Source of the DNA: an uncultured Bacteroidales bacterium
GTDB lineage: Bacteria; Bacteroidota; Bacteroidia; Bacteroidales; VadinHA17
Length of the DNA: 64,000 bases
NCBI GenBank assembly: GCA_963701745.1
Contig: CAVPBE010000001.1
Coordinates: 662,183 to 726,182, forward strand
Direction: 5' to 3'
Shown: one piece after another, positions 1 to 64,000 of the stretch
Position numbering within the stretch: the first letter of the stretch is position 1
How the letters are laid out: every line of letters begins with the position of its first letter
The notes under the pieces: model-generated
Told to the model about the DNA's origin: nothing
Seen by the model: only the letters and a program-made list of their open reading frames with translations
Database searches by the model: none
Translations under genes and position numbers: made by a program

Positions 1-603
1 ACTGTTTACGATTGCCTTATTGACGGGAGGGAACCTTTAGATGCAATTCATGAAACAGGCGTGGAAAATCTCTCAGTAATGCCTTCCAATATTGATCTGG
101 TAGGAGCGGAAATTGAAATGCTTGACAGGCCTGAAAGGGAAAAGATCATGAAGGGAATCCTTAGTAAAATTGCCGGCAATTTTGATTATGTTATTATTGA
201 CTGTTCACCATCGCTTGGTCTGCTTACTGTAAATGCACTTACGGCTGCCAATTCGGTAATTATTCCTGTTCAATGTGAATACTTTGCCCTTGAAGGTCTT
301 GGAAAACTGCTGAACACAATCAAGATAATCCAGAATAATCTTAATCCCGACCTTGAAATTGAGGGATTCCTTCTAACAATGTATGATTCGAGACTGAGAC
401 TTTCGAACCAGGTTGCAGAGGAGGTGAACAAGCACTTCCAGCAGATGGTGTTCAAGACAATAATTCAAAGGAACGTAAAGCTTTCTGAAGCTCCAAGTTT
501 CGGGCAGCCGGCAATACTTTATGATGCCGATTCAAGGGGAACTGTCAATTACCTTAATCTTGCCAAAGAACTTATCGAAAAGCATGATCCCGACGGAAAA
601 TAA
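1..603 (+). CDS. parA: ParA/Soj chromosome-partitioning ATPase, C-terminal part (5' end outside window)
   Basis: The frame is open from base 1 (TVYDCLIDGREPLDAIHETG precedes the track start at 61). ParA-like motifs are DYVIIDCSPSLG, EGFLLTMYDSR and PSFGQPAILYD. parB follows directly. Confidence 0.9.
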   Translation, partial: TVYDCLIDGREPLDAIHETGVENLSVMPSNIDLVGAEIEMLDRPEREKIMKGILSKIAGNFDYVIIDCSPSLGLLTVNALTAANSVIIPVQCEYFALEGLGKLLNTIKIIQNNLNPDLEIEGFLLTMYDSRLRLSNQVAEEVNKHFQQMVFKTIIQRNVKLSEAPSFGQPAILYDADSRGTVNYLNLAKELIEKHDPDGK

Positions 604-616
604 TCTGTAAACAGAA

Positions 617-1504
617 ATGATCATGACAAAGAAAAATGCATTAGGAAGGGGGCTAGGAGCTTTGATCGATGGCGTTGAGAAAGAGCTTCTTGAGAAAAAA
701 GTCGAACCCAATATGGATATCTCACTTGATTCAATTGATGGAAATCCATTTCAGCCAAGAACCCATTTTGATGAACAGGCTCTTGAAGAATTGGCTGGGT
801 CCATAAGGAAGGTTGGTATTGTTCAGCCCCTTACAGTAAGGGAGACCGGTAACGGAAGATACCAGCTTATCGCAGGTGAAAGACGCTTCAGAGCTGCCCG
901 CATGGCAGGACTTACTCATGTGCCGGCTTACATAAGAACTGCCGATGATCAGGCAATGCTGGAACTGGCGCTTGTTGAGAATATCCAACGCGAGGATCTG
1001 GATGCAATTGAAGTGGCGATCAGCTTCCAGAGGCTTATCGAAGAGGTCAGCCTTACCCAGGAACAGCTGAGCGAAAGGGTCGGAAAACAACGTTCGACAA
1101 TTGCCAATTATCTCCGTCTTCTCAGGTTACCAGCCGAAATTCAGCTTGGCATAAGAAATAAACATATCATGATGGGTCATGCCCGTACACTTGTCAATAT
1201 CGAAAATCCGAAGACACAAATGGATGTTTATTACCGCATTGTCGATGGTGACCTCTCAGTCAGACAGGTGGAGGAACTTGTAAGAATTCTCCAGACTGAA
1301 AAGATAAAGGATCCGGCAAAGCGTGAAAGAAAAAAGAAGTTGAATGATGACTTTATTCAGCTTTCAGAACATTTGAACCGCATATTTTCAACCAGGGTCA
1401 ACTTCAGGATAAATGAACAGGGAAAAGGGAAAATAGTCATCCCGTTTGAGAATCCCGAAGAGATGGAACGCATTTTGGGACTCTTTGACCGCCTTAACTA
1501 CTGA
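617..1504 (+). CDS. parB: ParB/Spo0J partition protein
   Basis: 295 aa with ParB-box motifs GNPFQPR, LIAGERRFRAA and VENIQREDL. It lies 13 nt after parA. An alternative ATG is at 623. Confidence 0.9.
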   Translation: MIMTKKNALGRGLGALIDGVEKELLEKKVEPNMDISLDSIDGNPFQPRTHFDEQALEELAGSIRKVGIVQPLTVRETGNGRYQLIAGERRFRAARMAGLTHVPAYIRTADDQAMLELALVENIQREDLDAIEVAISFQRLIEEVSLTQEQLSERVGKQRSTIANYLRLLRLPAEIQLGIRNKHIMMGHARTLVNIENPKTQMDVYYRIVDGDLSVRQVEELVRILQTEKIKDPAKRERKKKLNDDFIQLSEHLNRIFSTRVNFRINEQGKGKIVIPFENPEEMERILGLFDRLNY

Positions 1505-1516
1505 AAATAATTATAT

Positions 1517-2209
1517 TTGTTGCGCCGGTCCTGCTTCAATTGGGATAAAATCCGGATTATATTGAGTTTGAGAACAGTTAAGGTAATAAAAATTATTCTT
1601 ATTACGTTAGTTTTTTGTCTGTCGGTTAAGTTGACCGCACAGGACACGATTTCTGTTACCGGCCCGGTAAGACGTGCTTTCAAACCTGAACCATTAAAAG
1701 CAACAATGCTGGCGGTGGCCTTTCCGGGTCTGGGACAGATTTATAACAGGAAATACTTGAAGTTGCCCTTTGTTTACGCAGGTTTTGGAGCCCTGGCGTA
1801 TAGCGTGAGATTCAATACTACAAAATATAATGAAATGATGAAAGGTTATCAGGACTTTACAGATGCAATTCCTGAAACAGCGAGTTACCTGACTTTAGAT
1901 GGACTTAAGGACCAGGACCCCAAGACTTACGATCCGGTTCTCTATCCTGATTCATATGTCCCTTCAAATAAATCATGGGTTGAGGACAATCTTATTAAAG
2001 CCATAGATTATTATAAAAAATACCGCGATCTTACTTACATCGGGATTGCAGCCTGGTACCTGATAACTATTCTTGATGCTAATGTTGATGCAAGCCTTGC
2101 GAATTTTGATGTAACTGATAAACTTGATATTGAAGTCACCCCGCTACAGTTACCCGTACCCGGAGTTATGGGGGCAGGATTGAATATAAGCCTTATTTTT
2201 ACGTTTTAA
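1517..2209 (+). CDS. DUF5683-like membrane protein (conserved partner downstream of parB in Bacteroidota)
   Basis: Hydrophobic N-terminus ending KLTAQ and the GLGQIYNRKY motif, in the position after parB. The start is uncertain; TTG at 1562 gives a cleaner signal peptide. Confidence 0.6.
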   Translation: MLRRSCFNWDKIRIILSLRTVKVIKIILITLVFCLSVKLTAQDTISVTGPVRRAFKPEPLKATMLAVAFPGLGQIYNRKYLKLPFVYAGFGALAYSVRFNTTKYNEMMKGYQDFTDAIPETASYLTLDGLKDQDPKTYDPVLYPDSYVPSNKSWVEDNLIKAIDYYKKYRDLTYIGIAAWYLITILDANVDASLANFDVTDKLDIEVTPLQLPVPGVMGAGLNISLIFTF

Positions 2210-2224
2210 ATGAATATTTAAATA

Positions 2225-3763
2225 ATGAAATTAAAAACACTTCTGATAACACTTTTTCTTGCAGTTCTGATTACCGATGCATCTGCTGTTAATGATACAA
2301 TAATCCTGAACTCAGAAATTTACTCCGAAAAGATTTCTGCTGATCTCGACAGCCTTGTAAACAGCTGGTATGTCAGGATGGCAATGAAGAAAATCCCTGA
2401 AGATTTTAATTATGATTCAGTTGGAGTTGAATTCTCCGATTCTGTTTATAAAGCAAGGATCAGCAAAATAAACTCACTTATAAAACTCCCATATAACAGT
2501 ATCATCAGAAACCATATTCATGTATATACAATAAAGCAGAGAAAGCACTTCAGTGCTGTACTTGGGTTGATGAATTACTATTTCCCAATGATTGAGGATA
2601 TTTTCGATTCTTATGGTCTTCCTGCCGAACTTAAATATATGGCCGTAATTGAATCGGCCCTAAATCCAAATGCAGTTTCAAGGGCTGGAGCAACAGGTTT
2701 ATGGCAGTTCATGTTCAGCACCGGCCGTATGTATGGGCTGAATATTAATTCACTGGTTGATGACAGAAGGGATCCTGTTAAAGCCACTCATGCCGCTGCA
2801 AAGTATATAAAGGATCTATATAAAATATATAATGACTGGATCCTTGTTATTGCTGCTTATAACTGTGGCCCCGGAAATGTAAATAAGGCGATTCGGCGGT
2901 CCGGGAATAAGAAAGATTACTGGGATATTTATTACAGACTTCCACGTGAAACAAGGGGCTACATACCACAATATGTTGCAGCTACCTATTCCGTAAACTT
3001 TTTTCCCGAGCACAACATCCGTCCTCTGCCTCTGAATATACCTGTATCGACAGATACAATCATGGTAACCAAAGATATTCATCTAAACCAGATATCTGAA
3101 GTAATGGGCATTCCGCTTGGAGAGCTAAGGGCACTGAATCCTCAGTACCGTACTGGTCTTGTTCCAGGATCGGCCAGACCTCTCTCATTGACTCTGCCAA
3201 TGAGCCATCTCGGCGATTTCATTGATCTGAACGACACAATCCGGAACTATAAACCCGAGCTTTATCTCTCAAGGATCAACCTTACTGCCGATCCTTCACG
3301 TTCAGTCTTTGTCCCTGTAGATTTAAAGGGAAAGACAAAACTAATTTATACAGTCAGGGACGGGGATAACCTTGGTTTTATTTCGGAATGGTACAGGGTG
3401 GGACTCTCCGATCTTAGGTACTGGAACAATATTTATAGGAATACAATAAGGGTCGGCCAGAAGCTTGCAATTTATGTCGATCCGGCAAGATCAGATTATT
3501 ATTCAAAGATAGAGGCAATGACTTTTGCAGAAAAACAGCAGATGATCGGAAAAACAACAACGCCAAGTCCAGTTGCAACTGCCTTTTTATCAATACCCGA
3601 TGGTGAATATATAACATATACTGTCCGTTATGGGGATACTATATGGGATATTGTAAAGTTATTTGATAATGTAAGCACCACTGATGTACTTTCGTTGAAC
3701 AGCATCAGCGACCCGGGAAAGATTAAGGTTGGCCAAATACTAAAAATTAAGAAGAAGAGCTGA
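2225..3763 (+). CDS. Lytic transglycosylase (SLT domain) with C-terminal LysM repeats, MltD-like
   Basis: Signal peptide, SLT catalytic region ESALNPNAVSRAGATGLWQFM, and two or more LysM-like units (YTVRDGDNLGFISEWY..., YTVRYGDTIWDIVKLF...VGQILKI). Confidence 0.85.
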   Translation: MKLKTLLITLFLAVLITDASAVNDTIILNSEIYSEKISADLDSLVNSWYVRMAMKKIPEDFNYDSVGVEFSDSVYKARISKINSLIKLPYNSIIRNHIHVYTIKQRKHFSAVLGLMNYYFPMIEDIFDSYGLPAELKYMAVIESALNPNAVSRAGATGLWQFMFSTGRMYGLNINSLVDDRRDPVKATHAAAKYIKDLYKIYNDWILVIAAYNCGPGNVNKAIRRSGNKKDYWDIYYRLPRETRGYIPQYVAATYSVNFFPEHNIRPLPLNIPVSTDTIMVTKDIHLNQISEVMGIPLGELRALNPQYRTGLVPGSARPLSLTLPMSHLGDFIDLNDTIRNYKPELYLSRINLTADPSRSVFVPVDLKGKTKLIYTVRDGDNLGFISEWYRVGLSDLRYWNNIYRNTIRVGQKLAIYVDPARSDYYSKIEAMTFAEKQQMIGKTTTPSPVATAFLSIPDGEYITYTVRYGDTIWDIVKLFDNVSTTDVLSLNSISDPGKIKVGQILKIKKKS

Positions 3764-3776
3764 GCTCTTTCCCGAA

Positions 3777-6767
3777 ATGCGCCCTTTCAGGTCATTTTTA
3801 CTATTACTGATCGTCCTGATCTGTTTTGCAGGGCTCTCCTATATTTTGCCCTGGGACCTGAATCTGCCTTCAGCAGAAAGCCTGATACCTGAAAAGCTCA
3901 TCCGGAATTTAACTGCTCATGATTCAACAATAAGTCCGGCTGAGGAATTAAATGCTGCTGATACTTCGTTGCTATTAGTTCGGACGACACCGGCTGTAAT
4001 ATCTGACACTACATCTGCTGCAATTTTAACTTCACCGCCTGACCCGATGGGCGTCTTCCTTGATTCACTCCAATTCTCTGAAGGACAGGTGAGGATCCTT
4101 TATTATGGCGACTCCCAGATTGAATATGACCGGGTTACTTCTTATCTGAGAAGATCCTTGCGTAAGGACCATGGCGGGACCGGACCCGGATTATTCCTGC
4201 CAGTGATGCCGGTAACATATACCAAATCATTCTATGTCAGGGCTTCATCAAACTGGAGAAGATTCAATTATCTTTCTTTTAAGAACGGGGAGATAAAACA
4301 CAATGATCTTGGCCCTTTTATGGCTTTCTGCCGTTATTTACCCGATGGACAGATATCTTCAGACAAAGTAAAATCATGGATTCGGATAACACCCTCTACA
4401 TTCTCCGATACATTTGAATCGAAATATGAAAACCTAAGAATTCTTTACAGGAATACTCTTGATAACGTAAAAATTGACGTCAGATCAGGAAGCAATGAGG
4501 TAATATCCGACACCCTGAAGATCAGCAACAAAATCACCGAATTTATCTGCCCGCTCTCCGGATCAAAAAACATCCTGATCGATTTTTCGGGGAAAACCAG
4601 CCCTGACATTTACGCAATAAGCATCGAAAGTAAAAACGGAGTTGTAGTTGATAATATTCCGCAGAGAGGAAGCGCAGGACTTGAATTCACAATGGTCGAT
4701 AAGGATAACCTCAGGGATTCTTATGCTCTTCTGAAACCTAACCTTATTATACTCCATTACGGACTTAATCTGGCTACGAATATCCGGAATGATTATTCAT
4801 ATTATGAGAAAGGACTCTCACGTCAGCTGAAATTGCTGAAAGAGATATGTCCGGGCACAGGATTGATGGTTGTTGGTCTCACGGATATGGCTCACCAGGA
4901 AGGTGATGTAATTAAATCATACCCAAACATACCTAAGATAATTAATGCACAACGAAATGCATCTCTTAATTCAGGGGCTGTTTTCTGGGATGCATACACC
5001 ACGATGGGTGGCAGATCGACAATAATAAAGTGGTTTGGGATGAATCCTCCTCTCGCTAAGAAAGATTATGTACATCTTACCGATCAGGGAGCTGATACTC
5101 TTGCCCGCATGATGATCTCAGACCTTTTTACAATAAAAGATCCTGAACCTTTTATAAAAACTCCTCCTGATGTTCTTATTAATACAATTGCGCTGACAAA
5201 AGCTGAAAATGTTTCTGTCCCGGTAGAAACTCGGGAAAAACCAGGGTATCTAAGATCTTTGGTTTCGGCTATTTTCAGTTATGATCCTGATAAGCCTTTC
5301 ATCTTTTCAACACCTGCATTCTGGATATTCTTCCTGGTGGTACTTGCCGGATTCAGCCTGGTATATAAGAAGCTGTTTCTGAGGAACTTTTATCTTTTAC
5401 TAATAAGTCTCTTCTTTTACTTCAAAACAGGAGGGCTTTTCCTCCTTCTGCTGCTTTTCGTAACCTTTATCGATTTTTTATGCGGACTGTTAATCTACAG
5501 GTCAAAAACAAAATTCTGGAGAAGAAGCCTTATCCTGTTAAGCATAATCTCAAACATCGGGATACTAGCTTATTTTAAATACACAGGTTTCTTTGTTCAA
5601 GTAATAAATGATATCCTTGGAACTGATATTTTAGTAAAAGACTTTCTGGGAGCTTTTTCGAACAGCTTGCTCGGGACAAATTTTAATGTAAACAGTATTA
5701 TTCTTCCTGTAGGTATATCCTTTTTTACTTTCCAGTCGCTGAGCTATACTATCGATATGTACAGACGGAAGCTTGAACCTGTCAGAAATATTCTTGACTT
5801 TGGATTTTACGTCTCTTTTTTCCCGCAACTTGTTGCCGGACCAATTGTAAGGGCTTCAGAATTCATTCCCCAGCTTTACAAGGAATACAGCCTTTCTCAA
5901 CGAGAGTTCAGTCATGCCTTATTCCTGATAATGAAAGGATTGATAAAGAAGCTGATAATTTCTGACTTTATCGCCAGCAATTTCATCGACAGGATATTTG
6001 ATCTGCCGACAGCATATTCGGGATTAGAAAACCTTCTGGCTGTTTATGGGTACGGGCTGCAGATCTATTGTGATTTTTCAGGGTATACTGATATAGCGAT
6101 TGGCCTTGCATTAATACTTGGCTTCAGGCTACCTTTCAATTTCAATTCACCTTATAAAGCCTCAAGCGTTGCCGATTTCTGGAAAAGATGGCACATATCC
6201 CTTTCGAGATGGCTCAAGGATTATCTGTATATCCCACTCGGAGGGAACAGAAGGGGTAAATTCCGCACTATCCTCAATCTGATGATCACAATGCTTATTG
6301 GCGGCCTGTGGCATGGAGCGAATTTAAGGTTTGTATTATGGGGCGGCCTGCACGGATTAGGTCTGGTAATAAATAAATTATGGACTTACATCTTTGGTGA
6401 AAGGACTCATAAACAACGGTTTACAAGGGCAATAAGTGTTTTCCTTACATTCCAGTTTGTAAGCTTTTGCTGGATCTTTTTCCGGGCACAGGACATGAAA
6501 AGTGTCGGACTCATACTTCGACAGATTTTCATGGATTTCATCCCCGGATCATTCAGCACCATGCTTAATGCATACAGTGGTGTCTTTGCACTGATAGCTG
6601 CAGCTTATATTATTCATTTCCTTCCGGAGAAGTTCAAGGAATCATACCGCGGTCTGTTTATAAAAATACCCTTTGCAGTACAGATTGTCATTGTTATTCT
6701 GACGGGATTCCTTCTCTACCAGATGAGAACCACCGAAATAATGCCATTTATTTATTTCAGGTTCTGA
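3777..6767 (+). CDS. Fusion protein: N-terminal TM plus SGNH/GDSL-type domain, fused to a C-terminal MBOAT (AlgI/DltB/PatA-like) O-acyltransferase
   Basis: 996 aa. GDS block at 4107-4115 (ILYYGDSQ) and a DxxH block (DYVHLTDQG). The C-terminal half is multi-TM with MBOAT motifs WHISLSRWLKDYLYIPLGG and GGLWHGA. Confidence 0.8.
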   Translation: MRPFRSFLLLLIVLICFAGLSYILPWDLNLPSAESLIPEKLIRNLTAHDSTISPAEELNAADTSLLLVRTTPAVISDTTSAAILTSPPDPMGVFLDSLQFSEGQVRILYYGDSQIEYDRVTSYLRRSLRKDHGGTGPGLFLPVMPVTYTKSFYVRASSNWRRFNYLSFKNGEIKHNDLGPFMAFCRYLPDGQISSDKVKSWIRITPSTFSDTFESKYENLRILYRNTLDNVKIDVRSGSNEVISDTLKISNKITEFICPLSGSKNILIDFSGKTSPDIYAISIESKNGVVVDNIPQRGSAGLEFTMVDKDNLRDSYALLKPNLIILHYGLNLATNIRNDYSYYEKGLSRQLKLLKEICPGTGLMVVGLTDMAHQEGDVIKSYPNIPKIINAQRNASLNSGAVFWDAYTTMGGRSTIIKWFGMNPPLAKKDYVHLTDQGADTLARMMISDLFTIKDPEPFIKTPPDVLINTIALTKAENVSVPVETREKPGYLRSLVSAIFSYDPDKPFIFSTPAFWIFFLVVLAGFSLVYKKLFLRNFYLLLISLFFYFKTGGLFLLLLLFVTFIDFLCGLLIYRSKTKFWRRSLILLSIISNIGILAYFKYTGFFVQVINDILGTDILVKDFLGAFSNSLLGTNFNVNSIILPVGISFFTFQSLSYTIDMYRRKLEPVRNILDFGFYVSFFPQLVAGPIVRASEFIPQLYKEYSLSQREFSHALFLIMKGLIKKLIISDFIASNFIDRIFDLPTAYSGLENLLAVYGYGLQIYCDFSGYTDIAIGLALILGFRLPFNFNSPYKASSVADFWKRWHISLSRWLKDYLYIPLGGNRRGKFRTILNLMITMLIGGLWHGANLRFVLWGGLHGLGLVINKLWTYIFGERTHKQRFTRAISVFLTFQFVSFCWIFFRAQDMKSVGLILRQIFMDFIPGSFSTMLNAYSGVFALIAAAYIIHFLPEKFKESYRGLFIKIPFAVQIVIVILTGFLLYQMRTTEIMPFIYFRF

Positions 6768-6770
6768 TCG

Positions 6771-7040
6771 CCTCACCCCCTAAAGGCTGTATCAAAAGGC
6801 CACCACCTCCCCCTGGCACTTCGGCCAGGGCACTCCTCCTCAGTGAGGAGGAGAAAGTTAATACATTGTTAATCTTCACTTTCCCCTCCTTTGCAAAGGA
6901 GGGGTGTCATGCCCAAAGGGTCATGACGGGGTGGTTAAAACACTTTTGATACAGCCTCAATTCATATTATTTTAAGTCCCTCCCTCCCGGGTGAAGGATT
7001 GGCTTCGCCGGGCTCGCTTTGCTCGGTTTAGGGAGAGGTG
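6771..7040. repeat. Composite G/C-rich palindromic element: 14-bp inverted repeat enclosing four hairpins
   Basis: ggctgtatcaaaag (6785-6798) is the exact reverse complement of cttttgatacagcc (6943-6956). Inside are ccctgg..ccaggg (6811-6830), ctcctcctc-agt-gaggaggag (6834-6854), cccctccttt-gc-aaaggagggg (6883-6904) and gtcatg..catgac (6906-6927). Confidence 0.75.
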
Positions 7041-7047
7041 ATTTTCA

Positions 7048-8277
7048 CTAGAGATAAGCATCCATATTATCAGATTCAGGTACGAACGGCCTTATCGCCC
7101 TTGCATAAATTCCCTGTACATATGCTATTGCCATTCCGTAGTTTGTTACCGGGACACCGGCCTTTATCGCAGGCAGTAGCCTGTTGTGAAGTTGTTTGCG
7201 GGTTATCATGCATCCCCCGCATTGAATTAAAAGGGAGTAGTCAGTGATAGGGCGGGGGAGTGTATCAAGGCCGGCAACCACATCGTATTCAATTTTTTTG
7301 CCTGTGAAATTATTGATCCATCTCGGGATTTTTGTCCTTCCGATATCATCGCATGCAACATGATGTGTGCATGATTCGAGAAGAAGCACCCTGTCGCCGT
7401 CTTTCAGGTCCGAAATCTTTGGAGTGCCCTTCAGATAGTTGTCGAAATCGCCCTTAAACCTTGCAAGCATTATGCTGAAGCTTGTCAGCGGAATGTTAGC
7501 CGGTATTGAAGCATCGGCCTTGATAAAAACCTGTGAATCAGTAATAGCCAGAGCCGGTTTAATTGCTGTCCTTTTAAGAAAAGCATCAACTTCGCGCTCC
7601 TTCAATACGATTGCAACAGCGTCATTGTCAAGGATATCCCTTATAGCCTGCACCTGCGGAAGAATCAGCCGTCCGGCCGGAGCTTCAACATCGATCGGTG
7701 TTATTAGAATAACAATATCTCCATGTTTGATAAGGTCGCCAAGCAGAGTCGGAGTTTTATACGAATGTTCAGGGATAGTATCCTTTATCAGCTTTATCAG
7801 ATCCTCATAGTTTCTTTTATCGGCTGCTGAAAATTCAAAAAGAACCGACCCTGTATTGAATTTAATCCTCTCTCTGAATTCAGCTGATGGTTCAACAAGA
7901 TCCGATTTGTTATGGATAATAATGAAAGGAAGATCCTGATCATGAAATTTTTTGATAAGGTCATCTTCATATTCTCCCCACGAATTTTCAGTAACTACAA
8001 GCATCGCAAGGTCGATGATATCCAAAGTTCTCAAAGTACGTTCAACCCTCTTTTCTCCAAGCTCTCCGGAGTCGTCTATCCCGGCTGTATCGATGAGTAT
8101 TACCGGCCCAAAGCCTGTTATTTCAAATGATTTTTTAACCGGGTCAGTAGTGGTGCCGGCCTGTTCCGATACAATAGCAATATCCTGTCCTGCGAGGCAG
8201 TTAATGAGGCTGCTTTTGCCGTTGTTTCTGCGGCCGTAGATGCCGATATGTGGTTTGGTGTCCCTGCCTTTTGACAT
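7048..8277 (-). CDS. hydF: [FeFe]-hydrogenase maturation GTPase HydF
   Basis: 409 aa. N-terminal GTPase region GRRNNGKSSLINCLAGQDIAIVSEQAGTTTDP...DTAGIDD. C-terminal cluster-binding region CTHHVACDDIGRTKIPRWI ... CGGCM is typical of HydF. Confidence 0.8.
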   Translation of the reverse strand: MSKGRDTKPHIGIYGRRNNGKSSLINCLAGQDIAIVSEQAGTTTDPVKKSFEITGFGPVILIDTAGIDDSGELGEKRVERTLRTLDIIDLAMLVVTENSWGEYEDDLIKKFHDQDLPFIIIHNKSDLVEPSAEFRERIKFNTGSVLFEFSAADKRNYEDLIKLIKDTIPEHSYKTPTLLGDLIKHGDIVILITPIDVEAPAGRLILPQVQAIRDILDNDAVAIVLKEREVDAFLKRTAIKPALAITDSQVFIKADASIPANIPLTSFSIMLARFKGDFDNYLKGTPKISDLKDGDRVLLLESCTHHVACDDIGRTKIPRWINNFTGKKIEYDVVAGLDTLPRPITDYSLLIQCGGCMITRKQLHNRLLPAIKAGVPVTNYGMAIAYVQGIYARAIRPFVPESDNMDAYL

Positions 8278-8567
8278 TTTTTGAAAGTATCCTGCAAATT
8301 TAGTAATAATTAGTCATGCTATTTCTGTTTGCAGATTTGAGATTTTGCCTCACCTGGCTTGTCTTCAACCTGGTTCGGATCTATATCTGCGCCATTTGGC
8401 GCGATCTGCGGGAGATTTTTTTATTTTCCCGCAGATACCGCAGATTATCGCTGCTTAATTAATCATCAAGGCATGACAGTAAGATTTATTTGCGGGATTG
8501 ATAAAAGTTTAGGAACTTCGGTAAAAGACTATCTTATTTAACTAACTGTTGATTAAGAATATTTTAA

Positions 8568-10718
8568 ATGTCGGAACCTTTTACAAAGGATCAGGTTTTT
8601 ATAAGGAAACTTACTGAAATAATAGAGGCGAATCTTGCAAATGAAAAGTTCGGAGTGGATGAGCTTGCCCTTGAATCAGGAATAAGTCTTTACAAGTTAA
8701 GCCATAAACTGTATGATTTAAATAAAAAAACAGTTAATCAATTCATCCGTGAAGTTCGTCTGAAGAAAGCTTTTGAGATGCTTCAGGACGGTGAATATAC
8801 TGCATCAGAAGTTGCATACAAAACAGGATTCAGCAGTCCTGCATATTTCACAAAAAGGTTTCATGAATATTTTGGATACCCGCCTGGCAAGGTTAAACGA
8901 CGAGATTATACCGGCAAGGAGCAAAATAATATGAGTCAGTTAGTTGGCACTTTTGAACCAGGAAAACGCATAAAGAGAACAAATCTTCTTTCTTCCCCGG
9001 GTATTTTTCTTGTTGCACTTGCAATTGCGGTTCTGGTCTTTCTCTTTTATCCTGTTCTGACAAAGAACTTTTCAAATGGGATATCAGATCCGGCAATTAA
9101 TTCCACTAAATCAATAGCAGTTCTGCCTTTTAAAAACCTGGGCGATAATACTGCTGATCAATATTTTATTGACGGAGTAATGGATGAGATTTTCATCAAT
9201 CTTAGCAGGATACATGATCTGAGGGTTGTGTCCCGTACTTCAGTCGAACAATTCAGGAACACCTCCCGATCTATTCCTGAAATCGGTAAAAAGCTTCATT
9301 CTGCTTACATAGTGGAAGGTAGCGGGCAGAAGTATGGCAACACCATCCGTCTGAGGGTTCAATTAATTGAAGCCTCAAAAGACAAGCACCTCTGGGCGCA
9401 ATCATATGAACAGGGAATTTTAGAAACGAAAGATATTTTCGCAATTCAAAGCCGGATTGCCCAAACTATAGCCTCGCAATTACATGCGACAATTACACTT
9501 GAAGAACAGGAACTTATGGAAAAGGTGCCAACTACAAATCTGACTGCCTACGATTTATACCGGAAAGCAAATGAATTTCAGAAGCAGTATCTTGTAACCA
9601 ACAATTTGAATACCTATTCAAAAGCTGTAACATTATATAAAGCTGCTCTCGAAATTGACTCATCATTTGCACGGGCTTACTCAGACCTGGCCTCGGTGTA
9701 CCTTGCGCGTTATTACTGGGAAACATATTTTAGTGAGAATTTTCTTGATTCCTGTTTAGTACTTGCCGGGATCGCAATTTCTTTTAATGGAAAAATTGAG
9801 GAAGCTTATCATATGATGGGCAGGTGCTACTTTGAAAAGGGGGACATTGAAAAGTCTTTATTTAATTTCAATAAAGCACTCGAAATAAATCCCGATTATT
9901 CTGATGCGTGGGCCTACCAGGGTTACCTGTTTGCAACTGTAGCCGATGATTATGTAAGGGGAATAGAATCTTACAGGAAATCGGTAAGTACAGGTCCGCC
10001 TGAATACCTTCCTACTTTGCTGAGAGGATTGGGACAGGCTTATCTTGATGCCGGTTTCATTGAAAAAGCAAAGAATTGTTACGATAAGGCATTCGAGATA
10101 GACGGGGATGAGGGATTGCACTTATTTAATTTATCGGATATTGAGTATTGCCTTGAAAACTTTGAGGAGGCTATAAAACTTGGAAATGAGGCGAATAAGG
10201 CCGATTCAGCATATTTCCCGGAGACTTCTTATTATTACGGACCTGTCGAACACACTGCAGAAGCATACATGCAAGCTCAGAAACTGCTTCGGAAATTTGA
10301 AAGATCCGGAACCAAAGACCTTAACCAGGTTCATCGGATTGGCTATGCTTTCCTGAAAGCAGGGAAATTAAAAGAGGCAGATAGCTATTTTAAGAGGCAG
10401 ATAGTAAATTCCCAGGAAAGTATTAAGCTTAAAAGATATATGTCTCTTTATAAAGGGGCACACTATGATCTGGCAGCTATTTATGCCTTTTTAGGCGACA
10501 GGGATAAAGCTTATCAGTATCTTGATGAATTCAGCAAGAAAAAAGTTTACCCGTTATGGTGGATTACCCTGTCAAAACATGATCCATTTTTTACCAGCTT
10601 AAGGAATGACGAAAAATTCCAGAGAATCCTCCGGGACATGCAGTTGAAATATCAGGCAGAACATGAAAGGGTGGGGAAGTGGCTTGAGGATAACACGGAA
10701 TTCAGTGAAGGACTTTGA
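8568..10718 (+). CDS. Membrane-anchored AraC-family HTH regulator with extracytoplasmic TPR-rich domain
   Basis: 716 aa. AraC HTH at the N-terminus (EVAYKTGFSSPAYFTKRFHEYFGYPP), one TM segment (GIFLVALAIAVLVFLFYPVL), then a long TPR-like region. Confidence 0.75.
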   Translation: MSEPFTKDQVFIRKLTEIIEANLANEKFGVDELALESGISLYKLSHKLYDLNKKTVNQFIREVRLKKAFEMLQDGEYTASEVAYKTGFSSPAYFTKRFHEYFGYPPGKVKRRDYTGKEQNNMSQLVGTFEPGKRIKRTNLLSSPGIFLVALAIAVLVFLFYPVLTKNFSNGISDPAINSTKSIAVLPFKNLGDNTADQYFIDGVMDEIFINLSRIHDLRVVSRTSVEQFRNTSRSIPEIGKKLHSAYIVEGSGQKYGNTIRLRVQLIEASKDKHLWAQSYEQGILETKDIFAIQSRIAQTIASQLHATITLEEQELMEKVPTTNLTAYDLYRKANEFQKQYLVTNNLNTYSKAVTLYKAALEIDSSFARAYSDLASVYLARYYWETYFSENFLDSCLVLAGIAISFNGKIEEAYHMMGRCYFEKGDIEKSLFNFNKALEINPDYSDAWAYQGYLFATVADDYVRGIESYRKSVSTGPPEYLPTLLRGLGQAYLDAGFIEKAKNCYDKAFEIDGDEGLHLFNLSDIEYCLENFEEAIKLGNEANKADSAYFPETSYYYGPVEHTAEAYMQAQKLLRKFERSGTKDLNQVHRIGYAFLKAGKLKEADSYFKRQIVNSQESIKLKRYMSLYKGAHYDLAAIYAFLGDRDKAYQYLDEFSKKKVYPLWWITLSKHDPFFTSLRNDEKFQRILRDMQLKYQAEHERVGKWLEDNTEFSEGL

Positions 10719-10721
10719 ATT

Positions 10722-12161
10722 CTACTTAAGATCCTCGAGAGAGAATCCCAGCTTTAAGAGATTTCCGGGCTGAATGATCTCCTTTAATCTGGCATTATCT
10801 ATTGATTTCAGGATCGCGTTTGCTTCAAAAATATCGTATTTATTCTCTTTCATCACCTTTGCCAGTTCAGAAGCCATGTTATAACCGATATGAGGAACAA
10901 GAGCGGTCGTTAATGCCGGACTATGCAAGAGGGAGAGATACCCTGTGGTATCGTTAACAATGAGTCCGCTTATAAGGTTATCTTCCGCTGTTTTACATGA
11001 AGAAATAAGCAGATTAAGGCTTTCAATAACAGCATAGCCTATTACAGGGAGATATGCATTAAGTTCAAGACAACCCTGACCTGAAAGTGTACTGACAAGG
11101 TTATCGTTTGAATAAATCTTATGAGAAGCTGAAATTATGAATTCGGGGATCACCGGATTGATCTTTCCGGGCATTATGGAACTACCGACCTGTCTTTCCG
11201 GGATTAAAATACTCTTATCACCGACTACATCAGATGCAAGTAGCCTCAGATCCGAAACCATCTTCTCAAGATTTACAGCCAATGCCTTAAGAATGGCATG
11301 TACCTCCACCCATTTATCAAGGTTTGAAGTTGTATCCGACAGGTTTTCACTGTGCGAAACAGGAAGTCCTGTAAGATTCCTTAATTCCGGAACAACCTGC
11401 ATAATGAAAAACCTCGGAACGGCCAGGCCAGTTCCAATGGCTCCACCACCGAGATTAACGGGTTTTAACCGCTCAATGCATTTCGAGACTCTCCACCAGT
11501 CGCGTGAAAGTGCTTCATTATAAGAGCTGAAGAGGAGACTGAATGAAGAGGGCACCGCCTCCTGCATCTGAGTAAAACCCGGACGTAACTTGTCATCTGA
11601 ATCCCGTTCAAGCTTTTCGATCTTCAATCTGAGGTTGTTTATCCTGCCTTCGAGCGACTGCAGCAAGAACATTGCCGCTACAGTGAGAGCTGTTGGAATA
11701 ACATCATTTGTCGACTGGTAAATATTTGCGTGTTCAGTGGGATCGATATAAGTGTATTCACCACATTTATTACCTGTTTTTAAGAGGGAGGTATTTGCAA
11801 TGATCTCATTGATATTCATATTGATGCTCGTCCCTGCTCCACCCTGTACGGCGGGTACTATGAAATGCTCAAAATACTTTCCTTCAGAAACCTCACTGGC
11901 AGCTCCGGTCAAAGCATCGAGGATTTCATCACCAATAGTTTTGACGGAAAGATCTTTGCCGTATTTTTCAATTGCGGTGTCTCGGAATTTACGATAGGTA
12001 TTGTAGCAAGCGAGCTTTGTAATACCAACAGCCTTGTACCATTCCAATGGGAAAGGAGTATTTCCGGGGAAGTTTTCTTTTGCCCTCAGCGCGTGTATCC
12101 CGTATAGAGCATCCGAAGGGATCTCTTTCTGACCTAGAGTGTCTTTCTCAGTTCGGAACAT
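10722..12161 (-). CDS. aspA: Aspartate ammonia-lyase-like enzyme (class II fumarase/aspartase superfamily)
   Basis: 479 aa. Superfamily motifs QGGAGTSINMNINE and QSTNDVIPT. The signature GSSIMPGKINPVIPE is closer to aspartase (NPVxPE) than to fumarase (NPTQ). Confidence 0.7.
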   Translation of the reverse strand: MFRTEKDTLGQKEIPSDALYGIHALRAKENFPGNTPFPLEWYKAVGITKLACYNTYRKFRDTAIEKYGKDLSVKTIGDEILDALTGAASEVSEGKYFEHFIVPAVQGGAGTSINMNINEIIANTSLLKTGNKCGEYTYIDPTEHANIYQSTNDVIPTALTVAAMFLLQSLEGRINNLRLKIEKLERDSDDKLRPGFTQMQEAVPSSFSLLFSSYNEALSRDWWRVSKCIERLKPVNLGGGAIGTGLAVPRFFIMQVVPELRNLTGLPVSHSENLSDTTSNLDKWVEVHAILKALAVNLEKMVSDLRLLASDVVGDKSILIPERQVGSSIMPGKINPVIPEFIISASHKIYSNDNLVSTLSGQGCLELNAYLPVIGYAVIESLNLLISSCKTAEDNLISGLIVNDTTGYLSLLHSPALTTALVPHIGYNMASELAKVMKENKYDIFEANAILKSIDNARLKEIIQPGNLLKLGFSLEDLK

Positions 12162-12170
12162 AATTCTTCT

Positions 12171-12240
12171 GCCCCCAACCCCCTAAAGGGGGCTTTAATA
12201 AATAATATGTTTAAGCCCCTCTTCAGGGGGGTAGGGGGCG
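12171..12240. repeat. G/C-rich nested-palindrome element (outer imperfect IR plus two hairpins)
   Basis: gcccccaaccccc (12171-) pairs with gggggtagggggc (-12239). Inner hairpins are ccccc-taaa-ggggg (12179-12192) and cccct-cttc-agggg (12216-12229). Confidence 0.7.
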
Positions 12241-12242
12241 AT

Positions 12243-13421
12243 TTATAAAATTGTAGAACCAGATACGGGCCGTGCGTATGCCACCACATCAGCTCCTGTA
12301 ATTTCATCTCTGCAAAGAATTATAAGCCTTTCAAGAACATTCCTGAACTCGCGGATATTCCCCGTCCATTCTATTTTCTGAAGCTCATTTATAGCGTCTT
12401 TTCTTATTGTCCTTTTGCTCATCCCGTATTCGCCGCATATAATGCTGTTGAAATGTTCGGCTAGAATTGGTATATCATCATGCCTTTCGTTGAGTGTAGG
12501 AACATGTATCAGTATTACACTCAGCCTGTGGTACAGATCTTCCCTGAAAGTGTTGGTTTCAATCTCTTTTCTGATGTTTTTGTTTGTTGCTGCAATAACC
12601 CTGACATTGACATGTATATCCTTGTCGGATCCCACACGGGTTATCTTGTTTTCCTGAAGGGCCCGAAGCACCTTTGATTGTGCTGAAAGGCTCATGTCAC
12701 CGATTTCATCCAGAAAAAGAGTTCCCCCATTAGCCTGTTCAAATTTGCCTATCCTTTGCTTAATAGCGGAAGTAAACGATCCTTTCTCATGTCCAAAAAG
12801 TTCACTTTCGATAAGTTCTGAGGGTATGGCTGCACAGTTAACCTCTACAAAAGGACCTTTTGCCCTGTTGCTTTTTTCATGGATCTGGTGAGCTACCAGC
12901 TCTTTGCCTGTACCATTGGCTCCCGTGATCAGAACACGAGCCTCCGTCGTGGCAACCCTGTCAATCATCTCCTTGACCTTCTTAATAGATTCAGATTCAC
13001 CGACAATTTCATACATCTTGCTGACCTTGTTCTTCAGCACCTGAGTCTGGGTTATAAGGGTCGATTTATCAGTGGCGTTCCTAATTGTTATCAGTAATCT
13101 GTTCAGATCGAGAGGTTTTTCGAGAAAATCAAAAGCGCCCTTCTTTATTGCTTCTACTGCAGTATCAATATTTCCATGTCCGGAGATCATAACGACAGGT
13201 ATATCTGAAGAGGTTTCACATATTTTCTGAAGTACCTCTATACCATCCATCTTTGCCATCTTTATATCACAGAGAACTATGTCGTATGAGTTGGTATTGA
13301 ACAGCTCAAGTCCGGAAGGTCCGTCTTCAGCAAGATCAACCTCATGCTTTTCATACTCCAGTACCTCTTTCAGGGTATTCCTGATGGCCCGTTCATCATC
13401 TATAACAAGTATTTTTGACAT
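12243..13421 (-). CDS. Sigma-54-dependent response regulator (REC plus AAA+), apparently without a C-terminal HTH
   Basis: 392 aa. REC domain (ILVIDDE...CDIKMAKMDG), Walker A GANGTGKE and a GAFTGA-type loop (GHEKGSFTSA). The protein ends about 30 aa after the AAA+ domain. Confidence 0.8.
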   Translation of the reverse strand: MSKILVIDDERAIRNTLKEVLEYEKHEVDLAEDGPSGLELFNTNSYDIVLCDIKMAKMDGIEVLQKICETSSDIPVVMISGHGNIDTAVEAIKKGAFDFLEKPLDLNRLLITIRNATDKSTLITQTQVLKNKVSKMYEIVGESESIKKVKEMIDRVATTEARVLITGANGTGKELVAHQIHEKSNRAKGPFVEVNCAAIPSELIESELFGHEKGSFTSAIKQRIGKFEQANGGTLFLDEIGDMSLSAQSKVLRALQENKITRVGSDKDIHVNVRVIAATNKNIRKEIETNTFREDLYHRLSVILIHVPTLNERHDDIPILAEHFNSIICGEYGMSKRTIRKDAINELQKIEWTGNIREFRNVLERLIILCRDEITGADVVAYARPVSGSTIL

Positions 13422-13548
13422 ATAGTCGAAATAAAGATAATTGTTTTATTATTTAAAGGCTTCGGATTTCGGGCGTAGGGCATCGGGCATCAGGCTAAGA
13501 ATAAATCCCATAAGTTTTTCCTGACGCCAGTTGCCTTACACCTGGCGC

Positions 13549-14907
13549 CTATCCTGAGTATCTAAGCCACTTCCACATCTCTTTCCATGAAGTCTTCTTA
13601 CCGTACATCAGTATACCTGTCCGGTATACCTTGGCCGCCATCCAAACAAAAGCCAGGAATGTTACTACCATAAGAGCCATTGAGACTGCCAGTTGCCACA
13701 TTGGTACCCCAAACGGGATCCTGGCCATCATTACGATAGGAGATGTCAGCGGTATCATTGAGCACCAGAGAGAGAGTGAGCTTTCGGGATTTTGCATTGT
13801 TCCCATTGCGACCATTAAAGCAAGGATTATTGGTATTGTAACCGGCAGCATGAACTGCTGGGTTTCAGTCTCATTATCGACAGCTGATCCGATAGCAGCG
13901 AATATTGATGCATAAAGCAGGTACCCGGTTATAAAGTAGAAAATGAAAGAAACAATTATCAGTCCCCAAGGCTGGTTCATCGCACTGTCGAATAATTTGG
14001 AAAACTCGGCCAGATCAGGATTAACCTGCGGGGACTGAGTTGCCACAGCCGACTGCTGTCCCTCTGTCATCATGCTTTTAGATACGTTCTGCGTAACTTC
14101 AGTTAAATCTGTTTTCTTCAGGATCGTTGTTTTGAGAACTCCGACAATACCGATAGTGAGTAATATCCAGATCATGAACTGGGTGAGTCCGACAAGTGCA
14201 ATGCCTACTATTTTTCCCATCATAAGCTGAACGGGCTTTACAGATGAGACTATTACCTCAACAACACGGCTGGTTTTTTCCTCAATTACGCCCCTCATTA
14301 CCTGCGATCCGAACATGAATACAAGCATATACATAAGAAAACCACCGATATAGGCCAGAGCCATTGCAATCCCAGTGCTTGTACTCTTAACTTCTCCTGA
14401 ATCGCCTATCTTCTGGGTCTGTATCGATACCTTTGTCTCCACATTCTTCATAATATCATCGAGATTCTCAATATTGTAAGTCATAAGCTTCTGTTTTTCA
14501 ATCTCTTTCTCCAGGGAGCTTTCGATATATTGAAGATCACTTATGGGAGGCTGCTTTTTTGATATCAGGGTAATAGCATTTGGTGTATTTACTAGTTCAG
14601 GAGAGATGTTGAGTACCCCGTAATATCCGGCCTGTTCAAATGAATTTTTGATGTCATCAAGCTTTATATTTTCCAGGTAAACAAATTCAAGAGTTTTGGA
14701 ATTTTTAATAACACCTTTAAAAAGGTCCGAACCCTCTTCAATAACTGCAATCTTTTTAAAGTCCTTGTCCTGATTTACCATCAAAAGTGTCGGTACAATT
14801 ATTATGGCTGCCATCAGTACGGGAGCAAGAATTGTCATAATAATAAATGACTTCTTCCTGACCCGGGTCATATATTCCCTTTTAATTATTATGGATATCT
14901 TATTCAT
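13549..14907 (-). CDS. ABC-2 type transporter permease (NatB-like)
   Basis: 452 aa. N-terminal TM, a large extracytoplasmic loop and a C-terminal multi-TM ABC-2 region. It lies immediately downstream of the ATPase gene. Confidence 0.75.
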   Translation of the reverse strand: MNKISIIIKREYMTRVRKKSFIIMTILAPVLMAAIIIVPTLLMVNQDKDFKKIAVIEEGSDLFKGVIKNSKTLEFVYLENIKLDDIKNSFEQAGYYGVLNISPELVNTPNAITLISKKQPPISDLQYIESSLEKEIEKQKLMTYNIENLDDIMKNVETKVSIQTQKIGDSGEVKSTSTGIAMALAYIGGFLMYMLVFMFGSQVMRGVIEEKTSRVVEVIVSSVKPVQLMMGKIVGIALVGLTQFMIWILLTIGIVGVLKTTILKKTDLTEVTQNVSKSMMTEGQQSAVATQSPQVNPDLAEFSKLFDSAMNQPWGLIIVSFIFYFITGYLLYASIFAAIGSAVDNETETQQFMLPVTIPIILALMVAMGTMQNPESSLSLWCSMIPLTSPIVMMARIPFGVPMWQLAVSMALMVVTFLAFVWMAAKVYRTGILMYGKKTSWKEMWKWLRYSG

Positions 14908-14943
14908 ATTGTGTGATTTATGATATTAATTATGGGTCAGTGA

Positions 14944-15852
14944 TTAATTCCGGTTTTCGACAACCCTGATAAATATCTCATTCATCGATGGAAGGGCCGG
15001 GTTGAATGAAATGACCTTCCCGGATTTTAAGGCGTTTTGAAGTATTTCATTTGTTTCCATACCACTTACTGTTTTAAGCCTTATTGTACTTTTCCCGTTT
15101 TCAGTTTGTTTATTCAGAATATTGAAATTACCATTTCCCGCCAGTGTCACATCTCCTTCAAAAACAATATCATATTCATTGGCCGCCCAATGTTTACGGA
15201 TATCATAGACATTTCCCTCGAGGATGGTTTTAGCCTTGTTTATAAGAGTTATATTATCACATAATTCTTCAACAGATTCCATATTATGTGTTGAAAAGAT
15301 AATTGTGGCGCCTCTCTCCCTGAGAAAAAGTATTTCGTTTTTAACCACATTTGCATTTACCGGATCGAATCCTGTAAAGGGTTCATCGAATATCAGAAGC
15401 TTCGGTTCATGAAGAACAGTTGTGGCAAACTGAACCTTCTGCTGCATTCCTTTTGACAGTTCTTCGACTTTCTTACCCCACCAGTCAACAATATCGAGTT
15501 TCCTGAACCAGTATTTCAGTCTTCTCATTGCCTCAGCCTTTGAAAGGCCTTTAAGCTGTGCAAAGTACAATGCCTGTTCACCGACTTTCATCTTTTTGTA
15601 CAAGCCTCGCTCCTCAGGAAGATAACCAATTGACATTACATCTTCTGGTTTGAGTTTTTTCCCATTAAGGAACAATTCACCTGAGTCAGGTCCAGTGATC
15701 TGATTGATTATCCTTATCAGGGTTGTTTTCCCGGCGCCATTAGGTCCCAGTAGTCCAAAAATGCATTGTTCAGGAACAGAGATACTTACATCGTCAAGTG
15801 CATATTGTGTTCCGAACTGCTTGGTGATGTGTTTTGCTTCAAAAAGTGCCAT
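14944..15852 (-). CDS. ABC transporter ATP-binding protein (NatA-like)
   Basis: Walker A GPNGAGKTT, signature LSKGMQQKV and Walker B LLIFDEP. Confidence 0.9.
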   Translation of the reverse strand: MALFEAKHITKQFGTQYALDDVSISVPEQCIFGLLGPNGAGKTTLIRIINQITGPDSGELFLNGKKLKPEDVMSIGYLPEERGLYKKMKVGEQALYFAQLKGLSKAEAMRRLKYWFRKLDIVDWWGKKVEELSKGMQQKVQFATTVLHEPKLLIFDEPFTGFDPVNANVVKNEILFLRERGATIIFSTHNMESVEELCDNITLINKAKTILEGNVYDIRKHWAANEYDIVFEGDVTLAGNGNFNILNKQTENGKSTIRLKTVSGMETNEILQNALKSGKVISFNPALPSMNEIFIRVVENRN

Positions 15853-15915
15853 AGAGGTCTGTTAAGTATAGTAAAATGAGACGTAAATATATAAAACTCT
15901 GTGGAATATCCATGC

Positions 15916-16015
15916 ACTCACCCCCAACCCCCTCTCTGCTAAAGCAAAGAGGGGGCTTAAATCAATTGAATCCCCCTCTTTACATGGTAGAGAGGGGGAA
16001 TATAAGGGGGTGAGT
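15916..16015. repeat. G/C-rich nested-palindrome element (outer 10-bp IR plus two hairpins)
   Basis: actcaccccc (15916-15925) is the exact reverse complement of gggggtgagt (16006-16015). Inner hairpins are 15928-15955 (ccccctctctgc-taaa-gcaaagaggggg, 11/12 pairs) and 15971-15999 (tccccctct...agaggggga). Confidence 0.75.
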
Positions 16016-16026
16016 ATCTGTAGTTT

Positions 16027-17181
16027 CTATTGAAAATACCCCCTCATCCTTTCGAAGAATCCTTTATCGTCTTTATCCGGATTTGGTGTGAATGAGTCGC
16101 TGTCTTTCAGCTTTTCAATAATCTTCATTTCTTCACGAGAAAGGCTTCTCGGGATCCATACATTCACATTGACAAGCAGATCGCCTCTGCCATAACCATT
16201 GACCTCGGGAAGTCCTTTCCCTCTCAGTCGCAATATTTTCCCGGGCTGGGTGCCTGGTTCTATTTTGATTTTAACATTATTATCCACAGTCGGGACTTCG
16301 ACATGGGTACCGATTATTGAATCAGGAATGCTTATAAATAAATTATAGATCAGATCGTTCCCTTCCCTTATCAGGTCGGGGTGATCCTCTTCGTCAATGA
16401 CAACCAGCAGGTCACCATTCATCCCTCCGCGTCTGGCAGCATTACCTTTTCCCTCGACATTCATCTGCATGCCTTTTGCGACTCCTGCCGGGATGTTGAT
16501 TTTAATAATATCCTCTTTCTGCACGATTCCCTCACCGTAACAAGCCGTACATTTTTTTGTTATTGTCTTGCCTTCGCCGTTACAGGAAGGGCACACTGCG
16601 GTGGTTTGCATCTGACCCAGTAATGTATTTGTTACGCGGGTCACATGACCTGAACCACGGCAGGTTGTGCAGGTCGCCGTACTGTTCTGATCTGCTGCGC
16701 CGCTTCCGTTGCATGAAGTGCACATTACATATTTGCTGACTTTTATCTTTTTCTCAGCACCAGCGGAAATTTCCTGAAGGTTGAGTTTTACCTTTACCCT
16801 CAGGTTGCTTCCTTTGTTGATTCTTCTGCCACCGCCTCGCCTTGAACCACCAAATCCTCCAAATCCCCCAAAAGCATCACCAAAAATATCTCCAAATGAC
16901 GAGAAGATATCCTCCATTGTCATACCAGCTCCGCCAAAACCGTTTCCGGAGGCTCCGCCTACACCTGCATGGCCATAACGGTCATACCTGGCCCGTTTTT
17001 CATCATTGCTTAGTATCTCATAGGCTGTAGCTGCTTCCTTGAAGTTCTCTTCAGCTTTTTTGTCGCCTGGATTCTTGTCAGGATGGTACTTCAATGCCTG
17101 CTTTCTGTATGCTTTCTTTATCTCCTCCTTTGTAGCCTCTTTCGAGACACCAAGCACCTCATAATAATCTCTTTTTTCCAT
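16027..17181 (-). CDS. dnaJ: Molecular chaperone DnaJ
   Basis: J domain (DYYEVLGV...HPDKNP), G/F-rich linker and four CxxCxGxG zinc-finger repeats. Confidence 0.95.
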
Positions 17182-17233
17182 CCCTGACTTTATTTCTAAT
17201 CCTGACTTCCAAATAAATGGAATCGATTTTATA

Positions 17234-17881
17234 CTATTCTCCTATTACAACCTGTGAATGTCTTAAAACCTTATCCTTCAGATAATAGCCCTTTAAAATG
17301 ACTTCAATTATCTTCCCTTTTTGATCCTCCTCAGCCACCGGTATCTTTGCAGCAGCATCGTGAAGATCTACATTAAAATTGTTGTTGAGCGATTCAATCT
17401 CCCTGACGCCGTTCCTCTTAAGAAAATCAGATAATTTTACATATATCAGATCTATTCCTTCCTTCATGCCTTCATAATTAGCGGAAAATTCCATATGCTT
17501 AAGCGCTCTCTCGAAATCATCCATTACAGGCAGAATCTCTTTAAGCAGTTCCTCTCCGGCATATTTTGAGATATCCATTTTTTCTTTCAGGGTCCTTTTT
17601 CTGTAATTATCAAATTCAGCTGAGAGCCTTAAATACTTATCCTGCATCTCTGCCAGTTTTTCCAGTAAAACCTTCTCATCATGTATTTTTTTGTCAGATA
17701 CAGGTTCTTCACCAGTTTCCGTTTCTGATGACATTCCCTCTGATTCCGCATCCCCCGTTAACTCCTGAATAATCTCATTATCGTCGGAATCGTTAGTCGT
17801 ATTGTCTTTATTTTCAGATGTTTCTATATAATTCTTTTCCTTGTCGGCATTTGATCCGAAAACCTTTCTCTTAACCATCAT
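17234..17881 (-). CDS. grpE: Nucleotide exchange factor GrpE
   Basis: 215 aa. Acidic N-terminus, coiled coil and a C-terminal GrpE core ([15 protein letters not shown]...). It is directly upstream of dnaJ. Confidence 0.9.
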
Positions 17882-18113
17882 TCTGGAATTTTTCTAATAA
17901 TTACTCTTTAAGTAACAAAATATCTGCCAAGTAGCAATAATTGACAAATTGACAGGCGTTGAAAGGAATAAAGGTATTAAGGCCTTAGGGCTTGAGGGCT
18001 AGGCTAGCGCGGATTTGCAATCCATGCCTTTTGATATTTGACATGAGTTACAAAATCTCACCAGCGGCGGGGTTTAGGATGGAATTACGGGGATGTTGTC
18101 TGAAAGGCGAAAA

Positions 18114-18160
18114 ACCCACCCCTCACCCCACGCAAGGCGTGGCAGGCTCTCCCAGGAGGG
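18114..18160. repeat. Degenerate member of the G/C-rich palindrome family
   Basis: The box acccacccctcacccc is followed by hairpin ccacgc-aag-gcgtgg (18128-18142) and the short palindrome ctcc-ca-ggag (18148-18159). Confidence 0.45.
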
Positions 18161-18202
18161 TATCCCTTTTGATTGCCTTCAAACCTTAAAACCCTGACGC
18201 CT

Positions 18203-19507
18203 TCAAACCCTTTTTATATCTGCCCCTAGTGCATTCAGTCGGGCATCTATCTTCTGGTAGCCCCTGTCGATCTGCTCGATATTATGAATTTCACTTTTGC
18301 CATCGGCTGAGAGTGCAGCTATCAGCAGAGCAACTCCTGCCCTGATATCAGGGGAAGACATGGTGGTCCCTCTCAGCCTTATCATCTTATCGAGTCCTAT
18401 AACTGTTGCCCTGTGAGGATCGCAAAGGATTATCTGGGCTCCCATATCTATCAGCTTATCAACAAAGAAAAGGCGGCTTTCAAACATTTTTTGATGGATA
18501 AGAACTGCTCCCTTGGCCTGAGTTGCAGTGACCAGGAATACACTCAGGAGGTCGGGTGTAAGGCCTGGCCAGATAGCATCGGCTATAGTCATTATTGATC
18601 CGTCGATAAATGTCTCTATTTCATAGTGTTCCTGACCAGGAATATATATGTCATCAGCTTTTCTTTCAAATTTAATTCCCAGCCGGCGGAATGAGTCAGG
18701 GATGATACCGAGATTCTCATATGAAACATTTTTTATTGTTATCTCGGATCCCGTCATTGCCGCAAGTCCAATAAAGGACCCTATTTCAATCATATCGGGA
18801 AGAATTGTATGATTGCATCCGCAAAGTTCTTTTACCCCATCTATGTATAAGAGGTTTGACCCTATACCTTCAATCATGGCTCCCATTGATACCAGCATCC
18901 GGCACAGTTGCTGGATATAAGGTTCACATGCAGCATTATAAAGAGTTGTCCTGCCTTTTGCAAGCACTGCTGCCATAATAATATTGGCGGTGCCGGTAAC
19001 CGATGCCTCATCAAGATGTATATAAGCGCCTGATAAAGAATGAGCTTCAACTTTATAGAAAGGATCCACCGTGTCGAATTCGAACCTGGCTCCCAGTTTC
19101 TGAAACCCTGTAAAATGAGTATCAACCCTTCTGCGGCCTATTTTATCTCCCCCGGGTTTTGGGATAAAGGCGCTTCCAAACCTTGCAAGAAGAGGTCCTA
19201 CTATCATCAGGGATCCCCTGAGACTTGCGCTCTGATTTCTGAACTGGGCTGTCTGAAGATAGCTGAGGTCAATATTTATTGCTTCGAAGCTGATAACCGA
19301 TTCTGCTTCTTTTGATATTTTAACTCCCATGCAGCCTATCAGTTCAATAAGCTTGCTGACATCACTAATATCCGGAATATTGCTGATAGTTATTTTATCA
19401 GGTGTCAGAAGAGTTGCGCAGATAACCTGCAGAGCTTCATTTTTTGCTCCCTGGGGAATAATTTCACCTTTCAGTGATTTCCCGCCCTGAACAATAAAAC
19501 TACCCAT
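18203..19507 (-). CDS. murA: UDP-N-acetylglucosamine 1-carboxyvinyltransferase
   Basis: 434 aa. EPSP-synthase/MurA fold motifs (GAKNEALQVICATLL, KPGGDKIGRRRVDTH) with full-length collinearity to MurA. Confidence 0.9.
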   Translation of the reverse strand: MGSFIVQGGKSLKGEIIPQGAKNEALQVICATLLTPDKITISNIPDISDVSKLIELIGCMGVKISKEAESVISFEAINIDLSYLQTAQFRNQSASLRGSLMIVGPLLARFGSAFIPKPGGDKIGRRRVDTHFTGFQKLGARFEFDTVDPFYKVEAHSLSGAYIHLDEASVTGTANIIMAAVLAKGRTTLYNAACEPYIQQLCRMLVSMGAMIEGIGSNLLYIDGVKELCGCNHTILPDMIEIGSFIGLAAMTGSEITIKNVSYENLGIIPDSFRRLGIKFERKADDIYIPGQEHYEIETFIDGSIMTIADAIWPGLTPDLLSVFLVTATQAKGAVLIHQKMFESRLFFVDKLIDMGAQIILCDPHRATVIGLDKMIRLRGTTMSSPDIRAGVALLIAALSADGKSEIHNIEQIDRGYQKIDARLNALGADIKRV

Positions 19508-20154
19508 TAATGACGATTATGTACTTTTTTCCTGATAAATGGTTTATTCGACTGTTTTCCGTGAGGTCTTCCCATCTGAGGTTTCTTCTTAACCGGAGGC
19601 AACAGTTCCCTTACTTCAAGGATTTTAACACCGTCTGTTATTTTGAGCCTTCCGCGTGATAACAATTTCATATCGCCAATAATCACCTCATCGCTTACCT
19701 GTCCGCGGTTCCAGGTAATATAGGATTTCTTCATCTGGTTGACAATAAGATTCGTGAGGTATTCTTTTTCTTCACCATCATCCATTTCAGAGGCGGCATT
19801 GATCATCAGTTCAATTATCCGGCCATAATGAAGATATCTTATGTCGCCCTGCCTGTATGGCACCTGATTTGGCTTTTCAATGAATTTGGAAGCTTCAGGA
19901 GGTGAGAATGGGAAATCAATATCTAGATCAAAATCAGCAATGATTGAAAGATGATCCCATAATTTATGCTTGAAGTCCCCAATGTCGCGGATCTGGGGAT
20001 TGAGATTCCCCATGATCTGTATTATAGTTTTTGCAGCACGGTTTCTTTCATCCCTGTCCTGGATAGTCTTTATATGATCGACCATTTTCTGAACATTCCT
20101 GCCATATTCAGGCAAGGCCATTCTTTTTCGCTGGGTGTTATAGTCGTAATTCAT
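19507..20154 (-). CDS. DUF4290-like protein (conserved upstream partner of murA in Bacteroidota)
   Basis: The likely start is MNYDYNTQRKRMALPEYGRNVQKMV at 20154; the track ORF is extended to 20220. Its stop overlaps the murA start codon by 1 nt. Confidence 0.65.
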   Translation of the reverse strand: MNYDYNTQRKRMALPEYGRNVQKMVDHIKTIQDRDERNRAAKTIIQIMGNLNPQIRDIGDFKHKLWDHLSIIADFDLDIDFPFSPPEASKFIEKPNQVPYRQGDIRYLHYGRIIELMINAASEMDDGEEKEYLTNLIVNQMKKSYITWNRGQVSDEVIIGDMKLLSRGRLKITDGVKILEVRELLPPVKKKPQMGRPHGKQSNKPFIRKKVHNRH

Positions 20155-20291
20155 CAAATGATATCTATTTCCTGCAAAGCTAATAATTAAATGCAAAAAA
20201 ATACAAGTTGCTCGTTGCAAGTTGCTTGTTGCAGGTTAATATGTTTTCAACAAATCATTTTTAACTTTGAAAAGCTAATATTTGAATAAAT

Positions 20292-21881
20292 ATGTATAAA
20301 ATACTTCTGGTCATAATCTCGTTGAACTTGTTGATACCGTTAAAAGCAGATGATGGTTATAAGCGCAATCCCTTAATCGATGTATTAAATTACACATTCA
20401 GAATTTCGATCAGCGATACGAGTGATATAATTTACGGGGAAGCTGCAATTTCAATGAATTTCAGGGGACAAGTATCTGATATGGAGTTTGATCTGAAAAT
20501 CTTAAAGTCTGATGGAAAAGGGATGGTAATTGATTCGGTAAAATTTGATGTCTGCCGAATAAAATGGACCCATGCTCAGAACAAGCTTATGATTATTCCT
20601 GACAGTTCGCTGGCTGCCGGCTCAGATGGCATCCTGAAGGTATATTACCATGGCATCCCTGCCGACGGACTTATAATTTCAGAAAACAAATATAAGAACA
20701 GGTCATTTTTCTCTGACAACTGGCCCGACAGGGCTGGCAATTATTTACCATGCATCGATCATCCATATGATAAGGCAACTGTTGAATTCATAATTAACGC
20801 CCCGTCTCATTATGAGGTGGTTGCAAGCGGATATCTTGTTGAAGAGAGCCACCTCCCAGGAAATATGAAACTTACCCGATGGAAAGAGGATGTCCCCCTT
20901 GCCACAAAGGTAATGGCATTTGGAGCTGCGGAATTCGATTTCAGGCTTGCAGGTTTAGCAGGAAATGTACCTGTCTGGTCATATGTTTATAAAGAGAACA
21001 GCAATGAAGGATTCTATGATTATGGCATTGCTATCAGACCGGTTGAATTTTTCAGTGAACTGATAGGCCCCTACTCATATGAGAAGCTGGCTAATGTTCA
21101 ATCCAAAACAATATTCGGGGGACTAGAGAATGCCGGCTGCATTTTTTATGGTGAAAATTCGGTAACAGGCAAAGGCAGAGCGGAAGGTCTTATTGCCCAT
21201 GAGACTGCCCACCAATGGTTTGGCAATTCCGTTACCGAAAACGACTGGCACCATATATGGCTGAGTGAAGGCTTTGCAACTTATCTTACATCGGTTTATC
21301 TGGAGAAGAATTATGGCAGGGAACGGCTTTTGGAAGAAATGAAGAGCGACCGCGACCAGGTAATCAAGTTTTATCTTAGGTCGCCACGGCCTGTTATCGA
21401 TACAACAATTACAAACCTTATGAGACTCCTGAGTGTCAATTCATATCAGAAGGGCGCCTGGGTGCTTCATATGCTCAGGCATGAACTTGGGGAAGAAACC
21501 TTTTGGAGAGGCATGAGATTTTTTTATAAGAATTTCAGGAATATGAATGCACTTACCTCTGATTTTGAGATGGTGATGGAAGAAATCAGCGGAAAAGACC
21601 TCAGCGGATTTTTTAATCAGTGGTTATATGTTGCCGGACAACCTGATCTTAAAATCACGAACACTCCTTTAAAGAAAAATGGATATACAGACATAACAAT
21701 TGAACAGAAGCAGGAGTTTCTTTACAACTTTCCGGTTGAACTGTTAATTAATTCCCAGGAAGGGGTATACAGGAAAAGTGTTCAAATTTCTGAAAGGGTT
21801 ACAAAACTGACAGTCAAAAGTGTGAAAATAACTGAAATCGTGGCTGATCCTGATGTAAACCTCCTGTTCAGGCAACTTTGA
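20292..21881 (+). CDS. M1-family zinc aminopeptidase
   Basis: Signal peptide, the HETAHQWFGN (HExxH) motif and downstream WLSEGFATY providing the third zinc ligand Glu. Confidence 0.85.
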   Translation: MYKILLVIISLNLLIPLKADDGYKRNPLIDVLNYTFRISISDTSDIIYGEAAISMNFRGQVSDMEFDLKILKSDGKGMVIDSVKFDVCRIKWTHAQNKLMIIPDSSLAAGSDGILKVYYHGIPADGLIISENKYKNRSFFSDNWPDRAGNYLPCIDHPYDKATVEFIINAPSHYEVVASGYLVEESHLPGNMKLTRWKEDVPLATKVMAFGAAEFDFRLAGLAGNVPVWSYVYKENSNEGFYDYGIAIRPVEFFSELIGPYSYEKLANVQSKTIFGGLENAGCIFYGENSVTGKGRAEGLIAHETAHQWFGNSVTENDWHHIWLSEGFATYLTSVYLEKNYGRERLLEEMKSDRDQVIKFYLRSPRPVIDTTITNLMRLLSVNSYQKGAWVLHMLRHELGEETFWRGMRFFYKNFRNMNALTSDFEMVMEEISGKDLSGFFNQWLYVAGQPDLKITNTPLKKNGYTDITIEQKQEFLYNFPVELLINSQEGVYRKSVQISERVTKLTVKSVKITEIVADPDVNLLFRQL

Positions 21882-21919
21882 TATGAAAAAATGATTATAA
21901 GTTTTAGTCCTTATCATTC

Positions 21920-23053
21920 TTAATACAGCCAGTTGGTACCGGAAAAGGTGAGTTCATTTATTTTAATATTCTGATTATTAAGAAGCTTTCTTGAATTATT
22001 TAGGAAGAGCATCATTTTCTTATAATCAGCAGGATTAGTAAAGAATTCAGGCTTGTTCTCAAACTTTGAGCATGGCAGAATGAAGAACTTCTTCCTGTAG
22101 TTTTCAACAGGGGTATAGACCCAGGTAAGGTAGTAATCCGCATCAGAAACGTAAAGTGAATCAACCACTTTTGTCAGCTCAATCCTGACCATTGCACCCC
22201 CATCTCTTCTGATAGTTCTCTGGTTCGAAACAAAGTTTCCAAGTGAGTAAACTGCAATTCTGTCCCTCAGGGTGGAGTCATTTTTTATCCATTCCATTCT
22301 CTGGAGGACATGGGGATGGGAGCCGATTATCATGTCGACACCACGGCTAAAAAAATAATCAGCCAGGTCAGTCTGGATTTTTGAAGGCACAGTGTCATAT
22401 TCCGTTCCCCAGTGAAGGAACAGGATAATTGCATCAGGATCTTTGCTTTTTGCTTTTTCGATATCTGCTGAAACTGCATCCTTTTCAAGCATGTTTACAA
22501 TTACAGGAGGAGGAACTTTTATACCATTGGTTCCATACGTATAATTCAGCAGGGCCAGGGAAAATCCATTCTTTTCGATTACCATCGGGTAAAGAGAATC
22601 TTTTGCAGCAGGATCGATAAATGTACCGGTATGAGGAATACCTAGGCTGTCGAGTCTGCTAATAGTACTCAGGATACCCTTATTACTCCTGTCGGCAGCA
22701 TGATTATTGGCAGTCGCAAAAACATCTAGCCCTGCATTAAAACATGATATAGCAAGCTGAACAGGAGAGCTGAAAGTCGGATATCCGGAGTATGGAGAGC
22801 CGGCCAGTGTGACCTCGAAATTTGCAACTGCTACGTCGGCCTCCGAAATTTCATCCTTCACATACTGGAACACATCATCATAATTATACGAATGTGTTTC
22901 TCTGTCCTCAGCCGACCAGATCTGTTCAACATGACCCATGATATCGCCCATAAAAAGAAGTGAGATCTTCTCATTCAAGGTATCAGCATCCTGGGCCGAC
23001 AGTAAAAATGAATTGACTGTTATCAGAACAAGTGAGTTTATTTTTCTTAACAT
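21920..23053 (-). CDS. CapA-family metallophosphoesterase-like protein
   Basis: 377 aa. Signal peptide, GDIMGH, ANNHAADR and GSHPHVLQ motifs typical of CapA/PgsA-type proteins. Confidence 0.75.
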   Translation of the reverse strand: MLRKINSLVLITVNSFLLSAQDADTLNEKISLLFMGDIMGHVEQIWSAEDRETHSYNYDDVFQYVKDEISEADVAVANFEVTLAGSPYSGYPTFSSPVQLAISCFNAGLDVFATANNHAADRSNKGILSTISRLDSLGIPHTGTFIDPAAKDSLYPMVIEKNGFSLALLNYTYGTNGIKVPPPVIVNMLEKDAVSADIEKAKSKDPDAIILFLHWGTEYDTVPSKIQTDLADYFFSRGVDMIIGSHPHVLQRMEWIKNDSTLRDRIAVYSLGNFVSNQRTIRRDGGAMVRIELTKVVDSLYVSDADYYLTWVYTPVENYRKKFFILPCSKFENKPEFFTNPADYKKMMLFLNNSRKLLNNQNIKINELTFSGTNWLY

Positions 23054-23143
23054 ATATTACTCTAATAAAGAATTCATAAATTTAATAATTATTAAATTTG
23101 CCGGCTTAAAATTCTGGAGTCCATTAACTGATCCACAAATACG

Positions 23144-25102
23144 ATGAAGGAATCGGGAAATCAACCTGATATTAAAAAGCTCTCTCTTTTAGGTGTAATA
23201 GTGACGATGGGGATTGTTTTTGGCGATCTTGGGACGAGTCCGTTGTACACTATGCGGGCTATCCTGATAGGAGGGGGAGACAATTTCAGCGACTTGCTGA
23301 TTTATGGGTCATTATCCTGCATTTTCTGGACGCTTACATTGTCAACAACAATAAAGTACGTAATTATTGTACTGAGGGCTGACAATAATGGTGAAGGAGG
23401 TATTTTTGCACTTTTTGCCCTTATAAATAAGAAATCCTCATGGGTTGCTGTGCTTACAATGATAGGTGGTGCGGCACTGCTTGCCGATGGAGTTTTAGCC
23501 CCTTCAATTACTGTTACTTCAGCCATAGAAGGCCTTAGAATGATTAATTCTGAAATTCCGGTTGTCCCAATAGTCCTGATTATAATTACAGCCCTATTCT
23601 TTATACAGCAATTTGGAACTAAATTAATCGGAAGCTCATTCGGTCCAATAATGCTGATCTGGTTTACTATGCTGGGAGTACTGGGTCTTTCTCAGGTAAT
23701 CCTGCATCCTTTTATTTTTCAGGCAGTCAACCCGGTTTACGCTTTCAGATTTCTTTCAGTATACCCGGGGGGATTTGTTCTTCTTGCAGCGGTATTTCTT
23801 TGCACAACCGGAGCTGAAGCTCTTTATGCTGATCTTGGACATTGTGGAAGATTAAACATAAGAGTATCATGGATATATGTAAAACTATGCCTTCTTTTAA
23901 ACTATTTCGGACAAGGTGCATGGCTTATCTTAAATTATTCACCAGGTTCGGATATAAATCCGTTTTTTAAAATAATGCCTCAATGGCTCCTTTTACCGGG
24001 AATATTGCTTGCGACAGCAGCTGCTATTATCGCCAGCCAGGCGATTATTAGCGGATCGTTTACCCTGATAAGCGAAGCCGTTTCCCTGAACTTCTGGCCG
24101 AGAGTACGGACTCTTCACCCGACTTATATAATGGGCCAGGTCTATGTACCCTTTGTGAACTGGTTCCTGTGGATAGCGTGTACCCTTGTAGTCATCTCAT
24201 TTCAGCAATCTGAAAACATGAGCGCAGCTTACGGTCTTGCGATAACAATTACAGAAATCATGACAACCTGCCTTTTATCATACTACCTGCTGCAAAAAGG
24301 TATCAACCACCGACTGATTCTCCTTCTGCTTATGGTTTACCTTACGATAGAAGGTAGTTTCCTGATAGCTAATCTTTACAAATTCAAAAATGGAGGCTGG
24401 TTCACACTGTTACTTGCTTCATCATATTTTCTGCTAATGTTTGGCTGGTATTTCGGAAGAAAAATAAAGAACAGGTACATTACATTTGCGACACTTAATA
24501 AATATACTGACCTTTTCAGAGACCTGTCAAAAGATCTATCTGTTCCAAAAACTGCAACCAACCTTGTTTATATAATCAGGGCAAACAGGAAAGACCAGGT
24601 TGAATCGAAAGTCATATTCTCGATCTTTCATAAACAACCAAAGAGAGCTGATACCTATTGGTTTATCCATATCGACAGGGTTACTGATCCTAACCAGTTT
24701 GAATATCATGTAACCCAACTGATCCCGGGAATTCTGATCAGGATTGATTTTGAAATCGGATTCAAGGTCGAACCCAAGATCAACCTCTATTTCAGGGAGG
24801 TAATAGAAGATCTTGCGGGAGATGGTGAGATTAAACTCGAAAGCGGTTATGATTCGCTGAGAAAATACAATGTACCTGGCGATTTCAAATTTGTCAATAT
24901 TGAAAGAATTATGCCCAGAGATTTCAAGCTGAGCAACAGGGAGAATTTCATTCTCTCCTTTTACAGAATTGCCAACAGGTTGAATAATAATGATGTAAGA
25001 TTTCTTCAGCTTGATTCAACAAATACTATAATTGAACAGGTACCTATACTGATTGATCAGCCCAGTCACATGAGGATTAAGCGGATGAATACTCTGGAGT
25101 AA
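23144..25102 (+). CDS. kup: KUP/HAK/KT potassium transporter (copy 1)
   Basis: 652 aa. GDLGTSPLYT, NGEGGIFAL and TGAEALYADLGHCG motifs; multi-TM plus a cytoplasmic C-terminal domain. Confidence 0.9.
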   Translation: MKESGNQPDIKKLSLLGVIVTMGIVFGDLGTSPLYTMRAILIGGGDNFSDLLIYGSLSCIFWTLTLSTTIKYVIIVLRADNNGEGGIFALFALINKKSSWVAVLTMIGGAALLADGVLAPSITVTSAIEGLRMINSEIPVVPIVLIIITALFFIQQFGTKLIGSSFGPIMLIWFTMLGVLGLSQVILHPFIFQAVNPVYAFRFLSVYPGGFVLLAAVFLCTTGAEALYADLGHCGRLNIRVSWIYVKLCLLLNYFGQGAWLILNYSPGSDINPFFKIMPQWLLLPGILLATAAAIIASQAIISGSFTLISEAVSLNFWPRVRTLHPTYIMGQVYVPFVNWFLWIACTLVVISFQQSENMSAAYGLAITITEIMTTCLLSYYLLQKGINHRLILLLLMVYLTIEGSFLIANLYKFKNGGWFTLLLASSYFLLMFGWYFGRKIKNRYITFATLNKYTDLFRDLSKDLSVPKTATNLVYIIRANRKDQVESKVIFSIFHKQPKRADTYWFIHIDRVTDPNQFEYHVTQLIPGILIRIDFEIGFKVEPKINLYFREVIEDLAGDGEIKLESGYDSLRKYNVPGDFKFVNIERIMPRDFKLSNRENFILSFYRIANRLNNNDVRFLQLDSTNTIIEQVPILIDQPSHMRIKRMNTLE

Positions 25103-27051
25103 TGGAAAAGAAACAGGGGCACCTTGATATCAGCAAGCTTTCCATCGGGGGATTGATCATAACACTTGGAATTGTCTTCGGGGATATTGGTACCAGTCCT
25201 CTCTATACCATGAAAGCAATAGTTCTGGGCGGTACCGGTAACTTCAATGACCTGTTGGTTTACGGTTCGTTATCATGTATCTTCTGGACATTGACACTTC
25301 AGACAACCATCAAGTATATAATCATTACTTTACAAGCAGATAATAAAGGAGAAGGAGGTATATATGCACTTTTTGCGCTCCTCAAAAAGAAATCAGGGTG
25401 GGCTGCAAGCCTTACTATGATCGGAGGGGCAGCCCTGCTGGCCGACGGAGTAATAACACCTTCAATTACAGTCACGTCTGCTATTGAAGGATTAAGACTA
25501 TTCAATCCTGATATTCCAGTAGTTCCAATTGTCCTTATAATTTTTGCAGTGCTTTTCTTTATCCAGAAGTTTGGGACAAATATTGTAGGTTCATCTTTCG
25601 GACCGATTATGGTCGTCTGGTTTTTAATGCTCGGAGTCCTGGGTTTTTCCCAACTTGTAATTTATCCTGACATAATAAAAGCCGTAAATCCTGTCTTTGC
25701 CATAAAATTCCTCACTCAATATCCTGGAGGATTTATACTTCTTGGAGCTGTTTTCCTGTGTACAACAGGTGCCGAAGCTCTCTATTCCGATCTGGGCCAC
25801 TGCGGCCGGAAGAATATCCGTATCTCCTGGATATTTGTAAAAACGATGCTTTTATTAAATTACTTCGGACAAGGATCATGGTTATTGACAAATAAGATTC
25901 CTGGAGGTGATTTCAATCCATTTTTTATTATCGTGCCAGCATGGTTTCTATTACCAGCAATTCTCATTTCAACGGCAGCTGCAATAATTGCCAGTCAGGC
26001 ACTTATCACAGGCTCATTTACGCTTATCAGCGAAGCAGTTTCACTTAACTTCTGGCCTAAGATCAGGATCTTATACCCGACTCAAGTCAAAGGTCAGGTT
26101 TACCTGCCTTTCGTTAACTTGTTCCTGTGGATAATGTGCAGTCTGGTTGTATTATTTTTCAGGGAATCCTCGAATATGGAGGCGGCATATGGGCTGGCAA
26201 TTACAATTACGATGATAATGACCACCCTGCTTTTATCATATTACCTGTATCAAAAGAGTACGCATCATCAATTTTCCCTGCTGATGCTGATCGCATTCCT
26301 TTCTATTGAGGGCAGTTTTCTTATAGCAAATCTTCATAAATTCAAGTACGGTGGCTGGTTTACACTGCTACTTGCATTGATATACTTTCTTATAATGCTT
26401 GGCTGGTATTTTGGAAGGAAGATAAGGAACCGCCACATAACTTTCGTAAAGCTTGATGGCTATCTACCCCTTATTAAGGATTTGAGCAAAGACAAATCAG
26501 TACCGATAACATCAACCAATCTTGTTTACCTCATAAAAGCCAATAATAAGGATCAGGTGGAGGCAAAGGTTCTTTATTCGATTTTTCAGAAACAGCCTAA
26601 AAGGGCAGAAGTCTATTGGCTGCTTCATGTAGACAGGGTTGATGATCCGTACCGGTTTGAATATGAGGTCGAACAGTTAATCCCCGGGATTCTGATAAGA
26701 GTCGATTTTCATATTGGGTTTAAAATCGATCCCAGGATCAATCTCTACTTTAAAGAGGTTCTTGAAGATCTTTCTGAAACAGGCGAAATAAACCTGAAGA
26801 GCAGCTATAATTCTTTGAAAAAGCACGACCTACCGGGCGATTTTAAATTCATTATTATCGAAAGGATAATTCTACGCGACTTTAAATTGTCAACCTGGGA
26901 GAACTTCATTCTTGCCATTAACGGATTAGCTCAATTGATAAGCCTGCCTGAGATTAGAGCCCTTAAGCTGGATCCGACTAATACAATTACAGAACAGGTG
27001 CCAATTGTTATTAATCAACCTGTTGAGAAGAGAATAAGTCGTTCAAACTGA
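25102..27051 (+). CDS. kup: KUP/HAK/KT potassium transporter (copy 2, tandem paralogue)
   Basis: 649 aa, collinear with copy 1 and highly similar by eye (most aligned positions match, not counted). TAATG stop/start overlap with copy 1. Confidence 0.9.
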   Translation: MEKKQGHLDISKLSIGGLIITLGIVFGDIGTSPLYTMKAIVLGGTGNFNDLLVYGSLSCIFWTLTLQTTIKYIIITLQADNKGEGGIYALFALLKKKSGWAASLTMIGGAALLADGVITPSITVTSAIEGLRLFNPDIPVVPIVLIIFAVLFFIQKFGTNIVGSSFGPIMVVWFLMLGVLGFSQLVIYPDIIKAVNPVFAIKFLTQYPGGFILLGAVFLCTTGAEALYSDLGHCGRKNIRISWIFVKTMLLLNYFGQGSWLLTNKIPGGDFNPFFIIVPAWFLLPAILISTAAAIIASQALITGSFTLISEAVSLNFWPKIRILYPTQVKGQVYLPFVNLFLWIMCSLVVLFFRESSNMEAAYGLAITITMIMTTLLLSYYLYQKSTHHQFSLLMLIAFLSIEGSFLIANLHKFKYGGWFTLLLALIYFLIMLGWYFGRKIRNRHITFVKLDGYLPLIKDLSKDKSVPITSTNLVYLIKANNKDQVEAKVLYSIFQKQPKRAEVYWLLHVDRVDDPYRFEYEVEQLIPGILIRVDFHIGFKIDPRINLYFKEVLEDLSETGEINLKSSYNSLKKHDLPGDFKFIIIERIILRDFKLSTWENFILAINGLAQLISLPEIRALKLDPTNTITEQVPIVINQPVEKRISRSN

Positions 27052-28491
27052 TCATTTTTTTCTGAGGATATTAATTGCACAAAGGAATCCGCTAAATATC
27101 GCTCCTGAAAAACCGCCCCCTGTTTTACCCCAGGCGGAAGCAATATGCAGATTATCAAAAATGCCAGAGAAATTGACAGCCGGTTTCCCGGGAGACTGAG
27201 CAAATCCGTAAACAGCTCCTCCGGGATTTAATGTATAGCGTTTTATGGTAGCCGGTGTGCCGACCTCATAATACTCAATAACATTGGTTATGCCCGGAAT
27301 GAGATCTTCAAGCCTTTGAATGAAAATCTTTGCTGCCTTTTCTTTCTTCTTTTTGTATTCTGCCGGAGATAAAAGTTCCCAGTCTTTCAAATAATCAATA
27401 CAACAGATTGCACCTACGCTTCTTCCTTCAGGGGCAAGTCCCGAATCTATCTGACCATAATCGACAAAAGTAAAACTCCTGGTTTGGAAATCTGACTTAT
27501 TGTTCTTATAGATGTCAGCCTGAGTCCTTACCGAACTATCAAATACAAAAGTCGAATAGTAATCATTACCTATGTCCTTAAGGGAATTCCTGAAACCAAA
27601 ATAAATCGTTAGCAATGATGCTCCTGGATTCTGGATTTTAATTTCATCATTTAATTTACTGCCGGGTTCTTCCATCAATAATCCCGCTACATTCGGAAGA
27701 GCCGTATTGGCAACTATTTCATCTGCATATGCCGTAATTATGTCAGTTGCAGAACCTGTTTTCTTGTTATAAGTTACTCCATGAAGTTTAGTCCCTTCTG
27801 TCAGTATACCCGTAACAAGATGGTTCAATAAGACTTTACCACCATGGTTCCTGATATATTCTGCCAGGTGATCTGAAAGTTTCTGTGAACCTCCTTTAAT
27901 AAAGCTGGCACCTCCTTTAAAATAGCTCCCCTGTGCAATTGAGTAATAAGTAAGTGATAGTGAATAAGGATCGTCGTGGAAATATCCCAGGTTACCAAGT
28001 AAAACAAGTTTAAGATCTTCATTATGGATTATCGAATCAATAAATTCTCCAAGGCTTTGTTCTTTTATTATCCCGCTTTGAGGAGATTTCCTTTTTGGGT
28101 TAAGTATCTGATCAAAAAAAGCTTTGATGCCATCAATCTCTCCAGGAAATTGCTTTCCTAAAACTTTCATGGCCTCAACAGGATCGTGAGGTATGGTAAT
28201 ATTCAGATAATCGCTGGCAAAATGATAAAACTCCGGTACGCGTATAAATTCAATATTTCCGAAAACATCAAGTTCGCCGAATATTTTTGATTTCATGTCT
28301 CCCGGTGAAGGGCCGTCCATCTCATGTAATCCCACCTCCATGGTAAGATCACCACGTTTAAAAGTTGTTGCACAACCTCCAGGTCTATCGTGCTGCTCAA
28401 TGAGCAACACTGATTTACCTTCCCTTGCAAGTTTTGCACCGGCAGTCAGGCCACCCAATCCACCTCCAATAATAATAATATCATATTTCAT
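27052..28491 (-). CDS. FAD-dependent oxidoreductase of the phytoene-desaturase (CrtI) family
   Basis: N-terminal dinucleotide fold YDIIIIGGGLGGLTAGAKLAREGKSVLLIEQ; the length and C-terminal GGG..GAI region are typical of CrtI-like enzymes. Confidence 0.7.
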   Translation of the reverse strand: MKYDIIIIGGGLGGLTAGAKLAREGKSVLLIEQHDRPGGCATTFKRGDLTMEVGLHEMDGPSPGDMKSKIFGELDVFGNIEFIRVPEFYHFASDYLNITIPHDPVEAMKVLGKQFPGEIDGIKAFFDQILNPKRKSPQSGIIKEQSLGEFIDSIIHNEDLKLVLLGNLGYFHDDPYSLSLTYYSIAQGSYFKGGASFIKGGSQKLSDHLAEYIRNHGGKVLLNHLVTGILTEGTKLHGVTYNKKTGSATDIITAYADEIVANTALPNVAGLLMEEPGSKLNDEIKIQNPGASLLTIYFGFRNSLKDIGNDYYSTFVFDSSVRTQADIYKNNKSDFQTRSFTFVDYGQIDSGLAPEGRSVGAICCIDYLKDWELLSPAEYKKKKEKAAKIFIQRLEDLIPGITNVIEYYEVGTPATIKRYTLNPGGAVYGFAQSPGKPAVNFSGIFDNLHIASAWGKTGGGFSGAIFSGFLCAINILRKK

Positions 28492-28496
28492 ACTGC

Positions 28497-29669
28497 TTAT
28501 TCTTTCGTTTCAGGTATCGGGTATCTTCTAAACACCCTGGTTCTGTCGAAGAGGTACCTGTATGTAACATAGTTCTTTACCGGGACGCTTCCGACGGAAA
28601 TGAATATTTTCCTCATTTTGGGATTGAAGTCGCCCACCCACGAGAATTCAATTTCTGTGTAATGTGGTTTCCTGTCGAATACCTTCCTGAGATGCAGAAT
28701 GAAAGCCGATTCGATTCCCAACCCCTGGTATTTTGGTATGACACCCATTAAAACACCTCTTGCCCTGGTAATAGTTTTACGGCTTTTCAGGTAAAAGAAC
28801 TTGATTATGCTGAACAGATCCAACCTTCCCTTCAGATGTTTCAGTATTTGATTGAAATCGGGGAACATAAGATAAATTCCTATCGGTTCACCATTAAAAT
28901 ATGCAAGCCAGATAAATTCTTCATCAAGGATTGCTTTTGCCTTTCGGAGGACGCCTTTTATATACTCATGTTCAAGAGGTTCAAAATTAACTTTAAATGA
29001 AGACCAGGCTTCGTTAAATACTTTGGCGAAGTCCTTTGTATATTTATCCTGGTCCTTCCATGTAAAGTGGTGAAATTCATATCCCGGTTTAGCTGATACC
29101 CATTCGGCAATCTTCAGGAATCTTTCAGGCAGAGGTTTTGTAATGTCGAGGTGAAAGCCTTCCATTTTATAATATGTCTGAAAACCATAAGATTCAAAGA
29201 GATCCTGGTAATAAGGATGATTGTAAGCAATATCAAATGATGGATGGGTAAAACCCTCTACAAGCAGTCCCCAATATTTATCAGTCTCTCCAAAATTTAC
29301 AGGTCCGTCCATAGCCTCAATCCCCTTTGATTTCAGCCATTCCCTGGCTGTATCAAAAAGCAGAAAGGCTGACGGTTTATTATTGATACATTCAAAGAAT
29401 CCCATACCGCCTGTTGGCTGTTCATATGAGTGAGAAAGATTTGTATCGATGAAAGCTGCTATTCTTCCTGTCAGATTGTTTTTATCGTCGACCAGTATCC
29501 ATCTTTCTGCTTTACCGTGCCCGTAATAGGTGTTTTTTGACGGATCAAAAACTGCATCGATATCCTTGTCTAAAGGACATACCCATGTCTTATCATTTTT
29601 ATAAATTTCTTTTGCAACTCTGAGGAAATCCTTTTTTGTCTTCCTGTCAGTAACCCTTATTATAGTCAT
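28497..29669 (-). CDS. Conserved GNAT-fold-like acyltransferase candidate (function unknown)
   Basis: 390 aa with a C-terminal region showing an acyl-CoA N-acyltransferase-like pattern (GVIPKYQGLGIESAF). The assignment is tentative. Confidence 0.45.
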   Translation of the reverse strand: MTIIRVTDRKTKKDFLRVAKEIYKNDKTWVCPLDKDIDAVFDPSKNTYYGHGKAERWILVDDKNNLTGRIAAFIDTNLSHSYEQPTGGMGFFECINNKPSAFLLFDTAREWLKSKGIEAMDGPVNFGETDKYWGLLVEGFTHPSFDIAYNHPYYQDLFESYGFQTYYKMEGFHLDITKPLPERFLKIAEWVSAKPGYEFHHFTWKDQDKYTKDFAKVFNEAWSSFKVNFEPLEHEYIKGVLRKAKAILDEEFIWLAYFNGEPIGIYLMFPDFNQILKHLKGRLDLFSIIKFFYLKSRKTITRARGVLMGVIPKYQGLGIESAFILHLRKVFDRKPHYTEIEFSWVGDFNPKMRKIFISVGSVPVKNYVTYRYLFDRTRVFRRYPIPETKE

Positions 29670-29701
29670 ATTCAGGTCAGCTTAAAAGATAATTTTGCCA
29701 G

Positions 29702-31474
29702 TTATTTCATATAAATCTGATCCAGGATTTTCCTGTATTTATTTGAAATGAACTGACGCCTGAGTTTCAGGGTAGGAGATAATTCTCCTGAAGAAGGGCT
29801 CCATTCATCCGGCACCAGTCTATAACGGTTGATCCTTTCAGTAGGGCTGATTCTTTTATTTATTGCTTCAATTTCCGTATTAAAAACTGAGGTTATCTCA
29901 GGTAGCTGCACCATCTCCGAATAATCGGAGAACGATATTTTTTTCCCTTTCTTCCATTCGTCAAAATATTTGAAATTAGGTGAAATAAGGGCACTGGCAA
30001 ATTTTTCATGTTCTCCCACGACCATTATCTGATCAATAATTGATACTTCCTTAAACATATTTTCAATTAACTGAGGTGCAATAAATTTTCCATTGGATAA
30101 CTTGAAAATCTCCTTTTTCCTGTCAGTTACCAAAAGGAACTTGTTTTCTTCAAGGTACCCTATATCACCGGTATGGAACCATCCATCATCATCAAAAACT
30201 GATTTAGTTAAAACAGGATCGTTAAAATAACCAAGCATTACATTTGGTCCCTTGCAAAGGATTTCACCATCATCTGCAATTTTTACTTCAACACCCTCTA
30301 TCACGGTCCCGACTGATCCAAGTTTTACACCTCCCTTGTATGTCCTGTTGATAGTAATAATAGGTGACGTTTCAGTCAGTCCGTACATATTTATTATTTT
30401 GATACCCGCTGCCCAGAATATTCTTTCCAGCCGGGGTTGCAGGCTTGCACCTCCGCATCCTGCAATTCTGATATTTCCTCCAAGTGCTGTTCGCCACTTA
30501 CTGAAAATGAGCTTGTCAGCAATTTTAAGTTTTTTCTCGTAAAACCAGCCATTTTCACCGAATGGTTTATATTTTAAACCAAGGTTTACTGCCCAGAAGA
30601 ATAGTGTTTTTTTTATCCCGGTAAGCTTCTTTCCTTTAGAAATAATGACATCGTAGAATTTCTCCAGAACACGTGGTACCGCATCAAAACCATCTGGCTT
30701 GATTTCCGTCATGTTTAAAGCAATGGATCCCATATTTTCAGCATAATAGATGCTGGAACCACTGAACTGGGTCTGGTAATTCCCAAGCCGGCCACCGACA
30801 TGACATAAAGGTAAGATGCTCAAATACTTGTCGGTTGGTTTTAAATTGAAGACTCCCGCTGCTGAAATAAAATTGCTCACAAGGTTCCTGTGAGACAGCA
30901 TAACTCCTTTTGGTTTACCTGTTGTCCCTGATGTATAAATCAAAGTGGCAAAATCTTCAGGTCTGATCTGGTTCTTTATAGCCTCAACATCCATTTTTAT
31001 CTGTTCGGAGCAAGATTTTCCTAATTCAACTATCTCTAACCAGTTCCTGGCTCCTTCTACTTTATCAAAAGTGTAAAATGGTATTGAAAATTCTTTATCA
31101 TTCAATTTAGGCAACACACATTTCAGTAATTTCTTGTCAGAAATTATTATCATTGCAGCACCTGAATTCTTGATTATGTATTCATATTCTGATGTATTTA
31201 ATGATGTGAAAACAGGAACATGCACTATTCCGAGTATCGACATACCGGCATCAACGAAATTCCATTCAGGCCGGTTGTTAGCTACAGTTATGATTTTGTC
31301 ACCTTTTCTATAGCCTAGTTCAAAAAGTCCATAGCAGAAATTATAGGAATATGAAATATAATCCTGCGTACTGAATTTTATCCAGGACCCATCTTGCTTG
31401 AAGCACAACGCATCATCTTTCTGATAGTTCTCCTTGTATCTGTCCAGTAGATCAAAAGTTCTTGTAACATTCAT
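29702..31474 (-). CDS. Long-chain acyl-CoA ligase (AMP-forming)
   Basis: AMP-binding motifs YTSGTTGKPKGV, TGDIG and KLRR near the C-terminus. 590 aa is typical of Bacteroidota FadD-like enzymes. Confidence 0.85.
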   Translation of the reverse strand: MNVTRTFDLLDRYKENYQKDDALCFKQDGSWIKFSTQDYISYSYNFCYGLFELGYRKGDKIITVANNRPEWNFVDAGMSILGIVHVPVFTSLNTSEYEYIIKNSGAAMIIISDKKLLKCVLPKLNDKEFSIPFYTFDKVEGARNWLEIVELGKSCSEQIKMDVEAIKNQIRPEDFATLIYTSGTTGKPKGVMLSHRNLVSNFISAAGVFNLKPTDKYLSILPLCHVGGRLGNYQTQFSGSSIYYAENMGSIALNMTEIKPDGFDAVPRVLEKFYDVIISKGKKLTGIKKTLFFWAVNLGLKYKPFGENGWFYEKKLKIADKLIFSKWRTALGGNIRIAGCGGASLQPRLERIFWAAGIKIINMYGLTETSPIITINRTYKGGVKLGSVGTVIEGVEVKIADDGEILCKGPNVMLGYFNDPVLTKSVFDDDGWFHTGDIGYLEENKFLLVTDRKKEIFKLSNGKFIAPQLIENMFKEVSIIDQIMVVGEHEKFASALISPNFKYFDEWKKGKKISFSDYSEMVQLPEITSVFNTEIEAINKRISPTERINRYRLVPDEWSPSSGELSPTLKLRRQFISNKYRKILDQIYMK

Positions 31475-31629
31475 GAAAGTTCCATTATTAAGTTTAGTAG
31501 TTTACTTATATTTCTCTTTTGCAATTTAAGCAAATTTGCCATCCCGAAATGCAAAAATGATTATTGGAATTGCACAGGAGTTATAGAATGTTTATTTTGT
31601 TCCTTCAATCTCATAACAACATTTTCCAG

Positions 31630-33450
31630 ATGAATGCCATGCCTGTTGTAATCGGTTCCATTGCATTGTTTGCAATTGCTTACCGGTTATATTTCAGCTT
31701 CATAGCTGCAAAAGTTGCTGTGACAAATGATCTTGCCCAGACACCTGCATTCAGGCTGTATGACGGTCAGAATTATTATCCAATGAACAAATGGGTGTTG
31801 TTCGGGCACCATTTTGCGGCTATTGCTGGCGCTGGTCCCCTTGTAGGTCCTGTTCTTGCAGCACAATTCGGTTTTATGCCAGGCTTTTTATGGATGCTCA
31901 TCGGATCAGTGATGGCAGGTGCAGTCCATGATTTTGTGATCCTAACAGCTTCTGTTCAGCACGACGGGAAATCCCTTGCAGCTATTGCCAGGGCTGAAAT
32001 CAATAAAGTAAGCGGAGCAACAACTTCCTTTGCAATAATCCTGATAATTGTTGTTGCTCTTGCCGGACTGGGTCTGGTCGTTGTAAACGCCCTTGCCGAA
32101 AGTTCATGGGGTACTTTTACAATAGCATCAACAATCCCTATTGCGATTATTATGGGTTTATGGATGTTTAGAATAAGGAAAGGAAAGACCCTTGAGGCAA
32201 CAATTTTTGGAGTGATCATGCTTGTTGCCGCTGTAATTGCAGGCAGTCATATACCGGAATCTGGTATTGCGGGATGGTTTACATTTGATCATAAAACACT
32301 TACTATCCTGATCGCTATATATGGATTCCTTGCTTCAGTTCTACCGGTATGGATTCTTCTCTCCCCACGCGACTACCTGAGCTCCATTATGAAAATTTCG
32401 GTTATCGCTCTTCTTGCTGTCGGACTGATAATCGTTGCTCCTGAAATTAAGATGCCTGCATTTACCGAATTCGGTAAAGGTGGAGGACCTATAATTCCCG
32501 GCAAGTTATTTCCGTATCTTTTCATAACAATAGCTTGTGGCGCCATTTCAGGATTTCATTCACTAGTCAGCTCGGGGACGACTCCCAAAATGATAATGAA
32601 GGAGTCGGATATAAAACCCATTGCGGTCGGAGCAATGCTCGTTGAGGGTGCAGTCAGCATTATGGCTCTGATTGCAGCAACTAGCCTCCTCCCTCTGGAT
32701 TATTTCCAGATAAACGTACCTGCCGAAAAGCTTCAGGCGATCCTTCCCCGACTGCATGAAATGGGTTTCACCGAATCGAACCTCGACCAGCTTTCAGCAA
32801 GCGTGGGTGAAAAAATTGCAGGGCGTACTGGTGGTGCAGTATCACTGGGTGTCGGAATGGCATATATCTTTTCTTCCATTCCGGGGATGAAGCATCTGAT
32901 GTCGTACTGGTATCACTTTGCAATAATGTTTGAGGCATTATTTATCCTTACAACAATCGATGCCGGAACCCGTATCGGAAGATTTATCCTGCAGGAGACA
33001 TTCGGAAAAGTGTATAAACCATTTCTGAAGACCAACTGGCTGCCTGGAAATCTTATTACAAGCGGTCTGATAGTTCTTGCCTGGGGTTACTTTATATATA
33101 CAGGTACCGTTGCGACTATCTGGCCGATGTTCGGCACTGCCAATCAGCTTCTTGCAACTGTAGCTCTTGCGATCGGCACCTCATTCATAATTAACCGTGG
33201 AAGGGCAAAATATGCCTGGGTCACAATTCTTCCAATGATTTTTGTCGGGGTGACAACACTGACAGCTGCATTTCTGAATATTAAAAATATCTACCTTCCT
33301 CAGCTTGATGCAAAGGCAACCCTGGTTCCGGGGTTAATTAACCTTGCACTAACGGGTACAATAATTATATGCGTTTTTATTATTCTTTTAAACGCAATTC
33401 CCGGGTGGTTCAGAGTAATTTCAGGAAAAGCCACTCCTATAAATGGATAA
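31630..33450 (+). CDS. cstA: Carbon starvation protein CstA (peptide/pyruvate transporter family)
   Basis: Multi-TM with [21 protein letters not shown] and [17 protein letters not shown] motifs. The likely start is ATG 31630 (MNAMPVV); the track start at 31564 is an upstream extension. Confidence 0.85.
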
Positions 33451-33498
33451 TTGTGTTATTTTAGTCTCCTTAGTAGATAATAATTGATCCGGATTAAA

Positions 33499-35487
33499 AT
33501 GAAAAGACAATGTACCCTCTTATTTATTCTTTTGCTTGTGCCTTTTTTCACTGACTGTAATATCACGGCACAGAAAGTTCTTGAAATTTCTGTTCAGGCA
33601 GATAAACCAGGAGCAGAAATTCAGCCTGCCATGTGGGGTGTATTTTTTGAAGATATCAACTTTGCGGCTGATGGCGGAATTTATGCCGAGCTTGTAAAGA
33701 ACAGGTCATTTGAGTTTGAATTACCATTGACTGGCTGGCAACCATTGTCAAGGCAAAATGGTACCGGACGGATCGTGGCAAATTTTTATTCACCCTCAAG
33801 ACCGTCGAATCCTCATTATATGCGGATTTACCTTGATCCTTCCGCAGGGACTTTCGGCTTTACAAATGAAGGATTCCGTGGAATGGGGATCATGAAAGAT
33901 GCACAATATAACTTTTCGGTTTATGCAAGAATGTATGAAAACTCTGATATAAAAATGACTGCTGAACTGATAACCTCTTCCGGTCAGGTTATAGGAAAAA
34001 CAGAACTTTCCGGTTTTTCAGGATCCTGGAAAAAATATCAGTCAACGATGCTCGCATCTGCGACAGAAAAGAAGGCCCAGCTGAGAATAATACTTTCGGG
34101 AAAAGGAAGCATGGATATTGATATGATCTCTCTTTTTCCGAATGATACATGGAAAGGGCGCCTGAATGGACTTCGCAAGGATATTGTTCAATTTATAGCT
34201 GACCTTAAACCAGGGTTTGTACGTTTCCCCGGAGGCTGCATTGTTGAAGGGCGGAATCTTACTAACCGGTATCAGTGGAAGACCACTATCGGACCTGTGG
34301 AAGAGAGAACTTTGATAAAGAACCGCTGGAATGTAGAAATAGAGAGCCGTCAGGCACCTGATTATTTCCAGTCGTTTGGGCTGGGGTTCTATGAGTATTT
34401 CCAGCTTGCCGAGGATCTGCAAGCAGAGCCGCTTCCGATTCTCAACTGTGGCATGTCGTGCCAGTTCAATGCAGCAGAAGTTGTCCCGTTGGAGAACCTC
34501 GATCCATATATCCAGGATGCACTTGACCTCATTGAGTTTGCAAATGGGGAGACCACTTCGAAATGGGGAGGCCTCAGGGCTCAGATGGGACACCCTGGAA
34601 AATTCAACCTGAAATTTATTGGTGTCGGAAATGAGCAATGGGACGAACAATACATTGAAAGGTACAAAATATTTGAGAAAGCCATCAAATCAAAATATCC
34701 TGAAATAAAGATTGTCTCAGGATCAGGACCCTACTCAGCCGGAAGATATTTTGAATTTGGCTGGAGCGAATTAAAAAAACTGAGTCCGGATCTGATCGAT
34801 GAGCATTATTACATGCCGCCCGACTGGTTCCTTAAGAATGCAACCCGATATGATAATTATGACAGGAAAAGTATTAAAGTGTTTGCCGGGGAATATGCTG
34901 CCCACGGGAAGGAAGGCACCGAATCCGAATCGAGGAACACCTGGTGGAGCGCTCTCTGCGAAGCTGCATTTATGACTGGTCTCGAGAGGAATGCTGACGT
35001 TGTTAACATGGCATCCTACGCACCTCTCCTTGCTCATGTTGATGCGTGGCAGTGGCGCCCCGACCTGATATGGTTCGATAACCTTACGACCATGGGGACC
35101 CCAAATTACTATGTTCAGAAGTTTTTTTCAAATTACAAGGGTGCCAGGGTTACACCTGTATTATCCGGAGGAAGGACCCTGACCGGGCAGGAGGGTGTTT
35201 ACGCCAGCAGCACTATCGACAGTAAAGCTGGAAAGCTCTACATTAAACTGGTTAATTCAACTGACCAGTCTATTAAAGTAATATTGGCCCTGGGGACTCT
35301 TCCATATTCAAAGTCAGCGGTGAAGGAGACACTAAAATCAACTGGCAAGGATGATTTCAATAGTATTTCAAATCCAAAATTAATCTACCCTGTGTCAACA
35401 TCCGTCAAAGTAGATGGAAGGAAAATAAATGCCGAAGCGGAGCCGTTATCAGTAAGCGTTTTTATTATTGATTTTAAAGCCAGATGA
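33499..35487 (+). CDS. Alpha-L-arabinofuranosidase, GH51-like
   Basis: Signal peptide, an N-terminal beta-sandwich region (ELVKNRSFEF), a TIM-barrel region with RFPGGC and VGNEQWD, and a C-terminal beta domain. Confidence 0.75.
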   Translation: MKRQCTLLFILLLVPFFTDCNITAQKVLEISVQADKPGAEIQPAMWGVFFEDINFAADGGIYAELVKNRSFEFELPLTGWQPLSRQNGTGRIVANFYSPSRPSNPHYMRIYLDPSAGTFGFTNEGFRGMGIMKDAQYNFSVYARMYENSDIKMTAELITSSGQVIGKTELSGFSGSWKKYQSTMLASATEKKAQLRIILSGKGSMDIDMISLFPNDTWKGRLNGLRKDIVQFIADLKPGFVRFPGGCIVEGRNLTNRYQWKTTIGPVEERTLIKNRWNVEIESRQAPDYFQSFGLGFYEYFQLAEDLQAEPLPILNCGMSCQFNAAEVVPLENLDPYIQDALDLIEFANGETTSKWGGLRAQMGHPGKFNLKFIGVGNEQWDEQYIERYKIFEKAIKSKYPEIKIVSGSGPYSAGRYFEFGWSELKKLSPDLIDEHYYMPPDWFLKNATRYDNYDRKSIKVFAGEYAAHGKEGTESESRNTWWSALCEAAFMTGLERNADVVNMASYAPLLAHVDAWQWRPDLIWFDNLTTMGTPNYYVQKFFSNYKGARVTPVLSGGRTLTGQEGVYASSTIDSKAGKLYIKLVNSTDQSIKVILALGTLPYSKSAVKETLKSTGKDDFNSISNPKLIYPVSTSVKVDGRKINAEAEPLSVSVFIIDFKAR

Positions 35488-36143
35488 TAGAATTTTTACA
35501 GCCTGTGATTGATTGGTATATGGCCAATCTGAATTATTTTACCATTGCTCTGCTGATGGTTATTGAAAGTTCATTCATACCTTTTCCTTCGGAGGTTGTA
35601 ATCCCATTTGCCGCCTATAAAGCTGCGCAGGGCGATATGAATGTTTTCGGAGTTGTCCTCGCAGGAACTGCCGGTGCGTTGATAGGTGCACTGTTTAACT
35701 ATTACCTGGCGAAATATCTCGGACGCTTAATTGTCTATAAGTTTGCGGATTCCAAAATGGGCAGGATTTTATTGCTTTCGAAAGAAAAAGTTGTGCATGC
35801 AGAAAACTATTTCATCAAGCATGGAAGGTCGTCCACATTTATTGGAAGACTTGTTCCGGCGGTCCGTCAGTTAATTTCAATTCCGGCCGGACTGGCTGGC
35901 ATGAATATTCGTGATTTTATCGTATACACCTCCGCCGGAGCAGGAATCTGGAACATAATCCTGGCCGTCATAGGGTACTATCTTTATGGTGTGAAGGACA
36001 AGATCTTCCCTTACGTTGACGATATCCTTTACATTCTGGGAGGAGTATTTGTCGTGTACCTGATTGTGAAGGGGATAATACAAAAGAAGAAAGGTAATAA
36101 GGCGAAAGGCGCCAGGCAGCAGGCTAAAGAACCATCGGAATAA
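35484..36143 (+). CDS. DedA-family membrane protein
   Basis: 219 aa. SNARE-associated/DedA pattern (ESSFIPFPSEVV, GRLVPAVRQLISIPAG). 4-nt overlap with the upstream gene. Confidence 0.8.
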   Translation: MIEFLQPVIDWYMANLNYFTIALLMVIESSFIPFPSEVVIPFAAYKAAQGDMNVFGVVLAGTAGALIGALFNYYLAKYLGRLIVYKFADSKMGRILLLSKEKVVHAENYFIKHGRSSTFIGRLVPAVRQLISIPAGLAGMNIRDFIVYTSAGAGIWNIILAVIGYYLYGVKDKIFPYVDDILYILGGVFVVYLIVKGIIQKKKGNKAKGARQQAKEPSE

Positions 36144-36543
36144 GAAACAAAAGTGCCACTAACCCGACCGATGCTATTATCATTCCGGGATTGATTTTAG
36201 AGTTTTCAACTCTAACTATATTCTCCATTGGAACAGTCAGTTTGATGTTCACTATCTTAACCGCGGAAAACGGTTCAGCATAAATATGGACCTGACGGCT
36301 TTTTTTGATCACTTCAGGGTTATAGATCAATGCTGTAAACTGATTACCTGCTTCAGTGACCGGCTTAACAATCCATGAACTGTCTCCGGCATGAAAAAAG
36401 TAGAGGTTTTTCCAGTTAGGTACTCTTGATATTTGCCCGGCAGGTAAATCTTTTGAGGAAACACAGCTTAAAAGTGCAACAAGTGGAAGTATACTGAATA
36501 AGATAGTACTTGATTTTCTGAGAAATTTTATTAGCATATCCAA
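36124..36543 (-). CDS. Small lipoprotein, unknown function
   Basis: Lipobox LLSC after a hydrophobic N-terminus and a C-terminal TM. No recognisable family. Confidence 0.5.
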   Translation of the reverse strand: MDMLIKFLRKSSTILFSILPLVALLSCVSSKDLPAGQISRVPNWKNLYFFHAGDSSWIVKPVTEAGNQFTALIYNPEVIKKSRQVHIYAEPFSAVKIVNIKLTVPMENIVRVENSKINPGMIIASVGLVALLFLIPMVL

Positions 36544-36600
36544 CTTATTTAAACCAGGTTATGTAGCTGGCTGGGAGAGGGATTTAGGGAGAGGCTTATA

Positions 36601-36957
36601 TTATTCAACTACTTCCGCATCATCAAATTTCTGCGAACGAATATTGACCTTCCGGTGCTGAACCCTATGAACTCCTTTGCTTCCGAAAAATCCCCAGCCC
36701 CCGCTTCCCAATAAGAAACCGAGAGCGTATAATCCACCATTATTGTTAGGAGCGAACATGGTGATATCCTTGTTGAAAAGCATCCCAATAAAGTCGAACG
36801 GAGCTATAAATCCATGCCATAACCCTCCGAAGAATCCATACCGGTGACCTGTCAGACATTGATCAATAACCTCATTTTTAGCACATCCTGTCAAAAGGAC
36901 AATAGCTAAAAGACAAAAAATAAGCAAAAGACCTTTTTGTTGAGCTAGTAATTTCAT
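36601..36957 (-). CDS. Small lipoprotein with Gly-rich C-terminal region, unknown function
   Basis: The likely start is MKLLAQQKGLLLIFCLLAIVLLTGC at 36957. The track ORF extension to 37071 would overlap ogt. Confidence 0.5.
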   Translation of the reverse strand: MKLLAQQKGLLLIFCLLAIVLLTGCAKNEVIDQCLTGHRYGFFGGLWHGFIAPFDFIGMLFNKDITMFAPNNNGGLYALGFLLGSGGWGFFGSKGVHRVQHRKVNIRSQKFDDAEVVE

Positions 36958-36985
36958 TTTATTGATTTTTGAATTAACATATAAA

Positions 36986-37516
36986 TCAGAAAAGAGTACC
37001 ATCGATGGGCTTGCCTGAATATTTCCTTTCGTGGTCAATAAGCCATCTTTTCTTATCGAGCCCTCCGCCATAACCTACAAGATCCCCGTCGGCGCCGATC
37101 ACCCTGTGACAAGGGATTATTATCGCAATCCTGTTTGATCCGTTTGCTCCTGCAACTGCTCTGACAGCTCCCGGATTTTTGATCAATTTAGCCAGTTCCA
37201 GGTAGGATTTGGTTTTTCCAAAAGGGATCTGCTTAAGATGATCCCAGACTGCAAGCTGAAAATCGGTCCCCGGAGTTATCAGTGGCAGTGAAAACTCTTT
37301 CCGCTTTCCTTTGAAGTATTCTTTCAGTTGTTTTTTCAGTGCTCTAAGATGCTTGTTGCTTCCTGAAATGACTGTTTCACTGAAAGTAAGGGCAAGTCTG
37401 TTGAATTCAGATTCCAGAGCAGGCCTGCTTGTGAATTCAAGCAGACAGATGCCATCCTTTGTAGCAGCTGCTGCCATTTCTCCGAGAGGAGTCTCGATTA
37501 TTGTGGTTTTTATCAT
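36986..37516 (-). CDS. ogt: Methylated-DNA--protein-cysteine methyltransferase
   Basis: Active-site PCHRVIG plus the upstream helix-turn-wing region. The likely start is MIKTTIIETPLG at 37516; the track extension to 37597 reads through a repeat element. Confidence 0.85.
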   Translation of the reverse strand: MIKTTIIETPLGEMAAAATKDGICLLEFTSRPALESEFNRLALTFSETVISGSNKHLRALKKQLKEYFKGKRKEFSLPLITPGTDFQLAVWDHLKQIPFGKTKSYLELAKLIKNPGAVRAVAGANGSNRIAIIIPCHRVIGADGDLVGYGGGLDKKRWLIDHERKYSGKPIDGTLF

Positions 37517-37519
37517 ATC

Positions 37520-37547
37520 TACCCACCCCAACCCCTCCCAGGAGGGG
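37520..37547. repeat. G/C-rich palindrome element (box plus one hairpin) abutting the ogt start codon
   Basis: The box tacccaccccaacccc (37520-37535) overlaps the palindrome cccctcc-ca-ggagggg (37532-37547). Confidence 0.7.
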
Positions 37548-37615
37548 ATCTTTAATGTGACTACTATTATTGCGACCAAGCAAAGCGAGAGAAGCAATCC
37601 TCTTCTCCTGGTATA

Positions 37616-38047
37616 CTACCCCCTCTTTCCCTGGAACCTTCCTGAAGTCGACTTAATATATTTGACATTCCTGAACCTCAGGGCTGACCAGTCTTCATCG
37701 ATGCTTACCATGCGGATACCAAAAAAATCAAGATCGTTCAATGCTTTCCATCCATGGTCCCTGTTAATATCGGAAGTAAACTTTTTTGATGTTTTTTTTG
37801 GATAACAAAACCACAGAATGCCATCCACAGCAAGATTATGGAGTGTGACAGGTGTTATTTCTTCAACTTCAGTGGCTTTCCTGACGAAAATTATCATGAA
37901 ATCATAAGGATACCTCAGATCTATTTCATTATCTATCTGGATATCTTTAATTTCTCTGAGGGGAGCCAGCTTAAAATTCTTTTCTGCGTTGAAAACAACA
38001 ATACGCTTCTGACCTTTATAATTCAGCTTTTCAAGAAGAGTCTGCAT
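37616..38047 (-). CDS. Conserved hypothetical protein
   Basis: 143-aa ORF with plausible codon usage and no competing ORF. I do not recognise the family with any confidence. Confidence 0.5.
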   Translation of the reverse strand: MQTLLEKLNYKGQKRIVVFNAEKNFKLAPLREIKDIQIDNEIDLRYPYDFMIIFVRKATEVEEITPVTLHNLAVDGILWFCYPKKTSKKFTSDINRDHGWKALNDLDFFGIRMVSIDEDWSALRFRNVKYIKSTSGRFQGKRG

Positions 38048-38129
38048 GAAGATCCCCGATTAATATGGCAATTTAAGAAAAATCTGAATTAACTGCTATG
38101 TTTCTGATAAAAGATAGTAATTTTGCATT

Positions 38130-38215
38130 GTCGAAAACGGGGTGCCTTAATATTACGGGCTGAGATCATACCCTTACACCTGATCCGGGTAATGCCGGCG
38201 AAGGGAAAAAGCATC
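38130..38215 (+). promoter_or_regulatory. TPP (THI-box) riboswitch
   Basis: acggggtgcc...gggctgagatcatacccttacacctgatccgggtaatgccggcgaagggaa matches the conserved TPP aptamer core (GGGGTGC, CTGAGA, ACCC, ACCTGATCnGGnTAATGCCnGCG, AGGGAA). It lies about 30 nt upstream of the TonB-receptor ATG. The boundaries are approximate. Confidence 0.85.
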
Positions 38216-38245
38216 CTGTGACATTTATGAAATAAACATTTAACA

Positions 38246-40675
38246 ATGAAAATCCAGTTTTCATTACTGCTTATTGTTTTTATTTCTCGTTTTATTGCTT
38301 TTCCGGAATGCTTGAATGGTCAAACCCTGAAAGGAAGAGTGACTGACTTAAATGGGGATCCGCTCGCAGGAGCAAGCGTTGCAATTGCAGGTACATATAA
38401 TGGTGTACAGACAGGTGCCGACGGAGGGTACGGATTGAGCGGGCTGAAGCCGGGTTACTACACAATCCGGTTTTCATACATTGGCTATGAGACAGTGATT
38501 AAAGACCTGGAAATATTGAGAGATACTCTTTTTGATGCTAAGCTCAGACCGATTGCCATAATTACCGATGACGTTATAATCAGTGCAACCCGTGCAGGTG
38601 AACAGGCTCCGCTTGCCTATACAAATATATCCGGTGATATTCTTGAGAAACGTAATTCAGGACAGGATCTGCCTTATCTTCTTGGTCTTACTCCTTCATT
38701 TATTGAAACATCCGAAGCCGGGAACGGAATAGGATATACAAGTATGAGGATCAGGGGAACTGACGCGAGCAGGATCAATGTAACTATCGACGGAATTCCC
38801 CTTAATGACCCTGAATCGCAGCAGGTTTTCTGGGTTGACCTTCCTGATCTAGCTTCATCAGTTGACAATATCCAGGTTCAGCGCGGTGTCGGCACCTCTT
38901 CAAATGGAGCAGGAGCATTCGGAGCCTCAATTAACATTCAGACCCGGGGTATTGAAAATGAGCCATTTGCCGAGATAAATTCATCAGTGGGTTCATTTGG
39001 CACCTTTAAAAATAATATCACAGCCGGAACCGGACTTCTGAAGAACAGTTTCGCATTTCAGATGCGCTATTCTGATCTGCGAAGCAACGGGTACATTGAA
39101 CGGACCGGATCAGAGCACAATTCAACTTTTATGAGCGCTCTTTACAGGACTGGGAAATCGATTATAAAAGCAAACATAATTCTGGGGAAAGAACATACCG
39201 GAATAGGTTGGTGGGGAGTCCCGAAAGATATGCTGCCTGTAAACCGGAGATACAATCCGGCAGGGGAATACACCGATGGGAATGGTGTGCTCCGGTACTA
39301 CGACAATGAGAGTGATAATTATACCCAGAATCATTACCAGCTTATTTACAGCTTTAAATTACCAGGGAATATGTCTCTTCATACAGCTCTCCATTACACA
39401 AAAGGAAAAGGCTATTATGAGGAATTTAAAGAAGACGATCCATTTGCAAATTATGGATTGCAATCCGTAACAATTGGTGGAACAACTTTCAGTGAAACTG
39501 ACCTAGTACGGCGAAAATGGATGTCGAACAATTTCTATGGGTTGGTCTGGTCACTGAATTACAGGAATGAAAAGATTGATGCCAGTTTCGGAGGAGGAAT
39601 GAACCTTTATTCAGGAGATCATTTCGGACGGATAATCTGGATGAGAAATCCCGGTGCAGTGGAAAGAGATCATCAATGGTACTTCAATAAGGGTGAGAAA
39701 GGTGAAGCAGGCATCTACGGAAAAGTAACCTGGTCAGTATCCCGTACACTATCTGTTTTCGGAGATATGCAGTACAGGCATATTAAATACAGTCTCGAAG
39801 GAATTGATGATGATCTGAAGAATATCGGACAGATCCACAGATTCGGTTTCTTAAATCCAAAAGCCGGCCTGTTTCTTACAATTGCTCCAAATCAGGAAGC
39901 TTATCTCTCATTCTCAATAGCAAACAGGGAACCAACTCGCACCGACTTCAAGGAAGCATCAGGCGACAATAAGGCAACACCCCGGTCAGAAAGACTGTTC
40001 GATACAGAAATTGGATATAAACTCAGATTTGCAAAAAGTTCTTTAGCTCTTAACCTGTATGGCATGTTCTATAAAGATCAGCTTGTTCCAACTGGCGAGC
40101 TGAGCAATGTAGGTTATCCCATAATGACAAATGTTGAAAAAAGCTTCAGGACGGGAGCAGAAATTACCGCAGGATTTATTCCGGCTGATTTTATTTCATG
40201 GGATTTCAGCCTTACCTTCAGCAGGAACAAGATACTTGACTTTACTGAGCATTACATTGATTATAATACAAGTGACTGGTCGGCAGAGTATAAAAGCAGG
40301 AGGCTTGGCACTGTGGATATTGCATATTCACCATCGGTAATCGCAGGGAGTGATCTGTCAATAAAATTAATCCCTGAAATAAGGCTTCATTTTATAAGTA
40401 AATTTGTGGGCAAACAATATTTTGATAATACTATGGACGTGGAAAGGATGCTCGATCGTTACTTTTTCAATAACGTAGTGATAGATATTGAGCCGCAAAA
40501 AAAGCCTCTCAAAGGTGCAACTCTTCAGTTTCTTGTTAATAATATTTTCAATACAAAATACGAGAATAATGCCTACGGCGGCAACTGGTTTGAAGACGGG
40601 ACAGAAAAAAGCTGGTCATATTATTTTCCCCAGGCCGGCATCAATTTTATTCTTAAGCTTGGATTGAATTTCTGA
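38246..40675 (+). CDS. TonB-dependent receptor, riboswitch-controlled (thiamine-type outer-membrane transporter candidate)
   Basis: 809 aa. Signal peptide, carboxypeptidase-regulatory-like domain (LKGRVTDLNGDPLAGASV), plug (IRGTDASRINVTIDGIPLND) and a beta-barrel ending in aromatic residues (LGLNF). Confidence 0.85.
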   Translation: MKIQFSLLLIVFISRFIAFPECLNGQTLKGRVTDLNGDPLAGASVAIAGTYNGVQTGADGGYGLSGLKPGYYTIRFSYIGYETVIKDLEILRDTLFDAKLRPIAIITDDVIISATRAGEQAPLAYTNISGDILEKRNSGQDLPYLLGLTPSFIETSEAGNGIGYTSMRIRGTDASRINVTIDGIPLNDPESQQVFWVDLPDLASSVDNIQVQRGVGTSSNGAGAFGASINIQTRGIENEPFAEINSSVGSFGTFKNNITAGTGLLKNSFAFQMRYSDLRSNGYIERTGSEHNSTFMSALYRTGKSIIKANIILGKEHTGIGWWGVPKDMLPVNRRYNPAGEYTDGNGVLRYYDNESDNYTQNHYQLIYSFKLPGNMSLHTALHYTKGKGYYEEFKEDDPFANYGLQSVTIGGTTFSETDLVRRKWMSNNFYGLVWSLNYRNEKIDASFGGGMNLYSGDHFGRIIWMRNPGAVERDHQWYFNKGEKGEAGIYGKVTWSVSRTLSVFGDMQYRHIKYSLEGIDDDLKNIGQIHRFGFLNPKAGLFLTIAPNQEAYLSFSIANREPTRTDFKEASGDNKATPRSERLFDTEIGYKLRFAKSSLALNLYGMFYKDQLVPTGELSNVGYPIMTNVEKSFRTGAEITAGFIPADFISWDFSLTFSRNKILDFTEHYIDYNTSDWSAEYKSRRLGTVDIAYSPSVIAGSDLSIKLIPEIRLHFISKFVGKQYFDNTMDVERMLDRYFFNNVVIDIEPQKKPLKGATLQFLVNNIFNTKYENNAYGGNWFEDGTEKSWSYYFPQAGINFILKLGLNF

Positions 40676-40679
40676 CAGG

Positions 40680-41390
40680 ATGACAATATCTGATTGGTTA
40701 TCAAATAACTGGATTGAAATATTTGGTGCCTTAACCGGCATAATCTATGTTTTCCTCGAAATCAGGCAGAATATATGGCTATGGCCGGTAGGGATAATAA
40801 CATCTGCTGTTTACATAATCGTTTTCTTTACAAGCAAATTCTACGCTGATATGAGCCTGCAGGGGTATTACCTGGTAATAAGCTTTGCAGGGTGGTACTG
40901 GTGGGTCAAAGGCGGCAAACGGCAGGCGGCAGGCGGCGGGCGGAAAGAAATTGAGAAAGCTGAAGTCTCATGGCTCCCCTCCCAGGAGAGCCTGCCCCGC
41001 CTCGGCGGGGGGCTGGGGGTGGGTAATGAAGAGACTGAGAGACTCAGGGACGAAGAGACTAAGAGACTGATTGTTACAAGATTAGAACTAAAGACCGCTC
41101 TGATTCTGGCAGCAGTATTTGTACTATTGTATTTTATACTGTGGTTTGGACTGTCTCAACTGACCGATTCCCCGGTTCCCGAATGGGATTCATTTATAAC
41201 CTCCCTTTCGATCATAGCTACATGGATGCTTGCGAGAAAGATCTATGAGCACTGGTTTTTATGGATAGTTGTTAATTCCGCATCTGTAATACTGTTTTTA
41301 ACAAGAGGCCTTTATCCGACATTAATCCTGTATATGGTTTATCTATTAATGTCGTTTGTTGGACTTAAAGTATGGAAGCGATCCTTATAA
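40680..41390 (+). CDS. PnuC-family transporter (PnuT-like thiamine/nicotinamide-riboside type) with an in-frame G/C-rich insertion
   Basis: PnuC N-terminal pattern WIEIFGALTGIIYVFLEIRQNIWLWPVGIITSAVY...LQGYYLVISFAGWYWW and C-terminal TMs. It starts 4 nt after the receptor gene. Confidence 0.8.
   Translation: MTISDWLSNNWIEIFGALTGIIYVFLEIRQNIWLWPVGIITSAVYIIVFFTSKFYADMSLQGYYLVISFAGWYWWVKGGKRQAAGGGRKEIEKAEVSWLPSQESLPRLGGGLGVGNEETERLRDEETKRLIVTRLELKTALILAAVFVLLYFILWFGLSQLTDSPVPEWDSFITSLSIIATWMLARKIYEHWFLWIVVNSASVILFLTRGLYPTLILYMVYLLMSFVGLKVWKRSL
40911..41070. repeat. G/C-rich repeat element embedded in-frame in the pnuC-like gene
   Basis: A ggcgg/ggcagg simple repeat (40911-40943), the degenerate palindrome cccctcccaggagag, the perfect palindrome ccccgcc-tc-ggcgggg (40995-41010), the box gggggctgggggtgggta (41008-41025) and gagact repeats (41028-41068). 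Confidence 0.7.
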
Positions 41391-42335
41391 AGTGTAGCAT
41401 GTACACTTTATCGGACTGATAAACTTCTGACCCAGATTCATGTCAGTCAGCCGTTTGGTTCGTGCATCCAGGCACCTGTCGCATTTTGAGAAAAGTTTCA
41501 GGTCCCAGACGTCTGCAAAGACACGCCCTGACTGCTGTTCTATTCCATACTCCAGTACCAATTCAAGGGAACGGATATCAGGCATTGCAAAGATGCCTTT
41601 TTCCATCAGCTGATCCATTGCCCCGTTTCCAGCGCGTACAGGAATTATAACACAGCATTCCACGCCTGCATTGAAAGCAAAATCGAGAGAACGTTCCGCC
41701 CAGAATACGCCTTCGGATTCAGAAAGAAAAGGTGGACGAAGAAGAATAAATGCTCTTGTAAATATATCGTGCTTCATGAGAAATTCTACTGACCTGGCAA
41801 AATCCCCGAGCACCATCCTTTTATTCAGTTTCTTCAGTATTTCAGTATTGACAGTCTCCAGTCCGATAGCGATCTGAAGATCGGATTTTATCATGTCCCT
41901 GAACCTCAGGCAATCTTCATTTATGAATACAGGATGACTTTCAACTATAACTGTTTCGTAATTGCTTAAAAGCGAAGCAATTTTCTGGTAGTCTTTTTCA
42001 GGGATCGCTTTTTTATCAAAGAAACTGCCGCTGTTGTATAGCTTTAGATGCTTTGCTTCCGGCATATTATTAAGTGCCCATTCAATCTGGGCAGGGATGA
42101 CTCCCTCTGGAACTGATTTATCTGTAGTGTTCTTCCAAAGGTCGCACATCAGGCAATGAAAAGGGCATTCCCTGTTCGTCAGAAAAATGGTTGCAACATC
42201 TTCGATAGTTCCTGAAGAAGTCCTTTCTTTTTCAACTACCCATGCATAGGGTTTCTGTGGATCGACGCTATTTTTATTACCACGGCAGGAAACAATCCAT
42301 TTATCGGTTACCTCAAGGCCGTTAAATTCATTCAT
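41385..42335 (-). CDS. Radical SAM enzyme, unassigned subfamily
   Basis: The CPFHCLMC (CxxxCxxC) motif is at 42144-42167, with a Cys-rich C-terminus (CDRC...CTC). The likely start is MNEFNGLEV at 42335, giving an 8-nt overlap with the upstream gene; the track start at 42416 is an extension. Confidence 0.75.
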   Translation of the reverse strand: MNEFNGLEVTDKWIVSCRGNKNSVDPQKPYAWVVEKERTSSGTIEDVATIFLTNRECPFHCLMCDLWKNTTDKSVPEGVIPAQIEWALNNMPEAKHLKLYNSGSFFDKKAIPEKDYQKIASLLSNYETVIVESHPVFINEDCLRFRDMIKSDLQIAIGLETVNTEILKKLNKRMVLGDFARSVEFLMKHDIFTRAFILLRPPFLSESEGVFWAERSLDFAFNAGVECCVIIPVRAGNGAMDQLMEKGIFAMPDIRSLELVLEYGIEQQSGRVFADVWDLKLFSKCDRCLDARTKRLTDMNLGQKFISPIKCTCYTL

Positions 42336-43656
42336 AGCTCGAAAGAAACTCTTTCCGGTAAGCTGTTTCCTTTTCAGGGAAATGATTCCTGAAGGAATCT
42401 GCCGATGCTGCCCCATGTTGAAAACGTCTTTTGGGGAATACTGGCATGGTCATGCCTGTAACTGCTTTGACACCATCGGAAACAATCTGTCCCTTAAGAT
42501 TATAAAGTTTTTTATGATCCCAGTTTGTAATATCAATGAATGGAATACCTTCTGAGACTTCAATCACATTTGGCAATGTATATGGGCTGAAAGATTCAAA
42601 ACCAAGACTTTCGCCTGTGGTATATGTCCTCATAAATCCCCTGCTCAGTCCTCCTGAGTAAGTAAGTGAGTGTTTTATTGAATCGACTCCCCATCCTTCA
42701 TGGTAAAGCATCAGGTTGTTAAGTACACTCTTGATCGTAAGTTCAGGATTCTCTTCGATAGGATAATCCTTCAGATTTTCGTTGCCTCCATCACCATCTA
42801 TCATGTATTTCCAATCAGGATAGCGTGATCTGATGCCCTGCAAAAGTGCCAGGTTCATTGTAGCTGACTGTATATCAAGAGGTTTGTAATCTTCAACCAC
42901 CCTTACGGTTTTCTTCCAATCGAGAGTTGAATAATCAGCTTCAATTACTTCAATGAAAAATCCCAGATCAAGATCATCGAGGAATTTTTTTGCCTGAGCC
43001 AGGTCTTCACCACCTCCGTCAATGCTAAGTGTAAAAGCCTTAAGCCGTGAAGGACTCTGGCCAAGTTCCATGAGAGCCTTGTATACAAGCAGGAAAAGAG
43101 CACCACTGTCAACTCCTGCTGAAAAAGTTATACCTACTGGTCCGGTTATTGCCCGGTAGAGCAACCATTTCTTTATCTCTTCAAACAGGGTTCTAATATA
43201 AAGTTCACCTGTTTCGGAAATATCTGATGAAGAGTATTTATTCCTTTCAGGTTTAAAGAACCTTTCATAGACCGGATTTGGATCGGGACAACCGAGAAGT
43301 TCTATTTTTGTTATATAGTGTGCCGGGACCATCCTTGTGTATGAAGGATGGAACTGATGGTCGAGGCCCTCTTTTTTAAGATAATCAAAGATGGTGTCAA
43401 TCCGTTCAGCAACAACAAGCTCAGGTCCGCCCGGCCTTTTTGCAATGAAATACCGGATAGGTCGGCCGATTGATCTTGCCATCCTTATTGTTCTGCCATC
43501 AACAGAGACAAGTGAAAACTGGCCATCTATTTTCCTGACAGCTTCCACATTCCCCGATCGGACAGCTTCAACAGCTTCCTCATGGGTCATATTATAAATA
43601 GTATTCTTTTGCGGATTAGTGAGATCCACCATTTTGCTTATGTATTGATTGTTCAT
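42328..43656 (-). CDS. Asparagine-synthetase-like PP-loop ATPase lacking the N-terminal glutaminase cysteine
   Basis: 442 aa. A PP-loop variant ITFSAGVDSGALF and an AsnB/beta-lactam-synthetase-like degenerate N-domain (DGQFSLVSVDG...ARSIGRPIRYF). It begins MNNQY, with no Cys2 nucleophile. Confidence 0.7.
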   Translation of the reverse strand: MNNQYISKMVDLTNPQKNTIYNMTHEEAVEAVRSGNVEAVRKIDGQFSLVSVDGRTIRMARSIGRPIRYFIAKRPGGPELVVAERIDTIFDYLKKEGLDHQFHPSYTRMVPAHYITKIELLGCPDPNPVYERFFKPERNKYSSSDISETGELYIRTLFEEIKKWLLYRAITGPVGITFSAGVDSGALFLLVYKALMELGQSPSRLKAFTLSIDGGGEDLAQAKKFLDDLDLGFFIEVIEADYSTLDWKKTVRVVEDYKPLDIQSATMNLALLQGIRSRYPDWKYMIDGDGGNENLKDYPIEENPELTIKSVLNNLMLYHEGWGVDSIKHSLTYSGGLSRGFMRTYTTGESLGFESFSPYTLPNVIEVSEGIPFIDITNWDHKKLYNLKGQIVSDGVKAVTGMTMPVFPKRRFQHGAASADSFRNHFPEKETAYRKEFLSSYE

Positions 43657-43715
43657 ATTATATCAAGTTATTAGGTAGGAATTGTTAGTCCTTTTTGTAC
43701 TTTTATCTGTACTCT

Positions 43716-43830
43716 AAATCCCCTACATTCTTCCGCCGTAGCGGTTACGCGAAGCCCAAGAAGGGGACTTAATGATTTATCAATATATTACTTAAACCCC
43801 CTTTGGGGGAAGGTTGGGCAAAGGGGTATA
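43716..43830. repeat. G/C-rich element: long hairpin plus short hairpin plus GGTTGGG..GGGGTAT box
   Basis: aaatcccct (43716-43724) pairs with aggggactt (43762-43770). This is followed by ccccc-ttt-ggggg (43797-43809) and the box aaggttgggcaaaggggtata (43810-43830). Confidence 0.75.
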
Positions 43831-43855
43831 GGAAGATTTATTAAAAGGACTAGAT

Positions 43856-45640
43856 CTATCCAAAGAACTTTAAGTTTTTAGATATAATCCCTTTCCCCTC
43901 CAATATTGTAATATATCTGTCTGCAGCTACATTTCTGTAAACCTCTTTTTTCCCACCCGTCCAGAAGATTTCAAGTGTATCAATTGTCTTTGAGCTGCCA
44001 AGGCCAATATGTACCCTGGGATCATTATTGCTCAGGTAGCTTGTTGCCCATTGATTGACAAGTACCTGCCTATTTCCGCCGGCTGTTGCGACAACTTTAG
44101 CGGCTATTGCTGAAGCCGGGCCCTTACTGCCTTTCAGCGTTATCCCGACCCAGTGATTCGCATTGCCCCCGGCATTTCTCAGTAACGCAGCTGTAGCTTT
44201 CAGGTCAACATGAGAAATTATGATATCCATATCCCCGTCATTGTCAAAATCCCATACAGCAAGACCTCTTCCCGAACGTTTTACCTTGAAATATTCTCCA
44301 TACTCCTTTCCAGTGTCTTTGAAATGTCCTTTGCCGTCATTTTCAAGCAGCAATGGATATTGAAGTACAAGTTCCTCAGCTGTTCCGTTTGCAGAAACAA
44401 TATCCAGATCCCCATCATTATCAAAATCGAGAAAAGCTGCAGACCAGGCACCTTTCCCGGCCAGGGGACCCTGAACGCCGCTTATTTCGGTAATATCTTC
44501 GAAGAAACCGTTGCCCTTATTGCGGTAAAGTGCTCCATAATCCAGATCAACCACCAGAATATCAATAAGCCCGTCCCCATCCACATCACCAATTGACCCA
44601 TGCATTGAACCGCTTCCTATACCATTGCTGTTCGCAGCTACACCAATCTCAACACCAACCTCCTTATAGACACCGTTATCATTTCTGAACATGAAGTTAA
44701 GCTGATGATCGTTAGCCTGGAAAATATCAATATCTCCATCATCATCATAATCATATACTGTTAGCCCCATGCATTTTGAATCGGGATAAAACAGGTTGTT
44801 CTTTTGGGTAACATCAACAAACTTCCCATCAGGTCCTTGCTCATATAGCATTGAAGCCTGGCCTTTATATTCAGACGGCTGTGGCATTAAGTTTGGGGTT
44901 GCAGGTGTAAAATAGCCAGGATCGAAGGCAAGGAAATTGCCGACCATTGCATCGAGCCTCCCATCGTGGTTTTGATCCCAGAATGAGACGCCAATGCTCC
45001 ATTTTACAAATCCGTTTAATTTTTCCGGACCCCTGAGACCTGTATAATTTGTTAAGTCAGTAAATGTGCCGTTACCATTGTTCCTGTAAAAAACATTCGG
45101 ACCATAATTAAGCAGGTAGAGATCCTGGTCCCCGTCATTATCATAATCTATTGCACCAGCAGCCATGCTCCAGTTAGTATCATTAATACCTGCCTTCTCT
45201 GAAACCTCTGTAAATGTACCGTTGCCATTGTTTTTATAGAGCCTGTCAGGAGTATTAATGAATTTCTTTCCCCCGGGATCAGATATGCCTTCAATATATG
45301 TTCCGTTCATCATGAACAGATCCATCAGGTTGTCGTTGTTGTAATCAAATATTGTTATTCCTGATCCGCTGCTTTCAAGAATATTCCTGTAGGAAAGATC
45401 GCCGAATGTGTATTTGAAATCAATGCCGGCTTGTTTTGTTACATCTGTAAATAGTATACTTTTTTTCTGAGCCGTTAATTGAAAAGAAAAGCACATTATG
45501 AAAAGGTATAAAAGAAAATTTCTAGTCTTTTTGAATATATGACCACCTTTCTTATTTCCCCCAGGGGGGAAAAGATAAAATTCCTTCCCCCTTGGGGAAA
45601 GGTTGGGAAGATGGTATTTAAAATTAATAATACCAGTCAT
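43856..45640 (-). CDS. CRTAC1-like FG-GAP/VCBS repeat protein with C-terminal ASPIC/UnbV domain
   Basis: Repeated YDNDGDxDLY/FxxNxGNGTFxDVT units and a C-terminal HWVGITLKG...LSNNDPRVHIGLG...LEIFWTGG region. The first ~35 codons are a translated repeat element, so the true start is uncertain. Confidence 0.8.
   Translation of the reverse strand: MTGIINFKYHLPNLSPRGKEFYLFPPGGNKKGGHIFKKTRNFLLYLFIMCFSFQLTAQKKSILFTDVTKQAGIDFKYTFGDLSYRNILESSGSGITIFDYNNDNLMDLFMMNGTYIEGISDPGGKKFINTPDRLYKNNGNGTFTEVSEKAGINDTNWSMAAGAIDYDNDGDQDLYLLNYGPNVFYRNNGNGTFTDLTNYTGLRGPEKLNGFVKWSIGVSFWDQNHDGRLDAMVGNFLAFDPGYFTPATPNLMPQPSEYKGQASMLYEQGPDGKFVDVTQKNNLFYPDSKCMGLTVYDYDDDGDIDIFQANDHQLNFMFRNDNGVYKEVGVEIGVAANSNGIGSGSMHGSIGDVDGDGLIDILVVDLDYGALYRNKGNGFFEDITEISGVQGPLAGKGAWSAAFLDFDNDGDLDIVSANGTAEELVLQYPLLLENDGKGHFKDTGKEYGEYFKVKRSGRGLAVWDFDNDGDMDIIISHVDLKATAALLRNAGGNANHWVGITLKGSKGPASAIAAKVVATAGGNRQVLVNQWATSYLSNNDPRVHIGLGSSKTIDTLEIFWTGGKKEVYRNVAADRYITILEGKGIISKNLKFFG
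45555..45617. repeat. G/C-rich element: two hairpins plus GGTTGGG..GGTAT box
   Basis: tttccccc-ag-gggggaaa (45555-45572), ccttccccc-tt-ggggaaagg (45583-45602) and the box ggttgggaagatggtat (45601-45617). It is highly similar by eye to the copy at 50705-50769. Confidence 0.8.
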
Positions 45641-48600
45641 TTAACTACAATATTAGAATTTCCTCTTACTGCATTTAAATATTCATCCGCATTTACAACT
45701 CTTGTATTGTATTCCCGGTTATATTTTTTCAATTCGGGATCATCCGGGTACTTATCACTTTCCGAGGGAGGATAATTTTTCATTCCATGGAAGGGAAGAG
45801 GCAAAACTGTACTGCCGAACGCTGTATTCAGGTCGCCATCTTTAACCCATCCCACACTGCGGATAAGGAAATCCCTTTTCCATCCTTTGGCTAATGGCGG
45901 CAATGTTGTGGCATTGAACCTGACAGTAGTTTCATCACCGGCATTTGTAATAATGTATTTGTTATCCGATTCTGATAAGAGCGGCAAGACATCACCAAAT
46001 CGTGTGTAATTTCCTGACAGATCTCTCCATTTCGGTCCATTTTTAACAACAGAGTAATCGAACCAGTGAGGTCCGTACCGGCTGCCTTTTCTGAAAGGCT
46101 CTGAGAAGCCTCTGTAGTGAAGGTCCGCACTTGAAGGTTTAAGAACATTCCTTACAACAGGTGCCTCAGGTAAATCTTCAGCGAAAAATATCTGATCCCA
46201 GTATATCTCCATATTTGTCCTGATCCTTATCCGGTGATCTTTTGTAAGGAATTTCCCTGAAAGATCATTTATTACAGTTTTATCCTTACCCATAGGAAAT
46301 CCGGCGCTGCTGATAACCGTTTCCCACTCGCCGTTTTTATTTAATACCTGAATCAAAGGAGGAGTTACTATGATATCATACGATTGAGAAATTGCAGCAT
46401 TTATACTGGCATCTGTAGGGAATATCCATCCATTCATAAAAAGAAACAATCTTCCTGACACATCAATGTTTCCCGGATCAATTATTAGATCCTTCATCTC
46501 TGTTATTCCCTGGTATTTACCTGATGTGAATCCTGAAAGGTAATTGTCATCTTTTTGAGATAAACATGATAGTACATCATTGCCCTCTGAATCTTCAGCT
46601 GAAACCGGAATATATTTCTCTTTAACAGTAAGGATCTTTAAAACCGGGAATGGGGGAGGGCCAAACTGTTCAGGAACAAAAATATCTAATGAATCGGGGT
46701 GATCCACGGCGACAAGTTCAAGTTTGTCAATATAAATGGTTTCCCAGAGTTCAGAAGTGACCTGAATTGAATAACTTCCACTCTCTTGTTTAAGCATATC
46801 ACCCGGAATTTTTAAATAATCATCCGAGGCATCTGCAAAAGCATAGGAGGTTGCCCCGCCCATTATGCCAGTTGGCATTCCAAGGGCACTTCTCCATAAT
46901 ATATCTTTCACAAATACATATTCTTGCCCATTCCATCCATAGAGAAAAGGACATGAACCTTTAAGGGTTTGCTCCTCGATAAGTGCCTGGTCGGATCCGG
47001 GCATAAAAATATTCTGAGGCACTCCGTTAGTCCATCTGATCCTGATTATATCAGCTCTCGAATTACTTCCGATTCCAAAATGGATGTTGGGATCAGTCAC
47101 AACCAATGTTTCATAGAGGTCGCCGGCACGCATCTCGACCTTCGCCCCGATTCCGAAGTGATTATTTTTAGAGCTGCCTGCTCTCAGCCCCACAAGTTTC
47201 ATAGTTATAAAATGGTTGTTATTTCCTCCGTCATTACGCAGAAGCGAAATTCCGCCATTGAGGCCTGCAACAGCAACGTCAAGGTCCCCATCGTTATTAT
47301 AGTCAAAAATTGCTATTTGTTTTCCGGCTTTTGCTTCAGCCGGAATCAGATCTGAAACATTTGTAAAACTTCCTTTTCCATCATTGTAATAAAGGAAGAT
47401 TCCACGTCCCTCCTTTTCCTGTGATTCCCCTGCCATAATAAGATCGAGGAATCCATCATTATTAAAATCCAGGAAAGAAGCATCAAATACATTTACGTTT
47501 TCAAGGGACCGGAACATTTCTGAATTATTCTTTTCTTTCTCAAAAGTACCATTGCGCAGATTCCTTAGAAGTGAATGATTCCCCGCGGAACCCGACCCGA
47601 TAAAAAGGTCAAGAAATCCGTCGTTATTGTAATCTCCGACTGTAACTGTCCCCGCTCCTTCATACCCTTTCAAGCCGCTTTCAGCAGCAATATCCTTAAA
47701 AACACCCTGCCGCTGATTTGAATATAAGCAGGGGCCAGAGTTTTTATTGACAGTTATAAAGTCGATATCCTCATCATCATCAAAATCTCCAAAAGCTGCA
47801 TCTGTGGTTATAATTCCGCCATTCTGAGGGCCAAGTTTTGTTGACTGATCTTCAAAAGTTCCGTCTCCGTTATTCCTTAGGAGCAGATTCGAATCTGACA
47901 GGATCTCAAGCAGATCAAGATCTCCGTCATGGTCCATATCAAAAAAAAGAGCCTTTTTCCCACCTGTCCTGCTTCCGGCTTTTGCCTTTTCAGTTACATC
48001 TTCAAATGTTCCTTTTCCTGTGTTCCTGTAAAGGATATCACCACCTTCCTTCATTACAAAAAGGTCAGGGAAGCCGTCATTATCATAATCGGCAAATGCT
48101 ACAGATGATTCATTTCCGGAATGATCTAAGCCTGTTTCTTTTGACACATCTGTATATTTCCCCATTTCATTATTGAACAGAAAATGTTTATATGATGAAG
48201 ATACAGGATCATAACTGCCGACATAAAGATCAATATCATCGTCACCGTCATAATCACATTCTTCGACATGAGCTGAATATTTGATTTCTGAATTTTTACC
48301 TCCTTCTGACCTCGGGACAAGATCCATACCGGCTGCCGAAGCTACATTTGTAAATCTTATAATATCCAAAAGGGAAGCATTTTCTGTTTTCCGGGGTGAT
48401 GAAGACTGTCTGTCGAAAGTTATAACAGGAAAGCCTATAAGAGATCCTCCGGGGCCCTTCAGATCCATTATCCCGGCCTGGTATGGTGAAGAAACCTTCA
48501 TATAATTGTGGAAAATCGTAAACTGGATAATTGCCTTTTCCTTATCCTTTTTTCTCAGTAATGAAAGAGTTTTATTATAGTATTCAACTGCTTCTTTTGG

Positions 48601-49218
48601 GAATTCAGGAAACTGCTTATTGATTATTTCCATCTGCTCCAGTGCCTTATCGAATTCCCCTTTCCTGATAAGAATATCTGTCAGGTTGAGACGCGGGACC
48701 AGGTTTGCGGGTGCTTTTTCGACAAGAATGTCAATATAATTTTCACGCTGTTTCTGGGAATCTTCGTCTGGAAGAGACGAAAACAATTCAGAAATATCAA
48801 AAAGTATTTTTAAATGATCAGGCGCAAATTCTAGTGCACTCTTAAGCTCTTTAATAGCCTTATCACGTTCATTGTTCATCTTGAAAACAGTGGCCAGGAT
48901 AAGTCTGATATCCGGGTCTTTCGGATCGATCTTAATAGCTTTATTCAGTTCTATTTCTGCTTCAGGATACTTGGCCATCCTTAAGTAAGTCAGCCCAAGA
49001 TTTGCATATCCAAACTTATCTTTTGGTTCAAGCTCAATAAACTTCTGGAATTCCTTTTCAGCTTCCTCCAGCTTAAACTCCTCAAGATAAGCAAGACCAA
49101 GTGTTTTAGCTGTAATAAGATCCGTCGATTTTTGTCCGGACTTTTCTCCACTGTTCCTGCATCCAGGAAATAATAAGATTAAAACTGTGGTAAGTAATAT
49201 AAGGTAACTCTTTTTCAT
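45637..49218 (-). CDS. Large lipoprotein: TPR repeats plus FG-GAP/VCBS repeats plus ASPIC/UnbV, with a ~445-aa uncharacterised C-terminal region
   Basis: 1193 aa. Lipobox LLFPGC, N-terminal TPR region, DYDNDGFPDLF-type repeats and an UnbV-like region (NHFITMKLVG...RIRWTNG). The C-terminal region starts near GSCPFLYGWNG. ATGA overlap with the next gene. Confidence 0.8.
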   Translation of the reverse strand: MKKSYLILLTTVLILLFPGCRNSGEKSGQKSTDLITAKTLGLAYLEEFKLEEAEKEFQKFIELEPKDKFGYANLGLTYLRMAKYPEAEIELNKAIKIDPKDPDIRLILATVFKMNNERDKAIKELKSALEFAPDHLKILFDISELFSSLPDEDSQKQRENYIDILVEKAPANLVPRLNLTDILIRKGEFDKALEQMEIINKQFPEFPKEAVEYYNKTLSLLRKKDKEKAIIQFTIFHNYMKVSSPYQAGIMDLKGPGGSLIGFPVITFDRQSSSPRKTENASLLDIIRFTNVASAAGMDLVPRSEGGKNSEIKYSAHVEECDYDGDDDIDLYVGSYDPVSSSYKHFLFNNEMGKYTDVSKETGLDHSGNESSVAFADYDNDGFPDLFVMKEGGDILYRNTGKGTFEDVTEKAKAGSRTGGKKALFFDMDHDGDLDLLEILSDSNLLLRNNGDGTFEDQSTKLGPQNGGIITTDAAFGDFDDDEDIDFITVNKNSGPCLYSNQRQGVFKDIAAESGLKGYEGAGTVTVGDYNNDGFLDLFIGSGSAGNHSLLRNLRNGTFEKEKNNSEMFRSLENVNVFDASFLDFNNDGFLDLIMAGESQEKEGRGIFLYYNDGKGSFTNVSDLIPAEAKAGKQIAIFDYNNDGDLDVAVAGLNGGISLLRNDGGNNNHFITMKLVGLRAGSSKNNHFGIGAKVEMRAGDLYETLVVTDPNIHFGIGSNSRADIIRIRWTNGVPQNIFMPGSDQALIEEQTLKGSCPFLYGWNGQEYVFVKDILWRSALGMPTGIMGGATSYAFADASDDYLKIPGDMLKQESGSYSIQVTSELWETIYIDKLELVAVDHPDSLDIFVPEQFGPPPFPVLKILTVKEKYIPVSAEDSEGNDVLSCLSQKDDNYLSGFTSGKYQGITEMKDLIIDPGNIDVSGRLFLFMNGWIFPTDASINAAISQSYDIIVTPPLIQVLNKNGEWETVISSAGFPMGKDKTVINDLSGKFLTKDHRIRIRTNMEIYWDQIFFAEDLPEAPVVRNVLKPSSADLHYRGFSEPFRKGSRYGPHWFDYSVVKNGPKWRDLSGNYTRFGDVLPLLSESDNKYIITNAGDETTVRFNATTLPPLAKGWKRDFLIRSVGWVKDGDLNTAFGSTVLPLPFHGMKNYPPSESDKYPDDPELKKYNREYNTRVVNADEYLNAVRGNSNIVVK

Positions 49219-49268
49219 GCCATCAAAATTAGCAAATAAAACAAAATCATATCCCGACTAATTATAGG

Positions 49269-49448
49269 AGATTCCTCATTTCGCCAACCTTCACTATGTT
49301 CAGTTTGGCTCCATTCGGAATGACATGGACTTTTATAATTATTGGGAGTAGGGAAGCAGGGGCGTTTCGAATCCTCGAAACGCCCCTGCTTCCCTACTCC
49401 CAATCAAAAAAAAGCAACAATGTCATCCTGAACGAAGTGAAGGATCTC
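49269..49448. repeat. Nested palindromic element with a 30-bp perfect hairpin
   Basis: attgggagtagggaagcaggggcgtttcga (49341-49370) is the exact reverse complement of 49375-49404, with the 4-nt loop atcc. It is flanked by imperfect inverted copies of the motif tgtcatcctgaacgaagtgaaggatctc (49420-49448; degenerate inverse at 49269-49325). Confidence 0.8.
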
Positions 49449-49493
49449 ATAGTATTATATATCAATAGGTTAATGAATATTGTCATTCAAAGG

Positions 49494-50798
49494 TCAGCGA
49501 GGAATCTCATTTTTAAAAGTGATAGGTACGCCATTCATTGTTTTCATTATTTCAAATTTTCCTTTACGGTTGCCTTTATCATCAAACTGAATTGGCCCGG
49601 TGACACCATTAAAGTGAATATTCTTAAGCGATTTCTGTATCATCTCGCGATCGGAATCTCCTGCTTGCCTGATAGCCTCAATAAGTAAATTCATGCAGTC
49701 ATATGCATATGATGCAACCATTCCCGGCGAATATTTGTATTTCTTTTCGAATTCCTGCCTGAATGTCAGATTTTCTGCTTTTGGCCATTCACCTGCTGGA
49801 ACTGAAAGGAAATTATCGAAATACCTCAATTCCTGGGCCGATAGTGCATTTTCATTCATTATAGTTAACGGACCAAAAACCGGCATCACAGGATTTCCCT
49901 TTTTTATTTCCCGGACTAATTCTACTGAGACTGAAGGCTGGCAGAACAAAACAATGCAACCGGCTCCTGCTTCGCTTATCTTTTCAGCCAGAATTCCTGA
50001 CCTCTGAACATAGTCTTCAAGATTGAATTTTAAAGGGTCAGGCTTTCCTTTCATCTTTACGAAATTCATGAAACTTCCAAAGCTTTTTTCGGAATCATAG
50101 TCACTCCCATGCACTAAAACTACATTTCTGTATTTCCTTATTTCATATATTTCGTTTAACATTGAAGCAGCCTGCTGATTGTCATTTGGAAAACAGTTAA
50201 AGAACCAGGGGACGAATGCCTGCGACAATGTCGGGTCACCTGACCATGCCGAAAGGAAAACCACCTGGGATTTTGTCGCTGCCTGTTCAACAAGGTGGGC
50301 ATTTCGTCCGTCGTGTAATCCGATAAGAGCCCATACTTTTTCCTCAAAAATAAGGTTTACTGCCTGTTTTGATCCGGTTCCCCAGGGACCTTCCATCGTA
50401 CGATAAACAAGCTGAAATGTCAGACCCCTGAGGCCGCCTTTTTCATTTGCATTTTTTATAGCCATTTCAGCACCATGCACAGCTGAGGAATAGCTGCTGT
50501 CCTGGACTAATAACCCGATTTTTATGTTATCGGCCCGGTTATCATTGATCTGAGAAAAAGCTGGATAATGGATGACAAATGAGGATATTACCAGGACCAG
50601 ACAGATTTGAAAGATTTTTACCCTTACCCCGATAGGTTTGTTACATTTCAGAATTTCGATAGCAAATATATTGGTGGTTCTTATTGATTTTAACCCCCTT
50701 TCAATTTCCCCCAAGGGGGAAAGGTTTTTGGCTCCTTCCCCCATGGGGGAAGGTTGGGAAGGGGGTATGTTTAAAAGGAACATAAGCAAATCAGACAA
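49494..50798 (-). CDS. LivK-type (type I, Peripla_BP_6-like) periplasmic solute-binding protein, copy 1
   Basis: Collinear with branched-chain/aromatic-acid-type SBPs (IKIGLL...AIKNANEKGG...KVWALIG...YAYDCMNLLIEAI...GVTGPIQFD). The N-terminal ~45 codons include a translated repeat element, so the start is uncertain. Confidence 0.75.
   Translation of the reverse strand: MSDLLMFLLNIPPSQPSPMGEGAKNLSPLGEIERGLKSIRTTNIFAIEILKCNKPIGVRVKIFQICLVLVISSFVIHYPAFSQINDNRADNIKIGLLVQDSSYSSAVHGAEMAIKNANEKGGLRGLTFQLVYRTMEGPWGTGSKQAVNLIFEEKVWALIGLHDGRNAHLVEQAATKSQVVFLSAWSGDPTLSQAFVPWFFNCFPNDNQQAASMLNEIYEIRKYRNVVLVHGSDYDSEKSFGSFMNFVKMKGKPDPLKFNLEDYVQRSGILAEKISEAGAGCIVLFCQPSVSVELVREIKKGNPVMPVFGPLTIMNENALSAQELRYFDNFLSVPAGEWPKAENLTFRQEFEKKYKYSPGMVASYAYDCMNLLIEAIRQAGDSDREMIQKSLKNIHFNGVTGPIQFDDKGNRKGKFEIMKTMNGVPITFKNEIPR
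50693..50769. repeat. G/C-rich element: two hairpins plus GGTTGGG..GGGGTAT box
   Basis: tttccccc-aa-gggggaaa (50705-50722), ccttccccc-at-gggggaagg (50734-50753, 9-bp perfect arms) and the box ggttgggaagggggtatg (50752-50769). Confidence 0.8.
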
Positions 50799-50927
50799 TT
50801 TTAACCTTAGATGAGAACTGTTACATGAATTGTGAAGAAATCCCTAGCTCCCGAAACTTCGGGGTTAGACTTAATGAATGGTCAGTAATTACGAATTACC
50901 TCATTCTGAGGAGACTTGCAGGCGAGT

Positions 50928-51818
50928 TCAGTTCTTTTTTGACATTTCAAAATGCTGGCAGATTTCCCTGCCTACAGCCTGTGCCACTTTTCTGAGATCA
51001 ATCATCAATCTGGTGAATTCATCAGGACTGAGTGACTGATGTCCGTCGCAAAGAGCCTCTTCGGGTTTATAATGTACCTCCATTATGAGTCCATCGGCTC
51101 CTGCCGCAACTGCTGCCTTTGCCATTGCAGGCACCATCCACCTGTGGCCTGTCCCGTGACTTGGATCTACAATAACAGGCAGATGACATAAATGTTTTAG
51201 CATCGGTACCGCGCTAAGATCCAGGGTATTTCTTGTGGTGGTCTCAAAAGTGCGTATCCCTCTTTCGCACAGTATAACCTGTTCGTTTCCCTGGTTAAGG
51301 ATATACTCGGCGGCGAGTAGAAATTCTTCTATTGTTGCCATCATTCCGCGTTTCAGCAGTACCGGTTTCCGGAGCAAGCCAACTTCCTTTAGCAGAGGAT
51401 AGTTTTGCATATTCCGTGAGCCGATCTGCAATATATCAGCATATCCGGCAACCATTTCAACCAGACGGGTGTCCATAACTTCGGTGACAATCGGCAATCC
51501 TGTTTCCTTTCTGGCCTCCATAAGTAGTTTCAGTCCTTCCTCTCCGAGTCCCTGGAAATTGTATGGGGAAGACCGGGGCTTGAAAGCACCACCTCTTAAA
51601 ATCATTCCGCCGGCTGACTTTACCGCTTTTGCTGTTTCCATCAGCTGTTCATGATTTTCCACCGAACAGGGTCCGGCGATTATAACAACCTCTGCAGACC
51701 CAATCTTTATGCCGTTCACATCCACAATTGTCGGATCAGCTTTTGATTTTCTGTTCACCCTTACCGGGACAGAACATCCTCCAATCATAGCCGGATCATT
51801 GTAATTATCTGATTCCAT
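50928..51818 (-). CDS. 3-deoxy-7-phosphoheptulonate (DAHP) synthase, type I-beta, stand-alone
   Basis: 296 aa with [30 protein letters not shown] and VDPSH motifs. There is no fused chorismate mutase or regulatory domain. Confidence 0.85.
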
Positions 51819-51829
51819 TGTTTATTACC

Positions 51830-53149
51830 TTAATAACCGATTTCTCTTTCGACTTTCTTATAAATTACATCACTCTTCACAAAAGGTGGAGCAGGTGAAA
51901 ATTTAAATTTGCCATTGACGCACTCAGCCATGAATATAGATCTGACATTATTCCAGGTTGCATCAAAATTAACAACGCCTGTAACACCCTGATACCCCTG
52001 GAATGTTTTAAGGTCAGTTAGCACATCACGGATAAGAGCACGATTTAATCCGGCTTTGTGTATTGCCTCAATTAAAATATTCATCCCGTCATAGGCATGA
52101 GCTGCAAAGACATCAGGTTCCATCCCAAATCTTTTTATATAGCTTGCTTTGAATGCTTTAAGTTTAGGATTATCAGCATCAGGATTGTACTGACATGTAG
52201 TTACAATTCCTTCCGCCAGATTGCCTGCAAGTTTTAGAAATTCCTGACTTACAGCTCTATCAGAAGTATAAACAGGTTGTTTCATATCCAGATCGCGGAT
52301 CTGTTGAAGGATGAGAGCTGTTTCTTTCGCATTTCCCCAAATAAGGATTGCATCAGGGGAAGTACCCTTAATGCGCTCAATACGAACTTTAAAATCCGTT
52401 TCTCCGTCTTTGAATCTTTCTTCAATAATAATCGGGTACCCTATACGCGTGGCCGAACGATTAAAATGAAGGACTCCTACCCGGCCATAACGGCTACCGG
52501 TTCTTATTACTGCCACCCGTGAGTGTTTATCCTTCCTGTAAATACGTTCAACCAATGCATAACAACTTTGCCTGTCATCAGGGATAGTTCTAATAACCCA
52601 GGGTATATTTGTCTCTGTAAAAGTCGGATCAGGGTTACCGGTACAGACATTTGGAATTTCAAGTTTCAGAGTGGCCCTTATTGCCACGTGGGATACAAAA
52701 TCGTCAATCGATCCCAGCCATGCCCACACCTTTTCATCATCCATACTTACTATCTGATTGGCTGCAGCACCCCATAGTCCAACATCATTATGAACCATCA
52801 GCTTGAATGGGATCCCTGTGTAACCTCCTTTTTTATTAGCCTCTTCAATGGCAAGCATTGATCCATTAAGCATCTGATTGCCAAGAGAAACAAGTATTGA
52901 ACCTTCAAGTGGTCCGAGAAATCCGATTCTGACCTCTTTCAGATCTTTAGGGGGTAGCTTTTCGCGTCCCGCACCATAGAACTGAATTGGCGTAAGGAAA
53001 TGATATTTATAGGCTTTCATATATTTATCATAACCAACCAGCTCATCCGGAATATTTCCATAGTTGACTATCTTTTCCTGACCATTTAATTGAAAGGGCA
53101 TTAATAAAAGGAAACCCATTAAAATACTAAACAAAAGTTTCATATTCAT
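51830..53149 (-). CDS. LivK-type periplasmic solute-binding protein, copy 2
   Basis: Signal peptide MNMKLLFSILMGFLLLMPFQLNGQ and the same family landmarks as copy 1 (AIEEANKKGG, KVWAWLG, HAYDGMNILIEAI, GVTGVVNFD). Confidence 0.8.
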   Translation of the reverse strand: MNMKLLFSILMGFLLLMPFQLNGQEKIVNYGNIPDELVGYDKYMKAYKYHFLTPIQFYGAGREKLPPKDLKEVRIGFLGPLEGSILVSLGNQMLNGSMLAIEEANKKGGYTGIPFKLMVHNDVGLWGAAANQIVSMDDEKVWAWLGSIDDFVSHVAIRATLKLEIPNVCTGNPDPTFTETNIPWVIRTIPDDRQSCYALVERIYRKDKHSRVAVIRTGSRYGRVGVLHFNRSATRIGYPIIIEERFKDGETDFKVRIERIKGTSPDAILIWGNAKETALILQQIRDLDMKQPVYTSDRAVSQEFLKLAGNLAEGIVTTCQYNPDADNPKLKAFKASYIKRFGMEPDVFAAHAYDGMNILIEAIHKAGLNRALIRDVLTDLKTFQGYQGVTGVVNFDATWNNVRSIFMAECVNGKFKFSPAPPFVKSDVIYKKVEREIGY

Positions 53150-53153
53150 AGTT

Positions 53154-53729
53154 TTAACTTATTTTACAAACAGCATATGTTTCAATTTCCACAAGAAGAG
53201 TTTCCCAGCATAACCTGGCCTGTATACCTGTACTTGCCGGAAGCGGATCGAGATTCATCCACCGGAAAAAAGAGGTGCGGATCTTATTGAAATCCTCATA
53301 ATCCCTTTCAATATCCCTGAGATAATTTGTTGTTCTGACCACATCATGCCATGTCATTCCTTCGGCCTTCAGGAGGTTTGTAATATTCACATATGTCCTC
53401 CATGTCTGGGCTCTGAAATCACCGATGTGTTCTGCTTTGCCCTCTTCGTTGACACTTGCGGTCCCTGAAATGAGCAGAATTTTATATCCTCCAAATTCAA
53501 GTCGCAAAGCTCGTGTAAATGAAGATGGCTTTTTATAATCATAGGCTTCATTGATAACCTGGGGAGCATGGACGGCAAATTTTTCAACAGGTGGACGCTC
53601 TTGATGAATAGTTGGGTAAACATATTCAGTTATGTGGTTCCCGTCTGAAAGAAACCCGAGCTTCATCATTTCATCCCGTTCTCCGTTCGTCAGCTTTGTC
53701 AGATCAATAAGTAGTTGTTTATTTTCCAT
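53154..53729 (-). CDS. Rid (YjgF/RidA)-fold protein with ~65-aa N-terminal extension, chorismatase (FkbO/Hyg5)-like
   Basis: 191 aa. The core LISGTASVNEEGKAEHIGDFRAQTWRTYVNITNLL...VVRTTNYL follows the Rid/chorismatase pattern. No signal peptide. The subfamily call is from memory and needs an HMM check. Confidence 0.55.
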   Translation of the reverse strand: MENKQLLIDLTKLTNGERDEMMKLGFLSDGNHITEYVYPTIHQERPPVEKFAVHAPQVINEAYDYKKPSSFTRALRLEFGGYKILLISGTASVNEEGKAEHIGDFRAQTWRTYVNITNLLKAEGMTWHDVVRTTNYLRDIERDYEDFNKIRTSFFRWMNLDPLPASTGIQARLCWETLLVEIETYAVCKIS

Positions 53730-53775
53730 TATGCAAATTTGAAATTTCCGTACTTTATCTCTTGTTTATATTTCA

Positions 53776-54969
53776 TCATCTTAGCACTACTCCACGGCTT
53801 ACCCCTTTTGAGGTAGCCACCCACACCACATCATCGTTTGCATCCGCACCAATAATGAAGTTATGCGAGATTGATGGAGTTTGAGCCACTTCTTTTATTT
53901 CCTTTCCATTGGTTATGATTGCTTTACCGTTTTCGGCGTTTTCATTTTTCTTGTAGGTGACCCAGGTTTCACCGTCGAAAGTGCTGAATCCTTTATCGCT
54001 GCAAACATACACCACCGGACCTTTGGCTTTGAGATTGTTAATGAAATTGCTGGCCAGACCGCTGTCGTGGTCAAAATAACCATTCCAGTTTTTCCCGTCG
54101 TACCTGCTCAGGCCGAAATAGGATGAAACCCATATGATCCCATTAGAATAATAGGTTGCAGTAGTAATATCATGTACCGGGCCATCATTTGGCATGAGGT
54201 CAATTTCCATGAATCCGTCAGGATCGGTATAATCTCTGAACTGTTTGGTTTGGGTATTATATTCAATGACTCCTCCCCCCCAGGCTGCGATCCAAACCTT
54301 ACCTTCACCACCTGAAAGAGCATAGGTCCAAGGTTCATGCATAGGAGCGTTTAACTCAGTGAATATCTCCCATTGTTTAGAATCGGTATCATAACGTCCT
54401 GCTCCACCTCCTGTGGCGACCCATACATCCTTCCCGTAACAGCACACATTGTAAACCAGGTCATTGGGCAAACCGCTGTTAAACTGGTTAAATGTTTCGA
54501 ACTTACCTTCCGACAACCGGCTCAAACCTCCAAGGGTGCCGACCCAGACATCACCGGTTGTCTCACTAACATCAATTGAGACCACCCCGTTATGTGCAAG
54601 GCCATCCTCCGTAGTATAGGTGAGCCATTTCCCATTTTCATAGAGGGCAAGACCGTCATGAGTACCAGCCCATACCCGGTCGCCGTCAATTTTTACCGCA
54701 TATGTCTTATCCGAAGGAAGACCATCCTTGGTTGTAAAATTTTGCCAGTGTCCATACACAGGCATTGCTTTGGCTTCTTTTATCACCGAGGAACTGTTTC
54801 CGGGACCCGGATCAAACTTATCCTGATGATATAAGACTGTTGATTTAAGATTTTCCTTGCTTTCACTCTTCTCTGCATGTGCCGGTTTTCTTAAAAACAA
54901 AATAGCCGCAAGAATAATAACTAGAGGAACAATGGTTATGAAAACAAGTTTTAATGAGTTCTTTTTCAT
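53776..54969 (-). CDS. Exported beta-propeller protein with two-component-regulator-propeller (Reg_prop)-like repeats
   Basis: N-terminal TM/signal, then repeated W..T..DGL....V..I......VW(V/I)(G/A)T units. Confidence 0.65.
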   Translation of the reverse strand: MKKNSLKLVFITIVPLVIILAAILFLRKPAHAEKSESKENLKSTVLYHQDKFDPGPGNSSSVIKEAKAMPVYGHWQNFTTKDGLPSDKTYAVKIDGDRVWAGTHDGLALYENGKWLTYTTEDGLAHNGVVSIDVSETTGDVWVGTLGGLSRLSEGKFETFNQFNSGLPNDLVYNVCCYGKDVWVATGGGAGRYDTDSKQWEIFTELNAPMHEPWTYALSGGEGKVWIAAWGGGVIEYNTQTKQFRDYTDPDGFMEIDLMPNDGPVHDITTATYYSNGIIWVSSYFGLSRYDGKNWNGYFDHDSGLASNFINNLKAKGPVVYVCSDKGFSTFDGETWVTYKKNENAENGKAIITNGKEIKEVAQTPSISHNFIIGADANDDVVWVATSKGVSRGVVLR

Positions 54970-54989
54970 AGATTTTTATTGGATTTAAT

Positions 54990-57035
54990 TTATCGTTTAT
55001 GTCTGAATGAGGCACTTAGAGTTTTAGATCCCTTTGGTTCATATTTCTCATCCCTCAGCGATTTAAGGTATTCTACAAGATCATTAAGTTGTATTTTATT
55101 CAGGTCGTTTAAGGCACCATGTTGTTCTGTCTTGCCATAGATTGTCCATATTTCTTCAAGAGTGGACGCACGGCCATCGTGAAGGTAAGGGGGCGAATAT
55201 ATAATATTATTAAGATGAGGTGTATCGAACAGGATTGAATCGTCTGTAGCAGCCAGAGTACCTACATCTGCCATTTTTTTATTTGTAAAATAGGGAGCCG
55301 GATGGCAGGTTACACAGCGGTTGACCACCGGTATTTCATATCCTCTGCTGTCATGCGTTCTTTCAAAAAGTTCTTTACCCCGTTTCTGGGCCTCAGTAAG
55401 TTCTCCGTTAGGATTATATAACAGATTTGGAGGGTTAGGTATTCCTGTCATTATATAGGCGGTAATAGCATCAAGTTCTTTATAACTGAAAGCCTCGTTT
55501 CTAGTCAGAACTGTCGAAAAGCGCATCCCATCCTGTTTATAAATACTTTGGTTTTTTCCATTCCATTTGTATGGAGGCGTATCACCAATGTTTCTCAGCG
55601 ATTGCGTATTTGTAATGTTGCGACCCATATCTTTCGATGCCATGTTGTAGACGAGCCCGTCTTCATGAGCATCAGGATGACATGTGTAACAGGAATACTG
55701 TTTCTGGAAAGTGTGTCCTGCATTATTAAACAGACGGCGACCTTCACGAGCAACAGTTATCCTGCCTGATCCTCCGAGTTGTATATGTCCAATTGTTTCA
55801 AGACTTTGAGTACTGATTATAGCTATCCTGTCCTCCAGATGTTCAGCAATATATAGTTTTTTCCCGTCCGGCGAAAGCGCCATTCCTTTTGGGTTTGCTC
55901 CTGTGGGAATACGTTTAATCACTATGCTGCTGCTTATGCCGAGGTAATTGGCATATGTATCCAGCATCTTATCAGTCGATTCCGCAATAAGCTTCCTGAC
56001 TGCATCAATATCAACAACTGAGATACAATCAACACCTGCATGGGAAACAAACGCCCTTCTTCCATCGGGAGTTATAGCAATATCAAAAGGATCAGCATAA
56101 TAAGCATTTGGTTCGTCTAGAAGTAACTGTATGGTTCTTCCGGATGGTTTCTGCTCAACAATCCCTATGCCATTTGTCATCATCCATCCCCTTTCTATCT
56201 GTATAGTGGGAACATTGTTCTTCGGCCTGATAAGAGGCATTATCGCCAGGTCGCCCGAAGGAGTAAAGGCAATATTCTCCATCAGATAGGCCTGGTTAAT
56301 GTCCCTGCGTTCAGCAATCCTCTGTTTTTTATCATTCACAACAGTAAGCTCGCACCTTATTGTATCTCCGTATGGTGACGAAAGTGTCCGGCGGCTTGTA
56401 ATAAGCACCATATCATCTGGGCTAATTTGCACACCGGTTGGATTATTCCCCGTTAACAGCCTTTTTCTTTCCATACCTGAGGGAAGGTCAATTATTGACA
56501 GGTCGGATGAAAATGAATTTACTGAATAAAGGGAATTTCCGTCGGGGCTAAGGGCCAGACCGGCTGGTCCTCCCCCTGTAAAGAGAGTATCTGAGACAAC
56601 ATATCTTTCAAGATCAATCACCGACACATTGTTCGACCACTGGTTGCTTACAAAAGCTGTTTTCCCATCCCTGCTCAGGACAACACTGTGCGGACGAACA
56701 CCAACTTCAATCACATTTGCGACTTTATTTTTTTCAGTGTTAACCACAAGCAAGGCATTGCCTTCTTCTGCAACCACATAGAGGTACTTTCCATTAGGGG
56801 ATACTGCCAGATTTAATGGCGAATAATAGTCAGCGTTAACCAACTTTGAAATAATGCCCGATTTCTGAATATGCAGGTGGCACGATGAGCATTTCAGAGG
56901 ATGGTCCTCTGTTGCAGTCAGATGATTGACATGTTCCCTTGCCCAGCGGTGATAAGGAAAATAAATGATAACACCAAGAATTACAAGGATCGCTGCTGGT
57001 ATTAATATTTTTACATTTCTTCCCATACTATTCAA
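54990..57035 (-). CDS. Tri-haem protein: N-terminal CXXCH plus YVTN-type beta-propeller plus C-terminal di-haem cytochrome c peroxidase/MauG-like domain
   Basis: CSSCH (56877-56891), CYTCH and CVTCH motifs. YVTN-like repeats (LYVVAEEGNALLVV, AFVSNQWSNNVSVIDL, LYIAEHLEDRIAII). The C-terminus resembles the CCP family (PPYLHDGRASTLEE). Confidence 0.75.
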   Translation of the reverse strand: MNSMGRNVKILIPAAILVILGVIIYFPYHRWAREHVNHLTATEDHPLKCSSCHLHIQKSGIISKLVNADYYSPLNLAVSPNGKYLYVVAEEGNALLVVNTEKNKVANVIEVGVRPHSVVLSRDGKTAFVSNQWSNNVSVIDLERYVVSDTLFTGGGPAGLALSPDGNSLYSVNSFSSDLSIIDLPSGMERKRLLTGNNPTGVQISPDDMVLITSRRTLSSPYGDTIRCELTVVNDKKQRIAERRDINQAYLMENIAFTPSGDLAIMPLIRPKNNVPTIQIERGWMMTNGIGIVEQKPSGRTIQLLLDEPNAYYADPFDIAITPDGRRAFVSHAGVDCISVVDIDAVRKLIAESTDKMLDTYANYLGISSSIVIKRIPTGANPKGMALSPDGKKLYIAEHLEDRIAIISTQSLETIGHIQLGGSGRITVAREGRRLFNNAGHTFQKQYSCYTCHPDAHEDGLVYNMASKDMGRNITNTQSLRNIGDTPPYKWNGKNQSIYKQDGMRFSTVLTRNEAFSYKELDAITAYIMTGIPNPPNLLYNPNGELTEAQKRGKELFERTHDSRGYEIPVVNRCVTCHPAPYFTNKKMADVGTLAATDDSILFDTPHLNNIIYSPPYLHDGRASTLEEIWTIYGKTEQHGALNDLNKIQLNDLVEYLKSLRDEKYEPKGSKTLSASFRHKR

Positions 57036-58464
57036 GCTCTACTTTCTTCTCTTTAATATCAGTAATATGCACTGGTATGATTACCGGCGATTTTTTTATT
57101 GCAAGTGACACTACATTTTCAGGAACCAGTTCAGGGTTTTCATGACATCCTATACATCCTCGTCTTTCATTTGGACGTAACCATAACCATGAACACGGAC
57201 CGCTGACTACATTACCGTCTTTATCAAGTGTTCTGATACGAAAAGGCACGTCTGCCATAACTTTAAGCTGAAAAGATCCGTCTTCTTCAACCTCAACCAC
57301 TCCATACGTTGTATCAACGCCAAGCACCTCAATCTTAAGGGCTTTTCTTATGGCAGAGGAATTATACACAAGAAACGGGTCTCTGAAATTTATATCCTGG
57401 CACAAAAGCAACCCTGTTTTCACCTGAAGATCCACTTCGCTGGGAAGCTTTTTTGGTCTTTCATATGCTTTGACCTGAACTATATCAAGTATATGATAAT
57501 CAGGATTACTATATACTGCATGCTCAAGGGATCTTTTTTCAGGATTAAAATCATAAAGGGCAAAACGATCTGAATCAGATTTACGGTAGGATACAAGATA
57601 TTTGTCAGAACGGAGAGGAAGTACATTATGAAAATCTCCCTGGATCCCTGATGTCAGATCAGTTTTAGAATGCAATGGCCTGTTATAGCTTACTGAAACC
57701 AATCTGCCCGCGGTCCGGTTATTATCGGATTCAGCAAATACAATTCTGCCATCTGAAGATTCATGAGCACTGCTTGCCAGTATACTGTTCCGCGGACCCA
57801 TATAGAACAAATCAGCTTTGGTGCCATCAGGACGCATAACTACCAGCATAGGATCTCCCTGGACCGGAAATAATTGATTTTTAACTGTAAGCAGCCTTCC
57901 ATCACTTAAAACAGTTGTGGCAAGATTGTCATCAGGGCCAAATGTGATCTGTTTAAGTCCTGAACCATCTGTATTGCAGGTATAGAGGCAATGTGCTGAT
58001 TTAATTGTATCATTTAGTGTCAGCTTGCTGAATACAATACGTCCACCGGGTACATAGGCAGGATCAGTACAGTCTTTACTGCCCGAGGTAACCTGCCTGT
58101 AATTAAGATTCTTAAGGTTCATTTCCCAGATCTGCCATGGATCATTTTCCTTCTGCTGCCCGGCAAAGAGCATGAATCTTCCGTCATACGATATTTCCGG
58201 GAAGCAAGCTGAAAAGAAATCTTCTGTCAGTGGTTTATGTGAACCGGGTCTCCCTGTCTCGATCGAGATGATCCTTGCTCCACTTAAATAACGCAGGGAT
58301 GCTCCACTTGAATAATCAGCAAGCTGAATATTTACAGGAGCTTCTGTAAGGATCAGTTTATTATTATCTGAGGCCTTTTTACTACACGATACTATTATCG
58401 TACAAGTCAGGCTTACTAAAATAATTTCAGTTAAAATAAGTGTCCGCTTTATCATAAAGGACAA
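57028..58464 (-). CDS. Exported TolB/PD40-like beta-propeller lipoprotein with a C-terminal mono-haem CXXCH module (hydrazine-synthase-alpha-middle-domain-like)
   Basis: Lipobox IVSCS, PD40-like repeats (SYDGRFMLFAG, NTDGSGLKQIT, RPDGTKADLFY) and C-terminal WLWLRPNERRGCIGCHE. The domain resemblance is from memory. Confidence 0.6.
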   Translation of the reverse strand: MSFMIKRTLILTEIILVSLTCTIIVSCSKKASDNNKLILTEAPVNIQLADYSSGASLRYLSGARIISIETGRPGSHKPLTEDFFSACFPEISYDGRFMLFAGQQKENDPWQIWEMNLKNLNYRQVTSGSKDCTDPAYVPGGRIVFSKLTLNDTIKSAHCLYTCNTDGSGLKQITFGPDDNLATTVLSDGRLLTVKNQLFPVQGDPMLVVMRPDGTKADLFYMGPRNSILASSAHESSDGRIVFAESDNNRTAGRLVSVSYNRPLHSKTDLTSGIQGDFHNVLPLRSDKYLVSYRKSDSDRFALYDFNPEKRSLEHAVYSNPDYHILDIVQVKAYERPKKLPSEVDLQVKTGLLLCQDINFRDPFLVYNSSAIRKALKIEVLGVDTTYGVVEVEEDGSFQLKVMADVPFRIRTLDKDGNVVSGPCSWLWLRPNERRGCIGCHENPELVPENVVSLAIKKSPVIIPVHITDIKEKKVELE

Positions 58465-58470
58465 GTGGTT

Positions 58471-60141
58471 TTAGGGTTCTTTTACTGCCAGGATCTGATT
58501 GGCTTTAATATTTTCAAGCGTCTGAATTTTTCCCGAGGGCCATGTTATTTCAATCCTTTCAACAATTTCATTCCCGGCCAGTCCGAAATGTATTCTCGGA
58601 TCATTCTGTGAAAGGTAACCGGTCGTGGTTTTTTTCTGTGCAATCTGTGTTTTGCCTCCTGAGGTTATTTTAATCCTTGCGCCTATCCCTTCCCTGTTGC
58701 TTGTGGTACCTTCAAGGGTGAGCATAAGCCAGTTATTCTGGTTCCCCTTGTTGTTCCTGAGAAAAACTGCCCGGCTGTTAAGATTAACTATGAAAATATC
58801 AAGATCGCCATCATTGTCATAATCCCCTATGCATGCACCCCTTCCCACATGTTCCTCGCTGAAATACCTGCCGAGTTCCAGGGAGACATCCTTGAATACT
58901 CCGTTTCCTTCATTCTCAAAAAGCTGGTCTTCCTGGCCATAAAGGTGTTTTAGCGCGCCGTTGGTCTTAAAAATATCCTGATCACCGTCATTATCATAAT
59001 CTAAGAAAGAAGAAGACCATCCGACGAACTGTGCTGCCTGCATTGAGATATTGGATGACACTCCCTTATCCGAAAATATTCCGTTACCCAGATTTTCATA
59101 AAGTGAGCAATAAGTATCATCCGATACAAAAAGGTCGAGCAATCCATCATTATTGTAATCTGCAAAGTCGACCGACATACTAACTGTAGCTTCCCCTGCC
59201 TGGCTGAAGGCAGTCCCCGACATAGTTCCCTTATCGACAAATCCCTTGCCTCCTTCATTGTGCCACAGATAATTCAATGTATGATCGTTTGCAACAAAAA
59301 TATCAATGAACCCGTCCTCGTCATAATCAGCTGCACCAACACCCATCGCCCTTCCATCCATGTCGGTTATTCCCATTTTTAATGTAACATCCTCAAAGGT
59401 ACCGTCTCCGTTGTTATGATAAAGGATATCTTTCTGTGCGTCGTAGGCCATTGGCCCCGGAAATCCGTCCGGTGCATAGTAATACTTGTAATTTGGATCA
59501 AAGGCAAGATAATTTCCCACATAGAGATCGAGAAAGCTGTCATTGTCATAATCTGCCCATACAGCGCCGACACTGCATTCATTTCCGCCTGCAACATTTG
59601 CCCGCTTTGTTACTTCAGTAAATGATCCGTTACGGTTATTTTTCAGGAGGACATTCGGACCATAATTGCTGATAAAAAGATCAGGATAGCCGTCATTATT
59701 GAAATCACCTGCAACCGCACCCATACTATACCATGGTCCGCTCACACCTGCTTTCTTTGTGACATCTTCAAATGTCCCATTGCCCTTGTTCCTGTAAAGG
59801 TGATTTCCAGGCATTTCGGATGGTTTTTCGCTCTTGCTTACACCATCAAGCCAGGTACCACTGCAAACATATATATCAATATATCCATCCTGGTCAAAGT
59901 CAAGGAAAGCAGCGCCGCCACCGTCCGACTGAATAATATTGGTCAGGTCATCATCGCCGATCGAATGCACAAAATCAAGTCCGATCTGCTGACCAATTTC
60001 CTGGTAGAAGTCATCAGTTGCAGCTGTAACAGCAGCATCAGACTGCTTTGCAGATCCTGAGGCAGTCTTGCTTCCCTGACGGCAACCGGTAAAAAGCAAT
60101 ATAACTGACAAGACAATGGGAATAAATGGATTGTTTCGCAT
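58471..60141 (-). CDS. CRTAC1-like FG-GAP/VCBS repeat lipoprotein with ASPIC/UnbV C-terminal domain
   Basis: Lipobox LFTGC, repeated DFDQDGYIDIY/NKGNGTFEDVT units and C-terminal NWLMLTLEG...GYLSQNDPRIHFGLG...IEITWPSG. Confidence 0.85.
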   Translation of the reverse strand: MRNNPFIPIVLSVILLFTGCRQGSKTASGSAKQSDAAVTAATDDFYQEIGQQIGLDFVHSIGDDDLTNIIQSDGGGAAFLDFDQDGYIDIYVCSGTWLDGVSKSEKPSEMPGNHLYRNKGNGTFEDVTKKAGVSGPWYSMGAVAGDFNNDGYPDLFISNYGPNVLLKNNRNGSFTEVTKRANVAGGNECSVGAVWADYDNDSFLDLYVGNYLAFDPNYKYYYAPDGFPGPMAYDAQKDILYHNNGDGTFEDVTLKMGITDMDGRAMGVGAADYDEDGFIDIFVANDHTLNYLWHNEGGKGFVDKGTMSGTAFSQAGEATVSMSVDFADYNNDGLLDLFVSDDTYCSLYENLGNGIFSDKGVSSNISMQAAQFVGWSSSFLDYDNDGDQDIFKTNGALKHLYGQEDQLFENEGNGVFKDVSLELGRYFSEEHVGRGACIGDYDNDGDLDIFIVNLNSRAVFLRNNKGNQNNWLMLTLEGTTSNREGIGARIKITSGGKTQIAQKKTTTGYLSQNDPRIHFGLAGNEIVERIEITWPSGKIQTLENIKANQILAVKEP

Positions 60142-60220
60142 AACAGGTTTAAGATTAAGGGCCCAAATATATCAATATGATCTAAATAAAAACCAAGTGT
60201 AAATTTTGCTTGCACTTGAT

Positions 60221-60290
60221 AATCCCCTAAATCCCCTGAAGGGGACTTGTTAAATAAACTAAATTATACCCCCTTTAGGGGAGGGGGGCA
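60221..60290. repeat. G/C-rich hairpin element (short version of the 43716-43770 hairpin plus a second hairpin)
   Basis: Direct aatcccct x2, then tcccc-tgaa-gggga (60232-60245) ending ggggactt, using the same arms as 43716/43762. This is followed by cccct-tt-agggg (60270-60281) within ataccccctttaggggagggggg. Confidence 0.65.
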
Positions 60291-60388
60291 TATCCGTTCC
60301 TAACCTGTTTACCTTAGAAATTAACCTGCTCAATTTTAGGGAATGCTTGTTAAACAGGAATTAAAAAGAAATTAAAAAAGTATTAATT

Positions 60389-61759
60389 TCATGATGTTGA
60401 TGGGAGCAACAGTGTAATTTTAGTTCCCTTGCCGATAATTGAAGCGATATTTATCGTGCCATTATGATTTTTAATTATCTGATTTACAAGTGAAAGCCCA
60501 ATACCGGTCCCGGGATATGAAATAGAATTGCCACCCCGGTAAAAAGGCTCGAAGATTTTTTTGATATCCTCCTCCGGGATACCAATGCCTCTGTCCTCAA
60601 ATACCACCTTTACCCAATTATCGATACTACCGAACTTTATATCGACCCTATTATCAGAAGAGTACTTACATGCATTTTCAATTATGTTGCTGATGGCTGT
60701 TTTCAGCAGGTATTCATCACCTGCAACGACGATCTGCTCCGAATCGGTCACCGAAATATCAGGTGATATATTGATTTGAAAAGAAGCATTGAATTTTTTC
60801 ATCTCTTCCTGTGCCTGCCAGATTATATCATCTATCCTTAATTTAGTATTGTAACTCGATGGACCTTCTGCACTGGTTCGAGCAATCAGAAGGAGCCTGT
60901 TCGACAGGTCAATCAATGATTTGATGTCTTCAAGTACCGATACAAGTGCACTTTTATATTCGTCAGCCGACCGGTCTTTCATCATCAGGACCTCGATCTG
61001 ACCGTTTATGGAGGTAAGCGGGGTTCTCAATTCATGGGAGGCATTGGCTATAAAATTCTTCTGCATTGCAAAAGAGGTTTCAAGGCGTTCAAGCATCTTA
61101 TTAAATGTTTTGGCCAGCCGTCCGATTTCATCAGTGCCATTGCCTTCAGGCACCCTTAGGTTCAGACTTGTTATTGTAATATCATCGACATTACTTACAA
61201 CATCAGAAATAGGTTTCAGCGCTCTTCCTGAATAAAACCATCCTGCAATAAAAAACGAGATCAGACTAATAAGGCAGACTATTATCAGGATTAACCTGAG
61301 TTTTTTCATGTGTAAAAGGCCGTTTTTATCAATAGCAGCTCCAATAACAACAAATTTGTATAATCCGGTTGTATGAGGGATCCCCACCACTTCAAAGTCG
61401 TCCTGCCTGCGAACCACCTCTTTATCTGCCTTAACCTGTACGATGATGTCATCTATCTCTTGTAGTTTCCAGTATTTGTCTGATATATATAAAGTATCCT
61501 TGTTAAAATTTAGAATCATATATTTTTCTTCCGGTAACCTGGCAGGATATCCGCTTCCGCTTCGAAGAATAAGATTTGCATTATATTCATAACTGTCGAG
61601 CACAAGCTTTGCCACACTCACGGCTCTTGACTGCAGGAGACTGTAAAAGTCATTACGGCGGAAATTAGCAGTGGAATAATAAATTGCAATTGAAGCAATT
61701 AACATGATTAATTCCCCGATGAGGAGAAACTGTAATGTTAATCTGGTCCTGATCTGCAT
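60389..61759 (-). CDS. Sensor histidine kinase (two TM, HAMP, HisKA, HATPase_c)
   Basis: H-box ASHELRTPLTS, N-box IIENACKYS and G-boxes FYRG / GTGIGLSLV. Confidence 0.9.
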   Translation of the reverse strand: MQIRTRLTLQFLLIGELIMLIASIAIYYSTANFRRNDFYSLLQSRAVSVAKLVLDSYEYNANLILRSGSGYPARLPEEKYMILNFNKDTLYISDKYWKLQEIDDIIVQVKADKEVVRRQDDFEVVGIPHTTGLYKFVVIGAAIDKNGLLHMKKLRLILIIVCLISLISFFIAGWFYSGRALKPISDVVSNVDDITITSLNLRVPEGNGTDEIGRLAKTFNKMLERLETSFAMQKNFIANASHELRTPLTSINGQIEVLMMKDRSADEYKSALVSVLEDIKSLIDLSNRLLLIARTSAEGPSSYNTKLRIDDIIWQAQEEMKKFNASFQINISPDISVTDSEQIVVAGDEYLLKTAISNIIENACKYSSDNRVDIKFGSIDNWVKVVFEDRGIGIPEEDIKKIFEPFYRGGNSISYPGTGIGLSLVNQIIKNHNGTINIASIIGKGTKITLLLPSTS

Positions 61760-61765
61760 ACTGCT

Positions 61766-62446
61766 TTAGCTAAGATCTCCAAATATATAACCGAATCCAA
61801 CCTTTGTATGGATCAGCTTTTTGTCAAAACCCTTATCAATTTTCTTACGCAGAAAGTTGACATAAACGTCCACAACGTTAGTGCTGAAGTCAAAACTGGC
61901 ATCCCACACCTTCTCGGCAATATCATTTCTTGAAAGAACCCTGCCGGTATTTCTCATAAAATATTCAAGAAGTGAAAACTCTTTGGCTGTCAGGTCGATT
62001 AATGCATTTCCTCTTCGGACTGCCTTCCTGTCAAGATCAAGTTCCAGATCAGCAACAAAAAGCTTGTTGGCCGTTTCACGGGGTTGATCAGAACTCTTAA
62101 GTAAAACCTTCACTCTGGCGAGCAGTTCCCTGAATTCAAATGGTTTTACAAGGTAATCACTGGTGCCAGCCTCGAATCCGGCAAGCTTATCTTCAGTGGT
62201 TCCAAGAGCAGTAAGCATAAGAACAGGGATTCCAGGGAAAGACATCTTTAACTTTTTGCACAACTCCAGGCCACCTGTACCGGGGATTATAATATCAAGT
62301 ATGAAAAGATCATATTTGTATTGACGTGCGAGTTTCTCTGCAAACACGCTGTCGTAGGCTATATCGGCTTCATACTGACTCTCCTCAAGTCCCTTTTTTA
62401 TGAATGATGCCACTTTGGTTTCATCCTCGACTATCAGGATTTTCAT
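61766..62446 (-). CDS. OmpR/PhoB-family response regulator
   Basis: REC domain (KILIVEDE, DLFILDIIIPG, LMLTALG...K) plus a winged-helix C-terminus (LTAKEFSLLEYFMRN...VGFGY). Confidence 0.9.
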   Translation of the reverse strand: MKILIVEDETKVASFIKKGLEESQYEADIAYDSVFAEKLARQYKYDLFILDIIIPGTGGLELCKKLKMSFPGIPVLMLTALGTTEDKLAGFEAGTSDYLVKPFEFRELLARVKVLLKSSDQPRETANKLFVADLELDLDRKAVRRGNALIDLTAKEFSLLEYFMRNTGRVLSRNDIAEKVWDASFDFSTNVVDVYVNFLRKKIDKGFDKKLIHTKVGFGYIFGDLS

Positions 62447-62802
62447 GGAACTAAAATATAAAGCATTTATACCTTATTATCTATATATCTCTTGTTTGCA
62501 ATATAGCAATTTCCAGTAATTTTTTAATTAGACTTTATGATTAAGTGCTAAGACCTGGCCTGCTTTTTATCATAAGATCATTGATCAGAAATCATAGTAT
62601 TTGAGAATCAATACCTTCAGAAAGAAAATCCCTGGGATATGCCATACTATGCCAAATCTAATTTTACAGTTTTAACATAAATAATTTAAATTTTGTTTTA
62701 ATGTTATTTTAATTTCTCTATATTTGATTTTTTTACTATCAGTTTTAGCCTGATTTTAATAGAAAACAATTTAACTAACCTGTTTAACCAAAACAATTGA
62801 CT

Positions 62803-64000
62803 ATGCAAATTACTACAAAACTACGGCGTTTTACGCTGTTTTTGCTCAGTATGGTCCTTTCCTCAGGTATTCTCTTTGCCCAGGAAAGAACCGTAACCGG
62901 GAAAGTCACCGCTGAAGGCGAAGGAGCTATCCCGGGTGTTAACGTTACAGTTCAGGGGACGGTTGTCGGAGCAATGACAGGGATTGATGGGACCTACTCG
63001 TTAAGAGTACCAGGGCCATCATCAGTTCTTGTATTTTCATCAGTAGGCTACATAACCCAGACAATTACAGTCGGTTCCCAGACTACAATCGATGTCCTTC
63101 TGGTTTCCGATGTTCAGGCCCTGCAGGAGGTAATCGTTACAGGGTATACAACCCAGCGTAAAAGGGACCTGACCGGTTCCGTAGGCGTGGTTGAAACTGA
63201 CAAACTGAAAGCTGTTCCTACAGGTAACGTCAGTAACCAGCTGCAGGGACGCACATCAGGAGTCACAGTAATCGGTAACGGCCAGCCGGGATCGACATCC
63301 AAAGTAAGGATCAGGGGATTATCTTCTTTTGAGAACAATGACCCTTTGTATATCGTGGATGGGGTTCCTACCCAGGATATCTCGATGCTGAACCCTGCTG
63401 ATATTGAAGGGGTTTCAGTACTTAAAGATGCAGGAGCTGCTTCTGTTTACGGATCAAGAGCCTCAAACGGTGTAATTGTTGTTACAACCAGAAAAGGGAG
63501 CAAGGGCGTAAAAGTTACATATGATATGTATTATGGCATGCAGGACCCGGGCAAAGGACCGACAGCCAATCTGCTCAATACTCAGGAATATGCAAACCTG
63601 CAGTGGCTCGTTTACGACAATGACGGAACAGTTGAAACACACCCGATTTACGGACTTTCAACAAACGCAACTCCGACTCTTCCAGCATGGGCAGGAGATA
63701 CCGACTGGTACGATGCAATTACGAATTCTGCTCCAATGACAAGCCATGACATCTCCCTTTCGGGAGGTAATGAGAGTTCCAAGTTCTTTGCTGGAATAGG
63801 TGCATGGTCACAGGACGGGATTATTATTGAATCATTTGCCAAGAGATACACGGGGAGATTCAATTCTGAATTTACTTTCCTGAAGAACAGGGTTAAAATC
63901 GGAGAAAATTTTTCCGGATCGTACAGAAAGAGCCTCGGAGTAACAAACCTTGGTGAAGGCAGTCCAATTCAGATGGGACCATACAGGTCACAGCCAATTG
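62803..64000 (+). CDS. SusC/RagA-family TonB-linked outer-membrane protein, N-terminal part (3' end outside window)
   Basis: Not in the ORF track because it is open-ended. ATG is at 62803. It has a signal peptide (LLSMVLSSGILFAQE), a CarbopepD_reg-like domain (VTGKVTAEGEGAIPGVNVTVQGT), a plug (IRGLSSFENNDPLYIVDGVP; GAASVYGSRASNGVIVVTT) and the SusC-specific YGMQ region. Confidence 0.85.
   Translation, partial: MQITTKLRRFTLFLLSMVLSSGILFAQERTVTGKVTAEGEGAIPGVNVTVQGTVVGAMTGIDGTYSLRVPGPSSVLVFSSVGYITQTITVGSQTTIDVLLVSDVQALQEVIVTGYTTQRKRDLTGSVGVVETDKLKAVPTGNVSNQLQGRTSGVTVIGNGQPGSTSKVRIRGLSSFENNDPLYIVDGVPTQDISMLNPADIEGVSVLKDAGAASVYGSRASNGVIVVTTRKGSKGVKVTYDMYYGMQDPGKGPTANLLNTQEYANLQWLVYDNDGTVETHPIYGLSTNATPTLPAWAGDTDWYDAITNSAPMTSHDISLSGGNESSKFFAGIGAWSQDGIIIESFAKRYTGRFNSEFTFLKNRVKIGENFSGSYRKSLGVTNLGEGSPIQMGPYRSQPI

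Follow-up and report, generated by a model that had tools for sequence, protein, structure and literature searches.

The stretch of DNA analysed here (64 kb in full, hereafter the window) carries, at three gene junctions of one cluster, copies of an element composed of GC-rich hairpins and a conserved box, which raises the question of whether these are signals that serve the neighbouring genes or repeats that have settled between them. We consider it probable, at roughly 70%, that the three copies belong to a family, hitherto uncatalogued, of small GC-rich palindromic non-coding repeats, mobile or recently mobile, which landed in operon junctions.

Architecture of the element

The three sequences were found exactly where the preliminary description had placed them (43794-43828, 45582-45617 and 50733-50768), and a repeat finder assigns them to a single family, D7. 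They are far beyond chance: for CCCCCNNGGGGG 0.04 occurrences are expected and 3 observed, for GGTTGGGN5GGTAT 0.27 and 2, the bare 7-mer GGTTGGG having no enrichment (7 observed, 7.4 expected). The unit had been described as two hairpins plus a box; both parts are indeed present, but the true unit is longer, around 80 nt, and its left box had been overlooked. In copies 2 and 3 this left box (ACCACCTTTC and ACCCCCTTTC, respectively) matches the right box as its inverted complement, and thus each such copy is an inverted doublet of about 80 nt (Table 1). The near-identical second hairpin that was said to precede these two copies was verified, and corresponds to P2. Copy 1 is a single module, and the hairpin loop of its partner holds a nested insert of about 39 nt (43724-43762), a relative of which is found in the P2 loop of locus L043; the partner itself resembles the "type B" module AAGT-CCCCCCTGGGGG-ATTTAGGGGT present at site 3 of L120. 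The distance to a stop codon is 26 nt for copy 1 and 19 nt for copy 2.

Table 1. Coordinates of the family members identified in the window and of their parts.
Feature	Coordinates	Strand	Score or basis
Doublet, same architecture, different sequence: GCCCCCAACC-CCCCTaaAGGGGG ... CCCCTcttcAGGGG-GGTAGGGGGC	12168..12244		R1 18 bits, E 0.014
Doublet, outer boxes ACTCACCCCC / GGGGGTGAGT around two CCCCCTCT...AGAGGGGG hairpins	15914..16015		R1 20.1 bits, E 0.004
Probable diverged member, CCCCTCACCCC... with CTCCCAGGAGGG	18119..18165		inverted pair I1 with 40972-41018 (repeat finder)
Single module, opposite orientation: TACCCACCCCAACC + CCCCTCC-ca-GGAGGGG	37515..37551		R1 17.8 bits, E 0.017
In-frame member within the PnuC gene: two hairpins + box GGCTGGGGGTGGGTAA	40970..41029	+	sequence and comparison with relatives
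Partner of copy 1: box ACTCTAAAT + CCCC...GGGG hairpin	43711..43770	+	sequence
Copy 1, single type-A module: hairpin CCCCC-ttt-GGGGG + box GGTTGGGCAAAGGGGTAT	43794..43828	+	R1 15 bits, E 0.1
Copy 2, full type-A doublet	45540..45619	+	R1 79.8 bits
Copy 2 parts: left box; P2; P3; right box	45542-45551; 45555-45572; 45583-45602; 45601-45617
AT-rich arm remnant ttaaaattaataataccagtcat adjoining copy 2	45618..45640	+	by-eye comparison with MITE ends ATGA(C/G)TATCGGTAATTAAT
Copy 3, full type-A doublet	50691..50770	+	R1 86.1 bits, E 3e-21
Copy 3 parts: left box; P2; (spacer); P3; right box GGTTGGGAAGGGGGTAT	50693-50702; 50705-50722;; 50734-50753; 50752-50768
Doublet TCCCCTAAA-TCCCCTgaAGGGGA ... CCCCCTttAGGGG-AGGGGGG	60220..60290		R1 18.3 bits, E 0.012

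Around ten family members occur in the window, nine of them intergenic; about seven are additional to the three copies and these are mostly doublets. The boxes at 37520, 41008, 15916 and 12171, already suspected of being related, are true relatives with the same box and hairpin architecture, and the doublet at 12168 occupies the 81-nt gap that separates two minus-strand genes. The modules at 15914, 37515 and 60220 obtain their best score with model R1 on the strand opposite to that of the three copies. The member located inside the PnuC gene is in frame: the PnuC protein of the window has 36 residues more than its L120 counterpart and, in respect to L122, the gene contains a further nested hairpin of 21 nt (7 codons). 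The segment at 18119 is probably a diverged member, and was not recovered by R1.

Folding of copy 3 as single-stranded DNA yields -24.7 kcal/mol for the plus and -26.6 kcal/mol for the minus strand (z -3.5 and -4.6), and the doublets at 12168..12244 and 15914..16015 yield -23.4 and -30.6 kcal/mol (z -4.7 and -7.3). For copy 3, 12165-12245 and 15912-16018 alike, the DNA fold of lowest energy is one long hairpin (z -3.5 to -7.3). In an alignment of 55 doublets 92.7% of the cells are paired over three helices, and P2 shows a swap from C-G to G-C in 9 sequences, a covariation for which palindromy and a search pattern that fixed the 3' half are confounders.

Comparison with syntenic relatives

Orthologous intergenic regions were compared in the syntenic relatives L119-L124, whose neighbouring DAHP synthase is 88-95% identical. 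The gene order is conserved in these relatives, so that the cluster cannot be termed accessory as it initially was. All three sites vary among the relatives, and within the set formed by the window and L119-L124 the polymorphism extends to the 60.2-kb site and to PnuC. In L121 none of sites 1-3 is occupied, the genes there overlapping or lying 13 nt apart, and in L122 sites 2 and 3 are vacant. Site 3 is empty also in L123 and L124, the DAHP synthase and binding-protein genes overlapping there in all four, and a different doublet occupies it in L120 and L119. Copy 2 has orthologues in L119, L120 and L124, located at the corresponding site, and copy 1 is orthologous to a complete type-A doublet (L124:8005-8089), an unrelated repeat being found at site 1 in L119, L120 and L122. 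The doublet at 60220 has orthologues in L119 and L120 and is absent from L121; in the L119 orthologue the palindrome GCCAGCTGGC takes the place of the hairpin loop. Since close relatives, in which a neighbouring protein is 91-94% identical, have overlapping genes with no element at these positions, or another element in its stead, these differences are insertion polymorphisms. ATAACTT borders the insertion at site 1 as a direct repeat, in the window and in L124, and a single AAAACTC is present in L121, where the site is empty; this repeat of 6-7 nt, (A/T)AACTT, is only suggestive of a target-site duplication.

The orthologues of copy 2 differ in the arms of P2, which are TTTCCCCC/GGGGGAAA in the window, TTTCCCCC/GGCGGAAA in L124 (one mismatch), TCCGCC/GGCGGA in L119 and ATCCCGC/GCGGGAT in L120, and the outer box shifts from ACCCCCTT/AAGGGGGT to ACCATCTT/AAGGTGGT. 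Both sets of differences are compensatory, which adds support to the earlier and correct observation that the arms differ among copies yet stay complementary. In a palindromic mobile element, however, compensatory arm changes do not imply a regulatory role in the host.

Such changes in vertically inherited copies do hint at an ongoing constraint on the hairpins, for which a dead insertion of purely selfish nature would have no need. The same changes could, alternatively, stem from gene conversion by other copies or from template switching that corrects palindromes.

A MITE in related genomes and distribution across phyla

Related Bacteroidales genomes carry the doublet as the core of a non-coding MITE of 221 bp with terminal inverted repeats, (T/A)ATGA(C/G)TATCGG...CCGATA(C/G)TCAT, outside which the sequence diverges at once. 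AT-rich direct repeats of 9 bp flank the MITEs at L102 (10/10 matching), L058 (9/9) and L117, L092, L071 and L042 (8/9 each). A MITE of 297 bp has the same ends and another palindromic cargo. The terminal inverted repeats and the 9-bp target duplications in relatives imply cut- or copy-and-paste by a DDE-type transposase supplied in trans. Clean termini and duplications are seen in relatives, and the window copies have only a degraded arm, beside copy 2; this AT-rich remnant contains the stop codon of the upstream gene and an overlapping ATG (an ATGA stop/start overlap), and by eye it resembles a terminal inverted repeat or arm of the 221-bp MITE, with which it may be homologous.

The 35-nt module was found in Bacteroidales, Burkholderiales, Gamma- and Alphaproteobacteria, Dehalococcoidia, SAR202, Anaerolinea, Nitrospinota and Peribacteria; outside Bacteroidota the phyla concerned are thus Pseudomonadota, Chloroflexota and Nitrospinota, plus one CPR genome. 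It adjoins unrelated genes in several phyla, in many genomic contexts, and R1 finds copies in the loci of relatives additional to the pattern seeds. A near-identical module of this length in several phyla is unusual for REP/REPIN families. The three copies do share one orientation 5' of genes, as had been noted, but this holds within the window and is untrue of the family: among 63 loci of Bacteroidales in which an ORF was called on either side of the element, 20 are ++, 20 --, 19 divergent and 4 convergent, and orientation relative to the flanking genes is random. A stop codon often lies 0-50 nt before the element. Tandem arrays occur in L073 and L082, and inserts nested in loops or spacers in L043, L044, L080, L106, L119 and the copy-1 partner. 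No phage copies of the element were found. With approximate query sequences of an E. coli RAYT and an IS200 TnpA, tblastn gave no match within the window, nor next to the elements of 118 loci; its sole matches, in L026, were unrelated.

Nature of the element and competing explanations

These results support the REP/MITE-like reading put forward at the outset, since the element is multi-copy, palindromic, extragenic and polymorphic, with terminal inverted repeats and target duplications in related genomes. The module consists of a hairpin with a C-run 5' arm and a G-run 3' arm, and of an adjoining conserved box of about 15 nt with consensus GGTTGGGA[AT]GGGGGTAT (on the opposite strand, the complement of this). 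The doublet of about 80 nt is formed by two inverted modules, with the outer boxes pairing together, so that a single strand can fold as a long, REPIN-like hairpin or as a three-way junction. Solo modules and the small palindromes nested in hairpin loops would spread through a single-strand mechanism that recognises hairpins (a RAYT/IS200-like HUH enzyme) or through template switching. In the window the elements would have inserted at tiny or overlapping junctions of co-transcribed genes, and effects on the host would be by-products with no dedicated function. Those observed are the loss of overlapping, presumably translationally coupled, gene junctions, the creation of new stop and start codons, the extension of open reading frames at the N terminus and, possibly, altered mRNA stability.

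A variant of this proposal, to which we give little credit, takes the box and C-run hairpin module (GGTTGGGA(A/T)GGGGGTAT) as more than MITE cargo: an independent class of ultra-small hairpin element with single-strand mobility by hairpin recognition, which would insert into the loops and spacers of other palindromes or in frame into genes and cross phyla, or which would be kept in many phyla through recognition by a conserved host machinery. The latter would explain why the 35-mer is nearly identical from Bacteroidota to Chloroflexota and CPR, and why compensatory changes maintain the hairpins in vertically inherited copies.

The alternatives that assign the element a function differ in what they ask of it. 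A structural signal of mobile origin recruited by the host, acting as mRNA 3'-end stabiliser, operon terminator or insulator, or supercoiling or cruciform site, is unlikely; such roles have been proposed for the REP/BIME of E. coli. The frequent position 0-50 nt past a stop codon and the strong GC hairpins, maintained by compensatory changes in orthologues, would agree with it, as would the fact that on the sense strand P3 of copy 2 is followed by AATTTTATCT and P2 of copy 3 by GGTTTTTGG. Orientation in respect to the upstream gene is nevertheless random (20 versus 20), a T-rich tail is present in just 17 of 54 doublets, terminator-like sites in the region number 6 against a shuffle expectation of 7.1, and the same operon persists in relatives with overlapping genes and no element.

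Far less probable is a structured non-coding or cis-regulatory RNA, in which the genes downstream would be controlled by a three-way junction present in their own transcript. Indeed, the extent of pairing over the three helices, the swap in P2 and the changes in the window copy 2, compensatory on the mRNA-sense strand, are what such an RNA would produce, but the covariation has the two confounders given above and on either strand the fold of lowest energy is simply a long palindrome. The element moreover occurs in both orientations relative to genes, between divergent genes, within a coding gene and in tandem arrays, and Rfam has no match at gathering score in the whole window, only generic miRNA-like hairpins appearing far below gathering scores. 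That the box is a binding site through which a regulator co-ordinates the three downstream genes is the least credible proposal: a conserved 17-nt box upstream of three genes of one cluster, in a single orientation, would suggest it, yet a shared orientation of three copies has a 1-in-4 chance, the related modules with best R1 scores on the opposite strand break the pattern, the same box adjoins unrelated genes in dozens of genomes, and close relatives lack it at these very junctions, which have no promoter. The suggestion of an intra-operon RNA signal or regulator site is therefore unsupported, given that relatives run the same operon without the element, that orientation is random and that neighbours across phyla are unrelated.

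For annotation, a family of inserted palindromes explains ORFs that seem to start within GC-rich palindromes in this lineage, genes without a normal start codon and differences of 20-40 residues in orthologue length, including the in-frame PnuC insert. The family shows small palindromic elements repeatedly hitting operon junctions of originally overlapping genes, and offers a tractable case of hairpins maintained by compensatory change after insertion. If the cross-phylum distribution reflects transfer of one family, it contradicts the view of REP-like repeats as lineage-bound and would point to a widely shared mobilising enzyme.

Comparison with known systems

Intrinsic terminators share with the element GC-rich hairpins near stop codons and, in some copies, a T-rich tail; they were rejected as an identification given the conservation of the T-tract in 17/54 doublets only, the random orientation and a scan not above shuffle expectation, and they differ also from its conserved box and inverted-doublet architecture.

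Closer are the REP, BIME and REPIN elements, which are mobilised by RAYT (TnpA-REP) transposases of the Y1 HUH type, with their short imperfect palindromes, conserved flank and many extragenic copies, in single, inverted-doublet (the long hairpin of the REPIN form) and clustered or tandem occurrence. REPs can also insert in frame into genes (PMC6006769), as here in PnuC. The REP lists in the supplement of that paper carry a GT[AG]G guide tag directly 5' of the foot of the hairpin, whereas neither our consensus CTCCTTCCCCC-nn-GGGGGAAGGTTGGGAAGGGGGTAT nor its complement has this tetranucleotide there; the flank that is conserved in the present family measures about 15 nt. Subclass 2.4 REPs have the form GTAG-GGG...CCC (PMC6006769 supplement), unlike the present hairpin, in which the C-run is the 5' arm on both strands, and the "atypical" Bacteroidetes REPs of subclass 2.6 (e.g. 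GCTAGCGCGAGCGTCCCGCTCGTG) are unrelated in sequence. RAYT-associated REPs differ further in that no RAYT match accompanies the family (tblastn, approximate queries, window and 118 loci). REPIN-RAYT systems are characterised as lineage-specific and mostly vertically inherited (bioRxiv 10.1101/2022.05.22.493013). The present family, in contrast, crosses phyla.

Among bacterial MITEs, examples of which are the Correia/NEMIS of Neisseria and the modular "BrickBuilt" MITEs of Porphyromonas gingivalis, parallels are found in the 221-bp non-coding unit of relatives with its terminal inverted repeats and 9-bp target duplications, in insertion polymorphism between close relatives, in insertion between operon genes and in the modular cargo, the same ends enclosing a different core in L071. 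The GC-rich doublet differs in that it occurs also without MITE arms, and in phyla where the Bacteroidales arms are not seen. Rickettsia palindromic elements (RPE; about 100-150 bp, confined to Rickettsia) and the small dispersed repeats (SDR) of cyanobacteria (21-27 nt), the latter reportedly described by Elhai et al. in 2008, were set against the family by description; they share with it very small palindromes in frame in protein-coding genes (here PnuC) and nested elements (loops of L043, L080, L106 and the copy-1 partner), and differ in sequence and host range. The REP/REPIN/MITE-like kind is already known, and what distinguishes this family is its cross-phylum spread, its nested insertions and its in-frame insertion into a gene.

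Three copies of one family in the minus-strand operon

The three hairpin and box copies reported in the preliminary description are present at the positions given in the table and form a single family, recovered as D7 by a repeat finder. Within the window CCCCCNNGGGGG is present 3 times where 0.04 would be expected, and the box with its spacing twice against 0.27; no enrichment of the bare heptamer GGTTGGG was found in the window. The genes flanking the copies all lie on the minus strand, the order along transcription being DAHP synthase, periplasmic binding protein, TPR/FG-GAP/ASPIC protein, FG-GAP/ASPIC protein, asparagine-synthase-like protein and radical-SAM protein. The 30-60-nt direct repeats D1-D6 are coding rather than non-coding, corresponding to the FG-GAP/VCBS repeats in three ASPIC-type paralogues.

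Repeat elements and related features in the window and at other loci (L numbers)
Feature	Position	Description	Relatives and other loci
Copy 1, site 1	43794-43828	FG-GAP to asparagine-synthase-like junction	L121 empty, 13-nt gap; L124 complete type-A doublet, orthologous; L119, L120, L122 unrelated repeat
Partner module of copy 1	43711-43770	Holds nested insert
Small nested insert	43724-43762		L043, P2 loop
Copy 2, site 2	45540-45619	TPR/FG-GAP to FG-GAP junction	L121, L122 empty (14-nt overlap); L119, L120, L124 orthologous copies
Copy 3, site 3	50691-50770	DAHP synthase/binding protein junction	L121, L122, L123, L124 empty, genes overlapping; L120 different doublet; L119 L120-type doublet plus extra hairpin
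Weak covariance-model matches	12168-12244, 15914-16015, 37515-37596, 60220-60290
FG-GAP/ASPIC ORF	43856-45640 (-)
Binding-protein gene	49494-50798 (-)	Start ~50615-50625
PnuC gene	40680-41390 (+)	Insertion within 40905-41075
Long palindrome	49340-49405	62 nt, near-perfect
Second palindromic family	~49270-49330, 49422-49448, 49482-49508		L071:1688-1715, L092:2381-2408
Site-1 repeat of relatives			L119:17600-17700, L120:17625-17715, L122:13785-13880
Type-A tandem arrays			L082:3280-3500, L073:6690-6780
Repeats D1-D6	44200-48300, 58780-59920

Insertion polymorphism in relatives

Using DAHP synthase homologues 88-95% identical in Bacteroidales metagenome assemblies, we compared five syntenic loci. 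The presence or absence of the elements at orthologous junctions, which the preliminary description had proposed to compare, does vary: sites 1-3 are filled in some relatives and empty or differently filled in others, which strongly suggests that the window elements are insertions. The site-1 insertion of L124 (~215 nt) lies between direct repeats ATAACTT, the empty L121 site having one AAAACTC. The doublet (two modules in inverted orientation) at 60.2 kb is found in L119 and L120 and not in L121, and over the shared ~24 kb a hairpin count gives five sites in the window versus one in L121. At sites 2, 3 and 60.2 kb, filled and empty alleles have diverged too far in their flanks for precise insertion junctions to be placed. 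The site-1 repeat of L119, L120 and L122 (AGTGACTAGAGT...ACTCTAGGCACTCTAGGCACT) consists of short direct and inverted CTAGAGT/GGCACT units in a stop-to-start gap of ~12 nt, a gap that looks like an insertion hot spot.

Anatomy and folding of the doublet

Scanning species-representative genomes with the pattern GGGGRAAGGTTGGGN{5,6}GGTAT yielded at least 118 loci. Among the 118 listed, ~13 look like chance matches, in agreement with the ~17 estimated from the information content of the pattern; the others have in common the left arm CTCCTTCCCCC and GGGA[AT]GGGGGTAT, though the pattern did not force it. The full Bacteroidales unit, of ~80 nt, reads [T-N-ACCCCCTTTCCCG][TTTCCCCC-aa-GGGGGAAA]-spacer-[CTCCTTCCCCC-nn-GGGGGAAGG]TT[GGGAAGGGGGTAT]. 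Its two boxes are inverted complements of each other, and the left half (box and hairpin) is an inverted, diverged version of the right half (hairpin and box), which we call the type-A module. Copies 2 and 3 are complete units of this kind, and copy 1 joins one type-A module to a different partner.

In an alignment of 55 doublets, in which the 3' half of every sequence is fixed by the search pattern, pairing reaches 92.7% over three helices, namely the inner hairpins P2 and P3 and the paired outer boxes, and P2 takes two forms, TTTCCCCC/GGGGGAAA and TCCCGC/GCGGGA. As single-stranded DNA the most stable predicted fold of the doublets is one long hairpin. Copy 3 has z-scores of -3.5 and -4.6, the doublet at 12165-12245 has -4.7 and that at 15912-16018 has -7.3; the diverged copy 2 gives ~-1.

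The window was searched with a hairpin scan and with a covariance model built from these doublets, which scored copy 3 at 86 bits and copy 2 at 80 bits and matched copy 1 and four further places weakly (E 0.004-0.1). The weakly matched loci are built on one plan with copies 2-3 although their sequences differ, and three of the four further places coincide with related boxes noticed earlier near 37520, 15916 and 12171. The outer boxes are mutually complementary in each full doublet (GCCCCCAACC/GGTAGGGGGC, ACTCACCCCC/GGGGGTGAGT, ACCACCTTTC/GGGAAGATGGT). Window members occupy short gaps between mostly co-directional genes, the sole exception lying inside PnuC. This gene has a 36-residue in-frame insertion relative to its L120 orthologue, a GC-rich palindromic element between the simple repeats GGCAGGC x3 and AGAGACT x4, and relative to L122 a further nested hairpin of 21 nt (7 codons), the frame being kept both times.

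Hairpins in orthologous copies and nesting

At site 2 the P2 arms are TTTCCCCC/GGGGGAAA in the window, TTTCCCCC/GGCGGAAA in L124 (one mismatch), TCCGCC/GGCGGA in L119 and ATCCCGC/GCGGGAT in L120, which looks like a compensatory series, and the window outer box has changed from ACCCCCTT/AAGGGGGT to ACCATCTT/AAGGTGGT. The observation that arms differ and stay complementary extends to orthologues; selection on structure, as the preliminary description suggested, is one possible cause, gene conversion between family members and palindrome-correcting template switching being others. Single mismatches persist in some lineages, such as CCCTC/GCGGG in L074 and L104. Loops and spacers of the hairpins are hot spots where further small palindromic inserts lie, as in L043, L044, L080, L106, the copy-1 partner and L119. 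One of them, CTTCGCGTA(A/G)CCGCT(A/T)CGGCG(G/A)AAG, is found within hairpin loops of two unrelated doublets from different genomes (the copy-1 partner and L043) and seems to represent a further very small element nested there.

MITE form and distribution

Several Bacteroidales genomes carry a 221-bp unit in which AT-rich arms enclose the doublet as its core, with ends (T/A)ATGA(C/G)TATCGG...CCGATA(C/G)TCAT. Copies of one genome are near-identical as far as these ends and unrelated outside, and are bordered on each side by a 9-bp AT-rich repeat in direct orientation (10/10 in L102, 9/9 in L058, 8/9 in L117, L092, L071 and L042). Compared by eye, the copy-2 flank ATGACTGGTATTATTAATTTTAA resembles a truncated arm of the 221-bp unit. 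A 297-bp unit of L071 has the same ends and other palindromic cargo, which belongs to a second family, GAGATYCYTC...GRATGAC(A), for example GAGATCCTTCACTTCGTTCAGGATGACA. In the window, repeats of this second family flank a long palindrome, GGGAGTAGGGAAGCAGGGGCGTTTCGA...TCGAAACGCCCCTGCTTCCCTACTCCC, with GTAG at its 5' end and CTAC at its 3' end, resembling 'double-foot' REPs of RAYT subclass 2.4; it has one copy in the window and none in the other loci examined, and the gap holding it measures 276 nt versus 25-49 nt in L121, L122 and L124.

Outside Bacteroidales the module, with loops of 4-10 nt, is found in loci of 24-69% G+C from Burkholderiales, other Beta-, Gamma- and Alphaproteobacteria, a 'Deltaproteobacteria' MAG, Dehalococcoidia (including chromosome-level assemblies), SAR202, Anaerolinea, Nitrospinota and a Peribacteria (CPR) genome. 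It is often near or paired with variants like ACCCCCACCCTAACC-CTCCCCC...GGGGGAGGG; the arrangement, as inverted pairs or as tandem arrays of 46-nt period, resembles BIME clusters. In L082 and L073 (Pseudomonadota MAG CTOTU46466) type-A modules follow one another head-to-tail every 46 nt without spacers, and in L082 these arrays come after another one, made of GATGATCCCCCGCAAGCGGGGGGGGGAGAT hairpins.

Alternative readings

The common orientation noted earlier holds for the three window copies, a 1-in-4 chance, but not for the family: the long ORFs flanking type-A copies in Bacteroidales loci are 20 ++, 20 --, 19 divergent and 4 convergent, and hence no strand bias relative to transcription is seen. 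The elements usually lie in short spacers, often 0-50 nt from a stop codon. A terminator reading fails, as a T-rich tail follows P2 in only 17/54 doublets, terminator-like sites in the region do not exceed expectation, and Rfam gave no real family, either for the whole window at the gathering threshold or in a permissive search of 50600-50900; the lack of orientation bias is likewise inconsistent with it. The boxes CCCAAC/GTTGGG resemble R''/R' of integron attC sites, but by inspection most copies have only one and the flanking genes form a conserved syntenic operon rather than cassettes, so this idea was dropped. As to phages as vectors, no viral contig among 2.9 million matched the pattern.

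A coding role is rejected, as the ORFs that traverse copies 2 and 3 lack conservation, a 1-nt difference placing a stop inside the element in L119. The copy-2 flank supplies the TGA of the upstream gene and an overlapping ATG (ATGA), from which the FG-GAP/ASPIC ORF reads through copy 2, adding ~35 residues ahead of the signal peptide; the only in-frame ATG further along in the window falls within the hydrophobic core of that peptide. In L119, where a stop interrupts this reading, an ATG follows the element. Copy 2 may therefore have changed the initiation of this gene. At the binding-protein start the window has GGGTAAAAATC versus ...GGGGTAAAAATG in L119 and L120, hence ATC for the normal ATG, and the sole in-frame ATG upstream lies in the P3 loop of copy 3; possible causes are an unusual start codon, decay to a pseudogene, a fault in the assembly or a start provided by the element. 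Immediately upstream the window also has GGGGTAAGGGT, a remnant of a box from the kind of doublet found in L119 and L120.

Comparison with known mobile repeats

An exact-sequence literature search with 14-mers returned nothing relevant, and nothing comparable appears in the REP/RAYT papers and published catalogues of REPs consulted, which cover the 'atypical' Bacteroidetes subclass 2.6 as well as the widely scattered subclass 2.4. Searching the window and the 118 listed loci by tblastn with approximate RAYT/IS200 queries gave L026 as the sole match, where the pattern lies inside a transposase-like gene by chance. The composite unit would be mobilised by a DDE transposase, and solo and nested modules by an HUH-type or template-switch mechanism. 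In its behaviour the family resembles REP/REPIN and MITE elements: in relatives it has the features of a MITE, whereas, unlike REP/REPIN, it lacks the GT[AG]G tag and is not lineage-specific. What sets it apart is its spread across phyla, the modular use as MITE cargo, nesting and in-frame insertion into a gene.
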